Part shown: one piece after another, positions 1 to 64,000 of the stretch
How the letters are laid out: each line of letters opens with the position of its first letter
How positions within the stretch are numbered: the first letter of the stretch is position 1
Translations under genes and position numbers: made by a program
Assembly: GCA_910579525.1 (NCBI GenBank)
Contig: CAJTUK010000004.1
Span: forward strand, 192,112 to 256,111
Origin: an uncultured Christensenella sp.
Lineage (GTDB): Bacteria > Bacillota > Clostridia > Christensenellales > Borkfalkiaceae
DNA: 64,000 bases
Direction: 5' to 3'
Notes under the pieces: generated by a model
Told to the model about the DNA's origin: nothing
What the model saw: the letters and a program-made list of their open reading frames with translations, nothing else
The model's database searches: none

Positions 1-140
1 AATTTTTAATCAAAATATATCTCCGCCCATATGATTACCTGATTTAACGCTAATTATTCAAAACGATAACTTTGTTGAGTACATTATAAAACCTAATTCC
101 TACAATGTCAATAGGAATTAGGTTCTTTTAAAAAATTAAA

Positions 141-1157
141 TTAACGAAGTCTTTCAAAAAAATGATTTTCGGCAAGTTCTTTTTCTATATCGTTTCCCGA
201 GCCCAAAGCGAGCAAAACCTTGGTGGTTGCCATTTCAAAACTTATATCGTATGCCGGTATGCAAGATTGCGCAAGCCCCAATGCACTACCGTAAGTCCGC
301 GCCTTGCTGTCAATTGTAGATATAACTACTTTTATGCCTAAATTTTTACAATAATTAAGAAAATTTTTGAAATTAACTTCTTTACCTGCGGTGCAAACCG
401 TCCCGCTGTGATACAGCTGAACCATAACGGCTTTAGGTTTTATTTCCGTAAAGCGGTAAAAATCAAAGTTTAAAAGTGCGTGCGCCTGAATCGTAACCAT
501 ATCCATGCACAACTTTTGAGACTTGCAAGGTTTACGTTTTTCATAAAGCTGCGCAATAGCGGGATTCAAAGGGTTTTCGTTATAAATGAATTTACCGTCA
601 AGCATCTCTCCGAAATGCACGCCCAGAATACTTTCGTATTCGCCACTGATCTGCGTTGCGGCAATAAGCCTGCTTGCAAGGTGAATTTTACAATTTTGTC
701 CGTAATTCTGAAAACTTACGAATACTCCGCCGTAATCCGCTTGATTAATAAAATCAACTGCTCCGGCAAAATTTTCCAAGCCTTTACTCCGTTCATCGTC
801 AAGCGGATAGAGCGCGGAAACGAAAACTACCGGTAATTCGATATCACAGAAAATTTGACTGAAAAGATTAGCCGTAAAACACAAAGTATCAGTGCCGTGA
901 GTTATTATAACGCCTTTATACCCGTTATTTTTAACCTTTCGCAGACAGCACGCCATAATTTCGAGATCAGAAGGCTGAATATTCTCACTCAAAATATTTA
1001 ACGGCCGATATTCGTCAAATTCAGTATCGTTACCAAAACGTCCACGGTATAATTCAAGCAAAAAACTCTTTTCTTCGTTTCGCAAATCAACCGTATCGCC
1101 ACAAACGCGCGAACCTATCGTTCCGCCCGTAAAAATAACGCAAATTCTGTTTTTCAT
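141..1157 (-). CDS. L-asparaginase family protein (type I-like)
   Basis: 338-aa ORF with the asparaginase/glutaminase signatures TGGTIGS (N-terminus) and ITHGTDTL. Lies immediately downstream of asnS. Confidence 0.75.
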   Translation of the reverse strand: MKNRICVIFTGGTIGSRVCGDTVDLRNEEKSFLLELYRGRFGNDTEFDEYRPLNILSENIQPSDLEIMACCLRKVKNNGYKGVIITHGTDTLCFTANLFSQIFCDIELPVVFVSALYPLDDERSKGLENFAGAVDFINQADYGGVFVSFQNYGQNCKIHLASRLIAATQISGEYESILGVHFGEMLDGKFIYNENPLNPAIAQLYEKRKPCKSQKLCMDMVTIQAHALLNFDFYRFTEIKPKAVMVQLYHSGTVCTAGKEVNFKNFLNYCKNLGIKVVISTIDSKARTYGSALGLAQSCIPAYDISFEMATTKVLLALGSGNDIEKELAENHFFERLR

Positions 1158-1170
1158 AAGTTTTTAAAAA

Positions 1171-2547
1171 TCAAAGACTGCCCACCGTTCTGGGATAAAG
1201 CAATGTATCGCGTATATTCTGAACTCCTGTTATATACATGAGAATTCTCTCGAATCCCAAACCGAAACCGCTGTGCGGAACGCTTCCGAATTTTCTTGTA
1301 TCAAGGTAAGAATTATAAGCGTCAAGCGGCATATTCCGTTTTTGCATTGCATTTTTAAGTTTTTCAAGGTCCGCTTCTCTTTCGCTGCAACCTATAATTT
1401 CACCGATTCCCGGCACAAGCAAATCTGTCGCGGCGACGGTCTTGCCGTCGGGATTTTGCTTCATATAAAACGCTTTTATATCGGCGGGATAGTCGGTTAC
1501 AAACACGGGTTTTTTAAAGTGCTCTTCGGTCAGATACCTCTCATGCTCCGTTTGCAAATCGCAACCCCACTCTACTGGGAACTTAAATTCTTTACCGGAT
1601 TTTTTGAGAATCTCAACCGCGTCGGAGTATTTAAGTTTAACGAAATCGCTTGAAATCACCGCATTAAGTTTTTCAATAAGCCCTTTTTCTGATCGCTCGT
1701 TAAAAAATGTGAGTTCCTCGGGGCAATTCTCTATTACGTCGCGTATAATCGATTTAATAAAATCTTCGGCTATTTCAATTATATCTTGTAAGTCGCAAAA
1801 ACACACTTCGGGTTCTATTTGCCAGAATTCGGCCGCATGCCTTGTAGTATTGCTGTGCTCCGCACGGAAAGTAGGTCCGAACGTATAAATTTTACCTAAT
1901 CCCATAGCGGCGATTTCGCCTTCTAACTGCCCCGACACCGTAAGTCCGGCCTTTGCTCCGAAAAAGTCGTTAGAAAAATATTCCGCTTCGGTTTTTTCTT
2001 TTGCATTCCAAGGTTGCGTGGTCACACGAAACATTTCTCCAGCGCCCTCGCAGTCGCTGCCCGTTATTATAGGAGTATGAACGTATTTGTAACCGTGACT
2101 GTGAAAATACTTGTGTATTGCAAATGAAAGCTCGTTTCTCACTGCAAAAACAGCCTCAAAAAAACGCGTACGCGGTCTCAAATGCGGAATTGTACGCAAA
2201 AATTCAAGTGTGTGATGCTTTTTTTGCAAAGGATAATCTTGAGGACATTCACCCAAAACAATTACATTTTTAACACTAATTTCGAAACCGTTCCGCTCTG
2301 AAGGAACAAAAATTCCCTCTGCCTTTATTGCCGTTCCCGTGGCGAAAGCCGGTTTCAACAGACTTTCGGCTACGACCCCTTTTTCAATTACAAGCTGTAA
2401 ATTTTTAAGACAAGTTCCGTCATTCAATTCTATGAAAGCTATCCCCTTCGAATCACGCCATGTTCTCACCCATCCGCAGACCGTAACGCTTTTATCTTTG
2501 TAAACTTCGGAATTCAAAAACAGTTCTCTTATGTCCGTATGTTTCAT
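1171..2547 (-). CDS. asnS: Asparagine--tRNA ligase
   Basis: 458-aa ORF. Class IIb aaRS motifs FRAEHSNTTRHAAEFWQIEPE and GFGLGFERILMY, with an N-terminal OB-type anticodon-binding region. The pattern fits AsnRS better than AspRS. Confidence 0.9.
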   Translation of the reverse strand: MKHTDIRELFLNSEVYKDKSVTVCGWVRTWRDSKGIAFIELNDGTCLKNLQLVIEKGVVAESLLKPAFATGTAIKAEGIFVPSERNGFEISVKNVIVLGECPQDYPLQKKHHTLEFLRTIPHLRPRTRFFEAVFAVRNELSFAIHKYFHSHGYKYVHTPIITGSDCEGAGEMFRVTTQPWNAKEKTEAEYFSNDFFGAKAGLTVSGQLEGEIAAMGLGKIYTFGPTFRAEHSNTTRHAAEFWQIEPEVCFCDLQDIIEIAEDFIKSIIRDVIENCPEELTFFNERSEKGLIEKLNAVISSDFVKLKYSDAVEILKKSGKEFKFPVEWGCDLQTEHERYLTEEHFKKPVFVTDYPADIKAFYMKQNPDGKTVAATDLLVPGIGEIIGCSEREADLEKLKNAMQKRNMPLDAYNSYLDTRKFGSVPHSGFGLGFERILMYITGVQNIRDTLLYPRTVGSL

Positions 2548-2564
2548 ATTTACCTCTTTAAATG

Positions 2565-2594
2565 CAAAAATACGGACCGCCGTAAGGCAGTCCG
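2565..2594 (-). terminator. Rho-independent terminator after rpmF
   Basis: On the minus-strand RNA: 9-bp stem CGGACUGCC/GGCGGUCCG (one G-U), UUAC loop, then UAUUUUUG, a few nt after the rpmF stop. Confidence 0.6.
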
Positions 2595-2602
2595 CAGATT
2601 TG

Positions 2603-2794
2603 TTAATTTGCTTTCTTTTCGTCCTTGGACACTACTTCGACTTTATCGTAGTAGCCGCAATTCCCGCAAACTTTATGAGCCTCTTTCAATTCATGACAAT
2701 GAGGACATTCAACGAGCGTAGGAGCCGTTGCCTTGTAGTTTGCAAACCTTTTATTAGTTCTGCTTTTGGACTGTTTGCCCTTGGGTACTGCCAT
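2603..2794 (-). CDS. rpmF: 50S ribosomal protein L32
   Basis: 63-aa ORF starting MAVPKGKQSKSRTNKR, with zinc-ribbon cysteines CPHC...CGNCG. Conserved DUF177-rpmF gene pair. Confidence 0.95.
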   Translation of the reverse strand: MAVPKGKQSKSRTNKRFANYKATAPTLVECPHCHELKEAHKVCGNCGYYDKVEVVSKDEKKAN

Positions 2795-2816
2795 CTTTTA
2801 CACCTCTTTTTATAAT

Positions 2817-3221
2817 TTATTTAGGTACGTCAATACCCGTGCAGTCTTCTTTACATAGTAAAACGCTGGGCTGACTTATAAGTATTGCATCATCCACGGC
2901 GGTTTTAAGATTAATTCTTATGCCGTCGTAAAAATAATTATCGCCGTCATGCTCGGGAACAAAAAGTATATCCGACGTGAATTCGGTAAGCTTTTGAGCA
3001 TCTTTTAAGCAATAAGAGCAGTGTCCCGAAATTCTGTAACTTACCGTGAGTCTTACCCCCACGCAATCGTCATCATAAATTTCGTATTCACCCGAAACCT
3101 TAACCGCACCCGAAATCTCACTCAACGGCACCAAACAAAGATTATTTTCAGGCAAATATTCAAACTGAAAGTTCCCCGTGTATTTTTTTAGCGCGTTAAG
3201 CTTTTTTACTTCAATTTCCAT
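2817..3221 (-). CDS. YceD/DUF177 family protein
   Basis: 134-aa acidic ORF directly upstream of rpmF, the classic DUF177-rpmF arrangement. C-terminal Cys residues typical of the family. Confidence 0.75.
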   Translation of the reverse strand: MEIEVKKLNALKKYTGNFQFEYLPENNLCLVPLSEISGAVKVSGEYEIYDDDCVGVRLTVSYRISGHCSYCLKDAQKLTEFTSDILFVPEHDGDNYFYDGIRINLKTAVDDAILISQPSVLLCKEDCTGIDVPK

Positions 3222-3239
3222 AATGTAGCTGACCTTAAG

Positions 3240-3269
3240 ATTATAATATAGTTAAAAAACCTTTGTCAA
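3240..3269 (-). promoter_or_regulatory. Sigma-70-type promoter for the DUF177-rpmF operon
   Basis: Minus strand reads TTGACA, 18-nt spacer, TATAAT, ending about 20 nt upstream of the DUF177 start codon. Confidence 0.5.
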
Positions 3270-3296
3270 CTCATTTTTACGGCGCAAAAATAAATT

Positions 3297-4493
3297 TTAT
3301 AAAAGTTCAGCCGTTTCCCTGGCGATAACGAGTTCTTCATTCGTCGGAATTACTAAAACTTTAACTTTGGAATTGTTTTTGGAAATCTCGCGAATATTCC
3401 CGTCGTTTTTAGCTTTATTCGCCCGTGAATTGAACTTAACGCCAATGAATTCGAGCCCTTTGCACACATTTTCACGCACATAAGGCGTATTTTCACCTAT
3501 TCCGGCGGTAAACACAATACAGTCAAGTCCGCCCATAGCCGCAGCGTAGGCGCCAACGAATTTTTTAACCTGATAAGAGAACATATCCAGCGCAAGAACG
3601 CATCTTTCATTCCCTTTCTTCATTCCCGATTCGAGATCTCTGAAATCGCTCGAAACTCCCGAGATTCCGGCAACACCGCACTTTTTATTGAGATATGTAA
3701 CAGTGTCGGCGTGAGAAAGCCCTTTTTTCCTTGCAAGGAATTCAACCGCAGAGGCGTCTATGTCGCCTGAACGCGTTCCCATAAGCACGCCGGCAAGCGG
3801 AGTAAATCCCATAGAGGTATCAACGCACTTGCCGCCGTCCACAGCGGAAATAGAAGAGCCGTTGCCAAGATGGCATGTTACTATTTTCAAATCTTCGGGA
3901 TTTTTTCCAAGGTATTTTGCCGCTTCGGCAGATACAAACTTATGACTGGTACCATGTGCGCCGTATTTTCTTACTCCGAATTCCTTATAATCGTTATAAT
4001 CTATACCGTAAAGGTACGCCTTGGGAGGCATAGTTGCATGGAACGAAGAATCAAACACGAGCGCCATGGGCGTACCGGGCATAACTTCCATACATGCCCT
4101 TAATCCGGTGGCTGCCGCAGGATTGTGCAAAGGAGCAAGTTCAAACGTCTTTTCTTCAAGAGTTTTGAGGACTTCGGGCGTGACAAGCGTGGTCTTTTTA
4201 AAATATTCACCGCTCGCAACTATTCTGTGTCCCACAGCGTCTATTTCTTTCATTGACTTAATAACGCCGATTTCTTCGTCCAAAAGCGCGTCAAGTACCA
4301 GTTTTATAGCTTCTTTATGGTCGGGCATGCTCTGTTTATAAATTTTCTCGCCGCCGTTCCCTTTAGCTTTTAATAGCGAACCGCGTATTCCTATGCGTTC
4401 GCATCCGCCCTTTGCCAATACTTTTTCAGTTTCCATATCAATAAGCTGATATTTGAGCGAAGAACTACCTGCGTTTACTACTAAAATTTTCAT
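3297..4493 (-). CDS. ackA: Acetate kinase
   Basis: 398-aa ORF. N-terminus MKILVVNAGSSSLKYQL, plus HRIVASGE, GAHGTSH and TCHLGNGSS motifs of acetate/propionate kinases. Confidence 0.95.
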   Translation of the reverse strand: MKILVVNAGSSSLKYQLIDMETEKVLAKGGCERIGIRGSLLKAKGNGGEKIYKQSMPDHKEAIKLVLDALLDEEIGVIKSMKEIDAVGHRIVASGEYFKKTTLVTPEVLKTLEEKTFELAPLHNPAAATGLRACMEVMPGTPMALVFDSSFHATMPPKAYLYGIDYNDYKEFGVRKYGAHGTSHKFVSAEAAKYLGKNPEDLKIVTCHLGNGSSISAVDGGKCVDTSMGFTPLAGVLMGTRSGDIDASAVEFLARKKGLSHADTVTYLNKKCGVAGISGVSSDFRDLESGMKKGNERCVLALDMFSYQVKKFVGAYAAAMGGLDCIVFTAGIGENTPYVRENVCKGLEFIGVKFNSRANKAKNDGNIREISKNNSKVKVLVIPTNEELVIARETAELL

Positions 4494-4512
4494 ATTTATT
4501 CTCCCTTAATTT

Positions 4513-5517
4513 TTATTCTGCCTGTAATGCGGTAACAGCAACGGTTGCCACGATATCTTCAACATTGCAACCGCGAGATAAATCGTTCAAAGGTTTTGCA
4601 AATCCCTGACAAATGGGACCTACCGCCATATACCCGCCAAAGCGTTGCGCTATTTTGTAACCGATGTTACCCGCGTTAATATTGGGGAAAACGAAAACGT
4701 TTGCATGCCCCGCAACTTTAGAACCGGGAGCTTTGAGTTGCCCGACTTCGGGAGCAACCGCCGCGTCAAACTGGAATTCGCCGTCAAGCGCGAGATTAGG
4801 AGCCGCCGCTTTTGCAAGAACCGTAGCTTGCTGAACTTTAGGAACTGTTTGCGTGAATTTATCGTCGTTTCCGCTACCTTTCGTCGAAAACGAAAGCATA
4901 GCGACTCTCGGTTCGATTCCTGCTATATCTTTTGCCGTTTTTGCCGAAGAAACGGCTATATCGGCGAGTTGTTCCGCGGTAGGTTCGATATTAATCGCGC
5001 AGTCGCCGAAAACGGCAACACCGTCAGGGTTATAAGGATTTGATTTGTCGGGAGCAATCATAATAAAACAACTCGAAACGGTTTTGATTCCTGGAGCGGT
5101 TTTAACAACTTGTAATCCGGGGCGCAGAGTGTTCGCCGTAGAATGGCACGCGCCCGAAACGTAGCCGTCCACATCGCCAGCTTTAAGCATAAGCGCACCG
5201 AACATCGTCCTGTCTTTAGCTTGTTCGCTTGCCTGCTCCTCCGTCATACCTTTAGACTTTCTGGCTTCGTAAAGTATTTTCGCATACTCCGCGGTTTTGG
5301 AAGAAGTAAGCGGATCCACAAGCGTCACTCCCGTCAAATCCACATCAGGCGCAACTTTTTTACATTCATTCTCGTTACCGATAAGCACGATTTTGGCAAT
5401 ACCTTCTTTAGTTATGCGCGCCGCAGCTTCCACCACGCGCTTGTCCTCCCCCTCGCAAAGAACTATAGTCTTTTTTCTGGCGGCGGCTTTCATTTTTATT
5501 TCTTCCAATAATGACAT
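4513..5517 (-). CDS. pta: Phosphate acetyltransferase
   Basis: 334-aa ORF with full-length similarity to short-form Pta (GDxxRVVEAA, SGAxHSTAxT, DCAINIxP, NIGYK motifs). Forms a pta-ackA operon. Confidence 0.93.
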   Translation of the reverse strand: MSLLEEIKMKAAARKKTIVLCEGEDKRVVEAAARITKEGIAKIVLIGNENECKKVAPDVDLTGVTLVDPLTSSKTAEYAKILYEARKSKGMTEEQASEQAKDRTMFGALMLKAGDVDGYVSGACHSTANTLRPGLQVVKTAPGIKTVSSCFIMIAPDKSNPYNPDGVAVFGDCAINIEPTAEQLADIAVSSAKTAKDIAGIEPRVAMLSFSTKGSGNDDKFTQTVPKVQQATVLAKAAAPNLALDGEFQFDAAVAPEVGQLKAPGSKVAGHANVFVFPNINAGNIGYKIAQRFGGYMAVGPICQGFAKPLNDLSRGCNVEDIVATVAVTALQAE

Positions 5518-5592
5518 TCCGTTTTCTCCTTAAAACACTTTATTTTTAACAAAAACCGTTATATAATTATAAAAACGGTTGCAAACGCAATC

Positions 5593-5621
5593 ATTATATA
5601 CCGATTTTTTTTGATTGTAAA
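5593..5621 (-). promoter_or_regulatory. Sigma-70-type promoter of pta-ackA
   Basis: Minus strand reads TTTACA, 17-nt spacer, TATAAT, about 75 nt upstream of the pta ATG. Shows that host DNA extends at least to ~5625. Confidence 0.5.
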
Positions 5622-5783
5622 GGGCTAAAATGAAAATTTGCGCAATAATTTGTGAATTAAAACTAAAATCACCTTGCAACATTTATAGGCACTAAACATC
5701 ACTTGTACAGTAGGATTGAATAGTAAAAAATCACTTATTATCACCTACAAACACCAACCATTTCTTGCCGATACTTGTGCGGC

Positions 5784-5805
5784 GTGGACAAATCGTGGAC
5801 AAATC
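5784..5805 (+). repeat. Tandem direct 11-mer GTGGACAAATC x2
   Basis: Two exact, adjacent copies in the non-coding junction region. Candidate recombinase arm-type or regulator binding sites. Confidence 0.5.
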
Positions 5806-5853
5806 TATTGAATTAACACATAAATGTTAAAAATCTCAGCCCTATTGGTAGTA

Positions 5854-5882
5854 TTGACAAGAAAATATTTCTTTGCTATACT
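5854..5882 (+). promoter_or_regulatory. Sigma-70-type promoter (extended -10)
   Basis: TTGACA (5854-5859), 17-nt spacer, TGcTATACT (-10 at 5877-5882). An AGGAG RBS and the ATG at 5933 follow. Confidence 0.6.
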
Positions 5883-5932
5883 ATATAATAATGTGAAGTA
5901 TTTAAGACTGCACAAAAAGGAGAAAATTTAAT

Positions 5933-6610
5933 ATGACATTGGCACTCATTGTGCTTGTGGTCTTCTTGATTGTGTGGTTCAACCAATCCGCAAAGATCAA
6001 GGGCAACAAACACACTCACAGGAAGCGCACCATCACAAATGTTCCGTTGCAAGATGAGCTTGGTGCAAAAAACTTCAAAAAAATAATTGACGACTTAAGC
6101 GCTCTGCCATCGTCTAATACGTTGTCTGGTGATAGCTTAATGGATGCAATCGAAAGCTTGTATCAAGAGTACGACCTGCCGGACAGACGCACACCAGAAC
6201 AGAGAACTACGGACAGGGCAAAGTATTTGGCGACTATCTCATCTGCAAGAGAGGATGAAGAATATCCTATGGATGACTCAAAACTCCCTCTTATTGATAG
6301 AATTTGGCATTACCCTTTTGATGCGCCGCTTATAGACCGCCCAGACCTTCTCGTTGGCATTCCAAACACAATCATTGAGGTTGACGGCATTAAATATAAA
6401 TATGACCACCGCGGCATTCCTACGAACTTGTATCAGTCGATACCCGCTAAGCTCGTCGGAGACTTAAAGGTTCTTCTTACAATGCGAGAACTTGACGCGG
6501 CTGGATACAAATATAGTTGGAACAGACAAGCAGCAAATTGGCAGCGCGCCGAAATAGCTGCTGAGCAATATAAAGAAACGAAGAAAAAATACCCGTGGCT
6601 TTATAGATAA
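5933..6610 (+). CDS. Membrane-anchored hypothetical protein (prophage-edge gene)
   Basis: 225-aa ORF with a good RBS. N-terminal hydrophobic helix TLALIVLVVFLIVWF followed by a basic stretch. No motif recognised. Confidence 0.6.
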   Translation: MTLALIVLVVFLIVWFNQSAKIKGNKHTHRKRTITNVPLQDELGAKNFKKIIDDLSALPSSNTLSGDSLMDAIESLYQEYDLPDRRTPEQRTTDRAKYLATISSAREDEEYPMDDSKLPLIDRIWHYPFDAPLIDRPDLLVGIPNTIIEVDGIKYKYDHRGIPTNLYQSIPAKLVGDLKVLLTMRELDAAGYKYSWNRQAANWQRAEIAAEQYKETKKKYPWLYR

Positions 6611-6611
6611 A

Positions 6612-6803
6612 TCAATCGCAGTGTTTAGGGTTGCATCCCATCGCAACCCTCATTGCGTCGGTCATTATCTTCCACTCATCTTCGCTAATCAGAATAGCCT
6701 TGCCTGAGTTGGTTTGTATTGCATAGAAATTTTCTCCCATCGACGCATTATTGATAAAGTCGTCGGCGCGGTCAAGGAACTCATTCAATTTTAACTCTTT
6801 CAT
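6612..6803 (-). CDS. Small Phd/YefM-antitoxin-like protein (possible regulator)
   Basis: 63 aa counted from the ATG at 6803, which has a GAGGTG SD. The ORF-track start at 6815 has no SD. The sequence ...NSGKAILISEDEWKIMTDAMRV resembles the Phd/YefM strand-helix core. Has its own promoter. Confidence 0.45.
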   Translation of the reverse strand: MKELKLNEFLDRADDFINNASMGENFYAIQTNSGKAILISEDEWKIMTDAMRVAMGCNPKHCD

Positions 6804-6831
6804 ATGGCACCTCATTGGAAATTATATATAC

Positions 6832-6860
6832 ATTATATAATAAGTGAGCGCCAAAGGCAA
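6832..6860 (-). promoter_or_regulatory. Sigma-70-type promoter for the 63-aa gene
   Basis: Minus strand reads TTGCCT, 17-nt spacer, TATAAT. Divergent from the early promoter at 6943. Confidence 0.5.
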
Positions 6861-6942
6861 GACAAAAGCAGCCGTATTAGAAAATGTAATTGAAAACGGC
6901 AAAAATGTAAAAAAAATTTTTAAGAAAATCGTCAAAAATCTC

Positions 6943-6971
6943 TTGACATTTTCTTTTTACTATGCTATTAT
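6943..6971 (+). promoter_or_regulatory. Early rightward sigma-70-type promoter (extended -10)
   Basis: TTGACA (6943-6948), 17-nt spacer, TGcTATTAT (-10 at 6966-6971). Confidence 0.6.
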
Positions 6972-6989
6972 AAAACATATTTAGACACA
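6966..6989 (+). promoter_or_regulatory. Conserved element copy A (TATTATAAAACATATTTAGACACA)
   Basis: Exact 24-mer also present at 10102-10125. Contains the core ACATATTTAGACAC shared by four sites. Confidence 0.6.
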
Positions 6990-7039
6990 TAATAGGATAA
7001 GTGCCGCCATTTTACAGATGCGGCTTACTTAATAAATAA

Positions 7040-7060
7040 TATACGACATATTTAGACACA
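7040..7060 (+). promoter_or_regulatory. Conserved element copy B (TATACGACATATTTAGACACA)
   Basis: The 20-mer TATACGACATATTTAGACAC is identical to the minus-strand copy at 61614-61633. Ends 12 nt before the ATG at 7073. Confidence 0.6.
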
Positions 7061-7072
7061 ACGGAGAGAACT

Positions 7073-7159
7073 ATGATTTACTTTATGTTAGGTCTTATGT
7101 GTGGGGCTTTGCTTGCCCTACTATACATAGATGGCGATCAAAGACCGCCAAGATATTAA
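7073..7159 (+). CDS. Small hydrophobic peptide (28 aa)
   Basis: ATG at 7073 preceded by a GGAGAG SD. Sequence MIYFMLGLMCGALLALLYIDGDQRPPRY. A better gene model than the 7099-7311 track ORF, which has no SD. Confidence 0.4.
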   Translation: MIYFMLGLMCGALLALLYIDGDQRPPRY

Positions 7160-7173
7160 ATACGGAGGGAACT

Positions 7174-7311
7174 ATGTTAACCACTTGCATCATCATTGCT
7201 GCTTGGACAACAGGTATGCCACTTTGGGCATCAATCACCATGACGGTAATTGCCAGCATACGATTTGTATTCAAATGTATCGGCACGGGCATTAAGCTAA
7301 GCGACAATTAA
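7174..7311 (+). CDS. Small hydrophobic protein (45 aa)
   Basis: ATG at 7174 preceded by a GGAGGGA SD. Sequence MLTTCIIIAAWTTGMPLWASITMTVIASIRFVF..., predicted to have two TM segments. Confidence 0.45.
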   Translation: MLTTCIIIAAWTTGMPLWASITMTVIASIRFVFKCIGTGIKLSDN

Positions 7312-7348
7312 ATTTGAATAAAACTGATATTTTATTGAGGTAAAAAAT

Positions 7349-7603
7349 ATGGACAAAAAGTTAACTTGCCCATTTTGTGGCAAAGAAGCAAGAATTGTAG
7401 TCTGTGACGACGAAGGCAACATTCATCCAGACGAGTACGAAGACGATCCTTGGAGCGGTTTAGGCTATATGTTAGTCCACGAAGAACAAGACGACGTGAA
7501 ATGTCCCATTGCCACAGAGCCAGACGAGCCGTTAGGTCGTTTAATTTATGACTCTCGTGAGGAAGCCGCTGCTATGTGGGACACAAGGGTTCCAACACCA
7601 TAA
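7349..7603 (+). CDS. Lar-family restriction-alleviation-like zinc-ribbon protein
   Basis: 84 aa. N-terminal CPFCG knuckle, a second KCP element, and a C-terminal SREEAAAMWDTR resembling the Lar-family xEAIxAWNRR tail. Confidence 0.5.
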   Translation: MDKKLTCPFCGKEARIVVCDDEGNIHPDEYEDDPWSGLGYMLVHEEQDDVKCPIATEPDEPLGRLIYDSREEAAAMWDTRVPTP

Positions 7604-7622
7604 AGAGCGAGGTACACAATCA

Positions 7623-8057
7623 ATGGATAAACAGGAATTATTAAATAAAAAGTCCGAGCTTGAAAAAGAACTTAGCCAGATCAACAAAGAACTGTGGGAT
7701 TACGACGTCAAACAGCTCGCAGAACAATATAAAGATAAATTCTCTTGTGAGTTCTGCCGCTACAATGCAGTACGCGGGTTCTCTGGTGACGGATGGCACA
7801 ATATGTGCTGCGCTGATAACTGCACTTGTTGCCACAGTTACTGCGACAAGTACAAACCAGATAACGCAGCGACACTTAAAATCAAACAATCTGGCAAGCA
7901 AGACGCTTTATTAAGACCGAAGAGCACGAACGGCTACGGTCAAATCGGCGAAGACGACAAGGACGCACTCGAAGAGCTTGGAGCAAGAATATTTGCCGAT
8001 GAGCCAACAGGGTACACAATGAAAATGCTTGACTTATATTTGGAGAGCTGTAAATGA
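7623..8057 (+). CDS. Hypothetical coiled-coil / Cys-rich protein
   Basis: Taken from the in-frame ATG at 7623, because the track start at 7548 overlaps the previous gene. Cys cluster CEFCRY...CCADNCTCCHSYC. Confidence 0.5.
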   Translation: MDKQELLNKKSELEKELSQINKELWDYDVKQLAEQYKDKFSCEFCRYNAVRGFSGDGWHNMCCADNCTCCHSYCDKYKPDNAATLKIKQSGKQDALLRPKSTNGYGQIGEDDKDALEELGARIFADEPTGYTMKMLDLYLESCK

Positions 8058-8590
8058 GCAACACACTCGTAGTTAACCTCTTCGGTGTTCCGGGGGCTGG
8101 CAAAAGCACTGGCGCCGCATACATCTTTTCCTGCATCAAAATGGCAGGAGTTAATGCAGAACTCATTACTGAGTATGCAAAAGACAAAGTTTGGGAACGG
8201 AACGATGAAGCGTTCCGCAACCAAGCATACATATTTGGAGAACAATCTTATAGGATAAGCCGCTGTGCTGGTAAGGTAGATGTTATCGTAACCGACAGTC
8301 CCCTTCCTTTAAGTGTAATGTATAACAACGATGAACGACTTACGGAAAACTTTAACAAAGCAGTAATGGACGTATTCAACACCTACGACAATCTTAACTA
8401 CCTCCTGCTGAGAGTTAAGCCGTACAATCCCGTTGGGCGTAAGCAGACTGAGGCTGAGTCTGACGCGCTTGGCGCATCGGTAATCTCACTGCTCAAAGAT
8501 AGAAACATCCCCTACCATTCCATCGATGGCGATGTTAAAGGGTACGATGAGATCGTTCGAGAAATTATTTCAAGAGTAAACGGAGAGTAA
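8054..8590 (+). CDS. P-loop NTPase / kinase-like protein
   Basis: 178 aa. Walker A GVPGAGKST near the N-terminus, and a Walker-B-like VIVTDSP. Translationally coupled (ATGA overlap) to the upstream gene and placed directly before the Thg1-like gene. Confidence 0.65.
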   Translation: MSNTLVVNLFGVPGAGKSTGAAYIFSCIKMAGVNAELITEYAKDKVWERNDEAFRNQAYIFGEQSYRISRCAGKVDVIVTDSPLPLSVMYNNDERLTENFNKAVMDVFNTYDNLNYLLLRVKPYNPVGRKQTEAESDALGASVISLLKDRNIPYHSIDGDVKGYDEIVREIISRVNGE

Positions 8591-8596
8591 AATTAT

Positions 8597-9445
8597 ATGG
8601 AGAACAATTCGCTTGGCGACAGAATGAAAGAGTATGAAAATATATCAAGAATATATTTGACTAAGCGTAGCCCTGTTATCATTCGTATCGATGGCAAAGC
8701 ATTCCACAGCTTTACAAAAGGGTTCATTCGCCCTTTTGATAAAATGCTTATGGAAACTATGGCTGAAACGGCGAAGTTCCTCGCCGAAAACATTTCTGGA
8801 TGCAAGCTTGCATATACACAGTCGGACGAAATCAGCCTACTTCTCACGGATTATGACACAATTAAGACGCAACCGTGGTTCGAGAACAATCTTCAGAAAC
8901 TTGTAAGTATTGCGGCAAGTATGGCAACCTTGCAGTTCAACAGAATATTCACTACCAAGGTTGGCGACATTAAACGCACGAAACATCACCTTGTTTTTAA
9001 GGACGTCAACGAAGAGAGTGATGAAAGCAGCATAAAGGATCTTACGAGATATTGTGATTCTCTTTCAAAATCACAACAGGCAGGAGCAATGTTCGATGCA
9101 AGAGCTTTTATACTACCAAAGGAAGAAGTTGTTAACTACTTTATATGGCGTCAGCAAGATGCAACGCGCAATTCAATTCTTATGGTTGCTCAATCGTGTT
9201 TTTCCCACAAAGAAATGCAAGGGATTAAGTGCGACGCCCTGCAAGAAAAGTTATTTAGCGAACGTAACATCAACTGGAACGATTACACAATACCTCAAAA
9301 GCGCGGTACTTGTATTAGAAGACAAACAACTTTAAGAAATGATGTAGAGCGTCACGAATGGATTATCGACACTAATATACCGATATTCACACAAGATAAA
9401 GATTATATAAATAAACTTGTATTTGGAGAACAGACAAATGAATGA
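8597..9445 (+). CDS. tRNA-His guanylyltransferase (Thg1)-like protein, 3'-5' nucleotidyltransferase
   Basis: 282 aa. Thg1-family pattern GDRMKEYE, RIDGKAFHSFTKGF, PFD, AYTQSDEISLLL. Confidence 0.8.
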   Translation: MENNSLGDRMKEYENISRIYLTKRSPVIIRIDGKAFHSFTKGFIRPFDKMLMETMAETAKFLAENISGCKLAYTQSDEISLLLTDYDTIKTQPWFENNLQKLVSIAASMATLQFNRIFTTKVGDIKRTKHHLVFKDVNEESDESSIKDLTRYCDSLSKSQQAGAMFDARAFILPKEEVVNYFIWRQQDATRNSILMVAQSCFSHKEMQGIKCDALQEKLFSERNINWNDYTIPQKRGTCIRRQTTLRNDVERHEWIIDTNIPIFTQDKDYINKLVFGEQTNE

Positions 9446-9857
9446 CATCACAGAATTTAGAGGAAACAACTACTACCTCAGTAACTTCTACGAAAGAGAT
9501 GTGAGCTGCTTTGGTTTTACATTTAAGAATAACGAGGCGGCGTTTCATGCAATGAAGTGCCCTGAAAGAGCAAGCGAATTTTGCGACCTTGACCCATCAG
9601 CGGCAAAGAGACTTGGACGACAAGTTAAGCTCCGCCCAGATTGGGAGCAAGTCAAAGAAGACATCATGTACGAGGTATGTCGAGCAAAGTTTATGCAGCA
9701 TTCAGACTTAAAAGAGCAACTCCTCTCCACCGGTTCCGTACAACTCGTTGAGGGTAACGACTGGAACGACAGAGAATGGGGCGTGTGCAACGGAGAGGGC
9801 AAGAACAAGCTTGGCAAAATATTGATGAGAATCAGAGGAGAACTTGCAAATGCGTAG
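9438..9857 (+). CDS. NADAR (YbiA/DUF1768) family protein
   Basis: Taken from the ATG at 9438 (GGAGAA SD). FRGNNYYLSNFY, NNEAAFHAMK and DREWGV resemble the NADAR signature. Confidence 0.75.
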   Translation: MNDITEFRGNNYYLSNFYERDVSCFGFTFKNNEAAFHAMKCPERASEFCDLDPSAAKRLGRQVKLRPDWEQVKEDIMYEVCRAKFMQHSDLKEQLLSTGSVQLVEGNDWNDREWGVCNGEGKNKLGKILMRIRGELANA

Positions 9858-10080
9858 TACGAAAAAAGTAACCGCAAAAGACGCTGGCTGGGATCCGCGG
9901 CTGGATAGCTTCAATACTTCATTGAAGCGCTCAGCGCGGCGGCAACTCAACCATAAACTCAGACAACGGCAGAAGCGCGAACTCCGTAATATGTCGGAAG
10001 TTTGTGTTTGTTGCGGTGCTCCACTCGGTGACGCTGAACTCGGAACAATGATGTGCAGCGAGTGTAGCAAAGAACAATAA
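9850..10080 (+). CDS. Small basic zinc-ribbon protein
   Basis: ATG at 9850. Arg/Lys-rich N-terminal half and a C-terminal CVCCG...CSEC. Confidence 0.45.
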   Translation: MRSTKKVTAKDAGWDPRLDSFNTSLKRSARRQLNHKLRQRQKRELRNMSEVCVCCGAPLGDAELGTMMCSECSKEQ

Positions 10081-10101
10081 CTTCTACATCTTTATTTTTT
10101 A

Positions 10102-10125
10102 TATTATAAAACATATTTAGACACA
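10102..10125 (+). promoter_or_regulatory. Conserved element copy C (TATTATAAAACATATTTAGACACA)
   Basis: Exact copy of 6966-6989. Ends 9 nt before the ATG at 10135. No recognisable -35 upstream. Confidence 0.6.
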
Positions 10126-10134
10126 CGGAGACAT

Positions 10135-10707
10135 ATGACAAACAAAGAAACATTCCTATCTATTTGCAGAGAAGACATTAAGCGCGACGGCATTGAAGAC
10201 CTCTTAAAGTGGCTTGAAGACAGCGACTTCTTCGCTGCACCGGCAAGTACAAGATTCCACGGAAACTATGAAGGCGGCTTGTGCGAACACTCGCTGAACG
10301 TACATCGAGAACTCACACGCTTAAACGACATCTACCAGCTTGGTTACTCAAAAGAGACCATTGCGGTCACCGCCCTCTTCCATGATCTCTGCAAGGTTAA
10401 CTACTATAAGCGCGGAACACGGAACGTCAAAGACGAAAACGGTAACTGGGTTGTCAAAGAAGTCTATGAAGTTGACGAAAGAGTTCCACTCGGGCACGGC
10501 GAAAAGAGCTGCATCATTTTGCAGTGGTACATAAAGCTTTCGCTTGAAGAATTGCTCGCTATACGCTGGCATATGGGCGGTTTTGACTCCGCCACTAAGG
10601 GCGGCGATTACAGCCTGAGCAAGGCTCAGGACAACTCAAAGCTCGTAACACTCATCAGTGTTGCGGACTTGATAGCGTCAAATCTTTTCGAGGAGACTAA
10701 AAAATAA
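10135..10707 (+). CDS. HD-domain phosphohydrolase
   Basis: 190 aa. STRFHGNYEGGLCEHSLNV and ALFHDLCK give the H...HD metal-binding pattern (YhaM-like HD). Confidence 0.75.
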   Translation: MTNKETFLSICREDIKRDGIEDLLKWLEDSDFFAAPASTRFHGNYEGGLCEHSLNVHRELTRLNDIYQLGYSKETIAVTALFHDLCKVNYYKRGTRNVKDENGNWVVKEVYEVDERVPLGHGEKSCIILQWYIKLSLEELLAIRWHMGGFDSATKGGDYSLSKAQDNSKLVTLISVADLIASNLFEETKK

Positions 10708-11012
10708 TGCCGCCCGATTTACATAGATTTACCCCAACCGGTGCTCGAATATATGTACGCTCCGAAGATGGCAGACAAGTTGAACTTAATCTTGCTCACG
10801 TCCAAGAGATACATTTTGACCGCGGCGCCGACCACGATTATATGGCAAATGCCTTTAGGTATTTTGACGCAGCAGCTGAGCAAGTCGGTATCACGCTAAA
10901 GGGCTTACAGCTTGCCGTAAAACTCTCTACACCGGATGGCGAAGAGAAAGACGTATCCTACGAAGATTGGGAGCGCATGATACTGAACGGCATCCATAAC
11001 GAAGACAAATAA
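10707..11012 (+). CDS. Hypothetical protein
   Basis: 101-aa ORF, start coupled to the HD gene stop. No motif recognised. Confidence 0.5.
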   Translation: MPPDLHRFTPTGARIYVRSEDGRQVELNLAHVQEIHFDRGADHDYMANAFRYFDAAAEQVGITLKGLQLAVKLSTPDGEEKDVSYEDWERMILNGIHNEDK

Positions 11013-11027
11013 TTAAAGGAGGCAAAA

Positions 11028-11777
11028 ATGCCAGATACAGAAAAGTTAAACATTCACCAAAAGATTTTGAAGATTGCCGACGCTGCCGGGGTTCTTCAAA
11101 AGACCAAGTCGGGCTACAACTACAAGTACGTGCCCGAAGAAGAGATTCAGGCGAAAGTAACTGCTTGTATGCAAAAGTATGGAGTTATGCTCTACCACTC
11201 CATCGTTCAAGGCACGCTTCGTGTTCAACCTTATACATACGAAAAATACGACGCGAAACTCAAAGCAAACAAGACAGTCAACGAGTTCGTCGTCACCGCC
11301 GACTCTGTGTACAAATGGGTCAACGCCGAGACCCCCGGCGAGTACATCGAAGTACCTTGGGCTCTCGTAGGGCAAATGGAAGACGCATCTCAAGCGTTCG
11401 GCGCGGCAGAAACATACTGCAACAGATACTTCCTTATGAAGTCGTTACAGCTTGCAACATCCGAAGCAGACCCCGACGAGTACAGAAGCAAACAAAAGGA
11501 AGCCGAAGGTTATGATCAAGAAAAAGAGCAAAAGGCTGCGGCGGAAGAACTTGCAAAAGCCGTTAAGGAAATCTTAGACAAGGGCTCCGAGCTCATCAAA
11601 AAAGGTTTCGCAAAAGAAGAAGTTATGGCAGTTGTAGGAAAATACAACAACGGCAACTCCAACCCTTCGAGCATCAAGTCGATTGAGATTTGCGCGGCGG
11701 TTATGGCAGAATTTGCGGAGCTCGAAAAGTCAAAAGCAAGCAAAAAGTCAACCACACCAAAAGGAGAAACGAAATGA
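11028..11777 (+). CDS. ERF-family single-strand annealing protein
   Basis: 249 aa. NIHQKILKI...KSGYNYKYVPEEEI...FGAAETYCNRYFLMK...SEADPDE matches the ERF layout. Sits before SSB and a nuclease. Confidence 0.7.
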   Translation: MPDTEKLNIHQKILKIADAAGVLQKTKSGYNYKYVPEEEIQAKVTACMQKYGVMLYHSIVQGTLRVQPYTYEKYDAKLKANKTVNEFVVTADSVYKWVNAETPGEYIEVPWALVGQMEDASQAFGAAETYCNRYFLMKSLQLATSEADPDEYRSKQKEAEGYDQEKEQKAAAEELAKAVKEILDKGSELIKKGFAKEEVMAVVGKYNNGNSNPSSIKSIEICAAVMAEFAELEKSKASKKSTTPKGETK

Positions 11778-12172
11778 TTTTTAACGACAACAAAATCTAC
11801 GCAAAAGTATGGAAAGTAACGCCGTCCGAGAACGGCAAGTACGTTGACCTTCAAATTACCACATCGGAAAAGGACAATGACGGCAACTACGTAAACTCAT
11901 CGTGGTTCCCTCGCGTTATCGGCAAAGCGGTTAACACCTTGAAAGGTTTGAAGCGCGAAGACCGCATCATCATTACGAAGTCGAAGTTCACCAACGAACG
12001 CAGAGACACCGACGACGGCAAGAAGTCCTTCTTCCGCTTCCTCATCCTCGAAGCAGAAATCGAAGGCAGCGAAAGGTCAGGCGGCAACACTCCCGCGACG
12101 GAAACCAATAAGAAGAATAAGCCGAAAGAGGAACCTGCTCCTGCGGCGGCTGAGGACGCTTGTCCTTGGTAA
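11774..12172 (+). CDS. Single-stranded DNA-binding protein (OB-fold)
   Basis: Taken from the ATG at 11774 (ATGA overlap with erf). About 100 aa of OB-like core, a Pro/Ala/Lys linker, and an acidic-aromatic tail AAEDACPW. Confidence 0.55.
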   Translation: MIFNDNKIYAKVWKVTPSENGKYVDLQITTSEKDNDGNYVNSSWFPRVIGKAVNTLKGLKREDRIIITKSKFTNERRDTDDGKKSFFRFLILEAEIEGSERSGGNTPATETNKKNKPKEEPAPAAAEDACPW

Positions 12173-12915
12173 GCGGAGAGCCAAGAAAGGAACGGTATAG
12201 TTTTTCTAAGTTATCAGCATTCCACACCTGCAAGTACGGGTACAAGATGACATACATAGACCATAAGAAAGGCATCGGAAATTGCTTCAGTTCTTATGGT
12301 CTTGAAGTTCACTCCATTATGGAGAGATACGCAAAGGGCGAACTTACCCTTTGGGATTTGGTAGGCATATATGAGTGGGAATTTGACGCGGCGGTGCCCG
12401 AAAAGTTCCCTTCTACCAAGTACTGCAAAGATATGCGAAAGCTCTACTACGATCAAGGGCTTGAGTACCTGAAAAACTTTGCAGGATACGATGACAGAAA
12501 AATATTAGAAGTTGAATCACAGTTCGATTACGAAATTGACGACTGGACTTTTAACGGCGTAATCGACTTAGTTTTTGAAGACAAAGACGGAAAGCTTATT
12601 ATACAAGACTATAAATCCAAGAGTTCTTTCAAGAACAAGCGCGAACAAGCGGAATATGCACGACAGCTTTATCTGTACGCATTATTTGTGAAGAAAAAAT
12701 ACGGTAGATATCCAGATATCCTTCGCTTTATGATGTTCAGAAAAAATATGTCGATTGACATACCGTTCGACGAGTCCAGCTTAAACGAAGCTTTAAGTTG
12801 GGCAAGAGAGACGGTGAAAGAAATCCGTGAGTGTTGGGATTTCACACCGACGTGTGACGAGTTCTTTAGCGAGAACTTGTGCAATCATCGCGAGTATTGC
12901 GAAAGCAAAATATAG
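12160..12915 (+). CDS. PD-(D/E)XK nuclease, Cas4/RecB-like with Cys cluster
   Basis: 251 aa. N-terminal YSFSKLSAFHTC, a core GVIDLVFED...IQDYKS (D...D/ExK), and a C-terminal CWDFTPTCDEFFSENLCNHREYC (4-Cys Fe-S type). The TTG start at 12160 is uncertain. Confidence 0.7.
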   Translation: MSLVSGEPRKERYSFSKLSAFHTCKYGYKMTYIDHKKGIGNCFSSYGLEVHSIMERYAKGELTLWDLVGIYEWEFDAAVPEKFPSTKYCKDMRKLYYDQGLEYLKNFAGYDDRKILEVESQFDYEIDDWTFNGVIDLVFEDKDGKLIIQDYKSKSSFKNKREQAEYARQLYLYALFVKKKYGRYPDILRFMMFRKNMSIDIPFDESSLNEALSWARETVKEIRECWDFTPTCDEFFSENLCNHREYCESKI

Positions 12916-12933
12916 CATTGGAGGTATAGGCTT

Positions 12934-14895
12934 ATTCTTGTCGAAAAGGAACAAATTCTAAAAGCAAAAGCAAAGCTTGGCGACAGAAACGCAGAAATAA
13001 TTGCTGAGCTATTAAACCTCGAAAAGTATGATGCCGTAAATAAAAAAGCACTATGCCCGTGGCATTTAGAAGACTCACCGAGTTTCATCTACAACCCAAA
13101 GACATTCAGTTTCCACTGCTTTGGGTGCGGTAGAAATACAGATATCATCGATGCGTACACTCACACGGGAATGACATATCTTGAGGCACTGCAAAAATTA
13201 TTCGAGGAAGCAAAGATGTCCGTCTCTTTCGGAGAGAAAGGCGTCAAAACTAAATATCAGTACAGATACCCAAAAGAAGAGCCACTGAATGACAAAGAGC
13301 ACGTCTATACATATTTGGCTCAACGACACATATCACAAACCACAGTAGATGCTGTTGACGTCCGCGAAGACGCTCACGGCAACATCGTGTTCAACTACTA
13401 CGACACCAATGATGTTCTCTGCCTCGTTAAATATCGTCCGTCACATAAGATTGATAAGGCGAACGGCGAGATAAAGGCTTGGTGCCAAAAAGACGCAGAC
13501 ACAACCCCTCTACTCTTTAATATGAACAGAGTCAACACAACCTCTCCCCTTTTAATTTGCGAGGGCGAAATTGACTGTATGGCTGCCATCGAGGCAGGCT
13601 TTACGAACGCAGTTTCGGTACCGCTTGGCGCAAACAACTACGGCTGGATTGAGGAAAACTTTGATTGGCTCGAACAGTTTGAGAGCATCATCATTTGTTC
13701 GGATAATGATGAAGCAGGCATCAAAATGCAAAAGGAATGTGTGTTCCGACTTGGTTCTTGGAGAACAAAAGTTGTCGGCATTCCACTCTTCCACTACGAT
13801 GCCGAGCAAGACAAGCGCTTCCCTATGAAAGACCTTAACCACGTCTTGTACTACGAAGGGAAAGACGCCGTACTCGAACTCATACATAACGCAAAAGACA
13901 CGCCTGTCGATAGTGTTTCGGACTTCTCCGACATCACCAATATTGACTTGGATCAAATCGACGGCATAAAGACTGGCATCCCTGATTTAGATAAGAAACT
14001 TATGAAGTTGTTCTACGGAACATTCACAATTGTTACGGGCGTCAATGGCTCTGGTAAGTCATCGTTCCTCTCACAGTTAATATGTAACGCGGTAGACGAA
14101 GATAAGAACGCCTTCCTCTACTCTGGCGAGTTACCCAACTTCCAGAGCAAGAACTGGATTAACTACATCCTCGCCGGACAGCGCAACGTGAGAGAGTATA
14201 ACTTCAACGGTGCAACTTATTGGAAGGTAACTCCAGAAGCACAAAAAGCGATGAATGAATACTATCGCGGAAGGCTCTTCATCTACAAGGACGGCTACGA
14301 CCATAAGGTAGATTCCATACTGAAATCTATGGAAGATTCTACGAGGAAATATGGGTGTAAGTTACACATCATCGATAACCTGACGTCTGTCAACCTCGAA
14401 GCGAACGAGCAGAACAAGTATCAGAAACAAGAAGAATTTGTTACACGGCTCATCGACTTTGCGAAGAAGTACAACGTCGCGGTTCTCTTGGTTGTACACC
14501 CACACAAGATTGAACAAATGCGCAGGCTGAACAAAATGGATATCCAAGGCATCTCGGCAATCATCGATTTGGCTCACAGGATTTTGAGTTTGTACAGAGT
14601 AACACAAGACGATAGGCGCGGCGTTCCTAATAAGCGTGGCGGCTGGTACAAAGAACCTATTAAGTTCGATGTACTGTGCGACATCTTAAAGGATAGATTG
14701 CTCGGATTTGAGGGCAGTTCCGCTGGGCTCTACTACGACAAACCGTCAAGGCGCTTCTTCGTTGACGAAGAGTCACTTGACAAACGATATGGCTGGGACA
14801 ATGAAGAGTACGCTGGCGCACTCCCCTTCCCGCCGCCTCAACTTTATCAGCAAGATGAAGAAGAGATTTATGGACACATTTCTGGAGAAGGCTAA
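12934..14895 (+). CDS. Bifunctional primase-helicase (T7 gp4-like: CHC2 Zn finger + TOPRIM + DnaB-type helicase)
   Basis: The track ORF starts at ATG 13171, but the same frame is open back to the TAG at 12913-12915 and encodes CPWHLEDSPSFIYNPKTFSFHCFGCG (a DnaG CHC2 finger). TOPRIM motifs LICEGEIDCMAA and CSDNDEAG, and Walker A GVNGSGKS. Proposed ATT start at 12934, 9 nt after a GGAGG. Confidence 0.8.
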   Translation: MLVEKEQILKAKAKLGDRNAEIIAELLNLEKYDAVNKKALCPWHLEDSPSFIYNPKTFSFHCFGCGRNTDIIDAYTHTGMTYLEALQKLFEEAKMSVSFGEKGVKTKYQYRYPKEEPLNDKEHVYTYLAQRHISQTTVDAVDVREDAHGNIVFNYYDTNDVLCLVKYRPSHKIDKANGEIKAWCQKDADTTPLLFNMNRVNTTSPLLICEGEIDCMAAIEAGFTNAVSVPLGANNYGWIEENFDWLEQFESIIICSDNDEAGIKMQKECVFRLGSWRTKVVGIPLFHYDAEQDKRFPMKDLNHVLYYEGKDAVLELIHNAKDTPVDSVSDFSDITNIDLDQIDGIKTGIPDLDKKLMKLFYGTFTIVTGVNGSGKSSFLSQLICNAVDEDKNAFLYSGELPNFQSKNWINYILAGQRNVREYNFNGATYWKVTPEAQKAMNEYYRGRLFIYKDGYDHKVDSILKSMEDSTRKYGCKLHIIDNLTSVNLEANEQNKYQKQEEFVTRLIDFAKKYNVAVLLVVHPHKIEQMRRLNKMDIQGISAIIDLAHRILSLYRVTQDDRRGVPNKRGGWYKEPIKFDVLCDILKDRLLGFEGSSAGLYYDKPSRRFFVDEESLDKRYGWDNEEYAGALPFPPPQLYQQDEEEIYGHISGEG

Positions 14896-17800
14896 TGAAA
14901 GTATTTCAAAACTACCATCGTCATGCGATGTACACAAACGTAAGAATATCCGACTCGGCGGTAACCCCTAAGGATTACGCCGAGAGAGCGAAAGCTCTTG
15001 GGCACGGTATCCTATCATCTGCTGAACACGGATGGCAAGGTAACTACTTTGAAACGGTTCGGCTTGCGAAAGAATACGGTCTCAAACCACTTATAGGTGC
15101 CGAGGCGTACTGGGTTAAAGACAGAGCAGAGAAAGACAGAACGAACTGCCACATCTTCTTGGGAGCTAAAAATGAGCGCGGCAGGCAGGCATTGAACGAC
15201 GTTTTGTCCGAAGCAAACCTCACAGGTTTCTACGGGCAGCCGAGGCTCGACGTACCGCTGCTCCTCTCACTTCCAAAGGATGACTTAATTGTAACAACGG
15301 CTTGTATAGCATATTGGCGTTATGAAAACATTGAAGAGATAACCGCTATGCTTGCAAAGCACTTTGGCAAAAACTTCTTCCTTGAAGTTCAGTATCACAA
15401 CACAGAGTCTCAGCGTGAACTTAACAAAAGAATATTGCGCTTACATAACGAATTGAAGATACCTCTTATTATGGGGTGCGACAGTCACTACATAGGCGCA
15501 GACCAAGGTCAAACAAGAACCGACTTCCTCGTATCGAAAGGGTTAACATACCCCGACGAGGAAGGGTGGTTCCTCGACTATCCAGATGGCGACACAGCAT
15601 ACGAAAGGTTTGCTAACCAATGCGTGTTAAGCCACAGTGAAATTAACGACGCTATGGATAACACAGGCGTCTTTCTCGAAGTTGAAGAATATGACAGTCC
15701 TATCTTCAACACCGATATTAAAATGCCCTCCCTCTTCCCTACTTTGTCACAAGAAGAAAAGAACGAGAAGTACAAGAGCTTGGTATGGAGCGGCTGGGAA
15801 GAATATAAAAAGTCGGTGCCCGAAGATAAATGGGCTTTGTACGAGTCCGAAATTGAAAAAGAAATTAAGACCGTTGAAGACACACATATGGCTGACTACT
15901 TCATCGACAACTACCACATCATCCGCAAAGGAAAAGAGAACGGCGGATGGTTGACAAAAAGCGGACGTGGCTCCGCGGTATCGTTCATCACAAATATGCT
16001 TCTTGGCTTCACCGAAGTTGACAGAATTGCAGCCAAAGTGCATATGTACCCAGAACGTTTTATGAGCGCAACGAGAATTCTACAAAGCGGCTCCTTGCCC
16101 GATATAGACTTCAACTGCGCACCCGTAGAACCGTTTGCTCGCGCACAGCAAGAAATACTTGGCGAAGACCACGCCTACCCTATGGTAGCTTATGGCACCA
16201 TGCAGAAATCGGCGGCTTGGAAACTCTACGCAAAGTCACAAGGCATATCCTTCGAGATCGCCAATGCGGTGTCCGAACAAATTAAAAAGTACGAAGCTGC
16301 CGTTAAGCACGCCCCCGAAGACGAAAAAGATGACATCAACGTCTTCGATTACATTGATAAAGACTTCCACGAGATATATGAAAAAAGCAAAGACTATCTC
16401 GGTCTTGTAACCTCGTGGAGTATTGCACCCTGCTCATACCTGCTCTATGAGGGCAGCATCAGAAAAGAAATTGGCTTAGTTAAAGTCAAAGACCACCTCT
16501 GCTGTTTAATGGACGGTCACTGGGCAGAAGCTTGTCACTTCCTCAAGAATGACTTGCTGAAAGTATCTGTGGTTGACTTAATTTATCGAGCCTACCACCG
16601 CATTGGAATTGAACCACCGACTGTTACCGAACTTCTTAAAATGTGTCCACCCGACGATAAGGCTTGGGAGATATACGAAAAAGGTTGCACTCTTGGTATC
16701 AACCAATGTGAACAGACAGGAACGGCTTCGAGAGTAACGAAGTACAAGCCGAAGAATATATCGGAGCTTGGTGCATTCGTTGCTGCTATTCGCCCCGGCT
16801 TCAAGTCAATGTATAAGACATTTGAAGAACGCAAACCGTTTGCATACGGCGTCAAGGCGTTTGATGAACTGATACAGACAGACGAAATGCCGAGCAGCTT
16901 CTTGCTCTACCAAGAACAAGAAATGGCAGCTCTGAACTACGCTGGCATTGATATGAGCGACTGCTATACGGCAATAAAAAACATTGCTAAAAAGCGCGCT
17001 GATAAGGTGTTGGCATATAAAGAGAAGTTCATTAACGGCTTCTCTCAGGTAATGATTGAAGACGAGCATAAGACGCCAGAAGAAGCGGCATCTATGTCGC
17101 AAGAGCTGTGGCAAATCATTGAAGACTCGTCAAGATACTCATTCAACGCATCCCACTCCTATTGCGTTGCTTTGGATAGTCTGTACGGCGCTTGGCTTAA
17201 AGCACACCACCCGTTGGAGTTCTATGAAGTGTTACTTACCCTCGCCGAACAAAAGGGCGACAAAGACAAAATGAACGCCCTTAAAGAAGAGGCTGAAAGT
17301 TACTTCAATATAAAGTTTCCGCCGTTTAGGTTTGGACAGGATAACCGTTCAATTAAAGCAGACGTTGAAAACAACTTGATTGTGAACTCTCTTTCCGCAA
17401 TAAAAGGATTTAGCCTTTCGGTCGGCGCAGCCTTATATGATTGCAGTAAAAATAACTTTACTTCATTCGTTGATGTGCTGGCGTGGCTGGATAAAAAAGC
17501 TCTCAAGGCTTCAAAGGTTAGACCCCTCATCACAATCGACTACTTCCAACAGTTTGGTAACATTAACGAACTCCTCTCCATCCTTGATTTGTGGGAGTTG
17601 TTAAAGCAAGGTCAAGCAAAGTCGGTCAGAAAAGACAAAGTGACATCCATTGTTGTGCAGCGGATATTGTCGTACAACTGTTCAACCACGAACAAAGACG
17701 GCACAGAGTCTGCATCTTACAGAATGGAAAACGAACAAACGACAATGAAGTGTTTGTATGACTTCGAGCAATACATAAAGCAACATCCAATGCCATCACC

Positions 17801-18110
17801 GTCGATGAAACAACAGATACAGTACAGTATGGACATCCTCGGTTACGCTGACGTTGTAACCAACCGTGAAGAAGATCGCAGAAGACTTCTCATAACAGAT
17901 GTCGTCCCCCTCTCAAGCGCGGGCGGTGAAGTGTGGTCTTACAGAGTTGGAACACGAAGCCTCGGCAGTGGTAAGACAGCTCGGCTCACAGTTAAGGCAA
18001 ACATATATGATAAGAAACCCATTAAGGCTGGCGACATTATATATGCTGCCGACCTCTACAAAAATCAAACGGGCTATTGGTATCTTATAGCCTACAACAA
18101 GGAGGCTTAA
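14895..18110 (+). CDS. DNA polymerase III alpha-like (C-family) replicase with N-terminal PHP domain
   Basis: 1071 aa. N-terminal PHP motifs (HRHAMYT, SAEHG), and length and layout typical of DnaE-type polymerases. Start overlaps the primase stop (TAATG). Confidence 0.8.
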   Translation: MKVFQNYHRHAMYTNVRISDSAVTPKDYAERAKALGHGILSSAEHGWQGNYFETVRLAKEYGLKPLIGAEAYWVKDRAEKDRTNCHIFLGAKNERGRQALNDVLSEANLTGFYGQPRLDVPLLLSLPKDDLIVTTACIAYWRYENIEEITAMLAKHFGKNFFLEVQYHNTESQRELNKRILRLHNELKIPLIMGCDSHYIGADQGQTRTDFLVSKGLTYPDEEGWFLDYPDGDTAYERFANQCVLSHSEINDAMDNTGVFLEVEEYDSPIFNTDIKMPSLFPTLSQEEKNEKYKSLVWSGWEEYKKSVPEDKWALYESEIEKEIKTVEDTHMADYFIDNYHIIRKGKENGGWLTKSGRGSAVSFITNMLLGFTEVDRIAAKVHMYPERFMSATRILQSGSLPDIDFNCAPVEPFARAQQEILGEDHAYPMVAYGTMQKSAAWKLYAKSQGISFEIANAVSEQIKKYEAAVKHAPEDEKDDINVFDYIDKDFHEIYEKSKDYLGLVTSWSIAPCSYLLYEGSIRKEIGLVKVKDHLCCLMDGHWAEACHFLKNDLLKVSVVDLIYRAYHRIGIEPPTVTELLKMCPPDDKAWEIYEKGCTLGINQCEQTGTASRVTKYKPKNISELGAFVAAIRPGFKSMYKTFEERKPFAYGVKAFDELIQTDEMPSSFLLYQEQEMAALNYAGIDMSDCYTAIKNIAKKRADKVLAYKEKFINGFSQVMIEDEHKTPEEAASMSQELWQIIEDSSRYSFNASHSYCVALDSLYGAWLKAHHPLEFYEVLLTLAEQKGDKDKMNALKEEAESYFNIKFPPFRFGQDNRSIKADVENNLIVNSLSAIKGFSLSVGAALYDCSKNNFTSFVDVLAWLDKKALKASKVRPLITIDYFQQFGNINELLSILDLWELLKQGQAKSVRKDKVTSIVVQRILSYNCSTTNKDGTESASYRMENEQTTMKCLYDFEQYIKQHPMPSPSMKQQIQYSMDILGYADVVTNREEDRRRLLITDVVPLSSAGGEVWSYRVGTRSLGSGKTARLTVKANIYDKKPIKAGDIIYAADLYKNQTGYWYLIAYNKEA

Positions 18111-18122
18111 TGAAAGAAAAAT

Positions 18123-18908
18123 ATGAAGAGAAGAGAAGAGAAGAGAAGAGAAGAGAAGCCGCGACCAAGGTACATTGCGAGCTGTAGTTGCGGCAAAGAC
18201 AGTCTCGCAATGCTGTCCGTCATAAAGGCTCATCCAGAAAAATATCCGCTTGATGAAATCGTAATATGCAAGATAAAGGCAACCAAAACGATGAGTGGCT
18301 GTTTCCCTATTCAGCAAGCCTTCATCGACAGCATAATTCCTATTCTTCAAAAAGAATTTAATGTACCCGTGACGGTCATTGAGGACGAAATGAGTTTTGA
18401 GGAAATTTTCTACACCAAGAAACAGTCGGGTAAGCGTGCGGGTAGCATATATGGTTTCCCCTACACTATCGGCGCTTGGTGTAACGACAGACTTAAAATG
18501 CGTCCAATCGATAAATACTTTAAGAAGCAAGGCAACCACGTTAGATATATTGGCATCGCATATGATGAACCTAATCGATATGCTCGCCTCGAAGAAAATG
18601 AAGTTGCGCCACTTTATGAAGAAAAAGTTATCGAAGCTGAGGCAAAAGAGATTTGCATACAAAACAATCGCCTCTCCCCTATCTATCAATTCTTTGACCG
18701 TGATGGGTGTTGGTTTTGTCCTAAGCAATCGCTGTATAGCCTAAGAGTAATTTATGACCATTTCCCAGATTTATGGGAACAATTGAAACTATGGCAAAAA
18801 GACAGTCCGACAACATTTAATTCTCACAGTTCTATTTTAGAACTGGATGAGAAGTTTCGAGCTGGCTTCCACCCAAAAAAGATAACAAGGAAAAAAATAT
18901 GTACATAA
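18123..18908 (+). CDS. PP-loop ATP pyrophosphatase (PAPS reductase-like) family protein, paralogue 1
   Basis: 261 aa. SCGKDS (SGGKDS-type PP-loop) and a C-terminal DGCWFCP. N-terminal repeat-encoded extension. Confidence 0.7.
   Translation: MKRREEKRREEKPRPRYIASCSCGKDSLAMLSVIKAHPEKYPLDEIVICKIKATKTMSGCFPIQQAFIDSIIPILQKEFNVPVTVIEDEMSFEEIFYTKKQSGKRAGSIYGFPYTIGAWCNDRLKMRPIDKYFKKQGNHVRYIGIAYDEPNRYARLEENEVAPLYEEKVIEAEAKEICIQNNRLSPIYQFFDRDGCWFCPKQSLYSLRVIYDHFPDLWEQLKLWQKDSPTTFNSHSSILELDEKFRAGFHPKKITRKKICT
18125..18158 (+). repeat. Pentanucleotide microsatellite (GAAGA/AAGAG) x6.8
   Basis: Perfect period-5 tract inside the first 12 codons of the 18123 CDS. Encodes KRREEKRREEK. Confidence 0.9.
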
Positions 18909-19084
18909 CAAAAAGAATGCGCGTTACTCATTTAATCTTCCCATTTACTGGGTCGGTGAGCAAAGGCATACTTGGTGCCTTGGGTTGACATCCTTTATTG
19001 CGAATTGGTGATTAAGATATCCGTAAAGCTCTGATTCAAATAGCGTCGTAAAGTCTACTGCGGCACGGGAAGCCATCGGAGCAT

Positions 19085-19116
19085 CCTTAATAAATTTGAG
19101 AAAAAATTTATTAAGG
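19085..19116 (+). promoter_or_regulatory. Perfect 13-bp hairpin overlapping the SD of the 19124 gene
   Basis: CCTTAATAAATTT, 6-nt loop, AAATTTATTAAGG. The 3' arm includes the AAGG of the AAGGAG SD (19113-19118). Confidence 0.5.
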
Positions 19117-19123
19117 AGATTTT

Positions 19124-19858
19124 ATGAGGTATATCGCAAGTTGCAGCTGTGGCAAGGATAGTCTTGCTATGGTCTACAAAATTATAGAACAACAACTCCC
19201 ACTCGACGAAATCGTCTTCTACGATACGAATATGGAGTTTCAGTCAATCTACTATAACTGGGAACAGTTAACGAAATATGCGCAAGAGCGCGGAATTAAA
19301 TGCACTACTCTTCGCCCCAAGTGTCCGTTCTTATATACGATGTTTGAGCAGCCACACAAGTCTCGCAAGGACGGGATTGTAAGATACGGATATGCTTGGT
19401 GCGGCGGACGTTGCCGCTGGGGTACGAGTGAAAAGCTGAAAGCAATTGACAAGTATTGTGAACAGGAAGAAACGATTTGCTATGTTGGCATAGCCGCCGA
19501 CGAAACGCTGAGACTTCAAAAGGAACGTAAGGAATACAAGCGCTTCCCACTCGCGGATTGGAATATGAGCGAAGCCGACTGCTTGCAATATTGTCAATCA
19601 CACAATATCAAATGGATTGAGAAATGCCACGACGGATACATAGACCTTTACTCAATCCTCGACCGAGTTTCTTGCTGGTGTTGTGCAAACAAAAATCAGT
19701 GGGAACTCTACAACTACTGGAAGTACCTGCCAGAATATTGGGACAAGTTGAAAGAGCTTCAAAGCAAGATATCGCGCCCCTTTAATAGGTACACAATCTT
19801 TGAATTGGAAGAGCGTTTTGAAAAAGGCTACATACCAGTTCACCGCATCAAAAAATAA
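19124..19858 (+). CDS. PP-loop ATP pyrophosphatase (PAPS reductase-like) family protein, paralogue 2
   Basis: 244 aa. The N-terminus MRYIASCSCGKDSLAM is nearly identical to residues 16-30 of paralogue 1. C-terminal SCWCCANK. Confidence 0.7.
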   Translation: MRYIASCSCGKDSLAMVYKIIEQQLPLDEIVFYDTNMEFQSIYYNWEQLTKYAQERGIKCTTLRPKCPFLYTMFEQPHKSRKDGIVRYGYAWCGGRCRWGTSEKLKAIDKYCEQEETICYVGIAADETLRLQKERKEYKRFPLADWNMSEADCLQYCQSHNIKWIEKCHDGYIDLYSILDRVSCWCCANKNQWELYNYWKYLPEYWDKLKELQSKISRPFNRYTIFELEERFEKGYIPVHRIKK

Positions 19859-19869
19859 GGAGATACATA

Positions 19870-20121
19870 ATGAAATCATTTCGCCTAAGCATTACAAGAG
19901 ATGGCAAGTTGTCAATCGCTTGTCCGGAGTGTGGCTCTACAAAGGTGGAAGTTACAAACTACCCTGCGAACGAGGTTGACAAGATAAAGTGCCGCCACTG
20001 CGGTCACACCCTCTACAGACCATTCCCTCAACCTAAGGGTTACCACCAAGTTACGATAGACGAACTTGATAAAGAAGACGACGAGGAACACAATGAAATT
20101 CGAGAACACACAGGTATTTAA
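19870..20121 (+). CDS. Small zinc-ribbon protein
   Basis: 83 aa. CPECG...CRHCG, with an acidic C-terminus. Confidence 0.5.
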   Translation: MKSFRLSITRDGKLSIACPECGSTKVEVTNYPANEVDKIKCRHCGHTLYRPFPQPKGYHQVTIDELDKEDDEEHNEIREHTGI

Positions 20122-20791
20122 TTTTGAGGGCGCGTTGCGCGGCATGCGTAATCCCAAGAATAGCTGGACTAAGTCAGACAGCTATTACGATGATGACAAG
20201 TACGTTATCGGCGAAAACGATATGAAACTTGCTACTACTCTTACAAAGGCTGGCAGCGAACACCGCAAATTCTTACGGCAAATCTTTGTGTCCGTAGATA
20301 TTACGGCTCCACTTTATTGGTGGAAGGAATTTGATACATACAAGGTCGGAACTGTTGCGAACTCGACATCAACCATGCACAAGTTGGCATCCACTCCTAT
20401 CACTATCGACTGCTTTGAAACGGACGATTATCACAGCATCGTACTTAACACCGAAGAATCAGATCCATTCCTTCAAAAGATAAACGTCTTCAACGCAATT
20501 GAGAACGACCTCATCCCGTTTCTTGAAACGTTGAGAGTTATGTACAACAAAACGCAAAATAAGCAAATCTGGAAAGAGTTGATTCGTTGGCTCCCAGAGA
20601 GCTGGTTGCAAACGCGAACCGTAACACTGAACTACGAAAATCTCTTGGCTATTTGTAGGCATAGGCGGCACCACAAACTGAATGAGTGGTCTGGCGCAGA
20701 CAAAGCCGACCTTCCGAACTTCATATCGTGGGCGCGTTCACTTCCCTACGCAAAAGAATTTATCTTCTCAGACGAAGAAACACAACAATAA
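20093..20791 (+). CDS. ThyX (Thy1-fold)-like protein, divergent
   Basis: Taken from the ATG at 20093. GSEHRKFLRQIFVSVDITAPLYWWKEFDTYKVGTVANSTSTMH aligns by eye with ThyX GHxSxxEH...SRxxxxQxxRHRxxSxxxxSxRY, but RHR is replaced by DTY. Confidence 0.45.
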   Translation: MKFENTQVFNFEGALRGMRNPKNSWTKSDSYYDDDKYVIGENDMKLATTLTKAGSEHRKFLRQIFVSVDITAPLYWWKEFDTYKVGTVANSTSTMHKLASTPITIDCFETDDYHSIVLNTEESDPFLQKINVFNAIENDLIPFLETLRVMYNKTQNKQIWKELIRWLPESWLQTRTVTLNYENLLAICRHRRHHKLNEWSGADKADLPNFISWARSLPYAKEFIFSDEETQQ

Positions 20792-20803
20792 GGAGAATAC
20801 ATA

Positions 20804-21352
20804 GTGCGCAATTTTATTTGTATATCTGGTAAAGCACAAAACGGCAAAGACACATCAGCTGAAATCTTTAAGAACGAACTCGTTATCCGCGGGCATTCCG
20901 TCCTCGTCATACACCAAGCAGACTTGCTCAAGTATATCTGCAAAGCGTTCTTCAATTGGAACGGCGAGAAAGACGAAGCTGGCAGAACTCTGTTACAGCA
21001 AGTTGGAACCAACGTCATCAGAAAAGTTGAACCCGACTTCTGGGTAGACTTCATCGCTAAGGTCACTGGGTTCTTTAAGGATACTTGGGATTATATCATC
21101 ATCCCAGACACACGATTCCCCAACGAACTCGAAAAGTTAAAAGCGGACGACGCGAATGTTTTCCATGTGCGCGTCATCAGAAAAGACTTCAAAAGTCCAC
21201 TTACCGAAGAGCAGCAACGACATCCGTCTGAGACGGCGCTGGACGGCATTGAGAGCGACTTTACGCTTCTCAATGACAAAGGCATCGACGACTTATATGG
21301 CGGCGTTGTAGGCATTCTGGACGCCATAGAGCAGCGAATTAAGGAGAATTAA
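20804..21352 (+). CDS. Deoxynucleoside monophosphate kinase
   Basis: 182 aa, GTG start after an AAGGAG SD. P-loop SGKAQNGKDT, plus LLQQVGTNVIRK and IIPDTRFPNE typical of phage dNMP kinases. Confidence 0.7.
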   Translation: MRNFICISGKAQNGKDTSAEIFKNELVIRGHSVLVIHQADLLKYICKAFFNWNGEKDEAGRTLLQQVGTNVIRKVEPDFWVDFIAKVTGFFKDTWDYIIIPDTRFPNELEKLKADDANVFHVRVIRKDFKSPLTEEQQRHPSETALDGIESDFTLLNDKGIDDLYGGVVGILDAIEQRIKEN

Positions 21353-21952
21353 ATGTCGAAAGATTACTCTCATATCACACTGTTAGTTGATATGGACGAC
21401 ACGATAGAAAACTTACTTCCGGCGTGGGCGGAATGGTTGAACAAGAAACACGGAACGTCTGTTAAGACTGACGATATAACGGGTTGGGATGTTCAAAAAT
21501 TCTTCCCATCATTAAGTAAAGATGAGGTTTACGCCCCTTTATATGAAGACGAATTTTGGGGAACAGTACAACCAAAAGAAGATGCTATCCACCACCTCTC
21601 ACGTATCAATGAGTTGGGCTTTAAGTTATACATCTGTACCAACTCAAACTATCAAACAATACGTCGCAAGTTGGAATACATCCTCGATAGATACTTCCCG
21701 TTTATTTCTTGGTGGAATGTTATCACGATATGTAGCAAGCAACTCATCAATGCTGACATTTTGGTGGACGACGGCGTACATAATCTTCTTGGCGGTTCGT
21801 ACAAAAAGATTTTGATGACCGCATCACACAATAAAGCTTTCGACGCCAACGCAAACGGTATGGTGAGAGTAAATAATTGGCAAGAAGCCTACGACAAAAT
21901 AATTGAATATGCCGACCAAATTTTGGCTGGCAAAACGGAGATAGCTAAATGA
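21353..21952 (+). CDS. 5'(3')-deoxyribonucleotidase (HAD family)
   Basis: 199 aa. HAD motif I VDMDDT, a downstream TNS motif and VDD. Confidence 0.7.
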   Translation: MSKDYSHITLLVDMDDTIENLLPAWAEWLNKKHGTSVKTDDITGWDVQKFFPSLSKDEVYAPLYEDEFWGTVQPKEDAIHHLSRINELGFKLYICTNSNYQTIRRKLEYILDRYFPFISWWNVITICSKQLINADILVDDGVHNLLGGSYKKILMTASHNKAFDANANGMVRVNNWQEAYDKIIEYADQILAGKTEIAK

Positions 21953-24084
21953 AGATAGTTAAAAAAGACGGAACATTATCTGAATACAACGACGCAAAAA
22001 TTATTAACGCAATCAGCAAATCTGCCGAGCGCGTACTGGTAAAATTTACGGACGAAGAGATTCGGCAAGTATGCGACAAGGTCAAATCAAGGCTCCCTCA
22101 ACAAGAAGAGATAAGCATTCTCGAAATGCACAGATTAGTTGAGACCGCGCTTGACGAGGTTAACCCGAAAGTCGCAAAAAGCTACAGAGACTACCGCAAC
22201 TATAAGCAAGACTTCGTACACATACTCGACAAAGTATTTAAGAAGTCGCAAACGATACGATACATAGGCGACAGAGACAACGCCAACACGGACAGCGCGC
22301 TCGTACCTACGCAAAGAAGTCTCATCTACAACGAGCTGAACGGAGAGCTTTATAAGAAGTTCTTCTTGAACGTCGAAGAACGTGCGGCTATGAATGAAGG
22401 ATACATTTACATCCACGATAGATCCGCGCGCTTAGATACAATGAACTGCTGTTTATTTGATATTGCAAAGGTTCTTGCCGGCGGCTTTGAAATGGGCAAC
22501 GTTTGGTACACAGAACCTAAAACATTGGATGTTGCGTTCGACGTTATCAGTGACATCACGATAAGCGCAGCCGCTTGTCAGTACGGCGGGTTCACTATCC
22601 CCCGCGTTGACACAATCTTGGCGCCGTATGCTCAAAAGAGCTACGAAAAATATAAGCGCGAGTTTTACGCTATCGCATCCGTGTTAAACAACTCTGGCAA
22701 GACCGTAGACGAACAAGCCGACATATATGCAGAGCGTAAGGTACGCCGCGATTTTGAACAAGGCTTCCAGTCTTGGGAGTACCGCTTCAACACCGTCGGC
22801 AGTAGCCGCGGCGACTACCCTTTCATCGCAACATCATTCGGTATCGGCACAAGCCGCTGGGAGCAGATGGCTACGGAAGTTATTTTAAGGACACGTATGG
22901 GTGGTCAAGGCGCGACAGGTCACAAGAAACCTGTGCTCTTCCCCAAGCTCACCTTCTTGTATGACGAGAATTTACACGGCGAAGGCAAACCTATGGAGTA
23001 CTTATTTGACACGGCAGTCGAATGTTCAAGTAAATCTATGTACCCAGACTTCCTCTCCCTCACGGGCGAAGGCTACATACCGAGTATGTACAAAAAGTAC
23101 GGCAAGGTCGTATCGCTTATGGGTTGTCGCGCGTCCCTTTCGCCTTGGTATGAGCGCGGCGGTATGGAACCTGCCGACGAGAATGATACGCCGATTTTTG
23201 AAGGAAGATTTAACCTCGGCGCAATCAGTTTGCATCTTCCGATGATATTGCAAAAAGCGCGCCAAGAGAACAGAGATTTCTACGAAACGCTTGACTATTA
23301 TCTGCAACTCATCAGGGGATTGCACAAAAAGACCTATGACTATCTCGGCGAAAAGCTCGCGTCCACCAACCCTCTTGGTTATTGCCAAGGCGGCTTCTAC
23401 GGCGGAACGCTCAGCCCCGACGACAAGATAAAGCCACTTCTCAAGCCAATGACTATGAGCTTCGGTATCACGGCTCTGAACGAACTTCAACAACTCTACA
23501 ACAAAAAGTCAATTGTTGAGGACGGAGAATTTGCCCTTGAAGTTATGAGGCATATCAATGCTAAGGTAACGGAGTTCAAAAAAGAAGACGGTATCTTATA
23601 TGCAATCTACGGCACGCCCGCCGAAAGCCTTGCAGGACTGCAAGTAGAACAGTTCCGTAAGAAGTACGGCATCATCCAGAATGTATCCGACAGATTGTAC
23701 GTTTCAAACAGCTTCCACTGCGGCGTATGGGAAGACATCACTCCCATCGAAAAGCAAGATTATGAGCGCCGTTTTTGGGATTTGTTCAACGGCGGCAAGA
23801 TACAATATTGCCGTTATCCCGTCTCATACAACAAAGACGCAATAAAAACGCTCATCAGACGTGCAATGGACTTTGGATTTTATGAGGGCATTAACCTCTC
23901 GCTCTCCTACTGTGAAGACTGTGGGTATGAACAGCTGGATATGGATAAGTGTCCGAAATGCGGAAGCGAACTCATCACGAAGATTGACCGAATGAACGGC
24001 TATCTCGGCTACACAAGGGTACACGGGCGCACAAGGTACAACGACGCAAAGAACGCTGAAATCAAAGACAGGATTTCAATGTGA
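21949..24084 (+). CDS. nrdD: Anaerobic ribonucleoside-triphosphate reductase (class III)
   Basis: 711 aa. N-terminal ATP-cone-like region, a C-terminal Zn site CEDCG...CPKCG, then a glycyl-radical-type NGYLGY loop. Followed by nrdG. Confidence 0.88.
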   Translation: MKIVKKDGTLSEYNDAKIINAISKSAERVLVKFTDEEIRQVCDKVKSRLPQQEEISILEMHRLVETALDEVNPKVAKSYRDYRNYKQDFVHILDKVFKKSQTIRYIGDRDNANTDSALVPTQRSLIYNELNGELYKKFFLNVEERAAMNEGYIYIHDRSARLDTMNCCLFDIAKVLAGGFEMGNVWYTEPKTLDVAFDVISDITISAAACQYGGFTIPRVDTILAPYAQKSYEKYKREFYAIASVLNNSGKTVDEQADIYAERKVRRDFEQGFQSWEYRFNTVGSSRGDYPFIATSFGIGTSRWEQMATEVILRTRMGGQGATGHKKPVLFPKLTFLYDENLHGEGKPMEYLFDTAVECSSKSMYPDFLSLTGEGYIPSMYKKYGKVVSLMGCRASLSPWYERGGMEPADENDTPIFEGRFNLGAISLHLPMILQKARQENRDFYETLDYYLQLIRGLHKKTYDYLGEKLASTNPLGYCQGGFYGGTLSPDDKIKPLLKPMTMSFGITALNELQQLYNKKSIVEDGEFALEVMRHINAKVTEFKKEDGILYAIYGTPAESLAGLQVEQFRKKYGIIQNVSDRLYVSNSFHCGVWEDITPIEKQDYERRFWDLFNGGKIQYCRYPVSYNKDAIKTLIRRAMDFGFYEGINLSLSYCEDCGYEQLDMDKCPKCGSELITKIDRMNGYLGYTRVHGRTRYNDAKNAEIKDRISM

Positions 24085-24091
24085 GGTACGT

Positions 24092-24592
24092 ATGAACTAT
24101 CATAATATTTTACACGACAATATGTTAAACGGCGACGGGTTGCGTGTTGTTCTCTTCGTATCGGGTTGTGAACATCACTGTAAAGGATGTCACAATCCAC
24201 AGACGCACGCCCCATCCTCTGGCATTCCGTTCACACGGGCTGAGGAAGATGAAATCTTTGAACAACTTTCAAAGCCATACATACAAGGGTTGACGCTTAC
24301 GGGCGGCGATCCGTTGCACCATTGCAACTACACAACTCTTCTCGCTCTCTGTAAAAAAGTCAAAGCAACATTTCCCAAAAAGAATATATGGCTCTACACT
24401 GGGTATCGTATCGAAGATATCCCAGAGGAAATGCAAGAAATCTTCCAGTATATAGATACAATTGTTGACGGACGGTTCGTCGAGGAATTAAAAGATGTAA
24501 ACCTTCCCTACGTTGGTTCTTCCAACCAAAGGATTATCCGCTTAAATAAAAGAATATTTGCTACCCTCAAGGTTGGCAATTTTAAGGAGTAA
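24092..24592 (+). CDS. nrdG: Anaerobic RNR activating radical-SAM protein
   Basis: 166 aa. Radical-SAM cluster CEHHCKGC, and GLTLTGGDP. Confidence 0.88.
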   Translation: MNYHNILHDNMLNGDGLRVVLFVSGCEHHCKGCHNPQTHAPSSGIPFTRAEEDEIFEQLSKPYIQGLTLTGGDPLHHCNYTTLLALCKKVKATFPKKNIWLYTGYRIEDIPEEMQEIFQYIDTIVDGRFVEELKDVNLPYVGSSNQRIIRLNKRIFATLKVGNFKE

Positions 24593-24598
24593 TACATA

Positions 24599-25084
24599 AT
24601 GAATAAATTTGAAAAAGTTTCAAAGAAGCAATATGACTTGGACGCATGGGGCGGCAAGCATATGGCTGACTACGATGACATAAAACTTCCCCACCGCGCT
24701 ACGAAGTGCAGCGCAGGCTACGACATTTATGCCACCATCGGTTTTGAACTCCCTCCCGGCGAATCTATCAAGTTCCCTACGGGTATCAAGGTTTCGCTTG
24801 ACGACAATAAGTTCCTTATGGTTGTTCCTCGTAGCAGTCTTGGGTTTAAGTACAGAGCGCAACTCGATAACACGGTCGGCATCATCGACGCAGACTACTA
24901 CAACAATTCCAACAACGAAGGACACATCTGGGTTAAGATAACTAACGACTCAAAGCGCGGCGATACGCTCGTCGTGAACAAGGGCGACGCTATCGCTCAG
25001 GGTATCATCCTTGAGTACTTCAAGACTGACGATGACAATGCAGACGGAGTAAGAAACGGCGGTCTCGGTAGCACCTCAAAATAG
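24599..25084 (+). CDS. dut: dUTP diphosphatase (trimeric dUTPase)
   Basis: 161 aa. SAGYDIYA, PRSSLG, GIIDADYY and C-terminal RNGGLGST motifs. Confidence 0.88.
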   Translation: MNKFEKVSKKQYDLDAWGGKHMADYDDIKLPHRATKCSAGYDIYATIGFELPPGESIKFPTGIKVSLDDNKFLMVVPRSSLGFKYRAQLDNTVGIIDADYYNNSNNEGHIWVKITNDSKRGDTLVVNKGDAIAQGIILEYFKTDDDNADGVRNGGLGSTSK

Positions 25085-25191
25085 CGCTTTACAGCGTCGA
25101 TAGCCTCTGACGATAGCTTCTTCAAGGAACTCGATAAAGTGTCACAGCGGCTAAATGGCGCAGCCAGACTGGCGATTAAGGAGCATTTCTT

Positions 25192-25665
25192 ATGATACAA
25201 ATATTAGACGAGAGAACAATGAGACAGTTAATTATAGCAAGAAAAGATTTGAATATGTCAGCTGGGAAATTGGCGGCGCAATGCTGCCATGCCTCTATGG
25301 CATTTTTAACTAAACCACTTAGAGACCAATCAAGAATAATTAAATCAACTGCCACGGGGAATAAAACATTTTCTATAACTTTACCATCAAGTATTTGTGA
25401 TGAATGGATTTGTGGTATATTCACAAAAACTATCTGCGCGGCAAAGAATTATAACCATCTTATGAAGGCTATCACAATGGCTCGTGAGCTTGGTCTGGTT
25501 GAAGGCAAGGATTTCTTTCTTATCAAAGATAATTGTCTTACTGAACTCAAGCCAGAAGAAATTGATGAGAACGGCGTCGGCAGAACTCTTACTTGCATCG
25601 GTTTCCGCCCACTCGAAGATGACATCGCTCATTTAATAAGCAAAAAATTTCAGCTTTATAAATAA
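25192..25665 (+). CDS. PTH2-family peptidyl-tRNA hydrolase
   Basis: 157 aa. ARKDLNMSAGKLAAQCCHASMAF, IKDNCLTELKPEE and TCIGFRP match the archaeal/eukaryotic-type Pth2 pattern. Confidence 0.75.
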   Translation: MIQILDERTMRQLIIARKDLNMSAGKLAAQCCHASMAFLTKPLRDQSRIIKSTATGNKTFSITLPSSICDEWICGIFTKTICAAKNYNHLMKAITMARELGLVEGKDFFLIKDNCLTELKPEEIDENGVGRTLTCIGFRPLEDDIAHLISKKFQLYK

Positions 25666-25677
25666 AGGAGAACCACT

Positions 25678-25992
25678 ATGAAGATTTATAATCTTAGGCG
25701 CGGCGGTGGCAAAACGATAAGATTGCTATGTATAAGCGAATATACAAATGCACCCATACTATGTGTTGACCAAGCGCATAAAAACTTTATTAAAAGAGAA
25801 GCACAAGGACTTAACATTAAAATCCCCGAGCCAATCACTATCGGCGAAATAGATAGAGCGACACGAGGAACGCATATCGCGCCAGATTACATAGTTGACG
25901 AAGCGCTCACATACTTACAAGCGTTAATCGAAAGGTTGTCTGGGGGCAGGTTATCGAATCCCCTTGCGGTATCATTCTCAGAAAAGGAATAA
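25678..25992 (+). CDS. Hypothetical protein
   Basis: 104 aa with a good SD. GGGKT near the N-terminus. Last gene of the rightward block. Confidence 0.5.
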   Translation: MKIYNLRRGGGKTIRLLCISEYTNAPILCVDQAHKNFIKREAQGLNIKIPEPITIGEIDRATRGTHIAPDYIVDEALTYLQALIERLSGGRLSNPLAVSFSEKE

Positions 25993-25999
25993 AAAATAA

Positions 26000-26035
26000 G
26001 GGCGTACCCATTTCTATGGGTCGCCCTGTTTTTAT
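26000..26035 (+). terminator. Rho-independent terminator of the rightward block
   Basis: 10-bp GC-rich stem (GGGCG-ACCCA / TGGGTCGCCC, one bulge), 6-nt loop, then TGTTTTTATT. Confidence 0.7.
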
Positions 26036-26054
26036 TGTTGAACGATAAGCTTTA

Positions 26055-26083
26055 TTGACTTAATGGTTGATATGTGATATAAT
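26055..26083 (+). promoter_or_regulatory. Sigma-70-type promoter (extended -10) of the lipoprotein gene
   Basis: TTGACT (26055-26060), 17-nt spacer, TGaTATAAT (-10 at 26078-26083). Confidence 0.65.
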
Positions 26084-26108
26084 ACATAAAATTATAAGGA
26101 GACTTATT

Positions 26109-26624
26109 ATGAAAAAAATTATTTGTGCTTTACTCATTGCGCTTTCGCTGGTAACATTATGCGCCTGCGGAACATCACCCGCCGACAATAATGGCGGCAC
26201 ATCACAACCGAATATCAAAGAAGTTAATGTCGGAGACGAATTCTTGGCTTATCCTGATGTATCTTTTACGTACACATATGTTAAGCGTACTTATCCAAAC
26301 CCGAATGACCCGACAGAAGTTGAAGAAACTCGCTATGTCATCCAAATCACGGAAGCTAAATTAGTGCTTACAAAAAAGAACACCATCACAAAAGACGAGA
26401 GCATCGCAGGTAAGTTCTACCCTTATGTAGCAAAGTTGACCGTCAAAGGTAAAACTGACGCGGCGCTTTCTGGGAAGGCTATACAGATTACCTATTCAAA
26501 TCAATATAATGGCATACCCGCGGACGGCGATATTGAGTTTAATGGCTCATTTACTTGCGAAAAGGAAGTAAATCTCTACGCTCTTGACACCTATTACTTT
26601 AACGCAATTAAGCTTGATGTTTAA
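26109..26624 (+). CDS. Lipoprotein (moron)
   Basis: Taken from the ATG at 26109 (GGAGA SD). The track start at 26067 lies upstream of the -10. Signal peptide MKKIICALLIALSLVTLCAC with a lipobox-like LCAC. Confidence 0.7.
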   Translation: MKKIICALLIALSLVTLCACGTSPADNNGGTSQPNIKEVNVGDEFLAYPDVSFTYTYVKRTYPNPNDPTEVEETRYVIQITEAKLVLTKKNTITKDESIAGKFYPYVAKLTVKGKTDAALSGKAIQITYSNQYNGIPADGDIEFNGSFTCEKEVNLYALDTYYFNAIKLDV

Positions 26625-26694
26625 TTATATCAAAGATGCCTTTTATTCAAACTAATATTCTCTCCAGCAAGTTGCGCCAAATAATACTTTCTGG

Positions 26695-26748
26695 AGAAAA
26701 AAGAAGGCGACCTGTGGAAACTAATCCATAGATCGCCTATTTTTTTTA
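26695..26748. terminator. Bidirectional rho-independent terminator
   Basis: 14-bp stem at 26705-26738 (one mismatch, one G-U) flanked by an A-rich run AAAAAAGAA on the left and eight Ts on the right. Lies between convergent transcription units. Confidence 0.65.
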
Positions 26749-26832
26749 TTCTTTACTCTCGTCACACGCTTGCCCACGCTCATACTCTATCGCCTGTTCT
26801 AAGGCAAGTTTTATATCGTTAAAGATACTCAT
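26746..26832 (-). CDS. Possible 28-aa peptide
   Basis: ATG preceded by a GAGG SD, directly after the 26847 gene. Sequence MSIFNDIKLALEQAIEYERGQACDESKE. Too short to assess. Confidence 0.25.
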   Translation of the reverse strand: MSIFNDIKLALEQAIEYERGQACDESKE

Positions 26833-26846
26833 CTGTCGCCTCGCGA

Positions 26847-27272
26847 TTAGTCTTTGAAATATTTATCGCCGAGCCGCGTTGCCCAACCCTCGAACCATAT
26901 GCTATCGTAATCTGGTAAATCGTGATATCTCTTCTTGCCGCTACGTACAAGTATCTCCCTGTACCAATAGCGTATGCAAGACGGTATGCTTACCAAGAAC
27001 GGCATAAATACGCCAAGCATAATATTCTGTAAGCCGTGCCCGCTTTCGTGGCGCCTGATGCTGAATGTAGGGTTCTTGTTTGTCACGAAGAAACATCCGC
27101 ACTCAAAGCCGCCCCAATTTTCCCCTATTTCAAAATAAATGAGGTAATGGAATCTGTGGGGCTTATGCCCCGTCACCATCAACGCGACAGCAACGAGGCA
27201 GCCCACTAACGTCATAGGAAGACCCCACGTAAATGAGGCTATCCAAAAGCCTATTGCCTTAAGCTTCTTCAT
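26847..27272 (-). CDS. Membrane protein with HExxH zinc-peptidase-like motif
   Basis: 141 aa. Two or more hydrophobic segments and HESGH at residues 75-79. Overlaps the holin stop. Confidence 0.5.
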   Translation of the reverse strand: MKKLKAIGFWIASFTWGLPMTLVGCLVAVALMVTGHKPHRFHYLIYFEIGENWGGFECGCFFVTNKNPTFSIRRHESGHGLQNIMLGVFMPFLVSIPSCIRYWYREILVRSGKKRYHDLPDYDSIWFEGWATRLGDKYFKD

Positions 27273-27663
27273 TCGTGCTTTCTCCGGCAGGCTTATTCTT
27301 CAAATCGTAGATAACCGATTCAATAGTGTTTGTAATCCACGTCTTAACGTCGCCAAAGTTCGTCTCAATCCATTTCTTCGAGTCTTCGGTTAACTGCGCA
27401 AGAGCCATTTCTCCCGCCTTCAAGAGTGCTTCTTTTTGCGCCTCGGGAGTAAACATATTCTTATCCTTAAGCGACTCTACATAAGTCTGATATGTAGCTT
27501 TAACGGAGCGCGTAACTACATCTACAGCACTCGTAAGATACTTTGCAAACTTGCTGTTTGCCAGCTTAGTATTGATGAGTGCAATAAGCCGTTCTGCACC
27601 CCAGCTTACCAGAGCGGTTAAAACGATGCTGATTACAGAAAGCAAAATCGTTTGCCAATTCAT
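27259..27663 (-). CDS. Holin, LL-H family-like
   Basis: 134 aa. A single N-terminal TM segment (WQTILLSVISIVLTALVSW), then YQTYVESLKDKNMFTPEAQKEALLKA...KKWIETNFGDVKTWI, resembling Holin_LLH proteins. Confidence 0.65.
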   Translation of the reverse strand: MNWQTILLSVISIVLTALVSWGAERLIALINTKLANSKFAKYLTSAVDVVTRSVKATYQTYVESLKDKNMFTPEAQKEALLKAGEMALAQLTEDSKKWIETNFGDVKTWITNTIESVIYDLKNKPAGESTNEEA

Positions 27664-27720
27664 ATAACTTCCTCCTATTTATAAAGCGAGTGCCGCCTGT
27701 GACACTCGCTATTTTTTATT

Positions 27721-28839
27721 TCACGACCAATAGAACAATCGCACGTAAAGGTCGTGTATTCTTTGTCTCGCCCAATACGAGTTAAACTTTAGCTGATGAC
27801 CACGCCACGAACACCACGATGTCATAACGTCTTCAAAAGTCATCTTGCCCTCGTCAACCCAACGCTTGAACGTTTTTAATTTTCTACGCATAAGCGTAAT
27901 ATTCTTTCTGTACGGCTTGCGGACTATCTTTCCTGTCTTGGTTAAAATGAAATGTGTCTTAAGGAAGTTGATACCGCGGCTCAACTTTACGATTTGTGTC
28001 TTCTTGGTGTTTAGCTTTATGCCAAGCTCTGTGCAAATCTCCGTAATCTTTTTTAAGCAATATTGTAGATGTTCCTTACTGTGGTGTATCAGGCACCCAT
28101 CGTCCATATAACGGCAGTAATACTTGATACCAAGTTGTTCCTTGATATAGTGATCCATTTTGTTTGGGAGTGCTAATGCACAACTCTGCGATATCTGGCT
28201 CCCAAGCCCAAGACCATTTTCACCAAAGTCATCTACTAATTGTTTGACAATAGCGTACAGTCTATCATCAGTGATTTTCTCGCGTAATATCTTCAACAGC
28301 GCAACGTGGTCAATGCTATTAAAGTATTTTGAGAAATCAAAAACGAGGGCATAACCCTCGCTACCGTAATGTCTGTAATATTTTTCCAAATGTCTATTCA
28401 TTCGGTTGAGTGCAAAGTCAATTCCTCTGAGCTTTATACAAGCACCGTTATCGTAGATAAAAGAGCGCTTTAATATTGGAACCAAACTGTAATCACATAG
28501 GCATCTCTGCACTACACGCTCGCTAATATGAACGCTTTGAATGTGCCTTGGCTTACCTCGTTCGATTATATTAAACTCATAAAATCCTTTGCTTTTGAAT
28601 GTTCCATCACGCAACATCTTATATGTAGAATTTACGTTGAGCAGAGCATTCGTTCTGTATTTGTGGGTGCTGGATTTCCAACCCACACCTTTGCAACATT
28701 GTTTGTAACTATGATATAAGTTATCAAACGTGAAGACTTTATTGTAATCACAATAAATTTCATCAAATTTCCTTTTCTTCTCGAGGCGTTTTTGTTTACG
28801 TCTCTGATACCTTAGTTCATGTCTTTCCTTGCTATTCAT
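27721..28839 (-). CDS. DGR reverse transcriptase
   Basis: 372 aa. YMDD catalytic box (CRYMDDGCLI) and GLGLGSQISQSCALALPN (the DGR-typical xGxxxSQ motif). Lies next to the TR. Confidence 0.9.
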   Translation of the reverse strand: MNSKERHELRYQRRKQKRLEKKRKFDEIYCDYNKVFTFDNLYHSYKQCCKGVGWKSSTHKYRTNALLNVNSTYKMLRDGTFKSKGFYEFNIIERGKPRHIQSVHISERVVQRCLCDYSLVPILKRSFIYDNGACIKLRGIDFALNRMNRHLEKYYRHYGSEGYALVFDFSKYFNSIDHVALLKILREKITDDRLYAIVKQLVDDFGENGLGLGSQISQSCALALPNKMDHYIKEQLGIKYYCRYMDDGCLIHHSKEHLQYCLKKITEICTELGIKLNTKKTQIVKLSRGINFLKTHFILTKTGKIVRKPYRKNITLMRRKLKTFKRWVDEGKMTFEDVMTSWCSWRGHQLKFNSYWARQRIHDLYVRLFYWS

Positions 28840-29054
28840 AAAAATTATATACCTTGTACAGTGAAATCATTGTGGAAAATAACTGCATAGTAGTACCTAC
28901 CATTAAACGCGCTACCACAATCACGCGCAATGCAAGAAGCGTCCGGTAGACCACATCAAAATATTCATTTATCCTTACGGAAAGGTCATAAGCCCCTTTT
29001 GTACTCGTACTGATTTCGTTCCTCAATTGGAATTACTGTGTCTGACATTATCGT

Positions 29055-29179
29055 ACAAAATCCGAAAGCGACGCCGTTACTGTTGTTGGCATTGTTGTTA
29101 TTGCTGTTACCGTTGTTGTTGACATAGCAGAAGTTGTTGCTATTATTGTAATACGGAGAGCGAAGCCACCAGTTGCACG
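29055..29179 (-). repeat. DGR template repeat (TR)
   Basis: 125 nt homologous to 30072-30196. Adenine-rich on the minus strand (39 As, many AAY codons). Confidence 0.9.
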
Positions 29180-29226
29180 CCACGACAAATGTTTAACGGC
29201 TCATAACCTGTGTATAAAAAATCGCC

Positions 29227-29646
29227 TTACGATTCCTGAGTGGTTTCTTTAAGGCGTTCTTTATCTTTTTTCTTGACGGCGGAAATTAGTTTGGCTTCCG
29301 CTTCTATCAAGTCCATCCACGCACACCACGTGTTCGACTTAACTTCTTCACCAAACATTTCTTTCGCAACGTCAAGTTGGGAAATTAAGCACTGCAAATC
29401 GCAGTTTGCCCTCGTGAGATAATCTCTGCGCATCTGCACCTCTAACTCACCAGAAGGGAAAACGCTATTTGCTGCCTTGACATTATTGTACACCGATTGC
29501 GATAACCGCACGATTTCGGTCGTAATGAAAAAAGTATATCGTTTTGGAAATTTGACACAATTTCTTAAGGTGAAAATCTCTAACTGTCTTGCAGTCTCTA
29601 TGAATTGTAACTGCGATTCATGTCTATCATGCTTATGTACTGACAT
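29227..29646 (-). CDS. avd: DGR accessory variability determinant (Avd-like)
   Basis: 139 aa, helical and basic. Occupies the canonical slot between target and TR. Resembles the four-helix-bundle Avd / 23S-IVS protein family. Confidence 0.75.
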   Translation of the reverse strand: MSVHKHDRHESQLQFIETARQLEIFTLRNCVKFPKRYTFFITTEIVRLSQSVYNNVKAANSVFPSGELEVQMRRDYLTRANCDLQCLISQLDVAKEMFGEEVKSNTWCAWMDLIEAEAKLISAVKKKDKERLKETTQES

Positions 29647-29679
29647 CTTTAACTCCTTATTGTGTCTTTATTTTTTTGT

Positions 29680-29997
29680 TTATTCTTCGTCTTCCCGTTC
29701 TTCGTGTTCGGGTTGAACGTATTTGATTGCCTCAAAATACTCTTCGTCTTTAACGTCTATATCTCCTATCAGAACAGACGGGCTCGCGCCAAGACCAAGA
29801 TATCTATCGATGTTATCCTGAGGGTTCTTCATATACCAGCCGACGTTCTCACCTGCAAATTTATATATCAAGTGATAGTTGCCGCAGATATGTAGTTCGT
29901 TGTTGGCTATATATCCCTGCCCGTTGGATGCTACAAAGATTAGCTTTTCCGCCTCGCTATGCGCATCGGGCGTAGGTTTGAAGTAGAATTGATCCAT
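29680..29997 (-). CDS. Hypothetical acidic protein inside the DGR cassette
   Basis: 105 aa with an AGGAGG SD. C-terminal EHEEREDEE. No motif recognised. Confidence 0.55.
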   Translation of the reverse strand: MDQFYFKPTPDAHSEAEKLIFVASNGQGYIANNELHICGNYHLIYKFAGENVGWYMKNPQDNIDRYLGLGASPSVLIGDIDVKDEEYFEAIKYVQPEHEEREDEE

Positions 29998-30023
29998 ACT
30001 TGTCCTCCTTGTTAGTTTTTAAT

Positions 30024-30044
30024 TCCGCCACATAACGTGGCGGA
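30024..30044. promoter_or_regulatory. GC-rich hairpin just 3' of the VR
   Basis: TCCGCCAC, 5-nt loop, GTGGCGGA, 22 nt past the target stop codon. Confidence 0.5.
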
Positions 30045-30065
30045 TTTTTTTGTTTCGATATGAGA

Positions 30066-31076
30066 TTAAACACAAAAGCCGAAAGCGACGCCGCCACTGC
30101 CGCTGGCACCGATGCCATTGCTGTAACCGAGGGTGGCGACATAGCAGAAGTAGCCGCTACTACCGGAACACGGAGAGCGAAGCCACCAGGCGCACGATGT
30201 TGTCGCACTGTCCCCTTGTGCCTTTGCGTTATTAAAGTTATAATAAACGTTACTTGATGTAGTCTTCTCTTGTCCAAATCTGTTGTCGTACTTGTTTGCT
30301 ACTGCGGTATCGGAAGTATAGAAACAACCCGTACCTTCAAGCACTGAAAACGCCCCCGTTCCTGTTTTTGGGTTAGGTATGGGAGCATTCTTGAAGTACT
30401 CATACTGCTCGCCTTCATTAGGGAACGACATCTGAGAAGTTTTCGAGTACATATTGTTACCCATAACTTCGCGCTGCGAGAATAAGAATAATTTATCGGA
30501 AGTTGTATCAAGTGCGCCACCCCGATCATATCTCGCCGTAACTTTATCGACTGGTTTTATCACTGCCTTAACTTCGTCGGGAAGAAGCCCATAAAGAGTT
30601 TGCATTGTTGAAGTTCTCATCGTGCTTTCAGACCATCCGCCAGCGTTTGTACTGGTTGGGTTCATCACGTAGTTCGTTGATAAACAGTTTTTCATTCCAA
30701 GCGTCACGCCCGCTTTACCACCGCCCGTAAGATTATCGTGGTTAAACCCAAGGATAACCATCGTAATTTTCTCGCCAGTAGATAAAATGATTTCTTTCTC
30801 GTCACCAACACTCCACACTACCGAGGCAAGCCCCGCTTCTGAAAGTGTTTTAATTGTGCTCCACGACGCGCCAGCAAAAGAGCTGTCCTTAGACAAGCCG
30901 ACAAGCGCATTGAGCTTACCATCCATCGTACCGAGCTTATCCATTACGGCTTCGTACTCTGTCTTTGCAGCATAATGTTGTTGTATATCGTTTCCAGCCG
31001 CATCGTAAGTTGCAGCCAACGGAATATCTACCATTGTCCCGCTTGCGGTTTTACCTTGTAATTTATATCCCGCCAT
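30066..31076 (-). CDS. DGR target protein: tail-fibre/receptor-binding protein with C-terminal variable C-type-lectin-like (DUF1566-type) domain
   Basis: 336 aa. C-terminus CAWWLRSP...GVAFGFCV parallels the TR-encoded NWWLRSP...GVAFGFC. Located at the distal end of the tail-fibre cluster. Confidence 0.85.
   Translation of the reverse strand: MAGYKLQGKTASGTMVDIPLAATYDAAGNDIQQHYAAKTEYEAVMDKLGTMDGKLNALVGLSKDSSFAGASWSTIKTLSEAGLASVVWSVGDEKEIILSTGEKITMVILGFNHDNLTGGGKAGVTLGMKNCLSTNYVMNPTSTNAGGWSESTMRTSTMQTLYGLLPDEVKAVIKPVDKVTARYDRGGALDTTSDKLFLFSQREVMGNNMYSKTSQMSFPNEGEQYEYFKNAPIPNPKTGTGAFSVLEGTGCFYTSDTAVANKYDNRFGQEKTTSSNVYYNFNNAKAQGDSATTSCAWWLRSPCSGSSGYFCYVATLGYSNGIGASGSGGVAFGFCV
30072..30196 (-). 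repeat. DGR variable repeat (VR)
   Basis: The last ~41 codons of the target gene. 98 of 125 positions are identical to the TR, and all 27 differences lie at TR adenines. Confidence 0.9.
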
Positions 31077-31088
31077 ATATTTACCCCC

Positions 31089-31919
31089 TTAAAGTAATTT
31101 GAAAAATAGCCCACCGATAGCTAAATCCTGACTCGGCGTTGTTTGTCCTGCGGCTCCTATCTCAATCGCCCTCGAGCCGGCAGTAACCCTCCCTTTTTCG
31201 TCCACTTCGACAGCAGTATAAACACCCGCCGCCACACCAGTTTTACTCAACTCAACGGGGATAGTGCTATCTTTTGCGCCATCGAAAGTGGTCTCTCCTA
31301 TAACATCACCGCTGACACTTATTTTTCTTGCGGTAGAAAGCTTGTCTGCGGTTTCTGCCGTTTTGATTGATGCTGCCGCAATAAGCTCTTGAACCCTCGC
31401 CTCAGTAATAAATCCAGAAATCTGTGTGCTAACCCATTCTTCTTTTGCGTACCCCGTTAGGTCGAGTTTTTGTGTTCCAAGAATTTCCCACGAGTCGCTG
31501 ACATAGATATATTCGGTGTAAAGATTGTCGCTGTCGCTGCCTGTATTAACCAAGTAGATTGTCGTATAACTGATATCCACGGTAGGAAGTTCCGCTACAA
31601 CACTGATCGAGAATTTTGGAATCGCACTTACCTTGTTTTCAAGGTCTGTAACTTTATCGTCGATTGCGGATTTTGTATAGTAGTTGAGCAGGTCTTCAAC
31701 CGCCTTTGTAATAAACTGGCTTACGTCAGGAATTTCGGAAGAAGAAGCCTTGTCATCCACGTCGCTCTTTAATGCTTTGAGCGCGGCAGCTAAGTCATCC
31801 CCCTCGACCCCTTCCACATCAACTACGACATTCTCAGCATTCGTTTCAGGGTGAAGTAAGAGAAACTCGTCTTCACCAAGTTTTTGTATAATCTGATAGT
31901 CTTTTTTGGTTGTTGCCAT
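31089..31919 (-). CDS. Tail fibre / fibre-associated structural protein
   Basis: 276 aa, with a coiled-coil middle section. Assigned from its position between baseplate genes and the DGR target. Confidence 0.45.
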   Translation of the reverse strand: MATTKKDYQIIQKLGEDEFLLLHPETNAENVVVDVEGVEGDDLAAALKALKSDVDDKASSSEIPDVSQFITKAVEDLLNYYTKSAIDDKVTDLENKVSAIPKFSISVVAELPTVDISYTTIYLVNTGSDSDNLYTEYIYVSDSWEILGTQKLDLTGYAKEEWVSTQISGFITEARVQELIAAASIKTAETADKLSTARKISVSGDVIGETTFDGAKDSTIPVELSKTGVAAGVYTAVEVDEKGRVTAGSRAIEIGAAGQTTPSQDLAIGGLFFKLL

Positions 31920-31925
31920 AGTTTG

Positions 31926-32318
31926 TTATTCACCTCTCTTTTTCTCTACAAACCGATATGCGCCGACTTCCATATTCTCGTCGATTTCATCGGTTGTCTT
32001 TATAAGTGACAAAGCGTTAGCAACTGTTTTTGCTGGCACCTTCGCCACTTCTTCATCAGCGCCGACAAGTACAAAATATTTCCCTTCGTCTTCGTCAGCG
32101 CCGAGTTCGTGTTCATTATAATCATCCACACGAGACGAAAGCAGGCTTAACTCTTTCGCTTTCATATCGCCTATTACTTCCGTTCCGTTGATGGTTGGTA
32201 AATTGATTAACCCCCTGTAATCACTCGGCAATAGAGAGAACACTTTGCCTATTTGTGTGGGGTTCTTTTGATCCGCGCTAACGATATGCGCGTGAATGGT
32301 CTTCTTAATCGCTACCAT
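31926..32318 (-). CDS. Hypothetical structural protein
   Basis: Taken from the ATG at 32318 (GGAGGAG SD), 130 aa. The longer track ORF to 32522 overlaps the upstream gene. Confidence 0.5.
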   Translation of the reverse strand: MVAIKKTIHAHIVSADQKNPTQIGKVFSLLPSDYRGLINLPTINGTEVIGDMKAKELSLLSSRVDDYNEHELGADEDEGKYFVLVGADEEVAKVPAKTVANALSLIKTTDEIDENMEVGAYRFVEKKRGE

Positions 32319-32856
32319 TGTTCTCCTCCCCGTCATCGGTAGTAGGCGGCGTCGTTTCGTCTCCACCAGAAACATCTGGCTCTTTGTCGTCGCCATCGTT
32401 GTCACCTTCGTTATTATCGTTACCGTAGTCGCCATTACCTTCGTCAGTAGGCGGTTCAATTGGTTCTTCGGTTTCGTTACCTTCGCCATCATCGGGTTTA
32501 TTGTTGTCTTGTTCTTCGTCAAGATAATCCTCTACTAATAGAGAGTTTTTCTTCTTGAAGACAGTGAACTCTTCGCCGTGCATTAAAGTAAGCGTAGTGC
32601 CACCTTTAAGTTCAAGTGTCAAGTCATACGTATAGAACCCAGTTGGCAATAGATTTGACATCTTTGAGGTGAACCGCAAACAGAAAGCCTCTTGCTCTTC
32701 TGAGTAAGGTAAGTCGCAAAGTATCTTGGCGGATATAGAAGAAAATATCACGCGCTCAATGTAATCAACTTCCACGTCGTCAACAACAAAATAAACTTCA
32801 AGCAAATCGCCTCTGATAACTCGAATTGCGTTATCTGTTTCTTTACAACAATTCAT
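32305..32856 (-). CDS. Hypothetical structural protein with acidic low-complexity C-terminus
   Basis: 183 aa with a GGAGGGG SD. The C-terminal ~70 aa are D/E/N/G-rich. Confidence 0.5.
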   Translation of the reverse strand: MNCCKETDNAIRVIRGDLLEVYFVVDDVEVDYIERVIFSSISAKILCDLPYSEEQEAFCLRFTSKMSNLLPTGFYTYDLTLELKGGTTLTLMHGEEFTVFKKKNSLLVEDYLDEEQDNNKPDDGEGNETEEPIEPPTDEGNGDYGNDNNEGDNDGDDKEPDVSGGDETTPPTTDDGEENNGSD

Positions 32857-32858
32857 AA

Positions 32859-33881
32859 TTACCCCTCCAAAGCGACAAAGTTTAATGCTATAAGATTTGT
32901 AGTAACTTCCCCGTCTACTTTATTTGTCGGGCACGGCAATGCGTCTAATAAGTCTTGCACATTTTGAGCTGCATTGTTCGCATCTTGAGTGGCATCTTCA
33001 CAGGCTTCCTTGGCGGCTTGAAAATCTGTTTCTCTCTGTGTTTCGGCGGTAGCCCTCTCTGACTCTGCTGTAGCACGTTGAGTCTCTGCTGTTTGACGAG
33101 CGGTCTCATTAGCTTCTCTCGTGCTTTCAGCATTCGCTCGTCCTGTTTCTGCGGTTGCCCTATTCTGTTCTGCTGTGGCTCTCGCGGTCTCTGCCGCAAT
33201 ACGTCCATCTTCGGCGGTAGCCCTTCCGCTTTCCGCGGTTCCACGGTTCGTTTCGTTTGTTTTGCGAGTTTCCTCGTTTGTTTGCCGCGTTGTTTCTTGG
33301 GTAGCCCTCACATCTTCTGCGTCTGCGCGCGCCCTTTCGGCGCTAACACGCTTTTTTTCCGCGGCGACACGAGCCGCTTCTGCCTTTACTCTATCGTTCT
33401 CAGCGGTTGACAAATTGTTTTCAAGATCTCCAACCTCTTTAAGCAATGAAAGAAGTTCGTTATAATTCTCTTCGTTCTCCGTAATGACTTTGCCAGATTG
33501 AGATTCAGATACGATAACGTAGAATCTTTGAGACGTAAGGGCGACGGTATTATCCGCGTTCGTGAACAAAATATCGCAAGCTACCCTTCCAGCTCTCGCC
33601 GTAAAGCCGCCACTAAATTGAACGATGACCGTTTTTTTGTCTTCTGAAAATTCACACTTGGACGATGTGAGAACAATACCTGACGGGGTTGTTCCGCTTA
33701 ACATTGCCTTAGAATAGATACTCAAATCCATATCGCCGTGATCATCATATAGTGTTATCTCGAAATATCTCGAATTGACGTCGCCTTCTTGGACGGGAAT
33801 TATAATTACTGGGGCGTTAACATAATCTACTGCGGGAAGGCGAAAACGTCTTACAGCCTTTCCCAACAAATCGAATTGCAT
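32859..33881 (-). CDS. Baseplate upper protein (BppU-like) with heptad-repeat stalk
   Basis: 340 aa. The N-terminal ~125 aa resemble the BppU_N domain (QEGDVNSRYFEITLYDD...). Residues 160-284 form a tandem AExxRAT heptad array. Confidence 0.55.
   Translation of the reverse strand: MQFDLLGKAVRRFRLPAVDYVNAPVIIIPVQEGDVNSRYFEITLYDDHGDMDLSIYSKAMLSGTTPSGIVLTSSKCEFSEDKKTVIVQFSGGFTARAGRVACDILFTNADNTVALTSQRFYVIVSESQSGKVITENEENYNELLSLLKEVGDLENNLSTAENDRVKAEAARVAAEKKRVSAERARADAEDVRATQETTRQTNEETRKTNETNRGTAESGRATAEDGRIAAETARATAEQNRATAETGRANAESTREANETARQTAETQRATAESERATAETQRETDFQAAKEACEDATQDANNAAQNVQDLLDALPCPTNKVDGEVTTNLIALNFVALEG
33030..33404 (-). repeat. 21-nt periodic coding repeat (about 18 heptads)
   Basis: Encodes AETARAT AEQNRAT AETGRAN AESTREA NETARQT AETQRAT AESERAT AETQRET and related units. 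Confidence 0.8.
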
Positions 33882-33882
33882 A

Positions 33883-34263
33883 TTATCCCTCCTCTATGAT
33901 TATTTCATCGATAGCGTACATCTCCGACATTGAAAGCTTTAACCCGCTTAACTCCTCTATGTGAAAATGAATGTTCGGACATTCAACGTCCGTTTCTTCG
34001 AGAAGCCTTATAGCTTCTCTGCATTCATCAATACTTTCGGTTTTAATTTTTATATTGCCAACTTTATCTTTGGCAAATTTACCCATCGCATCCTTTTCCC
34101 CATAGGTTTCGATAAGCTCTTTGAGCTTTGTATTATAAAAGGCATCCTCATCTTCGGATGCCTTTATAAACTTCATCATCTTGTACGCAACTTTTGCGTA
34201 AACTCTATCGTTGGCGTGCGCAACTAAAATATTACGTATGCCAATTAGTTTATTAAGCTTCAT
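33883..34263 (-). CDS. Hypothetical protein
   Basis: 126 aa with a GGAGAA SD. Overlaps the upstream stop. Confidence 0.5.
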   Translation of the reverse strand: MKLNKLIGIRNILVAHANDRVYAKVAYKMMKFIKASEDEDAFYNTKLKELIETYGEKDAMGKFAKDKVGNIKIKTESIDECREAIRLLEETDVECPNIHFHIEELSGLKLSMSEMYAIDEIIIEEG

Positions 34264-37200
34264 TTAATTCTCCTTTTAATTCTTTGAGTTCAGTTTCAAG
34301 CGTTGCAACCTTTTGTTTTAACGCTTGGATTTCGTGTATTGCAAGCGGGATAAACTCTCCGTATCTCAAACCACAAACCTCGACTTCATTCCCCTCGTCA
34401 TCGATAGACATCCAGCTACAGTAAATCGCGAGATCAGATTGACTTATGTTATTTTCTTCCATACTGTCTTTAACGTCTTGCGCAATAAAGCCAATGTGCC
34501 TCCTTCCACTCTTGCCGTCATTATATTTGAATGTTACAGGTTTGAGCGCATCGAAAAATTCGCTAAAAACCACCGGATTGTCTGACAAATACTCAATCGA
34601 ATTCTTTATATTTCTGTCAGAGCCGGTAATAGCTTCACCATCTTGATTATACAAATTCTCTACGCGAATAGTTTCCGCATAAATATTTCTTACGCGCCCA
34701 TCTTGATATGAGCTTTTTGCAGAACCGATATTGAGTGTATATAAACCACTCCAGCGGTCATTGATTGTTCCAAGTGAACCACCAACAAAACAGCTGTATG
34801 TTGAATTATAAGAGCCAAGACCACATAAGCCGCCGCCTCGAATACCAATGTATCTATCGTAAGAGCTTTCGCCCATCGTAAAGTTAAAGTATTTAGCTCC
34901 ACCTACGAATGCGGCGTCTGTTACGTTGTCCAGGATCGGGAGTTCAACCTTGTTCATGTTTGTTCCAGCCAACACAGTAACAGAGGTGGTTTTCTTGAAC
35001 GGCGTGCCAGCATCTGTGTATTCAACATCAAAAGTCTTATTACATGGAAGAGGACTACCATCTATATAAACCATGATTGTCGTTCCAGTAAAACCAATTT
35101 TTGCCGAATAATTATCGTATCCGCTATCGCTAAAATCTAATGTCAAGCCGTCATACGCCAATGCCCCACCTTCGATTGTAATTCCTGCGATATGTGCATC
35201 GGCAACATTTATTGAAGATATGTCGGCGCGCTGCATCCTTGTGTTGGTAATGGTAAGAACGCTTGTATTGTTAGCGCTACTTATGTTGAAGGTGTTATCT
35301 TTAGTGTATATTAAACTATACTGTGTTGGAGCCGACGATTGTCTATAATATGAAAATTCAACATCAGCAGACACCGTCGTATCCATAGTTAGCGACGTCG
35401 CCTTATTTTTTACCCACGCGCTCACTTCAATACCGCTATCTGTATACCCAACTATTTCCATTCCTTGAAATGTCGTTCCGAATGGAGCGATGCTAAATTC
35501 GCCCATAATGACACCTTCAGTATCGGTAATTCCCAAGTCTTCTAATGAGAAACTACCAATGTATGCAAACATATTCCATACACCTACACCATCGTTGAAG
35601 CCAATAGTTCCTCTTGGAATCGTTACCTGAATAGTCTTTGTTCCTGTAAACTTAGTTGTTTCGTAACGACTTCCGTCCTTGGTTTCCACAATTAACTCGC
35701 CAATATTACCGCCGCGAACGTTAATATCACCAGAGGCATCCAGTGCAAAATTTTTCGAGCGAATGAATTGATCTGCGAAATTGATGCACATACCAGCATT
35801 CGCATATGCACCGCTTCCGCCATAGCTGTAATCATCTGTGCGCATATAACCGTTTTCGGTCACAACAAATCTACTTAAGTCTGGTGTGTCCGATATTGAC
35901 TTGTATTCAATATAAACTCCGTCTGCAAGGGTTAATTTTGTAGCATATATTTCCCCCACTACATACAGGTTACCATCCGTAGACGCCTCAAAAACGCGCT
36001 GCAATGTGAAGTTATCGCTATTTTCATCGTATATCTTCTTGTTAATAGCTATTCCGTGGTCGTCGAGCATAATGGTGTTTGCCGCATTTTTTATCTCAAG
36101 AGTTTCACCTATAAGCAGTGTACCTATCAGCACATCAGCAGCGAGACCATAACCAAGATACTCACCGTCTTCCCCGTAGATTTTTCCAAGGGCTAACGAA
36201 GCAGATTCCCAGTTATCATCTGTGAATAAAATTGTGTTATTGATTATCCTAATCTGTTCTGGAAGGAACGTACCATTGGATGCGTCTACCTCAGCGTCAT
36301 ATTTCCTGCCGAGTATGCCGGTATCATCTATAATAAAAGCTTGTGCCGCCATATCAGCTTGTGCCGCCCGAAGAGTTCTATCAAGCGGAGCGTTAATCAT
36401 GCTCGTTAACTTTTCTTTATTACGTGAATAGTCAGTTAAATTAGACCAATTAGCCGATACCGTTCTTGTAGCCGACGATGTTTCTTTAAGTAAGTCAGCA
36501 AAGGTCATTGATGTGTCGCCCGGCTTCGATGCGTTAGAGAATGTCATACTGAACGAATCCGACACGTCAAGGTCATATTCGATTGTCATCAACGCAGGAC
36601 GGAAACATACACCTTCGCATTTTTCAATCGTTATAATTCGCCCAAGCACAAGTTCATTAGTAAATTGCCTGAACTCATACATCTTAATAAAGTTAAGCGC
36701 GTCCACCGTCATCTCAAACTGTGGCTGTGAACATTTTGCCAAATCAACTTTCCCTGCGTTCATAAGTTCTTTCGCAAGATCAATCCTTTCTGGCATTGTT
36801 GTCGTGTCATAGGTAGCGATATTACCATTGCTATAATCGCCCTCTATCCAATAATTTGAAAGTTCATCATACAGCTCCTGCCCGCGCCGCTTGATAAACT
36901 GCTGTATGTTGCATTGTGTATTGATATAAGTCATCTCTCCTTCTATGACTTCAATATCGTTTTGAAGGTTGTTGCTAATCGGCGTTAATGTACGGTTGAT
37001 ATGGTTTTCCCATATTGAACACCAACCATTATCGCCAACCGTTTCTGCGTATGTTGTATACCTCTCAAAACCTGATACGTAAAAAGCATACACGGAAACT
37101 ATGCCGTCCGCGCCCGCGAGAATGCGATAACGCGCGCCGTCGTAGATAAAATACGAATTTGATTGAGAAGCCGATATAGATGTCCCGTCAGGGAAAGTGA

Positions 37201-38788
37201 TAGTGAACGCGCTATTTTGATTAACTACACTCATAGTAACGCCCCTAACTTCAACGGTACCACTGCTGGCTATGTTGCCGTCGTTATCTTTGACAACACC
37301 CACCTCAGACGCAACGTTCAGTTTGCAATAGCTTCGGCTATCGCTATCCATAAAGTACCAAGCTACTGTGGCGTTGTCCTCATCTCCCTTCGAGTCAATG
37401 TAGTTCTGTATCAGTGTTTTAGGGGTACCGTTTACACCCGCATCATTAAACGAGAATGTATAGTGTCCGTCATCGCCTTTTGCTGGTTTTGCGGCGGCAG
37501 TATGCCCGACAATCGTAACCGTATCCGTGAAGTTCGTGCCGTAAAAGGTTGATGCTGGCAATAAACTTTTGCTACCAACATTAACAGTTTCAGCCGTAAC
37601 ATACCCTTCACCTTCAAGTATCTTGTCGTCGCCATTTATATATTGATCGCGCGCAACTTGCATATCAGTCAACTTGAGATTTGCAAACTGAATATCCTCA
37701 TCCGCTTTTAATTTTTGTGTATATAAGTCTTGCAACTCCTTGACGAGCGTGCTATAGCTCTTTGTGTGACCAGTGCGCGTATTATCGTCGTGTTGCCACT
37801 TTTCAAACTCGATTTCCCACGCATCAAGCGCGGTTATCAATTCTTTTGACATCCAAGGATAGTCAATCTTTCCGTCATCGCTCTTATGCTTTTTATAGTA
37901 GTCAAAATTTGCTATATAGTTTGTACCCATCGGGTTAACGGTTCGTATGTCGATGTCGCTACCGTTGCACGACATAACCGTCACAATATCCTCTGCACTT
38001 TCCTTAATCTTTAGTGAAGTAACAAGGTTATCGAATGCTAAGTATATGTTAGTCGGTTTAGTGATGTCATCCAATGTTTTAACTTTAATAGCATGATGCA
38101 AAAAGTCAAACTCAAAGATAACTTCAAACGCCTTCTCGACTTGGTTAATCATAAAATCGTAACCATTAAGGTCATCCTTCGCATCAAACCCGCGACAAAT
38201 GTTATCTATGTATTCAGCAGCCACGTACATCTCGCCATAGCTCTTTGAGCGGAACTTAAGTATCGGGTCAATGTAAATTATCGTCCAATCGCCATTGTCC
38301 TCTGTAGACTCAGTATCGGCGTTATTTAGCAATACTTTAACTCCAAGCTGCTGGTGTAGTTGACCAACAACAGACGGTATTGCTAATGCGTTGCTACTGT
38401 CATATTTTTCATCAAGTGGGTCGTTCGGATTATAAAACATATACAGTCTTTCTTCGGTAATAAACCCACGGTCTTTGAATGAATATTGGTGCGATTGCGC
38501 TGTAACATCTTTCGAGCTACTATCGCCCTCTGTTGCCTCTGAAACATCCACTATCTGAAACCAGCCTATCTTTTCAATGAATATCAATCTCTTCGACTCA
38601 ATCAGATTGTAATATGTTTCTGTTTCTTTGAGCTTCGGAACGGTAAACGTCAATTCTGATAAATCATTAAACCGTAAGACCAAATGTCTGTTATCGCCGT
38701 TCAAAGCACAAATAAAGCGTCTGTCTGGATTGCACAAATACATATTTGGACTTTCGATTTGTTTGTAGTAATCATAACTACTTATCAT
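34253..38788 (-). CDS. Tail-associated lysin/tip protein (Tal-like) with C-terminal S74 intramolecular-chaperone domain
   Basis: 1511 aa directly after Dit. The N-terminus resembles the prophage tail endopeptidase / minor structural protein N-terminal region. The C-terminus GSDRNIKNSIEYL...GFIAQDV... followed by a coiled coil is the Peptidase_S74 auto-cleaving chaperone pattern. Confidence 0.75.
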   Translation of the reverse strand: MISSYDYYKQIESPNMYLCNPDRRFICALNGDNRHLVLRFNDLSELTFTVPKLKETETYYNLIESKRLIFIEKIGWFQIVDVSEATEGDSSSKDVTAQSHQYSFKDRGFITEERLYMFYNPNDPLDEKYDSSNALAIPSVVGQLHQQLGVKVLLNNADTESTEDNGDWTIIYIDPILKFRSKSYGEMYVAAEYIDNICRGFDAKDDLNGYDFMINQVEKAFEVIFEFDFLHHAIKVKTLDDITKPTNIYLAFDNLVTSLKIKESAEDIVTVMSCNGSDIDIRTVNPMGTNYIANFDYYKKHKSDDGKIDYPWMSKELITALDAWEIEFEKWQHDDNTRTGHTKSYSTLVKELQDLYTQKLKADEDIQFANLKLTDMQVARDQYINGDDKILEGEGYVTAETVNVGSKSLLPASTFYGTNFTDTVTIVGHTAAAKPAKGDDGHYTFSFNDAGVNGTPKTLIQNYIDSKGDEDNATVAWYFMDSDSRSYCKLNVASEVGVVKDNDGNIASSGTVEVRGVTMSVVNQNSAFTITFPDGTSISASQSNSYFIYDGARYRILAGADGIVSVYAFYVSGFERYTTYAETVGDNGWCSIWENHINRTLTPISNNLQNDIEVIEGEMTYINTQCNIQQFIKRRGQELYDELSNYWIEGDYSNGNIATYDTTTMPERIDLAKELMNAGKVDLAKCSQPQFEMTVDALNFIKMYEFRQFTNELVLGRIITIEKCEGVCFRPALMTIEYDLDVSDSFSMTFSNASKPGDTSMTFADLLKETSSATRTVSANWSNLTDYSRNKEKLTSMINAPLDRTLRAAQADMAAQAFIIDDTGILGRKYDAEVDASNGTFLPEQIRIINNTILFTDDNWESASLALGKIYGEDGEYLGYGLAADVLIGTLLIGETLEIKNAANTIMLDDHGIAINKKIYDENSDNFTLQRVFEASTDGNLYVVGEIYATKLTLADGVYIEYKSISDTPDLSRFVVTENGYMRTDDYSYGGSGAYANAGMCINFADQFIRSKNFALDASGDINVRGGNIGELIVETKDGSRYETTKFTGTKTIQVTIPRGTIGFNDGVGVWNMFAYIGSFSLEDLGITDTEGVIMGEFSIAPFGTTFQGMEIVGYTDSGIEVSAWVKNKATSLTMDTTVSADVEFSYYRQSSAPTQYSLIYTKDNTFNISSANNTSVLTITNTRMQRADISSINVADAHIAGITIEGGALAYDGLTLDFSDSGYDNYSAKIGFTGTTIMVYIDGSPLPCNKTFDVEYTDAGTPFKKTTSVTVLAGTNMNKVELPILDNVTDAAFVGGAKYFNFTMGESSYDRYIGIRGGGLCGLGSYNSTYSCFVGGSLGTINDRWSGLYTLNIGSAKSSYQDGRVRNIYAETIRVENLYNQDGEAITGSDRNIKNSIEYLSDNPVVFSEFFDALKPVTFKYNDGKSGRRHIGFIAQDVKDSMEENNISQSDLAIYCSWMSIDDEGNEVEVCGLRYGEFIPLAIHEIQALKQKVATLETELKELKGELNEA

Positions 38789-38808
38789 ATTTTACCTCCC
38801 TTTAATTA

Positions 38809-39585
38809 TTAAAAGCTTATTTTGATGTAGCGCGGACAGCTAATAGTAGCCGAGCCATTCACGCGCACCTTTAAGTGATTTTTGCCGCGCATAATACGCA
38901 ACCATTTTTTGCTGAACTTACTCAGCAAGTCGTTACCGTCGCCGGTAATGATTTTGAGTTCATTGTCTACCTTATACACAGAATTTGGCGCAACTCCGTC
39001 AAAGGCGAACTCTCTCGTTTTATCATCTGTAAGATTGATGATAGATACCTTTCCATCTGCGCTATCAAATTCAACCGCAGGGTAAATATATTCATCAATA
39101 TTATCGGAATCGTTGTACAAATAAACGTCCTTGATTTCGCCATTACCAAAGACAATGACTTCAATTGGTTTCCCCGTCACGTATAAAGAATCAAACGTAG
39201 CGGACAAATTAAGACCTACACATTTCCCAGAATGATAAATTAAACTTGTCACAGTAAAAATACAGTTATAAATAAATTCATCTAACCCTTGCTGCATAAT
39301 AACAAGCGGCTTAAAACCTTTTCTGGCATCAAGCCATGTTAAGATTTCTCTCAACAGTTCTTCCTCTATTGCCTCTTCACTAACAACTGAAAAATCATAG
39401 GTCGGCGGGCTGTCATACGTCAAGTCTAAATAATGAAACTTTTTAGCCTTAGGCGCCTTGCCAACTACAACGCTTGGTATAACATACGGCGTTTCCTCCA
39501 ATACGTTGCTATTGAAACTTGCTATTTTTAAGCCATATTGTTCAGAGTAGATTCCGTCGTATGTAAACTCCGTTGCATTAAACAT
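38809..39585 (-). CDS. Distal tail protein (Dit)
   Basis: Taken from the ATG at 39585 (GGAGGG SD), 258 aa. MFNATEFTYDGIYSEQYGLKI is typical of the siphovirus tail-component family. Sits between the TMP and Tal. Confidence 0.7.
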   Translation of the reverse strand: MFNATEFTYDGIYSEQYGLKIASFNSNVLEETPYVIPSVVVGKAPKAKKFHYLDLTYDSPPTYDFSVVSEEAIEEELLREILTWLDARKGFKPLVIMQQGLDEFIYNCIFTVTSLIYHSGKCVGLNLSATFDSLYVTGKPIEVIVFGNGEIKDVYLYNDSDNIDEYIYPAVEFDSADGKVSIINLTDDKTREFAFDGVAPNSVYKVDNELKIITGDGNDLLSKFSKKWLRIMRGKNHLKVRVNGSATISCPRYIKISF

Positions 39586-39646
39586 CTTCTGCCCTCCTTT
39601 TATATTAAGAGAGCAGACCCATGCGGAGCCTGCTCTCATTGTTGTA

Positions 39647-42600
39647 TTAAAACTTTTTTTTGTATCCCGTTCGTGTCAAAGCACTTTCCATATTCTTTTC
39701 TATCTTGGTAACCGCTTGATCAACGAGAGATTTAAGCTTTGGAAGCGTGTTCTCATTTACATCACCACACTTGATTTCAATAAGTGGTGAATTGTTGTTG
39801 ATGGTTGCACCATTGCTTCCTCTACTTGACAACATCATGGGCAAGGTCTTTTTCATAAAGTTATCCATCTGCCTTGGTGTAGAAACAAACTCACCATTAA
39901 GCAGTTTCGCAAATTCCTCATTGCTCTTTAGGCTGGTGAAATCACCAACAAAACCGCCAGAGTGATACATTCCCGTGGCGCGCTTTAATGCCTCCCAGCC
40001 ATTATTATTGCCTACACCGTTCCAAAATCTTCCCCATCCATCTTGCTCTTCAAGCTTTAAGATGGTTCCATCTAAGCAACCATATAGGTTTCCTTTATAG
40101 TAAAAGATATCTCTGTCGCCATATTTATTAACTTCGTATGCGGCTTTATATAGTCCATCGCTGTCGCCATCTGTTGCCGTTTGGACATGATAAGTAGTCC
40201 CATTTAATATAACCTCGCCATTATCACCAGCATTGTTTTTTGCCATGCCTTTTCCCCACGCGCCCTTGATTTTAGTCATTTCGGCTGCTTTTTTCTGGTC
40301 TTCCGTCATTTCCGGCGCCGGTGCCTGCGGAGTTTTATATGAATCAGCAACTGACTTTGCAGCAATGTAATACGAATCTGCACCACTATAATCTCCTGCG
40401 GCAACTTTATCCATAAAAGTTTTTGCATCGCCTGTCACAGACATACCAGCAGCCTGCTTTCTTTTAAGGTCGGAATACAGGTCATACATTTCAGTACCAG
40501 TAAACTGTGTGTTGGTTAGTCCTTCTATGCCTGTAAGTATCCCATGAAGCGTCTGTGCTATCTCTGTAATTTGAGTAGAAATAAGCTCTACTTGTCCCTG
40601 AATAAATTGCTCATACTCGTTATACTCATTGTCAAGTGCAGTGGTTATGTTTTCGATTGCGCGTTCAAGAGTGTATTCATCAAGCTCTTCCTGAGCTTCT
40701 TGTAGCTGGCTTTCCAACTCTCTTGCGCGCGCTTGCCCCGTTGCCGATTTATCAAGTTTGGCGAGAGATAGCTGAGTTTGTAAGTCGGCAACTGACTTCT
40801 GCTTTTTCGCTAACTCTTTTTGATAGTTAATCTCTTCCTGATAGGTTTTAAGCAAGTCTTTGCGAATGTCAATAAGCTCTTTGTAAATATCAAGCTGTTC
40901 TTCAAGTGCATCTTGCATCTTTTCCAATCTATCAGTCTCTTCACTTATAGCTAATTCTCTTAGAAGCGATGCCCACTCAATCTCTTTTATGTTAAGGTTA
41001 TCTTGTGCTGTCGCTAAGTTCTTCAAAGCTGTCTCATAGTCATCGTCTTCTTTCGTTAAACCCGCGAGCGTTTTCTTCGCGTCTTCAAGAACTTTTTGAT
41101 ATTCTTGAAGCGACGTAATTGCCATGTCTTTTAATATATCAAAATTACTTTGTCCTTGATAGTCACCAGATAACTTATAACCATCTAAGTCTCTATTAAA
41201 GTACTTATCAAGCAAGGAAGGATATTTGTCCATCAAGGTTTGAAGTGTACCAAGAGATACAATACCATTTTTAGTGACATCCGATAAAGCATCGCTAAGC
41301 ACATCAAACTTGTCCGTAATCGCCTCAATATCATCTACAATATTAATCTCAGCCAATTCGACAAGCTTCGTCCGTAAATCACCAATGAGCCCCGTTAAGT
41401 CATCCCAGTTTGTGCCATCCCATATACCGATTGTTTTTAGGTATTCAAAAAGCTTCTGCACTTCTGGCGTCTGTTGTGCAAGTTCTTCTAATGCTGCCCC
41501 TGTAATTTTTGTTGTATCGCTATAAGTATCAGCAAACGATTTTAATGCGTCTACAGCACCTTGGTTGGTAGTTCTTGAAATTATAGCCGACCACGCATCA
41601 AGTGTACTTTGCGTTGCAGCTGTATACATATCAAGCAACTTATCACGGTCTGCAAGATAGCTATCCATTTTTTCATTCAAGCCATATTCAAAACCATCAA
41701 GAACTTCATTATACTCTTGAATAGTTTTAAGTGCCCAGTCTCTATCTGAACTATTGCGATAATCTTTTAGAGCATCATAAACTCGGCTATCAAAGCTTTT
41801 TATTACATTGCCGTTGTTGTCTTTGATTGTATTTTTACTTTTATATTTATCTAATGCGTCTTCGGCTGCATTCATTGCGTCTCTTTGTGCAACGGTTGCA
41901 GCTTCCTCTTTAACGGCTTCTTGCTGTTTTAGGAGCTCTAATTCTTGATTAAGTCTTTGTAGTTCTTGTTGATCCACAATTGAGAGCTTATCTTTAGAAT
42001 TAAGTTCATCAATTGCTTCTTGAACCTCTTTGATTTTATTCTTAACTTCCTCAAGTTCTTCCTTAGTTTCTTTCCAAGCATCTTTGCATTCCTTAGCCGC
42101 CTCTTTCAAATCTTCATATGAAGGATTAAAAGATTTAATTAAATCAATGACGCCTTTAACTATAGCAACAACCGCTGTAATAGCCGCCAATATCCACCCA
42201 AGCGGGTTGGACGCCATGAAGCCTTTTACAACCGTATCAATACCTTTAATAGCAATGGCAATACCAGCTGCTATAAACATAACTGCGCCAACGATAATCT
42301 CAGCAAAACCCTGAACCTTACCCTCAAATAATGTCATCATTGAAATTATTGTAGAAATAATTAACAAAGGCGCGTTCTCTGCCATAAACTTCTTCATTGC
42401 AGCGCCAACGGTTAAGAAGAATCCTTTAATTCCAGTGGCTGAAACACCAAGTTCCATTGCAAGTAATTTGAATTGTAGACGCGCTGTTTGGATAAGCGGT
42501 ATTAGCTTCTTCATAATCGCAATAACGCCAATAGTTGATACAACAATCAACGCCATTTTAGGGATTGCACCATCGCCAAAGCCCATAATAGCATTGAGTA

Positions 42601-44470
42601 CCTCTCCAACCCATTTCAACAAATCTACGAAAAATTTAACAAGATCGCTGTCCAAAATATTTTGCGAAAAGCTTTCCCAAGTTGCTTGGAGTTGTTCTAA
42701 TTTGCCCTCTATGGAATCGAGACGCGTCTCTTGGGCTTCCATGAGCGAGCCAACCGCTTCTCCAGAATCGGACACGATTCGCTGAGCATCGCCCCAATTT
42801 TGTATGATTGAATAAAAGGCAGCTTGTTGTCTCGTACCCGCCATCATACCTGCAATCGCTGCGCGCGAAGTTGAATCTAAATTATCCCACACCTTAGACA
42901 GGTCATTTAATATCGCATATGTAGATTTTAATTGACCATTACTATTTAGGATTTCAACGCCGTATGCCTTCATTTCCTTAGCAAGATCGGCGGTTGCCAT
43001 AATACTGCCTGCGTCTTCGCCAAGCTCTTCGAGTTCCGCAGTACTCTTAGAAATACGTGCAGCAATTGTCCTAACTGCCGTCGATGACTTGCTAACATCT
43101 TGTAAAGTGGCGTTAGCAGCAGAAACGATTGCTATAGATTGCTGTAAGCTGTTTCCGTTTGCAGCGAGTGCGCTTGCGGCGTTGTTCATTGCTTCACCAA
43201 TTTCTGCTTGTGAAATTGGGAAACTATTACCAATCCATATAAGTTGGTCAAGTACCGCCTCTAATCCCTCAGCACCTATATTAAAAGCTTTAATAATACC
43301 AGTAATATTTGTTGTTGCTTCGTTAACATTAACCCCCGCAACCTTTGCATAAATGGTTGTTTTTTCCGCAAGTGTTTGCGCATCTTTGAGGTCATAACCA
43401 AGCCTTGCATATACGGTTGTAGATTGTGTAAGGTCAGCAATACCCGTACCAATTTCTCTTGCCGCTTTTGATATATTTTTCGCAGCGTCATTCATTTGCC
43501 GAGACGTAGCTTTTGTTACGATATTCAGCTCAGTCATTGCTGTGTTTATCTTTTTCACGTTATCGTAAACTTGCTTTAATGCGCGCAACAAAACAAGCAG
43601 AAGCGTTTGTGCGATACGTTGTATAATACGAGACCCGAAGGCTTCTTTGATTTTGTTACCAACAGTATTTGTCTCTCTGCCAATTTCTTTAAGACGTGCT
43701 TGTGTATTTAAGAATTCAGTATTGAGCTTTGTAACCTCATCCTTAGTAACGCCACCCTCTTGGTTAAGAGCCGCCTGAACCTTTGCGTGGAATTCATCGA
43801 CTAATCGTGCCGCCTCTTTACTTCGCGCAATTATCTTATCAAAACCGTTATCTGTATAAAGTGATTGTGCTTTTACATCTAACTTGGCAAGAGCAGTCTC
43901 GTTTGCAATTGTGGGAGCGGATGCCGAAGCAGACTGTGCTTTGTAAGCCTTTTTCAGCGCGCGCTCCAGGGATTGAACGCTCTTAACGCGCTCCTCGTCT
44001 TTTCCAAGAAGCTCTTTTAATTGCGCAAGCTGCTCTTTGTATGTTGCTTGTAGTTCTTTGGCTTGGCGTGTAAGAAGCGTGCCGCCGACCGTTCCTTTTT
44101 TCTCCTCATCTGAGAGTTTCAAAAGTTTAGCCTTGGTTTGATATAATTTCTCAAGAGTACTTCTTAATTGCTCGTAGGATACCCCTTGTTTTTTGGCATC
44201 ATTCTCGCCGCTGGAGGAACCGCCGCCCCCTTCAACTTCAGGCTTGACATTCGCTCTAATTTTTATGTTCAACGAGCTGAGAGTCTTGTCGAGCTCTTTC
44301 TTTAGCGAAGATAATTGGTTCTTGAAATAGGTTTTATTTACGTTAACCTTAAGGCTAATTTTGCTTGCGATATATTCTAATTGTTCTTTGATGAGAGCAC
44401 CCGATGAACCCGCTTGAAAACCTTTACCGCCAGCTACACCAAACTTAATGCCAATTATATTATCAGCCAT
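39647..44470 (-). CDS. Tail tape measure protein
   Basis: 1607 aa. Extended coiled coils, a central hydrophobic/Gly-rich segment, and a TP901-type core region. Confidence 0.9.
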   Translation of the reverse strand: MADNIIGIKFGVAGGKGFQAGSSGALIKEQLEYIASKISLKVNVNKTYFKNQLSSLKKELDKTLSSLNIKIRANVKPEVEGGGGSSSGENDAKKQGVSYEQLRSTLEKLYQTKAKLLKLSDEEKKGTVGGTLLTRQAKELQATYKEQLAQLKELLGKDEERVKSVQSLERALKKAYKAQSASASAPTIANETALAKLDVKAQSLYTDNGFDKIIARSKEAARLVDEFHAKVQAALNQEGGVTKDEVTKLNTEFLNTQARLKEIGRETNTVGNKIKEAFGSRIIQRIAQTLLLVLLRALKQVYDNVKKINTAMTELNIVTKATSRQMNDAAKNISKAAREIGTGIADLTQSTTVYARLGYDLKDAQTLAEKTTIYAKVAGVNVNEATTNITGIIKAFNIGAEGLEAVLDQLIWIGNSFPISQAEIGEAMNNAASALAANGNSLQQSIAIVSAANATLQDVSKSSTAVRTIAARISKSTAELEELGEDAGSIMATADLAKEMKAYGVEILNSNGQLKSTYAILNDLSKVWDNLDSTSRAAIAGMMAGTRQQAAFYSIIQNWGDAQRIVSDSGEAVGSLMEAQETRLDSIEGKLEQLQATWESFSQNILDSDLVKFFVDLLKWVGEVLNAIMGFGDGAIPKMALIVVSTIGVIAIMKKLIPLIQTARLQFKLLAMELGVSATGIKGFFLTVGAAMKKFMAENAPLLIISTIISMMTLFEGKVQGFAEIIVGAVMFIAAGIAIAIKGIDTVVKGFMASNPLGWILAAITAVVAIVKGVIDLIKSFNPSYEDLKEAAKECKDAWKETKEELEEVKNKIKEVQEAIDELNSKDKLSIVDQQELQRLNQELELLKQQEAVKEEAATVAQRDAMNAAEDALDKYKSKNTIKDNNGNVIKSFDSRVYDALKDYRNSSDRDWALKTIQEYNEVLDGFEYGLNEKMDSYLADRDKLLDMYTAATQSTLDAWSAIISRTTNQGAVDALKSFADTYSDTTKITGAALEELAQQTPEVQKLFEYLKTIGIWDGTNWDDLTGLIGDLRTKLVELAEINIVDDIEAITDKFDVLSDALSDVTKNGIVSLGTLQTLMDKYPSLLDKYFNRDLDGYKLSGDYQGQSNFDILKDMAITSLQEYQKVLEDAKKTLAGLTKEDDDYETALKNLATAQDNLNIKEIEWASLLRELAISEETDRLEKMQDALEEQLDIYKELIDIRKDLLKTYQEEINYQKELAKKQKSVADLQTQLSLAKLDKSATGQARARELESQLQEAQEELDEYTLERAIENITTALDNEYNEYEQFIQGQVELISTQITEIAQTLHGILTGIEGLTNTQFTGTEMYDLYSDLKRKQAAGMSVTGDAKTFMDKVAAGDYSGADSYYIAAKSVADSYKTPQAPAPEMTEDQKKAAEMTKIKGAWGKGMAKNNAGDNGEVILNGTTYHVQTATDGDSDGLYKAAYEVNKYGDRDIFYYKGNLYGCLDGTILKLEEQDGWGRFWNGVGNNNGWEALKRATGMYHSGGFVGDFTSLKSNEEFAKLLNGEFVSTPRQMDNFMKKTLPMMLSSRGSNGATINNNSPLIEIKCGDVNENTLPKLKSLVDQAVTKIEKNMESALTRTGYKKKF

Positions 44471-44493
44471 ATTCCTCCTCCTTTTTTAATATT

Positions 44494-44515
44494 AAAAAAC
44501 TCGCATACGCGAGCG
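44494..44515 (-). terminator. Weak hairpin plus U-run upstream of the TMP gene
   Basis: Minus strand reads CTCGC, GTAT loop, GCGAG, TTTTTT. The stem is only 5 bp. Confidence 0.3.
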
Positions 44516-44527
44516 TTGTTTTCAATG

Positions 44528-45067
44528 TTATGCCTTGGAACATTCTTTGTAATCCCCAAGAAGTTCCGCTTTTGCTATACCTTTACCGGCGCCATTATTG
44601 AATTCATTTATTGCTTGAATTAGAAAGTCACTTCCTTCTCTTTCTTTACGGCTTCGTACATCACCGTGATTACCGTACTTGGTTATCCACCATCCGTACA
44701 CATAATTACGTGCATTATATCCTTTCGCAAATAGCAAAACTATGTTGTGCAATACGGGATCATCTCCGTCTAAATATAGCGAATCTCTTTCAAGCGAACC
44801 ATCTCTAAAGGAAACTTCTAACCGCCAAAGACCGTCGCTGTCCATATATGGTTTTTGCACTACTATATCATCGAGTGTAATAGACTTAATCAGCGCGTTG
44901 ACGTGCTTATATAAAATGTTTTTCATTTGTTCGCCGTATGTCGTTAACATAGCCGTTGGATCTTTATCGACATACTCCATACCCGTTTTCTTTTTTATTT
45001 CTGCCTTGCCCGCGGGGGACTTGGCGTATTGCTCGATGAGCTTGTTAATATAGCTTTCTGTAATCAT
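44528..45067 (-). CDS. Hypothetical protein
   Basis: Taken from the ATG at 45067 (GGAGGGC SD), 179 aa. The track start at 45175 overlaps the upstream gene. Confidence 0.5.
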   Translation of the reverse strand: MITESYINKLIEQYAKSPAGKAEIKKKTGMEYVDKDPTAMLTTYGEQMKNILYKHVNALIKSITLDDIVVQKPYMDSDGLWRLEVSFRDGSLERDSLYLDGDDPVLHNIVLLFAKGYNARNYVYGWWITKYGNHGDVRSRKEREGSDFLIQAINEFNNGAGKGIAKAELLGDYKECSKA

Positions 45068-45143
45068 TTGCCCTCCCGTACAACACAGAACAAGGGCTGG
45101 ATGATTTATCCTCACCCAGCCCACTCTGTATAAAACTATTCTT

Positions 45144-45452
45144 TTATTCGTCGATAGTCCAAGTTTGGACTTCATTCCATATTTTGTCTATGAATGAGTT
45201 ACCTTTTAACTTTTTATATTGCATATAAAGCTTTTCCAAGTCTTCGTATTCGTAAAGCCGCATCCGACGTTCTTGATAGTGCTTGTAGTAAATCTCCGTA
45301 ATCCTGTCTCTCAACAAACATCTGTCGGTTTCTTGCCCACGATAGCGACCAAAAAGCCACGCTCTGAATGGTTTACACACTGATGTTAAGAGGACAATAG
45401 CAGTACTCGGTATGCCTACTACAAGGCTTATGATTTGCAATGTTTGCAACAT
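45144..45452 (-). CDS. Small membrane protein
   Basis: 102 aa with a GGAGGAG SD. N-terminal TM segment LQIISLVVGIPSTAIVLLTSV. Confidence 0.5.
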   Translation of the reverse strand: MLQTLQIISLVVGIPSTAIVLLTSVCKPFRAWLFGRYRGQETDRCLLRDRITEIYYKHYQERRMRLYEYEDLEKLYMQYKKLKGNSFIDKIWNEVQTWTIDE

Positions 45453-45502
45453 TCTGCTCTCCTCCGATATACCCCCTTATGGCATATCTAATAAATTAAA
45501 TA

Positions 45503-46108
45503 TTAACCTTGAACATCCTTTTTGCCGAGTAAACCGGTAATTAAATCCTGTAATGATGCACCTTTTGGCATATCCTTAAGCTTTGAAGTTATTGCCGTGA
45601 TGTCTTCCTGCGGAATCCTGCCCTCAAAATCTTTGAGTACGCCGCCAATTTTATCCATGAGAGAGTTCATATCTGTCTTTGATACGAGATATTGTCTATA
45701 TGTATCGATTGCCTTATTGGCAGCGTCAAATATATCTTTAATCTCAAACTTTCCGACGGTCTTAACGACATCCTCATAGATAGGTGTATAATTCAAAACC
45801 AGCCACATATCATCCAGCTTAGTGGGAAGCTGCAAGTCTGTGAAATATTTTATAACTGTGTACTTCTGGAGTAAAGTCAAGAACTCTGGAACGTAAGAAT
45901 TTACGGTATTTTTTTCATCCATAAATACTCCGTCCACAATTTCTCTTATCATTTCAGTTCTCTTCATAAATGGCAGCACAGGGTATACTTTTACGTTAAG
46001 TTCCTTGTTGTCCTCGCCATATTTCAACTCCACAACTTTGGGAGCACTCTTTTCAATAAGAGCCTTGATTTGTGCTGTGTTATTATTTGCGTTTTTTGTA
46101 TTTTTCAT
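45503..46108 (-). CDS. Putative tail assembly chaperone
   Basis: 201 aa, located between the major tail protein and the TMP. No slippery site or frameshift partner identified. Confidence 0.4.
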   Translation of the reverse strand: MKNTKNANNNTAQIKALIEKSAPKVVELKYGEDNKELNVKVYPVLPFMKRTEMIREIVDGVFMDEKNTVNSYVPEFLTLLQKYTVIKYFTDLQLPTKLDDMWLVLNYTPIYEDVVKTVGKFEIKDIFDAANKAIDTYRQYLVSKTDMNSLMDKIGGVLKDFEGRIPQEDITAITSKLKDMPKGASLQDLITGLLGKKDVQG

Positions 46109-46568
46109 TGTATTCCTTGATCTCCTTTAATTTCTGCGTCTTTTCTTTTTTGCGCTGCTTTCTTCCTGTTTTAATTGTTTCATACGTAGTCCATCCTCCG
46201 TCAATTTTTGAAAACCCCAACCAAACATAATCAAGATTGGGATAGGTGTACCAAAACATTTTACGTTTTAGTTTTGCTACGTTATCTGGACATCCTTTAA
46301 TATCTATGACGGTCTCTTTGCCGTCTTTGTCTATAGTATAAAAATCAGCCTTATATTCAATTGCTTGAACTTTTGTGCCGTAGCGAATAAAAGCTGGTTG
46401 CAAAATGTATTTTTTTTGCATTTCGTAATGAACAATATCTCCACTCTTAACGGCGGGTAATATTACATCACGATAATATTTCATCTCAATAGCACTATCA
46501 AAGACAATTCCGTCATAGGTTCTGTCGTAGGTTTTTTTACCTACGTTATATTTTGTTCTTTCTTCCAT
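46083..46568 (-). CDS. DUF1064-like (PD-(D/E)XK-type) protein
   Basis: 161 aa. YDGIVFDSAIEMKYY...YKADFYTIDKDGKETVIDIKG fits the DUF1064 pattern FDSxxE...Y.DF...D.KG. Confidence 0.55.
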   Translation of the reverse strand: MEERTKYNVGKKTYDRTYDGIVFDSAIEMKYYRDVILPAVKSGDIVHYEMQKKYILQPAFIRYGTKVQAIEYKADFYTIDKDGKETVIDIKGCPDNVAKLKRKMFWYTYPNLDYVWLGFSKIDGGWTTYETIKTGRKQRKKEKTQKLKEIKEYNEKYKKRK

Positions 46569-46631
46569 ACTCGTTCAAGAGTAGAGTTGTAGCCGCGACA
46601 ATAAGCCGCGGCTATCCTCTATTGTAGTTTC

Positions 46632-47384
46632 TTAAGAACCGCTTACGATGTTAAACGTTACGGATTTCGTGCCAGAATAACCATTGATACCAACAATGGT
46701 TGCAGTCGCCGTGCCTACGCCAGTATTATCACTGTAAGTGACAGCATAATCGGTTCCTGCCGTAAGCGTATTGCCATCAAGAGTAACGGTTAACGTCGGT
46801 TCGATAGCACTGCCCGTTTCGACTTGGTCTGCAATGGGCTCAATCACAGCATCTGTGATATCAGTCGTTGCTTCGCTGCGTTCGATGTCAACGAAATTAC
46901 CCTCTTTGTCTACTGCAAGCTCAAACTCGATATCAATGCTCGTAGGGTCGCCGGAACCGTTGTATGTAACGTTGTAATTCGGTTTTACGAGAGCCTTGTA
47001 GACCGTAACTTTTTCGTTGTAAACAACGCCTTCCTCGTCCTTCCATACGGTGTCGCCCTCAATCTTGTAATACTTGAACGCGATTTTACCGTCGTCTTTG
47101 AACGAAACCTTATTACCTTTATCGGTAAGTTTTCCGCCGGCAAGCAACTGCATAACCTGCATAGTTGTAACCTGCGTCGAGATTTTCAAAGTTCCCTCTT
47201 TCGGGTCTTTGAAGCCAATCATTTTTACGTGTCCCTGACCACCAGTAGCCCACGTAATTTCGCCGCTGATTTCAAGGCTGACTTCGTTTGCGAAATCGAT
47301 AACCGCGGTATCGGTTTCGTCTTTGATGTTTGTAAGCTTCAAATTCAAACCATAGCGGTTAGCCATCTTAATTGTATTTTCCAT
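46632..47384 (-). CDS. Major tail protein with C-terminal Ig-like (Big_2-type) domain
   Basis: 250 aa, assigned partly by position. The C-terminal ~80 aa (TLTVTLDGNTLTAGTDYAVTYSDNTGVGTATATIVGINGYSGT) are Ig-like. Confidence 0.65.
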   Translation of the reverse strand: MENTIKMANRYGLNLKLTNIKDETDTAVIDFANEVSLEISGEITWATGGQGHVKMIGFKDPKEGTLKISTQVTTMQVMQLLAGGKLTDKGNKVSFKDDGKIAFKYYKIEGDTVWKDEEGVVYNEKVTVYKALVKPNYNVTYNGSGDPTSIDIEFELAVDKEGNFVDIERSEATTDITDAVIEPIADQVETGSAIEPTLTVTLDGNTLTAGTDYAVTYSDNTGVGTATATIVGINGYSGTKSVTFNIVSGS

Positions 47385-47385
47385 A

Positions 47386-48165
47386 CTATTTCTGCTCCTT
47401 TTCTAAATTTGTTATTGGTTTTAACCAAGCTTGTAAGTCAAAATCTTTTCCGCCGTGATTGCTATAAGCCATTTCGCTTAAGTCCATAGCTCGCAAATAT
47501 CCATATTGGAAGAATTGATCATACAGTTGAAATACGGTTAAGTCGTATATATTCAATAAGGTGTATCCGACTGATACACAGCTGAGTTTTGAGATGATGT
47601 TGCTGAGTTGCATACGCTTATCTGGCGTTGACTTTGTTGCCTCTTGTTTTAGATGTTTTTGCGCTTGTTCCCAGAGAGACTGCGCTTTCTTTGATGAAAA
47701 TTTTGTAGGCTTTGCTGAACGCTCTAAGTTGATATAATTAACTTGCAGCATCATATCTCTAACGTCATCAAAATTATCTCGGTTGATGCACCCTATTTCG
47801 TTGTGATTGTCTTTTGTTTTGGCGATAAAGCAACGCTTTGTTTTATTCCATTCCAATTCCTCGTCAATAAAAAAAGCCATTGCTTCTTGCAATAGCTGTC
47901 GCGTAGGTTCAAGTAATGTAACGACATCAAAAGCGCTAAGTTTATCCGCGTTGTCCAATGCTTTTAGCCGCTTACCGGTGGACATTTTCATAAACTTAAT
48001 TAAGTCTTCTTTTTCCCAACTCAAAATATTTAAGTACAAATTGTAAGTCCACATACCGATTCCACGTGTGGGTTTCAATTCGTGTAACAGCGGAGACCTG
48101 ATATGCCCAACACCTTCCACGGGTATCGAGTCGCCACTGATTAAGTCCTCATAGCTAAACTTCAC
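47386..48165 (-). CDS. Hypothetical head-tail/tail-completion region protein
   Basis: 259 aa, GTG start. Assigned by synteny only. Confidence 0.4.
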   Translation of the reverse strand: MKFSYEDLISGDSIPVEGVGHIRSPLLHELKPTRGIGMWTYNLYLNILSWEKEDLIKFMKMSTGKRLKALDNADKLSAFDVVTLLEPTRQLLQEAMAFFIDEELEWNKTKRCFIAKTKDNHNEIGCINRDNFDDVRDMMLQVNYINLERSAKPTKFSSKKAQSLWEQAQKHLKQEATKSTPDKRMQLSNIISKLSCVSVGYTLLNIYDLTVFQLYDQFFQYGYLRAMDLSEMAYSNHGGKDFDLQAWLKPITNLEKEQK

Positions 48166-48668
48166 TCTTTAATCTCCACAATGTTGAAATCGGGAATTTC
48201 GTATGTTATTTCTCTTATCGTAAAACTGTTTATCGGTGTCACAGTTCTTACGGAGTGTAGCTTTAGCGCGCCAAGTCCGAGAAACTCGGAATTGTTCAAG
48301 ACCTTATCGACAAACCTAACGAGGTTATCTCTGCGATTCCCCCTTATCCCCTTGAACATCTGTCGATTAAGAGTCATATAGTTTTTATGGCAAGCAACCG
48401 AAACATATAAGCGAATGCCCTTCATTGTCTTATTGTCTACACGATTAACTTCCATCTCGACCCAAATATAGGCAGCAACTTGTTGCACGGTGTCATCGAC
48501 ATATTGATAGTCTTTGATAAACTCATCGGCAGCCGTATCAACGTCGTCCTCACCAACTTCATTAAAAGCTTTGTTAGTGAGAAGACCTGTGCAATACTTA
48601 TCTTCGGCAAGGCGAAGCATAACTTTCGCTGGGTACTCTACTATTTGGTCTAAATACGTCTTTGCCAT
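48162..48668 (-). CDS. Hypothetical head-tail joining region protein
   Basis: 168 aa. Assigned by synteny only. Confidence 0.4.
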   Translation of the reverse strand: MAKTYLDQIVEYPAKVMLRLAEDKYCTGLLTNKAFNEVGEDDVDTAADEFIKDYQYVDDTVQQVAAYIWVEMEVNRVDNKTMKGIRLYVSVACHKNYMTLNRQMFKGIRGNRRDNLVRFVDKVLNNSEFLGLGALKLHSVRTVTPINSFTIREITYEIPDFNIVEIKE

Positions 48669-48669
48669 A

Positions 48670-49794
48670 TCAAGTTACCTCCACATTTATCTTTGCCTCT
48701 TTGTATTCGCCAGACGGGCTGGAGCATTTAAGCGTAAATATTGAGCCAATGAGACTATCGCTCTCTTTAACGCTTACCTTGCACGTCGCGCCGTTTGGAG
48801 TAATTGATACTCCGCTACCGTCAAATTCAAGACTCCACTCTACATCCTCTGGAGCTTCTATAGTGTTGCTGCTTTCCTCTTCAATTGCGGTTACGCTGTA
48901 AGTGCGCCCACTACCAGCTTTAATTGTTTTCTTCCCGTCGATTGATAATGTGCCTTTAATGATAAGCTCTGGCTCAGAAGGTTCTTCCTTATCACCATCC
49001 CCTTCGTTCTCTTCGCCGTTATCGTCACCATCACCGCTTTCATCGGGTGGAACAACTGGGTCTTCCGGCGGTGCAATAGGCTCCTCTGGGTCTTCGTCCT
49101 CGACAGGTTTCTCTTGATAGTCGCAAATAAGTTCTGCGATATTGTCGGAATCGGGTTTGTATGGATCCTCGTTAATGCCGAATACCATTAAGTGGCTGCC
49201 TTCTCCGAAATTGCGGCTCTTAATATCTATCCACTTAATCTTTCCAGCTTCGAGAACTTCTTTCCCGTTCTTGTCGTATATAACGCTGATACCAAGACGT
49301 TTATCAATATATAGCGCACGGCTCTCATCGTCCAAAGACACATAACAATTAAAACTATTGTCTGTAACCTTAATAGCTTTGTCGTTGCCATTTGAATACG
49401 AACCATCATCGAGGATAGCGTATTTATGGATAATGTTAAGCTCGAAGTCTTGGTAACAAAATATATGGTTGCACATCCAAAGCTCGCCATAGTACATACC
49501 AAACTCATCGACGTACATCTCGACGCATATCCAATATTCATTGAAGACTTTTACTAAGTCACCTATGTATAACCTGTCGCCGGGAATGACTGTCACGTCG
49601 CATTTATTTGTATCTTTTCTGGTTGCAACTATTGGCTGTAGCTCACCGTTTACTTCCGCATCTTCCTGATATGCGGGAGATTGTTGTATCGTTTCTGCAA
49701 AGCTTTCTTGAACATAGCTTTGCTCTTGGCACTTTTCTTGTTCTAAGCCGCAAGCCAACCAGCGGCGATATAATTCAAGTTCATCATTTGCCAT
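48670..49794 (-). CDS. Structural protein with acidic linker and C-terminal Ig-like domain
   Basis: 374 aa. A PEDPVVPPDESGDGDDNGEENEGDGD linker followed by a beta-rich ~90-aa C-terminal domain. Confidence 0.45.
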   Translation of the reverse strand: MANDELELYRRWLACGLEQEKCQEQSYVQESFAETIQQSPAYQEDAEVNGELQPIVATRKDTNKCDVTVIPGDRLYIGDLVKVFNEYWICVEMYVDEFGMYYGELWMCNHIFCYQDFELNIIHKYAILDDGSYSNGNDKAIKVTDNSFNCYVSLDDESRALYIDKRLGISVIYDKNGKEVLEAGKIKWIDIKSRNFGEGSHLMVFGINEDPYKPDSDNIAELICDYQEKPVEDEDPEEPIAPPEDPVVPPDESGDGDDNGEENEGDGDKEEPSEPELIIKGTLSIDGKKTIKAGSGRTYSVTAIEEESSNTIEAPEDVEWSLEFDGSGVSITPNGATCKVSVKESDSLIGSIFTLKCSSPSGEYKEAKINVEVT

Positions 49795-50101
49795 TCTTCT
49801 CCCCTCCGTATTGCACGCAAAGATTATCGATATTACGTGTTGAGTTCAAGATAATCTTTCTCCACTGCTTGAAGTCCACGGAATGGCTATTGATGTATTG
49901 TAGATTGTTTACTACGTATAGGTATTGTTTTTGGGACGCAAGAATTGGAAATGTTTTCATTGCGCCCGTTACATTTATGATAAGCGATTCAATGTAGTCG
50001 CCCATGTGGTTATCGAGACCACTCATTTCCGACTCTTTCATCGGAAGCAACTTAAACACATCTCCTCGTAAGCTCGATAGAAAATTCCTTAACTGTTCCA
50101 T
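49784..50101 (-). CDS. Hypothetical head-tail connector region protein
   Basis: 105 aa. Assigned by synteny only. Confidence 0.4.
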   Translation of the reverse strand: MEQLRNFLSSLRGDVFKLLPMKESEMSGLDNHMGDYIESLIINVTGAMKTFPILASQKQYLYVVNNLQYINSHSVDFKQWRKIILNSTRNIDNLCVQYGGEKNGK

Positions 50102-50110
50102 TTCTTCACC

Positions 50111-50548
50111 TCACACCTTCAAAGTATCAAACGAGCCGTATCTAAAAGAGTATGTATTGATGCGACCTCTGTATTCTTTTTCTATCTCGTCGCGCAACGT
50201 TCTGATTTCTTTTAGCAGGTTTGCAGGAGAATACGATGTATAATCTTTGTTGTGTATCATATTCTTGAGGTGCTGTCTGTTCAGTGCTTGTGCGCTCAAC
50301 CAATGGAACGCAATACCAAGCGAAAGTATCTCGATGATTTCGTTGTCTAACTCGACGTTAAACTGTTCTTTTTCTAAATCGTAATCATTCAAATTTTCTT
50401 TGCACGAGTGCTGAAAATCGACAATCGATGCCAAGAGATACTTTTGCAGCACAGCTTCTTTCATATCTGTGCAGCAGGGGTTAAGAAATGAATAGTCAGT
50501 GAACTTAAACAACGCCCTTCCGTAAATCTCCTCAAACTTTGTAGGCAT
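50111..50548 (-). CDS. Hypothetical head-tail connector region protein
   Basis: 145 aa. Assigned by synteny only. Confidence 0.4.
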   Translation of the reverse strand: MPTKFEEIYGRALFKFTDYSFLNPCCTDMKEAVLQKYLLASIVDFQHSCKENLNDYDLEKEQFNVELDNEIIEILSLGIAFHWLSAQALNRQHLKNMIHNKDYTSYSPANLLKEIRTLRDEIEKEYRGRINTYSFRYGSFDTLKV

Positions 50549-50559
50549 ACTTCACCCCT

Positions 50560-51084
50560 TTAGTTGTTTACTTGAAGCTCACAGTCAAGAGCTTTTTCAA
50601 ATGCCTTAATCTTCTTACGAGAGTCGAGCGTACCGTCCTGAATGAAACCGTTTAACGCAACAACAAGGTTTTGTTTTGCGCCATCGCTCAACGTTACGAC
50701 CTTTTCTGCAATTTCTGCATCCGTCCAACTGCACGCTTCATCAAATGTTGTTGGATCGATGAAGTTCTTGTAGTAGATATCAATTGCGAGAGCTTTATAG
50801 ATATCCGCAGGCTTTGCTTTGCAGTCTGAGTCCTCGGCTACTCCGACGATAACAAGCCATTGGTTCTTGAAATATCCAACGTCTTGCGCCTTGATGGTTT
50901 TCAGGTCGGACATTGACATAAACTGTACATCGCCGATATGCTCCCATACGAAAGTCTCTTGACTTCTGGGGTTCTTGTAGCACAATACGCCATAGAATCC
51001 GCTCTTTACTTTTATAGAAACGCCGTCCTCGATTTTGATAGGTTTAGGCTGTGATTTGGTTGTAGTTTTTGTTTCTTCTGACAT
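50560..51084 (-). CDS. Hypothetical protein downstream of the capsid gene
   Basis: Taken from the ATG at 51084 (AAGGAGAA SD), 174 aa. Confidence 0.45.
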   Translation of the reverse strand: MSEETKTTTKSQPKPIKIEDGVSIKVKSGFYGVLCYKNPRSQETFVWEHIGDVQFMSMSDLKTIKAQDVGYFKNQWLVIVGVAEDSDCKAKPADIYKALAIDIYYKNFIDPTTFDEACSWTDAEIAEKVVTLSDGAKQNLVVALNGFIQDGTLDSRKKIKAFEKALDCELQVNN

Positions 51085-51167
51085 TACCTTGTTCTCCTTA
51101 TTTTTCAAAATTAAAAATGGGCAAGCGCATACTAAGACACGCCTGCCCACTTATTTTTTCGTTCAGA

Positions 51168-52163
51168 TTAGGCGCTGAACGTGAATACGCCCATAGCTTC
51201 GGAGCACGCAACGCCGACGCCCATAGGTTGTCCGTAAACGTACTCTTTCGTCAAGTCTTGGTTATCGGTAGCTTCGCCCTCAACCATGAGACCTTCGCCC
51301 TCGTTAACCACCTTAACGGGCTTGTCGCCGCCGGCGATAACGAAAATTTTGTTATCGTTCATAGCGAACTTGGTTGTACCGGGTTTGTGAACCTGTCTCA
51401 AAGCAACCATATCGTTACCGTTGAACTTACCGAAGTAGCCCATGTTGTAAAGGTCGCTCTTTGCTTCGTCGGAAAGAACCGCGTTGGGAACCTTACGAAG
51501 AGCCGCTTTGGTTCCGTAGAGACGAGCGGTCTTGCCGGTAGCAGCTTCGATGTGTGCGATAAGCTCTAAGAGCTTGTCTTCTGCGCCCGCAACGTTGGAA
51601 GCAACAACGTAATCCGCGTTGAGACCTACGGTGTTCGTCGCGATAGCGTCGATAGCCTTGTAAGCGTCCGCAAGGATTTGCTGTTTGAAAGATTTTGCGA
51701 GGCGGTCAACGAAGGTATCGAACGAGATACGTCCTGCAAGCAGGCGGTTCAATTCCTCGTACACGCGCGCAATTTTCATAGAGGTTTTAACGGTAACCTT
51801 CTGAGACTCGTCGATTCTCTGACGTCTTACGCCCTTCACGCCCGCAGCCGCATCGGCAACAGCGAACAGCGAGTTGCCTTCAATCTCGAATTCTTGTTCG
51901 TCGCCGTCCGCGATGTTTCTGTAATCCACGAGAGAGAAGATAACGTCTTCGTCTTTGAATCCTTCGTCGATTATCGTAGGGATGAGTTCCTCAATAAGCG
52001 AGTAAACCTGACTTCCGCGATAGAAGTTCTTAATGTTGATTTTGTTCGAGCCGCCGTTAGCTTCGATGAGTGCCTGACGGATCACTTCGGAAGTCTGACC
52101 TTTGGTATAATTTTCAGGTGATGTGCCCTTAACGGCATCAATCATAACTTGCAAAAGTTCCAT
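51168..52163 (-). CDS. Major capsid protein
   Basis: 331 aa. Assigned by position after the scaffold/protease-like genes, by size and by strong expression signals. The family is not recognisable by eye. Confidence 0.6.
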   Translation of the reverse strand: MELLQVMIDAVKGTSPENYTKGQTSEVIRQALIEANGGSNKINIKNFYRGSQVYSLIEELIPTIIDEGFKDEDVIFSLVDYRNIADGDEQEFEIEGNSLFAVADAAAGVKGVRRQRIDESQKVTVKTSMKIARVYEELNRLLAGRISFDTFVDRLAKSFKQQILADAYKAIDAIATNTVGLNADYVVASNVAGAEDKLLELIAHIEAATGKTARLYGTKAALRKVPNAVLSDEAKSDLYNMGYFGKFNGNDMVALRQVHKPGTTKFAMNDNKIFVIAGGDKPVKVVNEGEGLMVEGEATDNQDLTKEYVYGQPMGVGVACSEAMGVFTFSA

Positions 52164-52194
52164 TATGTATATTCTCCTTTCTTATTTATTTTGT

Positions 52195-52674
52195 TTAGGC
52201 AACTTCGATTACGATGTAATCGCCTTCGATTGCCATGATTTTGCCGACGGTAGTAGAGCCGCTCGTTGCGGTAGCTACAACCTTAAGCTTCGTGCTTGCC
52301 TGCGCTTCTACGAGCGAGCCAACCGCGGGTGTGCCCGCAAGTGCTTCTTTGCTTACCGAGAAGATGTCGCCGGAGGTCAAGCGGTAGCAACGGATTGCTT
52401 CGCCCTTTTTGTTGATGAATTCGCCGAGACCGTAGTAAGTCTTGTCCTTAACCACTTCGGGGGTAGCGACAAGATAAAGGTCGCGAAGTTTCGTATTAGC
52501 GGCGGGTGCCATAGCCTTTCTGAGTTCTCTCTCTCCGTCGAGGTAAGCGCCGAGCGTAACGACGTTTCCGTTTTCGATATCCGCCTCAGCGCTGCCGTTG
52601 TAGAATTTGGCAGAAGCGAGGTCTTTAGCAACAGTTGTTCCCGACATATTATCGGTTCTTACATAAGCGTACAT
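52195..52674 (-). CDS. Hypothetical head protein (decoration/scaffold-like)
   Basis: 159 aa, immediately upstream of the capsid gene. Confidence 0.4.
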   Translation of the reverse strand: MYAYVRTDNMSGTTVAKDLASAKFYNGSAEADIENGNVVTLGAYLDGERELRKAMAPAANTKLRDLYLVATPEVVKDKTYYGLGEFINKKGEAIRCYRLTSGDIFSVSKEALAGTPAVGSLVEAQASTKLKVVATATSGSTTVGKIMAIEGDYIVIEVA

Positions 52675-52698
52675 ATTGTTTCTCCTTATTTCTTAAAT

Positions 52699-54315
52699 TT
52701 ATTTTTTTGGAGCAAGGTAACGCGACATAAACTCGTCGTACTCGCTCTGCTTTGTTTTTGCTTCAAATCCCACGGGAATGCGAACCTTGTCAAGAGGCTT
52801 CTTAACGATGGTGCCTGCATTCTTGCCGCGAATAGCATAAAGTTTTTCTGTCAAAGCCTCGACGCTTTCAAACGTCATAGCTTCTTTGACAACCGCCTTA
52901 TATTCATCGACTTCTCCAAGGTCGGAGAATTGTTCGATAACTGCGGCGTATGACTGCCTTTTATCTTCTTGCAGTCTGTCGGCTTTGTATTGTGCCAGTT
53001 CCGCAAACTGTGCCTTTTCAGCCGAAAGCTTTTCTTCGTCTGCCTTTGTCAACCAGACTTGTCTTACCTTTTCGTTGCGCGCCATATCGAGTATAGCTTT
53101 GTCGTCCGAGATAGCATAAGGGATTCTTATCATTCCTCTTTCCTCGGCAACTTCTGCGCCGGCAAAATGGAAACAAGAATAGACATAAGTATCGTCGAAA
53201 TCAACAAGACAATACCATATGTAGGATTTCTCATCGTGCATTTCGTAAGATCCGAGAGCCTCGCACAGTACACGACGTTTTTCCTCGTATGTCAATTCAA
53301 CCGAAAACTTCAAAGGTTCTTCGTTGGTAGGCTCCGCAGCAGGTTCTGCGGCAGGTTCCTCTCTGTTGTCAGAAAATGTCTCTGTCGTCTGCACGGGGTC
53401 GCCGGCAGGTTCGCCATCTTCTGTAGTACCATCGGTAGATGTGTTATCTTCCGTGGGTGTTTCCGTTTGATTGTCCTGAGAATATACTTCTTTAATCTTT
53501 TCCCTTAATTCATCTTCCGTCATTTCTTCCGCAACTTCAAAAGACAAAACCGTATCTTCAGCCAAGCCGAATTCAAGTAAAATCTTTTTGATAGTTTCAG
53601 TATTCAATGCTTCTTTTCCTCCTTTCACGACGTCAACCGCCGAATAACTTTTTGCCAACTGCTCTTTGAATTCCGCAAACAGTTCAATCCAATTCCCTTC
53701 GTCGGAGAATTTGTATGGTTCTACTCTTGCAGACTTAAAGCATGGCAAAACATTCTTACTCGGGTCATCGCTCTTGCCAAGCAAGCACAATGCCGAGAAC
53801 TGGAATTTCTTTACTTCCAAACCGTCCGATGTCTTCTTCGTATCGGAAGGCATAATTTCCATACTTTGAGCAAAGTAGATGTCTTCGTTGTAGATCGTAT
53901 CAAGCAACTCGGGATATCTACCAGTCCAGAGAATGATATCTGCAACCAGATATACGTTCTTGGTACCGTCTGCTTCTTCCACTTCTTCATAGTGAACATT
54001 GTCTTGTTGTGGAACTGTACCATACGGAACTGTAACCGATTTGAATTTGTATTTACCGTCGGCATTCTTCTCGAGTATGATATCGTGACCACCGAGTCTT
54101 ATCTCGCCGTTTTCGTCTATATACAAATGTCCTACAACCGGAATATTAAACAACGTAGGCAAAGCATCATCGACAGATTCCTTCGAGATGATTGTCTTGT
54201 TGACATTTTTACCAATCGCCATCACAAAACACTTACACAGTGTGAACTGCTCGTTGATTGGTTTGACAGGCTTAATCTTAGCTTTGAATGTAATTGCAAT
54301 TAGTTCTTTGCCCAT
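52699..54315 (-). CDS. Putative prohead protease / scaffold fusion
   Basis: 538 aa. N-terminal ~200-aa globular domain (IPVVGH...AQSMEI), an acidic T/E/P linker, and a helical C-terminal half. Follows the portal. Confidence 0.4.
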   Translation of the reverse strand: MGKELIAITFKAKIKPVKPINEQFTLCKCFVMAIGKNVNKTIISKESVDDALPTLFNIPVVGHLYIDENGEIRLGGHDIILEKNADGKYKFKSVTVPYGTVPQQDNVHYEEVEEADGTKNVYLVADIILWTGRYPELLDTIYNEDIYFAQSMEIMPSDTKKTSDGLEVKKFQFSALCLLGKSDDPSKNVLPCFKSARVEPYKFSDEGNWIELFAEFKEQLAKSYSAVDVVKGGKEALNTETIKKILLEFGLAEDTVLSFEVAEEMTEDELREKIKEVYSQDNQTETPTEDNTSTDGTTEDGEPAGDPVQTTETFSDNREEPAAEPAAEPTNEEPLKFSVELTYEEKRRVLCEALGSYEMHDEKSYIWYCLVDFDDTYVYSCFHFAGAEVAEERGMIRIPYAISDDKAILDMARNEKVRQVWLTKADEEKLSAEKAQFAELAQYKADRLQEDKRQSYAAVIEQFSDLGEVDEYKAVVKEAMTFESVEALTEKLYAIRGKNAGTIVKKPLDKVRIPVGFEAKTKQSEYDEFMSRYLAPKK

Positions 54316-54328
54316 TAGCCTATCCTCC

Positions 54329-54547
54329 TTAGAAAAATAACGACCCGTTCTGAACGACGATAATTGCCTCTTGGTAATTCTGCTCCCCGCAGAAGTTGCG
54401 GATTGCCTCTACGAGTTCGGGAGATTCCTCAAAACAATAGACCGTTTGATTGCCGTTAACTTTTTCTTCTATATATGAAAAACCGCCATCACTCAAAGCG
54501 TTGGCAATTCTTTCATCGAATAACTTTATGAATTTTGTGTTTTCCAT
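54329..54547 (-). CDS. Small hypothetical protein
   Basis: Taken from the ATG at 54547 (GAGGTG SD), 72 aa. The longer track ORF overlaps the portal gene. Confidence 0.4.
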   Translation of the reverse strand: MENTKFIKLFDERIANALSDGGFSYIEEKVNGNQTVYCFEESPELVEAIRNFCGEQNYQEAIIVVQNGSLFF

Positions 54548-54554
54548 ACCCACC

Positions 54555-56069
54555 TCACTTATTTGCGTTTGTATCATCGTCGCGCGTCTCTTCGCCCGCA
54601 TCGCCCAAGTCATTGTCCGAACTTTGCGGTCTTCCGCCGCTTTTATCACTGGACGTATAAGCGCTCTTCAACGGACGCAGTTTATCGAACGGGATAAGCT
54701 CGCTCTCGAGATAAGTAAGCCCCTCGATGTCGCACTGTGGAATACCGAGCGTTGCCGCATATTGCGACTTGCCGATACCAAACGCGACTGCCTCTTTGTA
54801 ATATTTCAAGTATTCTTCTTTGTTGAATACCGTAATAGGTAAAATGGTTATCTTAAACTTTGTGGTACCAGAGAACCCTACCTTTAAGTATCTGTTGATT
54901 ACCTTTTCAACTTGCTGTACCATACCGAGCACATATGTCTCGTCGTTCTTAATAGCAAGTTTAGCCACACCGCTTGTGCTATTCTCTCTGCCGTGCAGTA
55001 ATCCAGACGTACCAGCCGTTGACCAGAAGTTTGCCACCGCATTTGATAAGTCATCTACATCTGCAACGCCGCTCTTGTTCTCAAAGCCAAATGCCTCGAA
55101 CTCGAACGGAGATAGCGCAAGTCCTACATTTTCGCCAAGCGCATTAGCGATATGCGCATAATACTTGGATACAATGTCATCTGGCATAAGCGAATTGCCT
55201 TTATCGTCTGTCGGTACTTTGCCCGCGAGCATCTTATAATTCTTCAATTCCTTCGCGGTCTCTTGAAGCGCCTCGGTATTGGCAATCGTGTACAACGACG
55301 GCATAACTGCCGCAAATGGCGGTATAGTGTAATCTATCAACGTACTATCTGCCTTGATGCAAACAGAAATCTCAACTGGAACTTCTTGCCATTGGTCACC
55401 CGTCGCGATGTAATTGTTATACATCTTCGTAAATTCCGCTGGGAAAAACTCAAGTTTGCTTGCAATCTTGGTCATATCGACTTTATACAAGAAGCTTCCA
55501 TCACATATTGATGTAATTCTACAGTAATCGGGGTCTAATTGCTGGATGAAAGCAGAGTTGTTGTCGCTAAGCAAAACGCCATAAAATGCCCCGTCACGTA
55601 ATGCGATGAGAATCTCCTCTCTTAAAATGTTAGGAATATTCATAAGCTCAATAGCTTTTGATACCTTCCTATACTGCTTAGCAAAATTATCTTTTACGGA
55701 TCCGTCAAATCCCAGCGGGGAAATAACGTATGCACCGGTATACAATCCGGCATAATAGTTCAACAACCTATTATAGTGCATCGATGACAAATACATATAG
55801 TTCGATGCGTCACGCAAACTCTTTTCGTTGGATGAACTCGTTGGCGCTTGCAACCATTTGAGAATATTCTCCTTGGTGTAAACAGAATACGAGCGTGATT
55901 TTTTTGAAGAAGCATTTTGAGGATTATACGTAAGTTGACGCATTAACGCTTTCGCAAAATATAACGGCATCTCAACCATCTGTTGCTGGTTGTTACGGCT
56001 CGGATTGTTTCTTCGATTGTTTGGTCGATGGTTATTATTGCGATTGCGGTTATAATTGTCTTTCGCCAT
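54555..56069 (-). CDS. Portal protein
   Basis: 504 aa, directly downstream of and overlapping the large terminase. Asn/Arg-rich N-terminus and acidic C-terminus. Confidence 0.7.
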   Translation of the reverse strand: MAKDNYNRNRNNNHRPNNRRNNPSRNNQQQMVEMPLYFAKALMRQLTYNPQNASSKKSRSYSVYTKENILKWLQAPTSSSNEKSLRDASNYMYLSSMHYNRLLNYYAGLYTGAYVISPLGFDGSVKDNFAKQYRKVSKAIELMNIPNILREEILIALRDGAFYGVLLSDNNSAFIQQLDPDYCRITSICDGSFLYKVDMTKIASKLEFFPAEFTKMYNNYIATGDQWQEVPVEISVCIKADSTLIDYTIPPFAAVMPSLYTIANTEALQETAKELKNYKMLAGKVPTDDKGNSLMPDDIVSKYYAHIANALGENVGLALSPFEFEAFGFENKSGVADVDDLSNAVANFWSTAGTSGLLHGRENSTSGVAKLAIKNDETYVLGMVQQVEKVINRYLKVGFSGTTKFKITILPITVFNKEEYLKYYKEAVAFGIGKSQYAATLGIPQCDIEGLTYLESELIPFDKLRPLKSAYTSSDKSGGRPQSSDNDLGDAGEETRDDDTNANK

Positions 56070-57847
56070 TACCTTCCTCCTTTATAGTTTCTGCTGATTT
56101 TTGGCGCCCTGAAGTTTAGCACCAATGTTTCTGTGTTGTTTTTAGCTGCTTGAGCAGCTTCTCTCTCAATAGTTTTTGCTACATAGATGTTGTAACTCAA
56201 ACTACTGTATCTATCCTTTCGCATACCAGATTTTTCTTTTACTCTGATGACATTGTTCTTCGTCTCATATTCCAGATTGACAAGTTCATTTACGAGTAAT
56301 GTGGTATGTATGTAGGGTAACTTAAATTGTAATGATTCGGGCGTTGGCAGCGAGGCGTAGCCTTTGATGATATTGTGTAAATACTCGTCTGCATCGTACT
56401 CTGAAATAAGTAATCTCACTTGCCCTTGCCTTAACGCTTCGCGTAATCCAAGCGCGCAAGATGAGTTGAACTCGGGAGCACCCTTTATTGCCCAAATTGA
56501 CTTAGGCGCATTTGGCACAGCACACCTCTTTGCTATCTCTTCATCATTGCAGCAAGAGAGCGCACCATATGTTTCGCCCGTTGATTGGTCATAGATATCT
56601 CCCATTAGGGCGTCAACGACACCCAGACCGAGACCTGTTCTGTCTATAACCAAATAATCGCAGTCAAACTCTGCGAATAGTTTACGGATAACAAGCGCCT
56701 GCGCTTCCGTGCGGAGACCTTCATTGTTTTCTGTGTAAACTATATTGTTAATGTACCTGCCCGAAGGCGTTGGTAACATTTGATTGATGAAAATTGATGT
56801 AGCGTCGTTCTTATTTCTACCAGACGCCATCAATGCAATATCCGCCGAAAGAATTCTCTTCTCTCCTGCTCTTTTCGGTGGTATACGCAACTGTTTGTCC
56901 TGATGCTTGCCGATGATGTGGCTTGGATAGAACGGGTGTTGTATGACCCTATTCTTGTCAATCTCATCGAAGCTATATAAGCCGCTGCTCGCTTGCGACC
57001 AGAACAAGGCGCACATTTCCATATGGAACTGTACCTCGTTAAAGTCCGCTTCCGACATCTCGTCCTCGACCCTTTCTCTGTCGAGTAGGTTTTCCTTAAT
57101 GGCAAGCTGGTAAGGCATCGAGCAACAGAAATAACTTCTGCCACGCATCATTTGAACTACGTAAGACTGAACGTGCTTATAACTCCAATGTGCTTCGTAC
57201 CAACAGCTGCTCGCGTATAATTCCTTCGTTCTTTCTATAGGATAATTTGCGTACTCTGGTTTGTCCATAAAGCCCGGATGTCTTGGAGACGTCAAGAATT
57301 TACGAAGAACGGTATCAATGGTATTCTTATCTACCATTCTGTACTCATCAACGATAAGTATGGTCGCCCTGTTGTGGCGCGCGGAGTCTGCCGCTGTAAC
57401 AACCTTAATAATTGAACCGTTCCTAAACCCGACAAATGACTCGGCTTGGTTGGATTTTATCTCTCCTATCTCAAGTCTTAAGTTTGCCGATAGCGGCATA
57501 AGTATATTTTGAATTTTATCGATAATTTCGATAGCCTGACCACGAGTTTTAGACGCAAGACAAATCGTTGTTCCCGGGAACAAGATGCAATAGCACACAC
57601 AAAAAATCGCAAGCAAGAATGATTTACCACCACCACGGCTTGCGAGATAGATTGAGTTAACTTTTCTGAACATCTCGTTGAGAATTATCTGCTGGAACTT
57701 CTTGAGTTTCAACCCAAGATAATCTCTCGCGAACCGATGCGGATTTGCCCTATAAAAAGACGCCCACGTGGCAACGCCATCCATTATGCGCGCTTGCTTT
57801 TCTCTTTTGATTTCGGCATCCGTTTGCCTTTCCGCTACTGCTGTCAT
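56069..57847 (-). CDS. Terminase large subunit
   Basis: 592 aa. Walker A SRGGGKS, Walker B TILIVDE, and a C-terminal nuclease-size domain. Confidence 0.85.
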   Translation of the reverse strand: MTAVAERQTDAEIKREKQARIMDGVATWASFYRANPHRFARDYLGLKLKKFQQIILNEMFRKVNSIYLASRGGGKSFLLAIFCVCYCILFPGTTICLASKTRGQAIEIIDKIQNILMPLSANLRLEIGEIKSNQAESFVGFRNGSIIKVVTAADSARHNRATILIVDEYRMVDKNTIDTVLRKFLTSPRHPGFMDKPEYANYPIERTKELYASSCWYEAHWSYKHVQSYVVQMMRGRSYFCCSMPYQLAIKENLLDRERVEDEMSEADFNEVQFHMEMCALFWSQASSGLYSFDEIDKNRVIQHPFYPSHIIGKHQDKQLRIPPKRAGEKRILSADIALMASGRNKNDATSIFINQMLPTPSGRYINNIVYTENNEGLRTEAQALVIRKLFAEFDCDYLVIDRTGLGLGVVDALMGDIYDQSTGETYGALSCCNDEEIAKRCAVPNAPKSIWAIKGAPEFNSSCALGLREALRQGQVRLLISEYDADEYLHNIIKGYASLPTPESLQFKLPYIHTTLLVNELVNLEYETKNNVIRVKEKSGMRKDRYSSLSYNIYVAKTIEREAAQAAKNNTETLVLNFRAPKISRNYKGGR

Positions 57848-58956
57848 TGCTTCTTGTCTCCTTTACTGCTGAATTTTTCAAGTAAGGATATATCGACAGC
57901 ATCGTCGTCGCCGTCATACGCGGGCGGCTTGACAGTATATTGCTCCATTGCCTTTCTATATTGCTCTTCGTTGTCGTTCTTAATGTCAACAACGTGGCAA
58001 AGATGACCGAAGAAGAATGTGTCGATGTACTTTTTAATTCCATCAACATCTTCCCATTCAGGTTCAGCTTTAGGCAATGGTCTTTCTTGCTCAAACTGCT
58101 TAATCAGTGTTCCGAAAGTATTTTGGTCTGTGAGATCATCATTGGTATTTTGACGCGGTTGAAGGTTGCATGAAGCAAGCAAGTCTTGGAACGCTTTCAT
58201 TGCTTCGGTAACTTTACCACCACCTTGTTGTGCCTTCTGAATATTGAGCTGTGAAAGGCATATTGTCCTTATCAGCTCTTCTTGTGCCTTACTCTTGCAT
58301 TCAACACGCGAGCGCCAATCTTCTTCTTGTTCTTCGAGCCACTCGTATTCTTCTGGCTTATGACCGTAGCCCCACTTTTTAATTATAGGCTTGGTAACAA
58401 CAAACCCGCCTTGATTATTCTCCGACGAAGCAATGTCGCTAACCGTGCGAATACGCACAGCCTCGCCAGCTTCGTGGCGTACCGTGTCGAGATAACTCGT
58501 GCCACGACTACGCACTTGTTTCGTGTTGAGCTTTGAGGGATAAAGTGATACCCTTGAGCGCCCCGGCTGAACGTGAACAGCCGTCATCGATGAAGCCTCT
58601 AAGTCATACGGATAGTCGAAGATACCGCACCAATGATGGAGCGCGTGCTCTTCATTGCCGCTGTAGAAATCTACAAGGGCATTAAATATTGTTTCGGCAC
58701 AGCTTTTGCATATAGGCATATATCCGTTATTGCCTTGCCATAAAATTGAGCTGCCCGCTTTAAGGAAATTCCCGTCTTGTCTTTGGTAACTTTTGCCGCA
58801 GCAGGTACACACGTACTCACGCGATGAGTTGCTTTCTTGTACCCTTATTTTTGGCATCTGGAAATCACCGTTAATCTTTATTGGAGCCTTTGATAGTATC
58901 TTTGTCTGCTCCAACATATTACCCCCGAGGGGGCGTCCTGTATTTTGTTCTGACAT
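57844..58956 (-). CDS. Hypothetical Zn-ribbon protein (possible small terminase/DNA-recognition subunit)
   Basis: 370 aa. CTCCG...CKSC. Overlaps the TerL start. Assigned by position only. Confidence 0.3.
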   Translation of the reverse strand: MSEQNTGRPLGGNMLEQTKILSKAPIKINGDFQMPKIRVQESNSSREYVCTCCGKSYQRQDGNFLKAGSSILWQGNNGYMPICKSCAETIFNALVDFYSGNEEHALHHWCGIFDYPYDLEASSMTAVHVQPGRSRVSLYPSKLNTKQVRSRGTSYLDTVRHEAGEAVRIRTVSDIASSENNQGGFVVTKPIIKKWGYGHKPEEYEWLEEQEEDWRSRVECKSKAQEELIRTICLSQLNIQKAQQGGGKVTEAMKAFQDLLASCNLQPRQNTNDDLTDQNTFGTLIKQFEQERPLPKAEPEWEDVDGIKKYIDTFFFGHLCHVVDIKNDNEEQYRKAMEQYTVKPPAYDGDDDAVDISLLEKFSSKGDKKQ

Positions 58957-58983
58957 ATTCCCTCCTCGTATTCCGTATTGTCC

Positions 58984-59976
58984 TTAGAACAAATCGTCTA
59001 CTTCGTCATCGTCCTCTCTGACTACGTAGAAGTTAATGGTTGTGCTTGAGTCTTCGTGTCCAAGCAACTGCCTTACAGACTCAACATCCTTGCCGTCTTC
59101 AACGACCGCTTGTGTCGCGCGGCTTGCACGCAGCGTGTGCGGGTGAACAGGTCTTCCAACTATTGGTGTAATCGTTGTAGTGAACCAATTGTTAAAGGTC
59201 GTCTCGCCAATCTGCCTGATTTGACCGCCGTATTTCGTAACGAACATATACGGACAATCATCGTCGCCGCGGATGCGCAACCATTCTTTCATAGCTTCCA
59301 TAGCTTCTTCGCCAAACGCAAGACGTCTTATCTTGCCGCCCTTGCAGCGAATAGGCTTCGTGTAATACATTTTGATTTCAGTCGTAACATCGTTGCCGTT
59401 CTCATCTTTTGTCGTGCGAGACTTAATGATAGGCTCAAACGTTACTGTGTCTTTTGTGAGCTGTCTGCTTTCCTCTCTGCGGCACCCCGCATCGAAAGTG
59501 AACAGCACATACGCGACCATTTGATGTTCGCCGCGTTCCTTCAAAACTTCCACTAAATGACGAAATTCCTCTTTAGTGAGAGGAATTTTTTCCCGAACTG
59601 TATTCTTCGGCGGTCTTTTTATGGATTTGTTTATGAAGTTTCTGAAGGTTGGATAATCATCGTGGTAATAGATTTCTATGTAACCGTTCAACGATGAGAT
59701 CGCCGCCCTCTTGTTATTTGTATCGGAAGATGAACAGCCCCTGTTCACCATCCAGTTTTGGAACTTCTTATATTCAAGTGGTTTAATGTCAATCTGCTTT
59801 TTGTTTTTGAGATTATCTTTAACCCATACGAACCAAATCTTTAAGTTGGACTCGTAGGCTTTTCTTGATTTAGGAGAAAGCTCTACAGAATCGCTTAAAA
59901 AAGATTCGACAAGGTTTCTGTTAAACTCGCAGACTTCATTCCACTGCTCTTGCGTCACTGCTTCAAGTTTCTTCAT
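58984..59976 (-). CDS. Tyrosine recombinase / phage integrase family
   Basis: 330 aa. N-terminal SAM-like core-binding domain, and a catalytic region with AGCRREE, HPHTLRASRAT and LLGHEDSSTTINFYV (the R..HxxR..H..Y pattern). Confidence 0.85.
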   Translation of the reverse strand: MKKLEAVTQEQWNEVCEFNRNLVESFLSDSVELSPKSRKAYESNLKIWFVWVKDNLKNKKQIDIKPLEYKKFQNWMVNRGCSSSDTNNKRAAISSLNGYIEIYYHDDYPTFRNFINKSIKRPPKNTVREKIPLTKEEFRHLVEVLKERGEHQMVAYVLFTFDAGCRREESRQLTKDTVTFEPIIKSRTTKDENGNDVTTEIKMYYTKPIRCKGGKIRRLAFGEEAMEAMKEWLRIRGDDDCPYMFVTKYGGQIRQIGETTFNNWFTTTITPIVGRPVHPHTLRASRATQAVVEDGKDVESVRQLLGHEDSSTTINFYVVREDDDEVDDLF

Positions 59977-59992
59977 GTGCCCTCCTATTTTG

Positions 59993-60271
59993 TTAATCTT
60001 CTTTTACGTCAAGTAATTCTGACGGTGTAAACTTTACGAAGTCTCTCTCTGGAGTAACGAGCATTTCGCCCGTGCTTGGGTGCCTAACATTCTTGGCTTT
60101 TGCCTTCTTATGTTTGAAGGCACCGAAGCCCGTAATGACGACATCCTCTTTCTCTTCATAAAGTAAAGAACCAAGTAATTCAAATGCGTTTCTGCATATT
60201 TGATCCGCGTCTTGATACGTAACTCCGTATCTCTCTGCGAATTTTCTGCTAAATTGTTTTCTGTTTACCAT
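59993..60271 (-). CDS. HU/IHF-family DNA-binding protein
   Basis: 92 aa. GFGAFKHKKAKAKNVRHPSTGEMLVTPERDFVKF is the HU beta-arm pattern. Confidence 0.8.
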   Translation of the reverse strand: MVNRKQFSRKFAERYGVTYQDADQICRNAFELLGSLLYEEKEDVVITGFGAFKHKKAKAKNVRHPSTGEMLVTPERDFVKFTPSELLDVKED

Positions 60272-60306
60272 ATCCTTATATTCCTTTAATTCTTATCCGC
60301 GGCGTT

Positions 60307-61521
60307 TTACTTCAAGCCGATGTCGTATAAGCATTTCACAGGTCTCTCACGTGTCGTAATAATTACGCACTGCTCTGGTTCGCCTGATATTCTCAAGTCA
60401 ACGCAGTGGTCATCTGTTCCGACTACGCAACCCATCTGCACAACCTTGACACCATACTGAGTATCAAAAGCGTTGTGGTGACGGTGCGCCATAAGAACAG
60501 CATCTGGTTTCTTGCCCGTCATAAGGGTAAGGTTTCTGACTGCGTTCGACGGAGTGTCTTTGTCGCCGTGTACGAGATAGAACAGCTTGCCGCCCCTCGT
60601 AACAAAAGTATTGATTGAGTTGTCTACGTACCCGTCCTCGTGGATGGTTACACTCGGGTTGTTCGCGAACATCATCTTTAAGCAGAACGGAACCATTGCA
60701 TCAAGCTCCTCTCCGTTAAGATGTTCCGCTTTGTTTGGTGACAACCTTGAGTGGTTGCCCGAAACGCTGTGTACTCTTATCTCGGCGAACTCACTCTGTA
60801 AAGCTGTAACGAAATCGCCAATGAACGTTATGACTGTTTTAATCTGTTCGATAACATTCTCGTTGTTTTGTAAACGGAGATTTGGATGTATGAGCCCCGA
60901 AATGTTATCGCCGCCAAGTACAAGTTCACAGCGCTGGCACTTGTGTACCGCTTGAATGGCTTTGACTTCGTCAATGTATTTGCAAAGCCTGCCGCGCAAT
61001 ACGTCAACGTTGTATGTGTTCCACCAGTTTTGCACTTCGATTCCAGCGTGCAAGTCTGACAAGCAAACAATCATATCTTCGTCGTTGCTTATGACTGGTG
61101 TCTCTTTGTAATCGAGTGGTTCTATTTGCGCCGCAAGTCCGCGCTCAATCACCTCTAAGAATGATTCTCTACGCGCCTGCTCTCTCAGCGACCTTTGGTA
61201 GTCAGTTCTTTCGTCGCTTAATTTTTGACGCTCTTTTCTGACCTCTTCTTTTTCGAGGCGGAGTTGTGCGATGTACCCTTCGCTCGCCGTATCAACGGCA
61301 TTTTTTTCTCTGAAGTAGTCCGCTACGAACTGACCGCCGAAGATTGTCTGGCTCGCTTTACGAAGCGTGTCGCTGTGACAATCGATGTTATATTTGGCAA
61401 CGATTTCTGCCCAATCCATATCGTTAGATCCATTGATTTTGTCCTTAATATCTTTCAGGCAGCTCTCATATTGCTCCCTGTTAAGACCATACTTTTTCAG
61501 CTCTTGGTCGATATCAATCAA
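60307..61521 (-). CDS. Calcineurin-like metallophosphoesterase
   Basis: 404 aa, TTG start after an AAGGAGGG SD. Motifs LSDLHAG, GGDNISG, GNHSR, VHGD and HRHH, preceded by a ~140-aa coiled-coil N-terminus. Confidence 0.7.
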   Translation of the reverse strand: MIDIDQELKKYGLNREQYESCLKDIKDKINGSNDMDWAEIVAKYNIDCHSDTLRKASQTIFGGQFVADYFREKNAVDTASEGYIAQLRLEKEEVRKERQKLSDERTDYQRSLREQARRESFLEVIERGLAAQIEPLDYKETPVISNDEDMIVCLSDLHAGIEVQNWWNTYNVDVLRGRLCKYIDEVKAIQAVHKCQRCELVLGGDNISGLIHPNLRLQNNENVIEQIKTVITFIGDFVTALQSEFAEIRVHSVSGNHSRLSPNKAEHLNGEELDAMVPFCLKMMFANNPSVTIHEDGYVDNSINTFVTRGGKLFYLVHGDKDTPSNAVRNLTLMTGKKPDAVLMAHRHHNAFDTQYGVKVVQMGCVVGTDDHCVDLRISGEPEQCVIITTRERPVKCLYDIGLK

Positions 61522-61583
61522 GTCCTTTCCCTCCTTAATGGTAATCTGGTAACTCCCTACGGGAGTTGAATTTTTCTCTCTTT

Positions 61584-61638
61584 CCTATACGACAATAAAT
61601 TTAGATTTTTTTAGTGTCTAAATATGTCGTATAGTAGG
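61584..61638. promoter_or_regulatory. Imperfect palindrome containing conserved element copy D (minus strand, 61614-61633)
   Basis: The right arm read on the minus strand is CCTACTATACGACATATTTAGA. The left arm read on the plus strand is CCTATACGACAATAAATTTAGA. The minus-strand 20-mer is identical to 7040-7059. Confidence 0.6.
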
Positions 61639-61649
61639 GGAGATTTTGA

Positions 61650-61670
61650 TACCGCCATTTTTTGGCGGTG
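61650..61670. terminator. Hairpin downstream of the RNAP-like gene
   Basis: ACCGCC, 7-nt loop, GGCGGT. A T-rich tail follows only on the plus strand (GTATTTTATT), so its role as the terminator of the minus-strand gene is uncertain. Confidence 0.35.
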
Positions 61671-61699
61671 TATTTTATTGGGTTGTTTTTGTAAGTTTT

Positions 61700-64000
61700 T
61701 TACATAAAAGTCTCGGATGAAGCGGCTCTTTTGAAGGAAAAATCGTAATAATTTTCGGTTCCTTCGACGTCTTCGACGAGCATATAAACGGTCTCTCTGC
61801 TCTCGTCAACCATCTTCATAAAAGTCTCGTCTGGCTTACCAAACATAATCTCAAACATCAGATTTTTAATGGAGCGGTTCTCTTTTTTTTCAACCTCTTT
61901 AAGAACCAGATACATCAAATATTCGTGTGATGACATCTTACTTATTGCGTTCTCACACTCTTGTTTGAGCTGCGCGGCTATCTCTCTGGCGAGTTGTTTG
62001 CCCGCTTTGTCCTTATCGTCATAGCCGATGTAAGTTTCGGTGATGCGCGTCTTGTAGAACTTAATCATTTCAATGATTTTATCGCGCACGATGTTGTACG
62101 CACCACTCTTGGCTGTTGGCTTCTTTATAATATCCATTAAAGGAATTATATTCTTATTGGTTAGGCGAGCTTGACGATAGTTTGCGGACGAGATTATCTT
62201 CTGTAAATAATCCATAGGTGTCTCAAAATATCTGTACATCGTGTCGGGCGGCAGCGCATAGCCATTTTCAGTAGTAATCATCTTGAAGAACATTGGCTTT
62301 AACGTCTTACCGTCCTCTTCAATGTGGTACTTGCGTTTCAGTATATCAATCTCCTTGCCGCTGTCTATTGTAAACTCTTTCTTTGCTTTATCGATTTCAA
62401 CTCCGGAGAGCACGTCGAGCTTGCAGATGTCCCAGTAAAGTTCTTGGTTCGCTTCGATACTCTTGCCGCTGTGCAAGCGTTCCCAGTACAAGCTATTGAG
62501 CTGTTGCGAGAGGTTGACTATCTCTCCTATTTTGTTAACACTTGTTCTTACATCGAGGTCAGCTCTGTCTGATGAATTGTAGCGGCGCTTTGTTTTCTGT
62601 GCGCTGACGCAGTTTGTTGGGACGAGGTACACACCATAGTTTTTACGAGCGGTCTGTATGAGCAATTCGTTGTCCGTAAGTAACATGGTGTCGCTGTCCA
62701 TATCGGCACCGGAGAGCCTTTGCAGAATGTTCTCGCCTATCGAGTTGATGTACACAATCTCGTTAGTCATATTGAAGTACTTGTCAATGTTTTCGCTGGC
62801 TACGTTCTGGGCAAGTAGAATATTCCCCATCGTTACGTGAGGGCTTCGCGAGCCGAGCACGGTCTTGCCGTATTCAAATTTGTGGCTATGTATATTACCG
62901 ATGCCAATCTCGCTGCTACCGTCGAATTGCCCTATCGCTTGCCTCAACAATTCGAGACCGTTCCCGAGTAATGTGGAGTAGTTTCCATTGAGAAGGATGT
63001 GTCCTCGTTTGAGATTTCGGAAGAACCCCTTGACGATGTCGTCGCGGAACTCTTTGTAAATTTTTGTGCGACTGAACTTGTCGTTGATGCCCAATAATTT
63101 GAACACGATTTCATTCTTTGTTGTCAACGAACTCAGCTCCGCTTCTTCCTCCGCATTTTTGAACGCATAGCCGATATGATAACGCAGCACCGCGGGGTCT
63201 TGTCGTATGGCGCCCACATAAGCCAGTGACGGCTTCAAAAGTTCTTCCACGTCTTTATACGAGAGTTGCAAAGTGTTCAGGAGCTGATAGTGACATTGAA
63301 CCATTCTGCCATCAAAGAAGTGAGTTTCTTTCTCGTATTTAACGATACCGAAAGTGTGTTCAATGTTCGCCAGCCAGTCTTCGATAGAGCCAAACTTTAG
63401 ATACTTTACGCTGCTCGGCGTGGTAATGAGTTTGACTTGAGAGATGTCTGTCGCAAGAGTGAAACCGTTGAGCTGTTCAACGCTCGTAATACCGTTGTCC
63501 GCAAACCATTGTTGGATATTTGCATTGAACGCGCACGTCTTGAAGAAGCGGTTACGCAACAATACCATTCCTTTGCTTGCATAGTCTCCAAACATACTCA
63601 CATCAAGCAGCGACTCGCCATCCCAGATACAGTTTGTGACATCCACTTCCTTCTCGCTTGCCACAAGCCGTCCGTCCTTTTCTTCTACGGCGATAACCTT
63701 ATCTTTGAAACAGCTCTCAAAGTCATCGACGATAAGAATGTTCTCGGGTTCAATTATCATTGTGTCGATAATGCTGCTCATAGGTAATGCTATGTAAGCC
63801 TCGTATGACGCAAGGTCGATTGGTGCGTTGTCTCTTATGGTTAAACCACATCTATCCCAGCGCGCCATTCTCTTTGCAACCACCTCGTTAACGAACAAGC
63901 ATTTCCCTACGCGGCTACTGCCCGCGCTTCTTTTATAGCGCACATATTTGATGCCGTCACAAACAAACCCGTTCTCGTACAACTCTTGTCTTAAGTCTGC
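61700..64000 (-). CDS. Two-barrel (YonO / RdRP-like) single-subunit RNA polymerase candidate, N-terminus outside the window
   Basis: At least 760 aa. The frame stays open upstream of the TTG at 63982 to the window edge. GSRSPHVTMGNIL plus SGADMDSDTM (D427/D429/D431, codons at 62690-62704) parallel beta-prime NRAPTLH...NADFDGDQM and eukaryotic RdRP RNPxxHPGD...DxDGD. Confidence 0.55.
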   Translation of the reverse strand, partial: ADLRQELYENGFVCDGIKYVRYKRSAGSSRVGKCLFVNEVVAKRMARWDRCGLTIRDNAPIDLASYEAYIALPMSSIIDTMIIEPENILIVDDFESCFKDKVIAVEEKDGRLVASEKEVDVTNCIWDGESLLDVSMFGDYASKGMVLLRNRFFKTCAFNANIQQWFADNGITSVEQLNGFTLATDISQVKLITTPSSVKYLKFGSIEDWLANIEHTFGIVKYEKETHFFDGRMVQCHYQLLNTLQLSYKDVEELLKPSLAYVGAIRQDPAVLRYHIGYAFKNAEEEAELSSLTTKNEIVFKLLGINDKFSRTKIYKEFRDDIVKGFFRNLKRGHILLNGNYSTLLGNGLELLRQAIGQFDGSSEIGIGNIHSHKFEYGKTVLGSRSPHVTMGNILLAQNVASENIDKYFNMTNEIVYINSIGENILQRLSGADMDSDTMLLTDNELLIQTARKNYGVYLVPTNCVSAQKTKRRYNSSDRADLDVRTSVNKIGEIVNLSQQLNSLYWERLHSGKSIEANQELYWDICKLDVLSGVEIDKAKKEFTIDSGKEIDILKRKYHIEEDGKTLKPMFFKMITTENGYALPPDTMYRYFETPMDYLQKIISSANYRQARLTNKNIIPLMDIIKKPTAKSGAYNIVRDKIIEMIKFYKTRITETYIGYDDKDKAGKQLAREIAAQLKQECENAISKMSSHEYLMYLVLKEVEKKENRSIKNLMFEIMFGKPDETFMKMVDESRETVYMLVEDVEGTENYYDFSFKRAASSETFM

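Follow-up and report, generated by a model that had tools for sequence, protein, structure and literature searches.

A 64,000-nt stretch of a Christensenella sp. contig (contig C4; the whole stretch is called the window below) carries two 125-nt repeats about 1 kb apart, which an initial annotation had aligned by hand and read as the TR and VR of a DGR. The locus raises the question of whether this repeat pair belongs to an intact and active element, and of which proteins that element diversifies. From the evidence set out below, we hold with high confidence that the pair is the TR and adjacent VR1 of an intact, naturally active DGR in a ~100-kb prophage, in which one TR serves two targets.

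Differences between the repeats fall on TR adenines

We compared the TR (29055..29179, minus strand) with VR1 (30072..30196, minus strand) computationally at a constant offset of 1017, which gave 125 aligned positions with 98 identities, 27 mismatches, and 0 indels, as the hand alignment had reported. All 27 mismatches lie at adenines of the TR on its coding (minus) strand, that is, at T on the plus strand; 27 of the 39 TR adenines and none of the 86 non-A positions (0/86) are altered in VR1, and the computed alignment contained neither a non-adenine mismatch nor an indel. The end of homology placed at 29179/30196 was reproduced, the other limit lying at 29055/30072. Changes from TR to VR1 comprised 17 A>G, 6 A>C, and 4 A>T, and the hypergeometric probability that 27 random mismatches would all fall on A is 2.1e-18. 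The TR adenines lie at codon positions 1 and 2 (19 at each, with one at position 3), so a stop codon cannot arise. The description of the TR codons as mostly AAY also held on counting, as 16 of the 23 A-containing codons are AAY (12 AAC, 4 AAT). VR1 thus offers 23 diversifiable codons, or up to about 1e22 peptides.

One aspect of the earlier reading had to be amended. The final 21 nt of the repeats do, as claimed, agree everywhere but at a single A site (TR index 118, window 29061/30078), which had been counted among 27 mutagenic mismatches. No A-to-N change was found 3′ of TR index 102, and at index 118 the TR reads GGA where the VRs read GGC, with C present in 8/8 VR1 copies from related phages and in 2/2 copies of the second VR described below. 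Since C is fixed in every VR, comparison of the sequences indicates that this mismatch is a difference between IMH and IMH* and not a product of mutagenesis. Therefore, 26 mismatches are attributable to mutagenesis, and the GGA/GGC site in the 3′ block is a fixed difference.

The repeat pair lies in a complete cassette

Every neighbor expected of a genuine DGR is present around the repeats, and all cassette genes lie on the minus strand. VR1 forms the last 41 codons of target gene 1 (30066..31076), a 336-aa ORF in the tail module with DUF6273 (Pfam PF19789, 6.9e-18) and a C-terminal VR. VR comparisons delimit an IMH-like block at 30064..30092, composed of GGCGTCGCTTTCGG-C-TTTTGT followed by GTTTAATC and including the stop codon, and folding predicts a GC-rich hairpin with an 8-bp stem and a 5-nt loop 27 nt downstream of VR1 (30024..30044). 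Next come a 105-aa acidic ORF between the target and avd (29680..29997), an Avd-like accessory gene of 139 aa directly upstream of the TR (29227..29646), and the TR with its 39 adenines, whose assignment to two VRs draws on alignment and on relatives. A structured spacer RNA matching Rfam RF03077 (RT-2 RNA, 130.1 bits) occupies 28829..29050 in the TR-RT interval, and is followed by the DGR reverse transcriptase of 372 aa (27721..28839; Pfam RVT_1 2.7e-17, phrog_1423 3.2e-86).

The RT contains LGSQISQ (residue 212) and YMDD (residue 244), and the group II, retron, and DRT models of NCBIfam all scored far below their cutoffs against it. Its closest solved relative in the PDB is 8ub7_A (3.5e-23), a chain that we take to be the BPP-1 RT. 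We assign the 139-aa protein to Avd with moderate confidence, based on one full-length PHROG match at 1e-8 (phrog_3206, ‘Avd protein of DGR’). Pfam PF05635 remained below threshold, with E values of 0.03-0.06 in 6/10 homologues, and searches of the PDB with the single sequence and with a 10-sequence profile gave no Avd match. The 105-aa ORF had no Pfam, PHROG, or NCBIfam match. It keeps its position in cassettes whose RT is only 61-64% identical and is absent from two loci (L016 and L017); the search recovered only 13 homologues, all unnamed. NCBIfam likewise returned nothing above cutoff for the RT, Avd, or either target, and the 8 kb surrounding the cassette had no megablast match among 50,697 phage records.

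Features at the 3′ end of the VRs distinguish them from the TRs. The motif [G/A]TTTAATC follows every VR of the window phage and of the related phage G007 and never follows a TR. Similarly, hairpins of differing sequence occur at the same place after the second VR and after both G007 VRs, so that a hairpin was found after 4/4 VRs examined and after no TR. The hairpin behind VR1 has no U-tract, and the ribosome-binding site of the next gene comes directly after it. By analogy with BPP-1, the IMH block and the hairpin probably act in homing.

A second variable repeat lies about 57 kb away

The initial annotation had proposed searching the genome for further VR copies. Using the TR as query, we found a second VR, VR2, at the end of a 239-aa DUF6273 protein (target 2) on another contig of the same genome (G000:C8:17917-18032). 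All of its mismatches to the window TR fall on TR adenines (17/17, P 2e-10), and its 5′ boundary lies 10 nt later than that of VR1. Contigs C4 and C8 meet at a 66-nt tandem repeat that both contain, which joins C8 to the window’s contig and places VR2 in the same prophage, at a distance from VR1 of ~57 kb plus an unresolved repeat array. Host genes flank the prophage on both sides (below 5517 in the window and above 40075 on C8), with an integrase at C8 38774-39982. Target 2 lies among RNase HI, polynucleotide-kinase-like, phosphoesterase, and RNA-binding genes. At this locus one TR serves a target of the tail module plus a second, small target that is not part of the structural module, a layout also found in a sister MAG and in G007, a phage of 33.7 kb.

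Two genes upstream of target 2 lies a second reverse transcriptase (C8 15145-16293), and we considered whether this retron-type RT serves VR2, or whether VR2 is instead a diverged paralogue of VR1. The former reading draws on the 382-aa RT (Pfam RVT_1 1e-21) and RNase HI situated directly upstream of target 2 and on the recurrence of this RT/RNase HI/target 2 neighborhood in relatives down to 53% identity. However, the only TR-like match to VR2 in the genome is the window TR, all 17 differences lie at that TR’s adenines, and VR2 shares with VR1 the IMH block, the fixed C118, and TTTAATC. VR2 of the sister MAG follows that genome’s own TR variants, G007 has a second VR without such an RT nearby, and the target-2 homologue of more distant relatives occupies a different position with respect to the retron-type RT. 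The neighboring RT itself classifies with retron RTs and not with DGR RTs (NCBIfam retron St85 family 1.3e-55, with a score of 188.7 bits against a cutoff of 235; PADLOC RT_II-A 3.6e-52). As for a paralogue, the remainder of the two targets is only about 42% identical, whereas the non-A positions of the VR are 100% identical to the TR, a pattern not expected of a diverged paralogue. We thus find either alternative barely credible and attribute VR2 to the window TR.

A retron-type RT, RNase HI, and a ThiF-like block accompany target 2 in these large Christensenellaceae prophages. An Rfam search of the flanks of the C8 retron-type RT found no RNA, and no known effector was recognised. A functional link between target 2 and this RT and RNase HI is made less likely by relatives at 45-50% identity, in which the gene lies elsewhere in the region and RNase HI can be absent.

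Information flows from TR to VR among related phages

We next asked how the repeats differ among relatives, comparing the window with seven loci whose RT is 95-96% identical (together, eight near-identical phages). Across the eight, only 5 columns of the TR vary compared with 40 columns of VR1, of which 35 are at TR-A. Within each locus, mismatches between TR and VR fall almost entirely on A (27/27, 25/25, 22/22, 16/16, 18/19, 29/29, 21/22, and 25/26). Furthermore, non-A changes in the TR are mirrored in the VRs of the same genome: this is seen at positions 22 and 25 of L007, in L019 both at position 67 and with G at position 63, and VR2 of the sister MAG carries its own TR’s G63, C66, and G67. 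From the nearly constant TR, the variation of the VRs at adenine columns, and the mirrored non-A changes, we conclude that the TR donates information to the VRs and that the element is active. In one locus (L010), VR1 departs from its own TR at a non-A position and there agrees with the TR of another lineage, which points to recombination or chimeric assembly rather than simple homing.

The same confinement of diversity is seen in target 2. In a set of 22 target-2 proteins that share at least 92% identity, variation affects 21/40 columns of the VR, where a column can hold as many as 10 residues, compared with 11/199 columns elsewhere in the protein, and entropy is 1.07 bits in the VR versus 0.016 bits outside it. 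These metagenomic protein variants, together with the differences between related phages, suggest that mutagenesis is ongoing in this lysogen.

We weighed these data against two further readings of the repeat pair. Under an ordinary duplication or gene-conversion tract, the adenine bias would reflect chance or composition, and the TR is indeed A-rich (31% A), with nothing beyond this to recommend the idea. We give it no weight, as the probabilities are 2e-18 for VR1 and 2e-10 for VR2, the adenine pattern is repeated in eight relatives, and all DGR parts are present; the mismatch statistics rule out chance or a paralogue as the origin of the repeat. The element could also be a relic, in which TR and VR record past DGR activity that is no longer mobile in this lysogen and the differences are old polymorphism, and it is true that prophage DGRs may act only in lytic growth. 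Yet the RT, Avd, TR, and spacer RNA are intact, as are the two targets; phages with a 95-96% identical RT and nearly identical flanks carry entirely different VR1 alleles; and differences among 21 distinct target-2 clusters (92-95% identity) are nearly confined to the VR. The lineage-specific non-A changes that VRs share with their own TR further imply that homing post-dates the divergence of these lineages. We therefore regard a relic as very unlikely and favor an intact, active DGR.

The spacer RNA may pair with the TR to prime cDNA synthesis

The spacer between TR and RT matches RF03077 over model positions 1-222 of 222 (E 3e-31), and the TR-RT spacer of six relatives is filled by the same RNA family. 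Directly 3′ of TR A118 lies UUUUGUAC (29053..29060), which pairs at 8/8 positions with GUACAAAA in the spacer (28997..29004), the latter being followed by a GGGG box; both strands of this predicted template:primer duplex were delimited by pairing and covariation on the minus strand. In an anchored test of 36 distinct RT-2 loci, a mean of 6.22/8 positions paired, compared with 4.72 +/- 0.17 with shuffled partners, and the maximum in 2000 shuffles was 5.44. Duplex position 5 shows GC, CG, AT, and GU pairs across RT-2 loci. This covariation supports an 8-bp TR:spacer duplex resembling the template:primer duplex of BPP-1.

The TR may alternatively pair through GGAUUUU with a conserved GAAAUC in the spacer, a pairing of which both strands are invariant. 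An anchor-free search for the longest complementary TR:spacer run did not separate own pairs (7.23) from foreign pairs (6.97) and was confounded by this invariant GGAUUUU:GAAAUC; only the anchored duplex test is informative. In BPP-1, the counterpart of the 8-bp duplex is Sp47-56:TR117-129, with priming from Sp A56, and by analogy the last A of GUACAAAA is a candidate priming nucleotide here.

Taken together, these features suggest the following mechanism. The avd-TR-spacer region would be transcribed, and the RT-2 spacer RNA would fold back such that GUACAAAA (29004-28997) pairs with UUUUGUAC of the TR (29060-29053). At this duplex, an RT-Avd complex would prime cDNA from the spacer and copy the TR towards its 5′ end, with misincorporation opposite adenines only; both cis-priming from a spacer adenosine and the role of Avd are assigned by analogy with BPP-1. 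The cDNA would then replace the homologous stretch of a target gene, recognised via the IMH block (GGCGTCGCTTTCGGCTTTTGT + GTTTAATC) and probably also the downstream GC hairpin, with the end of homology setting the 5′ limit of replacement. By this route, a single TR would diversify both the tail-module DUF6273 protein through VR1 and the 239-aa DUF6273 protein through VR2.

Both targets carry DUF6273

Both targets contain DUF6273, and their AlphaFold models reached a pLDDT of 87.1 (target 1) and 91 (target 2). In Foldseek searches, both models matched 9qa6, a DUF6273-containing IgA peptidase and the only solved DUF6273 domain, with a probability of 1.0 (for target 1, the best PDB match); further matches were to models of phage DUF6273 proteins, RBPs, and tail fibres. 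That DUF6273 is a C-lec domain is taken from the literature; comparison of the target models with C-type lectin CRDs in Foldseek gave only E > 2 and did not confirm a lectin fold. A profile of target 1 found no meaningful match among PDB sequences.

Target 1 adjoins a fibre-like 276-aa protein, a BppU-like protein, a 1511-aa tail protein, and a 1607-aa protein. Target 2 lacks a signal peptide and carries a CxxC...CxxC motif in its N-terminal part. Conceivably, target 2 is a cytoplasmic hypervariable binder rather than a virion receptor-binding protein, acting with the retron-type RT, RNase HI, and the ThiF-like block, for example as a DGR-diversified sensor or decoy in phage-borne defence or counter-defence. 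We consider this proposal unlikely; if true, a single DGR would adjust the recognition of hosts as well as a system of intracellular conflict.

Discussion

The cassette corresponds closely to that of BPP-1 (mtd-VR, avd, TR, Sp, brt), the prototype, with the same order of target-VR, avd, TR, structured spacer, and RT. The two share adenine-specific mutagenesis at AAY codons, a VR that forms the C-terminus of a receptor-binding-type protein, a 3′ limit of mutagenesis marked by an IMH whose start is GC-rich, a GC hairpin after the VR only, and a TR:spacer duplex just 3′ of the last transferred nucleotides (predicted, in the present case). They differ in the spacer RNA (RT-2 here, RT-10 in BPP-1) and in the target domain (DUF6273 here, Mtd in BPP-1). 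Unlike BPP-1, the present element has an additional conserved 105-aa ORF between target and avd, has two targets, one of them distant, and resides in a Gram-positive gut anaerobe.

The two-target design of gut-phage DGRs is already published. In the Roseburia intestinalis phage Shimadzu, VR1 and VR2 were both experimentally shown to be diversified (Cornuault et al., bioRxiv 10.1101/575076), and this temperate phage of gut Clostridia likewise has one TR, a VR1 in a tail gene just before the RT, and a VR2 in an uncharacterised gene elsewhere in the genome. The Shimadzu genome is far smaller and its VR2 much closer than the ~57 kb within a ~100-kb prophage seen here, where, unlike in Shimadzu, VR2 also adjoins a retron-type RT and RNase HI. 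Faecalibacterium phages Lelie/CP11 and gut phages nd4/nd12 similarly have two DUF6273 targets in which the VR closes the domain at its C-terminal end; the large target is structural, the small one uncharacterised. In the first target of nd4/nd12 (tentaclin), the VR is near the N-terminus, whereas both VRs here are C-terminal, and target 2 here differs further in its N-terminal CxxC...CxxC and its unusually large distance from the cassette. The survey of Wu et al. 2018 (PMC5758913) described adjacent and non-adjacent targets within one prophage; almost every phage-associated target of the non-adjacent kind in that survey lay within 50 kb of its RT. As in those cases, 5′ mutagenesis boundaries differ between the targets here, while target 2 lies slightly beyond 50 kb, at ~57 kb plus the unresolved repeat array.

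This is a textbook DGR, and its value lies in how very cleanly it illustrates the process in nature: the copying of TR into VR can be followed across eight near-identical phages and some twenty alleles from metagenomes, with non-adenine TR changes transferred to two targets 57 kb apart. It goes slightly beyond what has been published in the identity of RT-2 as the TR-RT spacer, the covariation of the duplex, and the distance between targets. The Rfam RT-2 RNA, whose function was left open by its discoverers, is the TR-RT spacer of a gut-phage DGR family, and the putative TR:spacer duplex predicts a priming site for this RNA class and would extend the cis-priming model of BPP-1 to a distant lineage. 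Finally, the non-adjacent target lies farther off than nearly all phage cases of the 2018 survey and in a non-structural region, which adds to the question of which partners are bound by the small second targets in DGRs of gut phages.

Adenine-specific differences between the template and variable repeats

The initial annotation had aligned by hand a template repeat (TR, 29055-29179) with a variable repeat (VR1, 30072-30196) and reported that all 27 mismatches fall on template adenines. In the computed alignment the two repeats pair without gaps at a fixed offset of 1017, with 98 of 125 positions identical, and every mismatch is a T on the plus strand and hence a TR adenine when the coding (minus) strand is read. 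VR1 differs at 27 of the 39 TR adenines and at none of the 86 non-A positions (P = 2.1e-18 for 27 random mismatches all landing on A), and the limits of homology lie exactly where they had been placed, confirming the observation in all its details. The adenines were replaced by G (17), C (6) and T (4). Read in the frame of target 1, a 336-aa tail-module protein (30066-31076, minus strand), 23 TR codons contain A and the predominance of AAY holds, with 12 AAC and 4 AAT making up 16 of the 23. Because the adenines occupy codon positions 1 and 2, stop codons cannot arise; peptide diversity has an upper bound of ~3e22.

One part of the interpretation changed at the 3' boundary. The last 21 nt are identical except for one A site, as had been described, but that site (TR GGA, VR GGC; index 118, window 29061/30078) is not a product of mutagenesis. 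Index 118 is C in 8/8 VR1 copies and in both copies examined of VR2, a second variable repeat, while other adenine sites vary freely, and we therefore regard it as a fixed difference between the 3' blocks of VR and TR (IMH and IMH*). Mutagenised sites do not extend 3' of index 102, so mutagenesis accounts for 26 of the 27 mismatches. Past the TR homology, every VR reads [G/A]TTTAATC, which the TRs lack, and the same holds in G007, a relative phage. A GC-rich hairpin lies 19-27 nt downstream of each VR, with stems of 8 bp at VR1 (30024-30044), 5 bp at VR2 and 9 and 7 bp at the two VRs of G007. These hairpins differ in sequence, are followed immediately by the ribosome-binding site of the next gene and have no U-tract at any of the four VRs; no hairpin was found downstream of the TRs. 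The boundary has the same anatomy as described for BPP-1 (IMH, IMH* and inverted repeat), which about one third of surveyed DGRs share (PMC5758913).

Cassette organization

Every gene around the cassette lies on the minus strand. Upstream of target 1 (DUF6273, 6.9e-18) are a fibre-like protein, a BppU-like baseplate protein, a 1511-aa tail protein and a 1607-aa protein. Between target 1 and a 139-aa Avd-like gene (29227-29646, minus; PHROG 'Avd protein of DGR', 1e-8) lies orf105, an acidic 105-aa ORF (29680-29997, minus) for which we found no family match, name or annotated homologue. Its position is kept in cassettes whose RTs are only 61-64% identical, its own identity being 36-44%; two cassettes whose RTs are 53% identical lack it. 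The TR follows the avd-like gene on the same strand, and a 215-nt spacer matching Rfam RF03077 (RT-2 RNA) separates it from the 372-aa RT (27721-28839, minus; RVT_1 2.7e-17, phrog_1423 3.2e-86), which carries the DGR-typical motifs LGSQISQ and YMDD. A holin comes next. The 141-aa membrane protein after it (26847-27272, minus) accompanies the cassette and is better conserved than the RT in distant relatives (59-73% vs 61-64%).

Covariation between template and spacer

Motifs RT-1 to RT-19 were described near RT genes by Weinberg et al. (PMC5737381), who showed that the TR-RT spacer of BPP-1 is RT-10 and speculated on a like role for the remaining RT motifs in further DGRs. The spacer here matches the whole RF03077 model (130 bits, E 3e-31), and RT-2 is the TR-RT spacer in this cassette and in six relatives with RTs 53-96% identical. 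In BPP-1, Sp47-56 pairs with TR117-129 at the TR 3' end, the primer is Sp A56 and the first base copied is TR G117. The 8 nt directly 3' of TR A118, UUUUGUAC (29060-29053), are perfectly complementary to spacer GUACAAAA (29004-28997), which is followed by a conserved GGRR box. We gathered more RT-2 loci by their conserved core, GGACGCTNCTTGCAT, and anchored both strands on conserved flanks. Across 36 distinct TR/spacer combinations, own partners formed on average 6.22 of 8 pairs, compared with 4.72 +/- 0.17 (maximum 5.44) in 2000 shuffles of partners among loci. Duplex position 5 occurs as GC (10), CG (8), AU (8) and GU (4), and example TR:spacer pairs are UUUUGCGA:UCGCAAAA, UUCUGCAA:UUGCAGAA, UUUUAUAC:GUAUAAAA and UUCCAUAA:UUAUGGAA.

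This covariation supports a putative template:primer duplex in the same position as that of BPP-1. A competing pairing would join the invariant GGAUUUU with GAAAUC, an interaction on which covariation is uninformative because the sequences do not vary. Under the covarying duplex, cDNA would be primed from the spacer as in BPP-1, which would explain why mutagenesis ends upstream of index 118; we infer the identity of the priming nucleotide by analogy with that phage.

A second target on the other arm of the prophage

The search of the whole assembly with the TR that the initial annotation had proposed returned one further VR, VR2, on a second contig (G000:C8:17917-18032). VR2 forms the last 40 codons of target 2, a 239-aa DUF6273 protein (7.8e-14). 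Its start lies 10 nt further along than that of VR1, and its 17 differences from the TR are all at adenines (P 2e-10). In common with VR1 it has the IMH block, C fixed at index 118, the TTTAATC extension and a hairpin downstream.

The window's contig, C4, runs out within a 66-nt tandem repeat, and C8 starts within that repeat in matching orientation; no other contig of the assembly has it. Host genes flank the phage region (window < ~5517 and C8 > 40075), and an integrase is encoded at C8 38774-39982. From the shared repeat, the host flanks and the integrase, we conclude that C4 and C8 are two arms of one ~100-kb prophage, with VR2 on the opposite strand ~57 kb, plus an undefined number of repeat units, from the TR. 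The array itself (G000:C4:260337-260530, beyond the window end, and G000:C8:1-113; unit CCGCGCCCACCGCGCAAAGGGGTTGCCCCCCGTTACTCTTTTAGTGAACGGGCAACACACCCCACA), at which the assembly breaks, may serve as an origin, pac site or iteron array. In a sister MAG, MGBC106726, the same position is also a break, there on another repeat, of ~59 nt. With the same contig split, the sister MAG has its own VR2, with 17/17 differences at adenines and with non-A variants of that genome's own TR. The two-target layout is also conserved in this DGR lineage. G007 is a complete 33.7-kb phage with a 64% identical RT, and its cassette keeps the gene order seen here, with orf105, holin and the 141-aa protein in place. 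Of its two VRs, one is adjacent and the other lies ~12 kb away, with 15/15 differences at A.

Directly upstream of target 2 is a block (C8:13987-17312) comprising a ThiF-like gene, a retron-type RT of 382 aa two genes from the target (RVT_1 1e-21; NCBIfam retron St85 family 1.3e-55, under cutoff; PADLOC RT_II-A 3.6e-52), ~530 nt of non-coding DNA and RNase HI (202 bits, above cutoff). A motif, CCAAAATGTCAG[G/A]GAGACG, occurs upstream of this RT and between it and RNase H; no Rfam RNA matched around the RT on C8. The order ThiF-RT-RNase H-target 2 recurs in relatives down to 53% identity. At 45-50%, RNase H is sometimes absent or the target gene is several kb off, on the block's other side, and G007 has no retron-type RT near its second target. 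As VR2 matches only the window's TR, we consider a functional link between target 2 and this block improbable and the neighbourhood probably coincidental, an accessory or defence island. The same arm encodes a 518-aa protein (C8:9131-10687; phrog_850 'RNA-binding protein', 2e-139) whose counterparts in relatives have DUF2828/DUF7788, as well as a radical-SAM-like protein, a polynucleotide-kinase-like ATPase, a phosphoesterase, NAD-salvage-like genes and a tRNA-rich stretch.

Two further loci lie outside the window in the same genome. A second DGR beside phage tail-like genes (G000:C2:184029-186444; RT 184029-185081, minus; TR 185194-185321; VR 185409-185536 in a 350-aa target) has 9/9 mismatches at TR adenines. 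A DGR-like locus (G000:C1:9999-17044) has an RT 33% identical to the window's (15929-17044, minus) adjoined by an Avd-sized gene, and a ~2-kb array (13500-15360) in which a ~120-nt repeat occurs many times, with a copy also inside a 790-aa ORF; 11/12 mismatches in one repeat pair are at T.

Variation among natural relatives

RT searches recovered eight IMG/VR contigs and the mouse-gut MAG ('uncultured Christensenella sp.' MGBC106726) with RTs 95-96% identical, and more distant cassettes in Christensenellaceae MAGs. Comparing the window with seven of the close loci, we found 5 variable columns in the TR vs 40 in VR1, 35 of the latter at TR adenines; mismatches at A per locus were 27/27, 25/25, 22/22, 16/16, 18/19, 29/29, 21/22 and 25/26. 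Non-A changes in a TR are mirrored in its cognate VR (positions 22 and 25 of locus L007; position 67 of L019). At position 63 the window's TR has A, and the other TRs, together with their VRs, have G. These patterns indicate TR-to-VR copying after the lineages split. The VR1 of L010 (908-1032) has at index 67 the G of the L019 TR, unlike its own, reflecting either inter-phage recombination or chimeric metagenome assembly. The adenines at TR indices 38, 62 and 74 (window 29141, 29117 and 29105) are unaltered in eight VR1 copies; two of them begin AGC (Ser) codons, and the 22 VR2 proteins likewise show no change at index 74, which lies in such a codon. This suggests that scaffold residues are under selection or that fidelity depends on context.

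For target 2, we compared 22 sequences, drawing on 21 database clusters at 92-95% identity. Variable columns numbered 21/40 in the VR, with up to ten residues, vs 11/199 elsewhere (entropy 1.07 vs 0.016 bits), and all those in the VR correspond to A-containing TR codons, a pattern pointing to ongoing diversification of VR2 in nature. Together, the comparisons between phages and of metagenomic protein alleles argue that the DGR is active.

Target proteins and related two-target systems

AlphaFold models of the two targets (m4d9fbd41473f, m7d1bcc0286b5) were confident, with pLDDT values of 87.1 for target 1 and 91.4 for target 2. The best PDB match of both (probability 1.0), and the only solved structure resembling them, was 9qa6, the DUF6273-containing N-terminal part of a Thomasclavelia ramosa IgA peptidase, so that the domain hypermutated in phages is also used by a commensal, antibody-recognising enzyme. 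The literature places DUF6273 in the C-type-lectin-like fold of DGR targets; C-type lectin domains matched our models weakly (E > 2). The modelled N-terminus of target 1, a strand and a long helix, appears suited to fibre attachment. In place of this region, target 2 carries a conserved CxxC...CxxC motif; it lacks a hydrophobic leader, and in a viral model library it matched DUF6273 proteins, a tail-collar fibre and a receptor-binding protein (E to 2e-13).

In the survey of Wu et al. (PMC5758913), 45 of 372 DGRs had non-adjacent targets, the second target of phage-associated DGRs lying in the same prophage and nearly always within 50 kb, compared with ~57 kb for VR2. Roseburia phage Shimadzu (bioRxiv 10.1101/575076) shares the two-target arrangement, with VR1 in a tail gene next to the RT, VR2 in a function-unknown gene and diversification of both proven experimentally, as do Faecalibacterium phages Lelie and CP11 and gut phages nd4 and nd12, with their paired large and small DUF6273 targets. 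The present element thus belongs to a two-target gut-phage DGR design that is already known. Its particulars are a presumed host in the Christensenellaceae, a prophage of large size, 57 kb between TR and VR2, a conserved orf105 and an RT-2 RNA as spacer.
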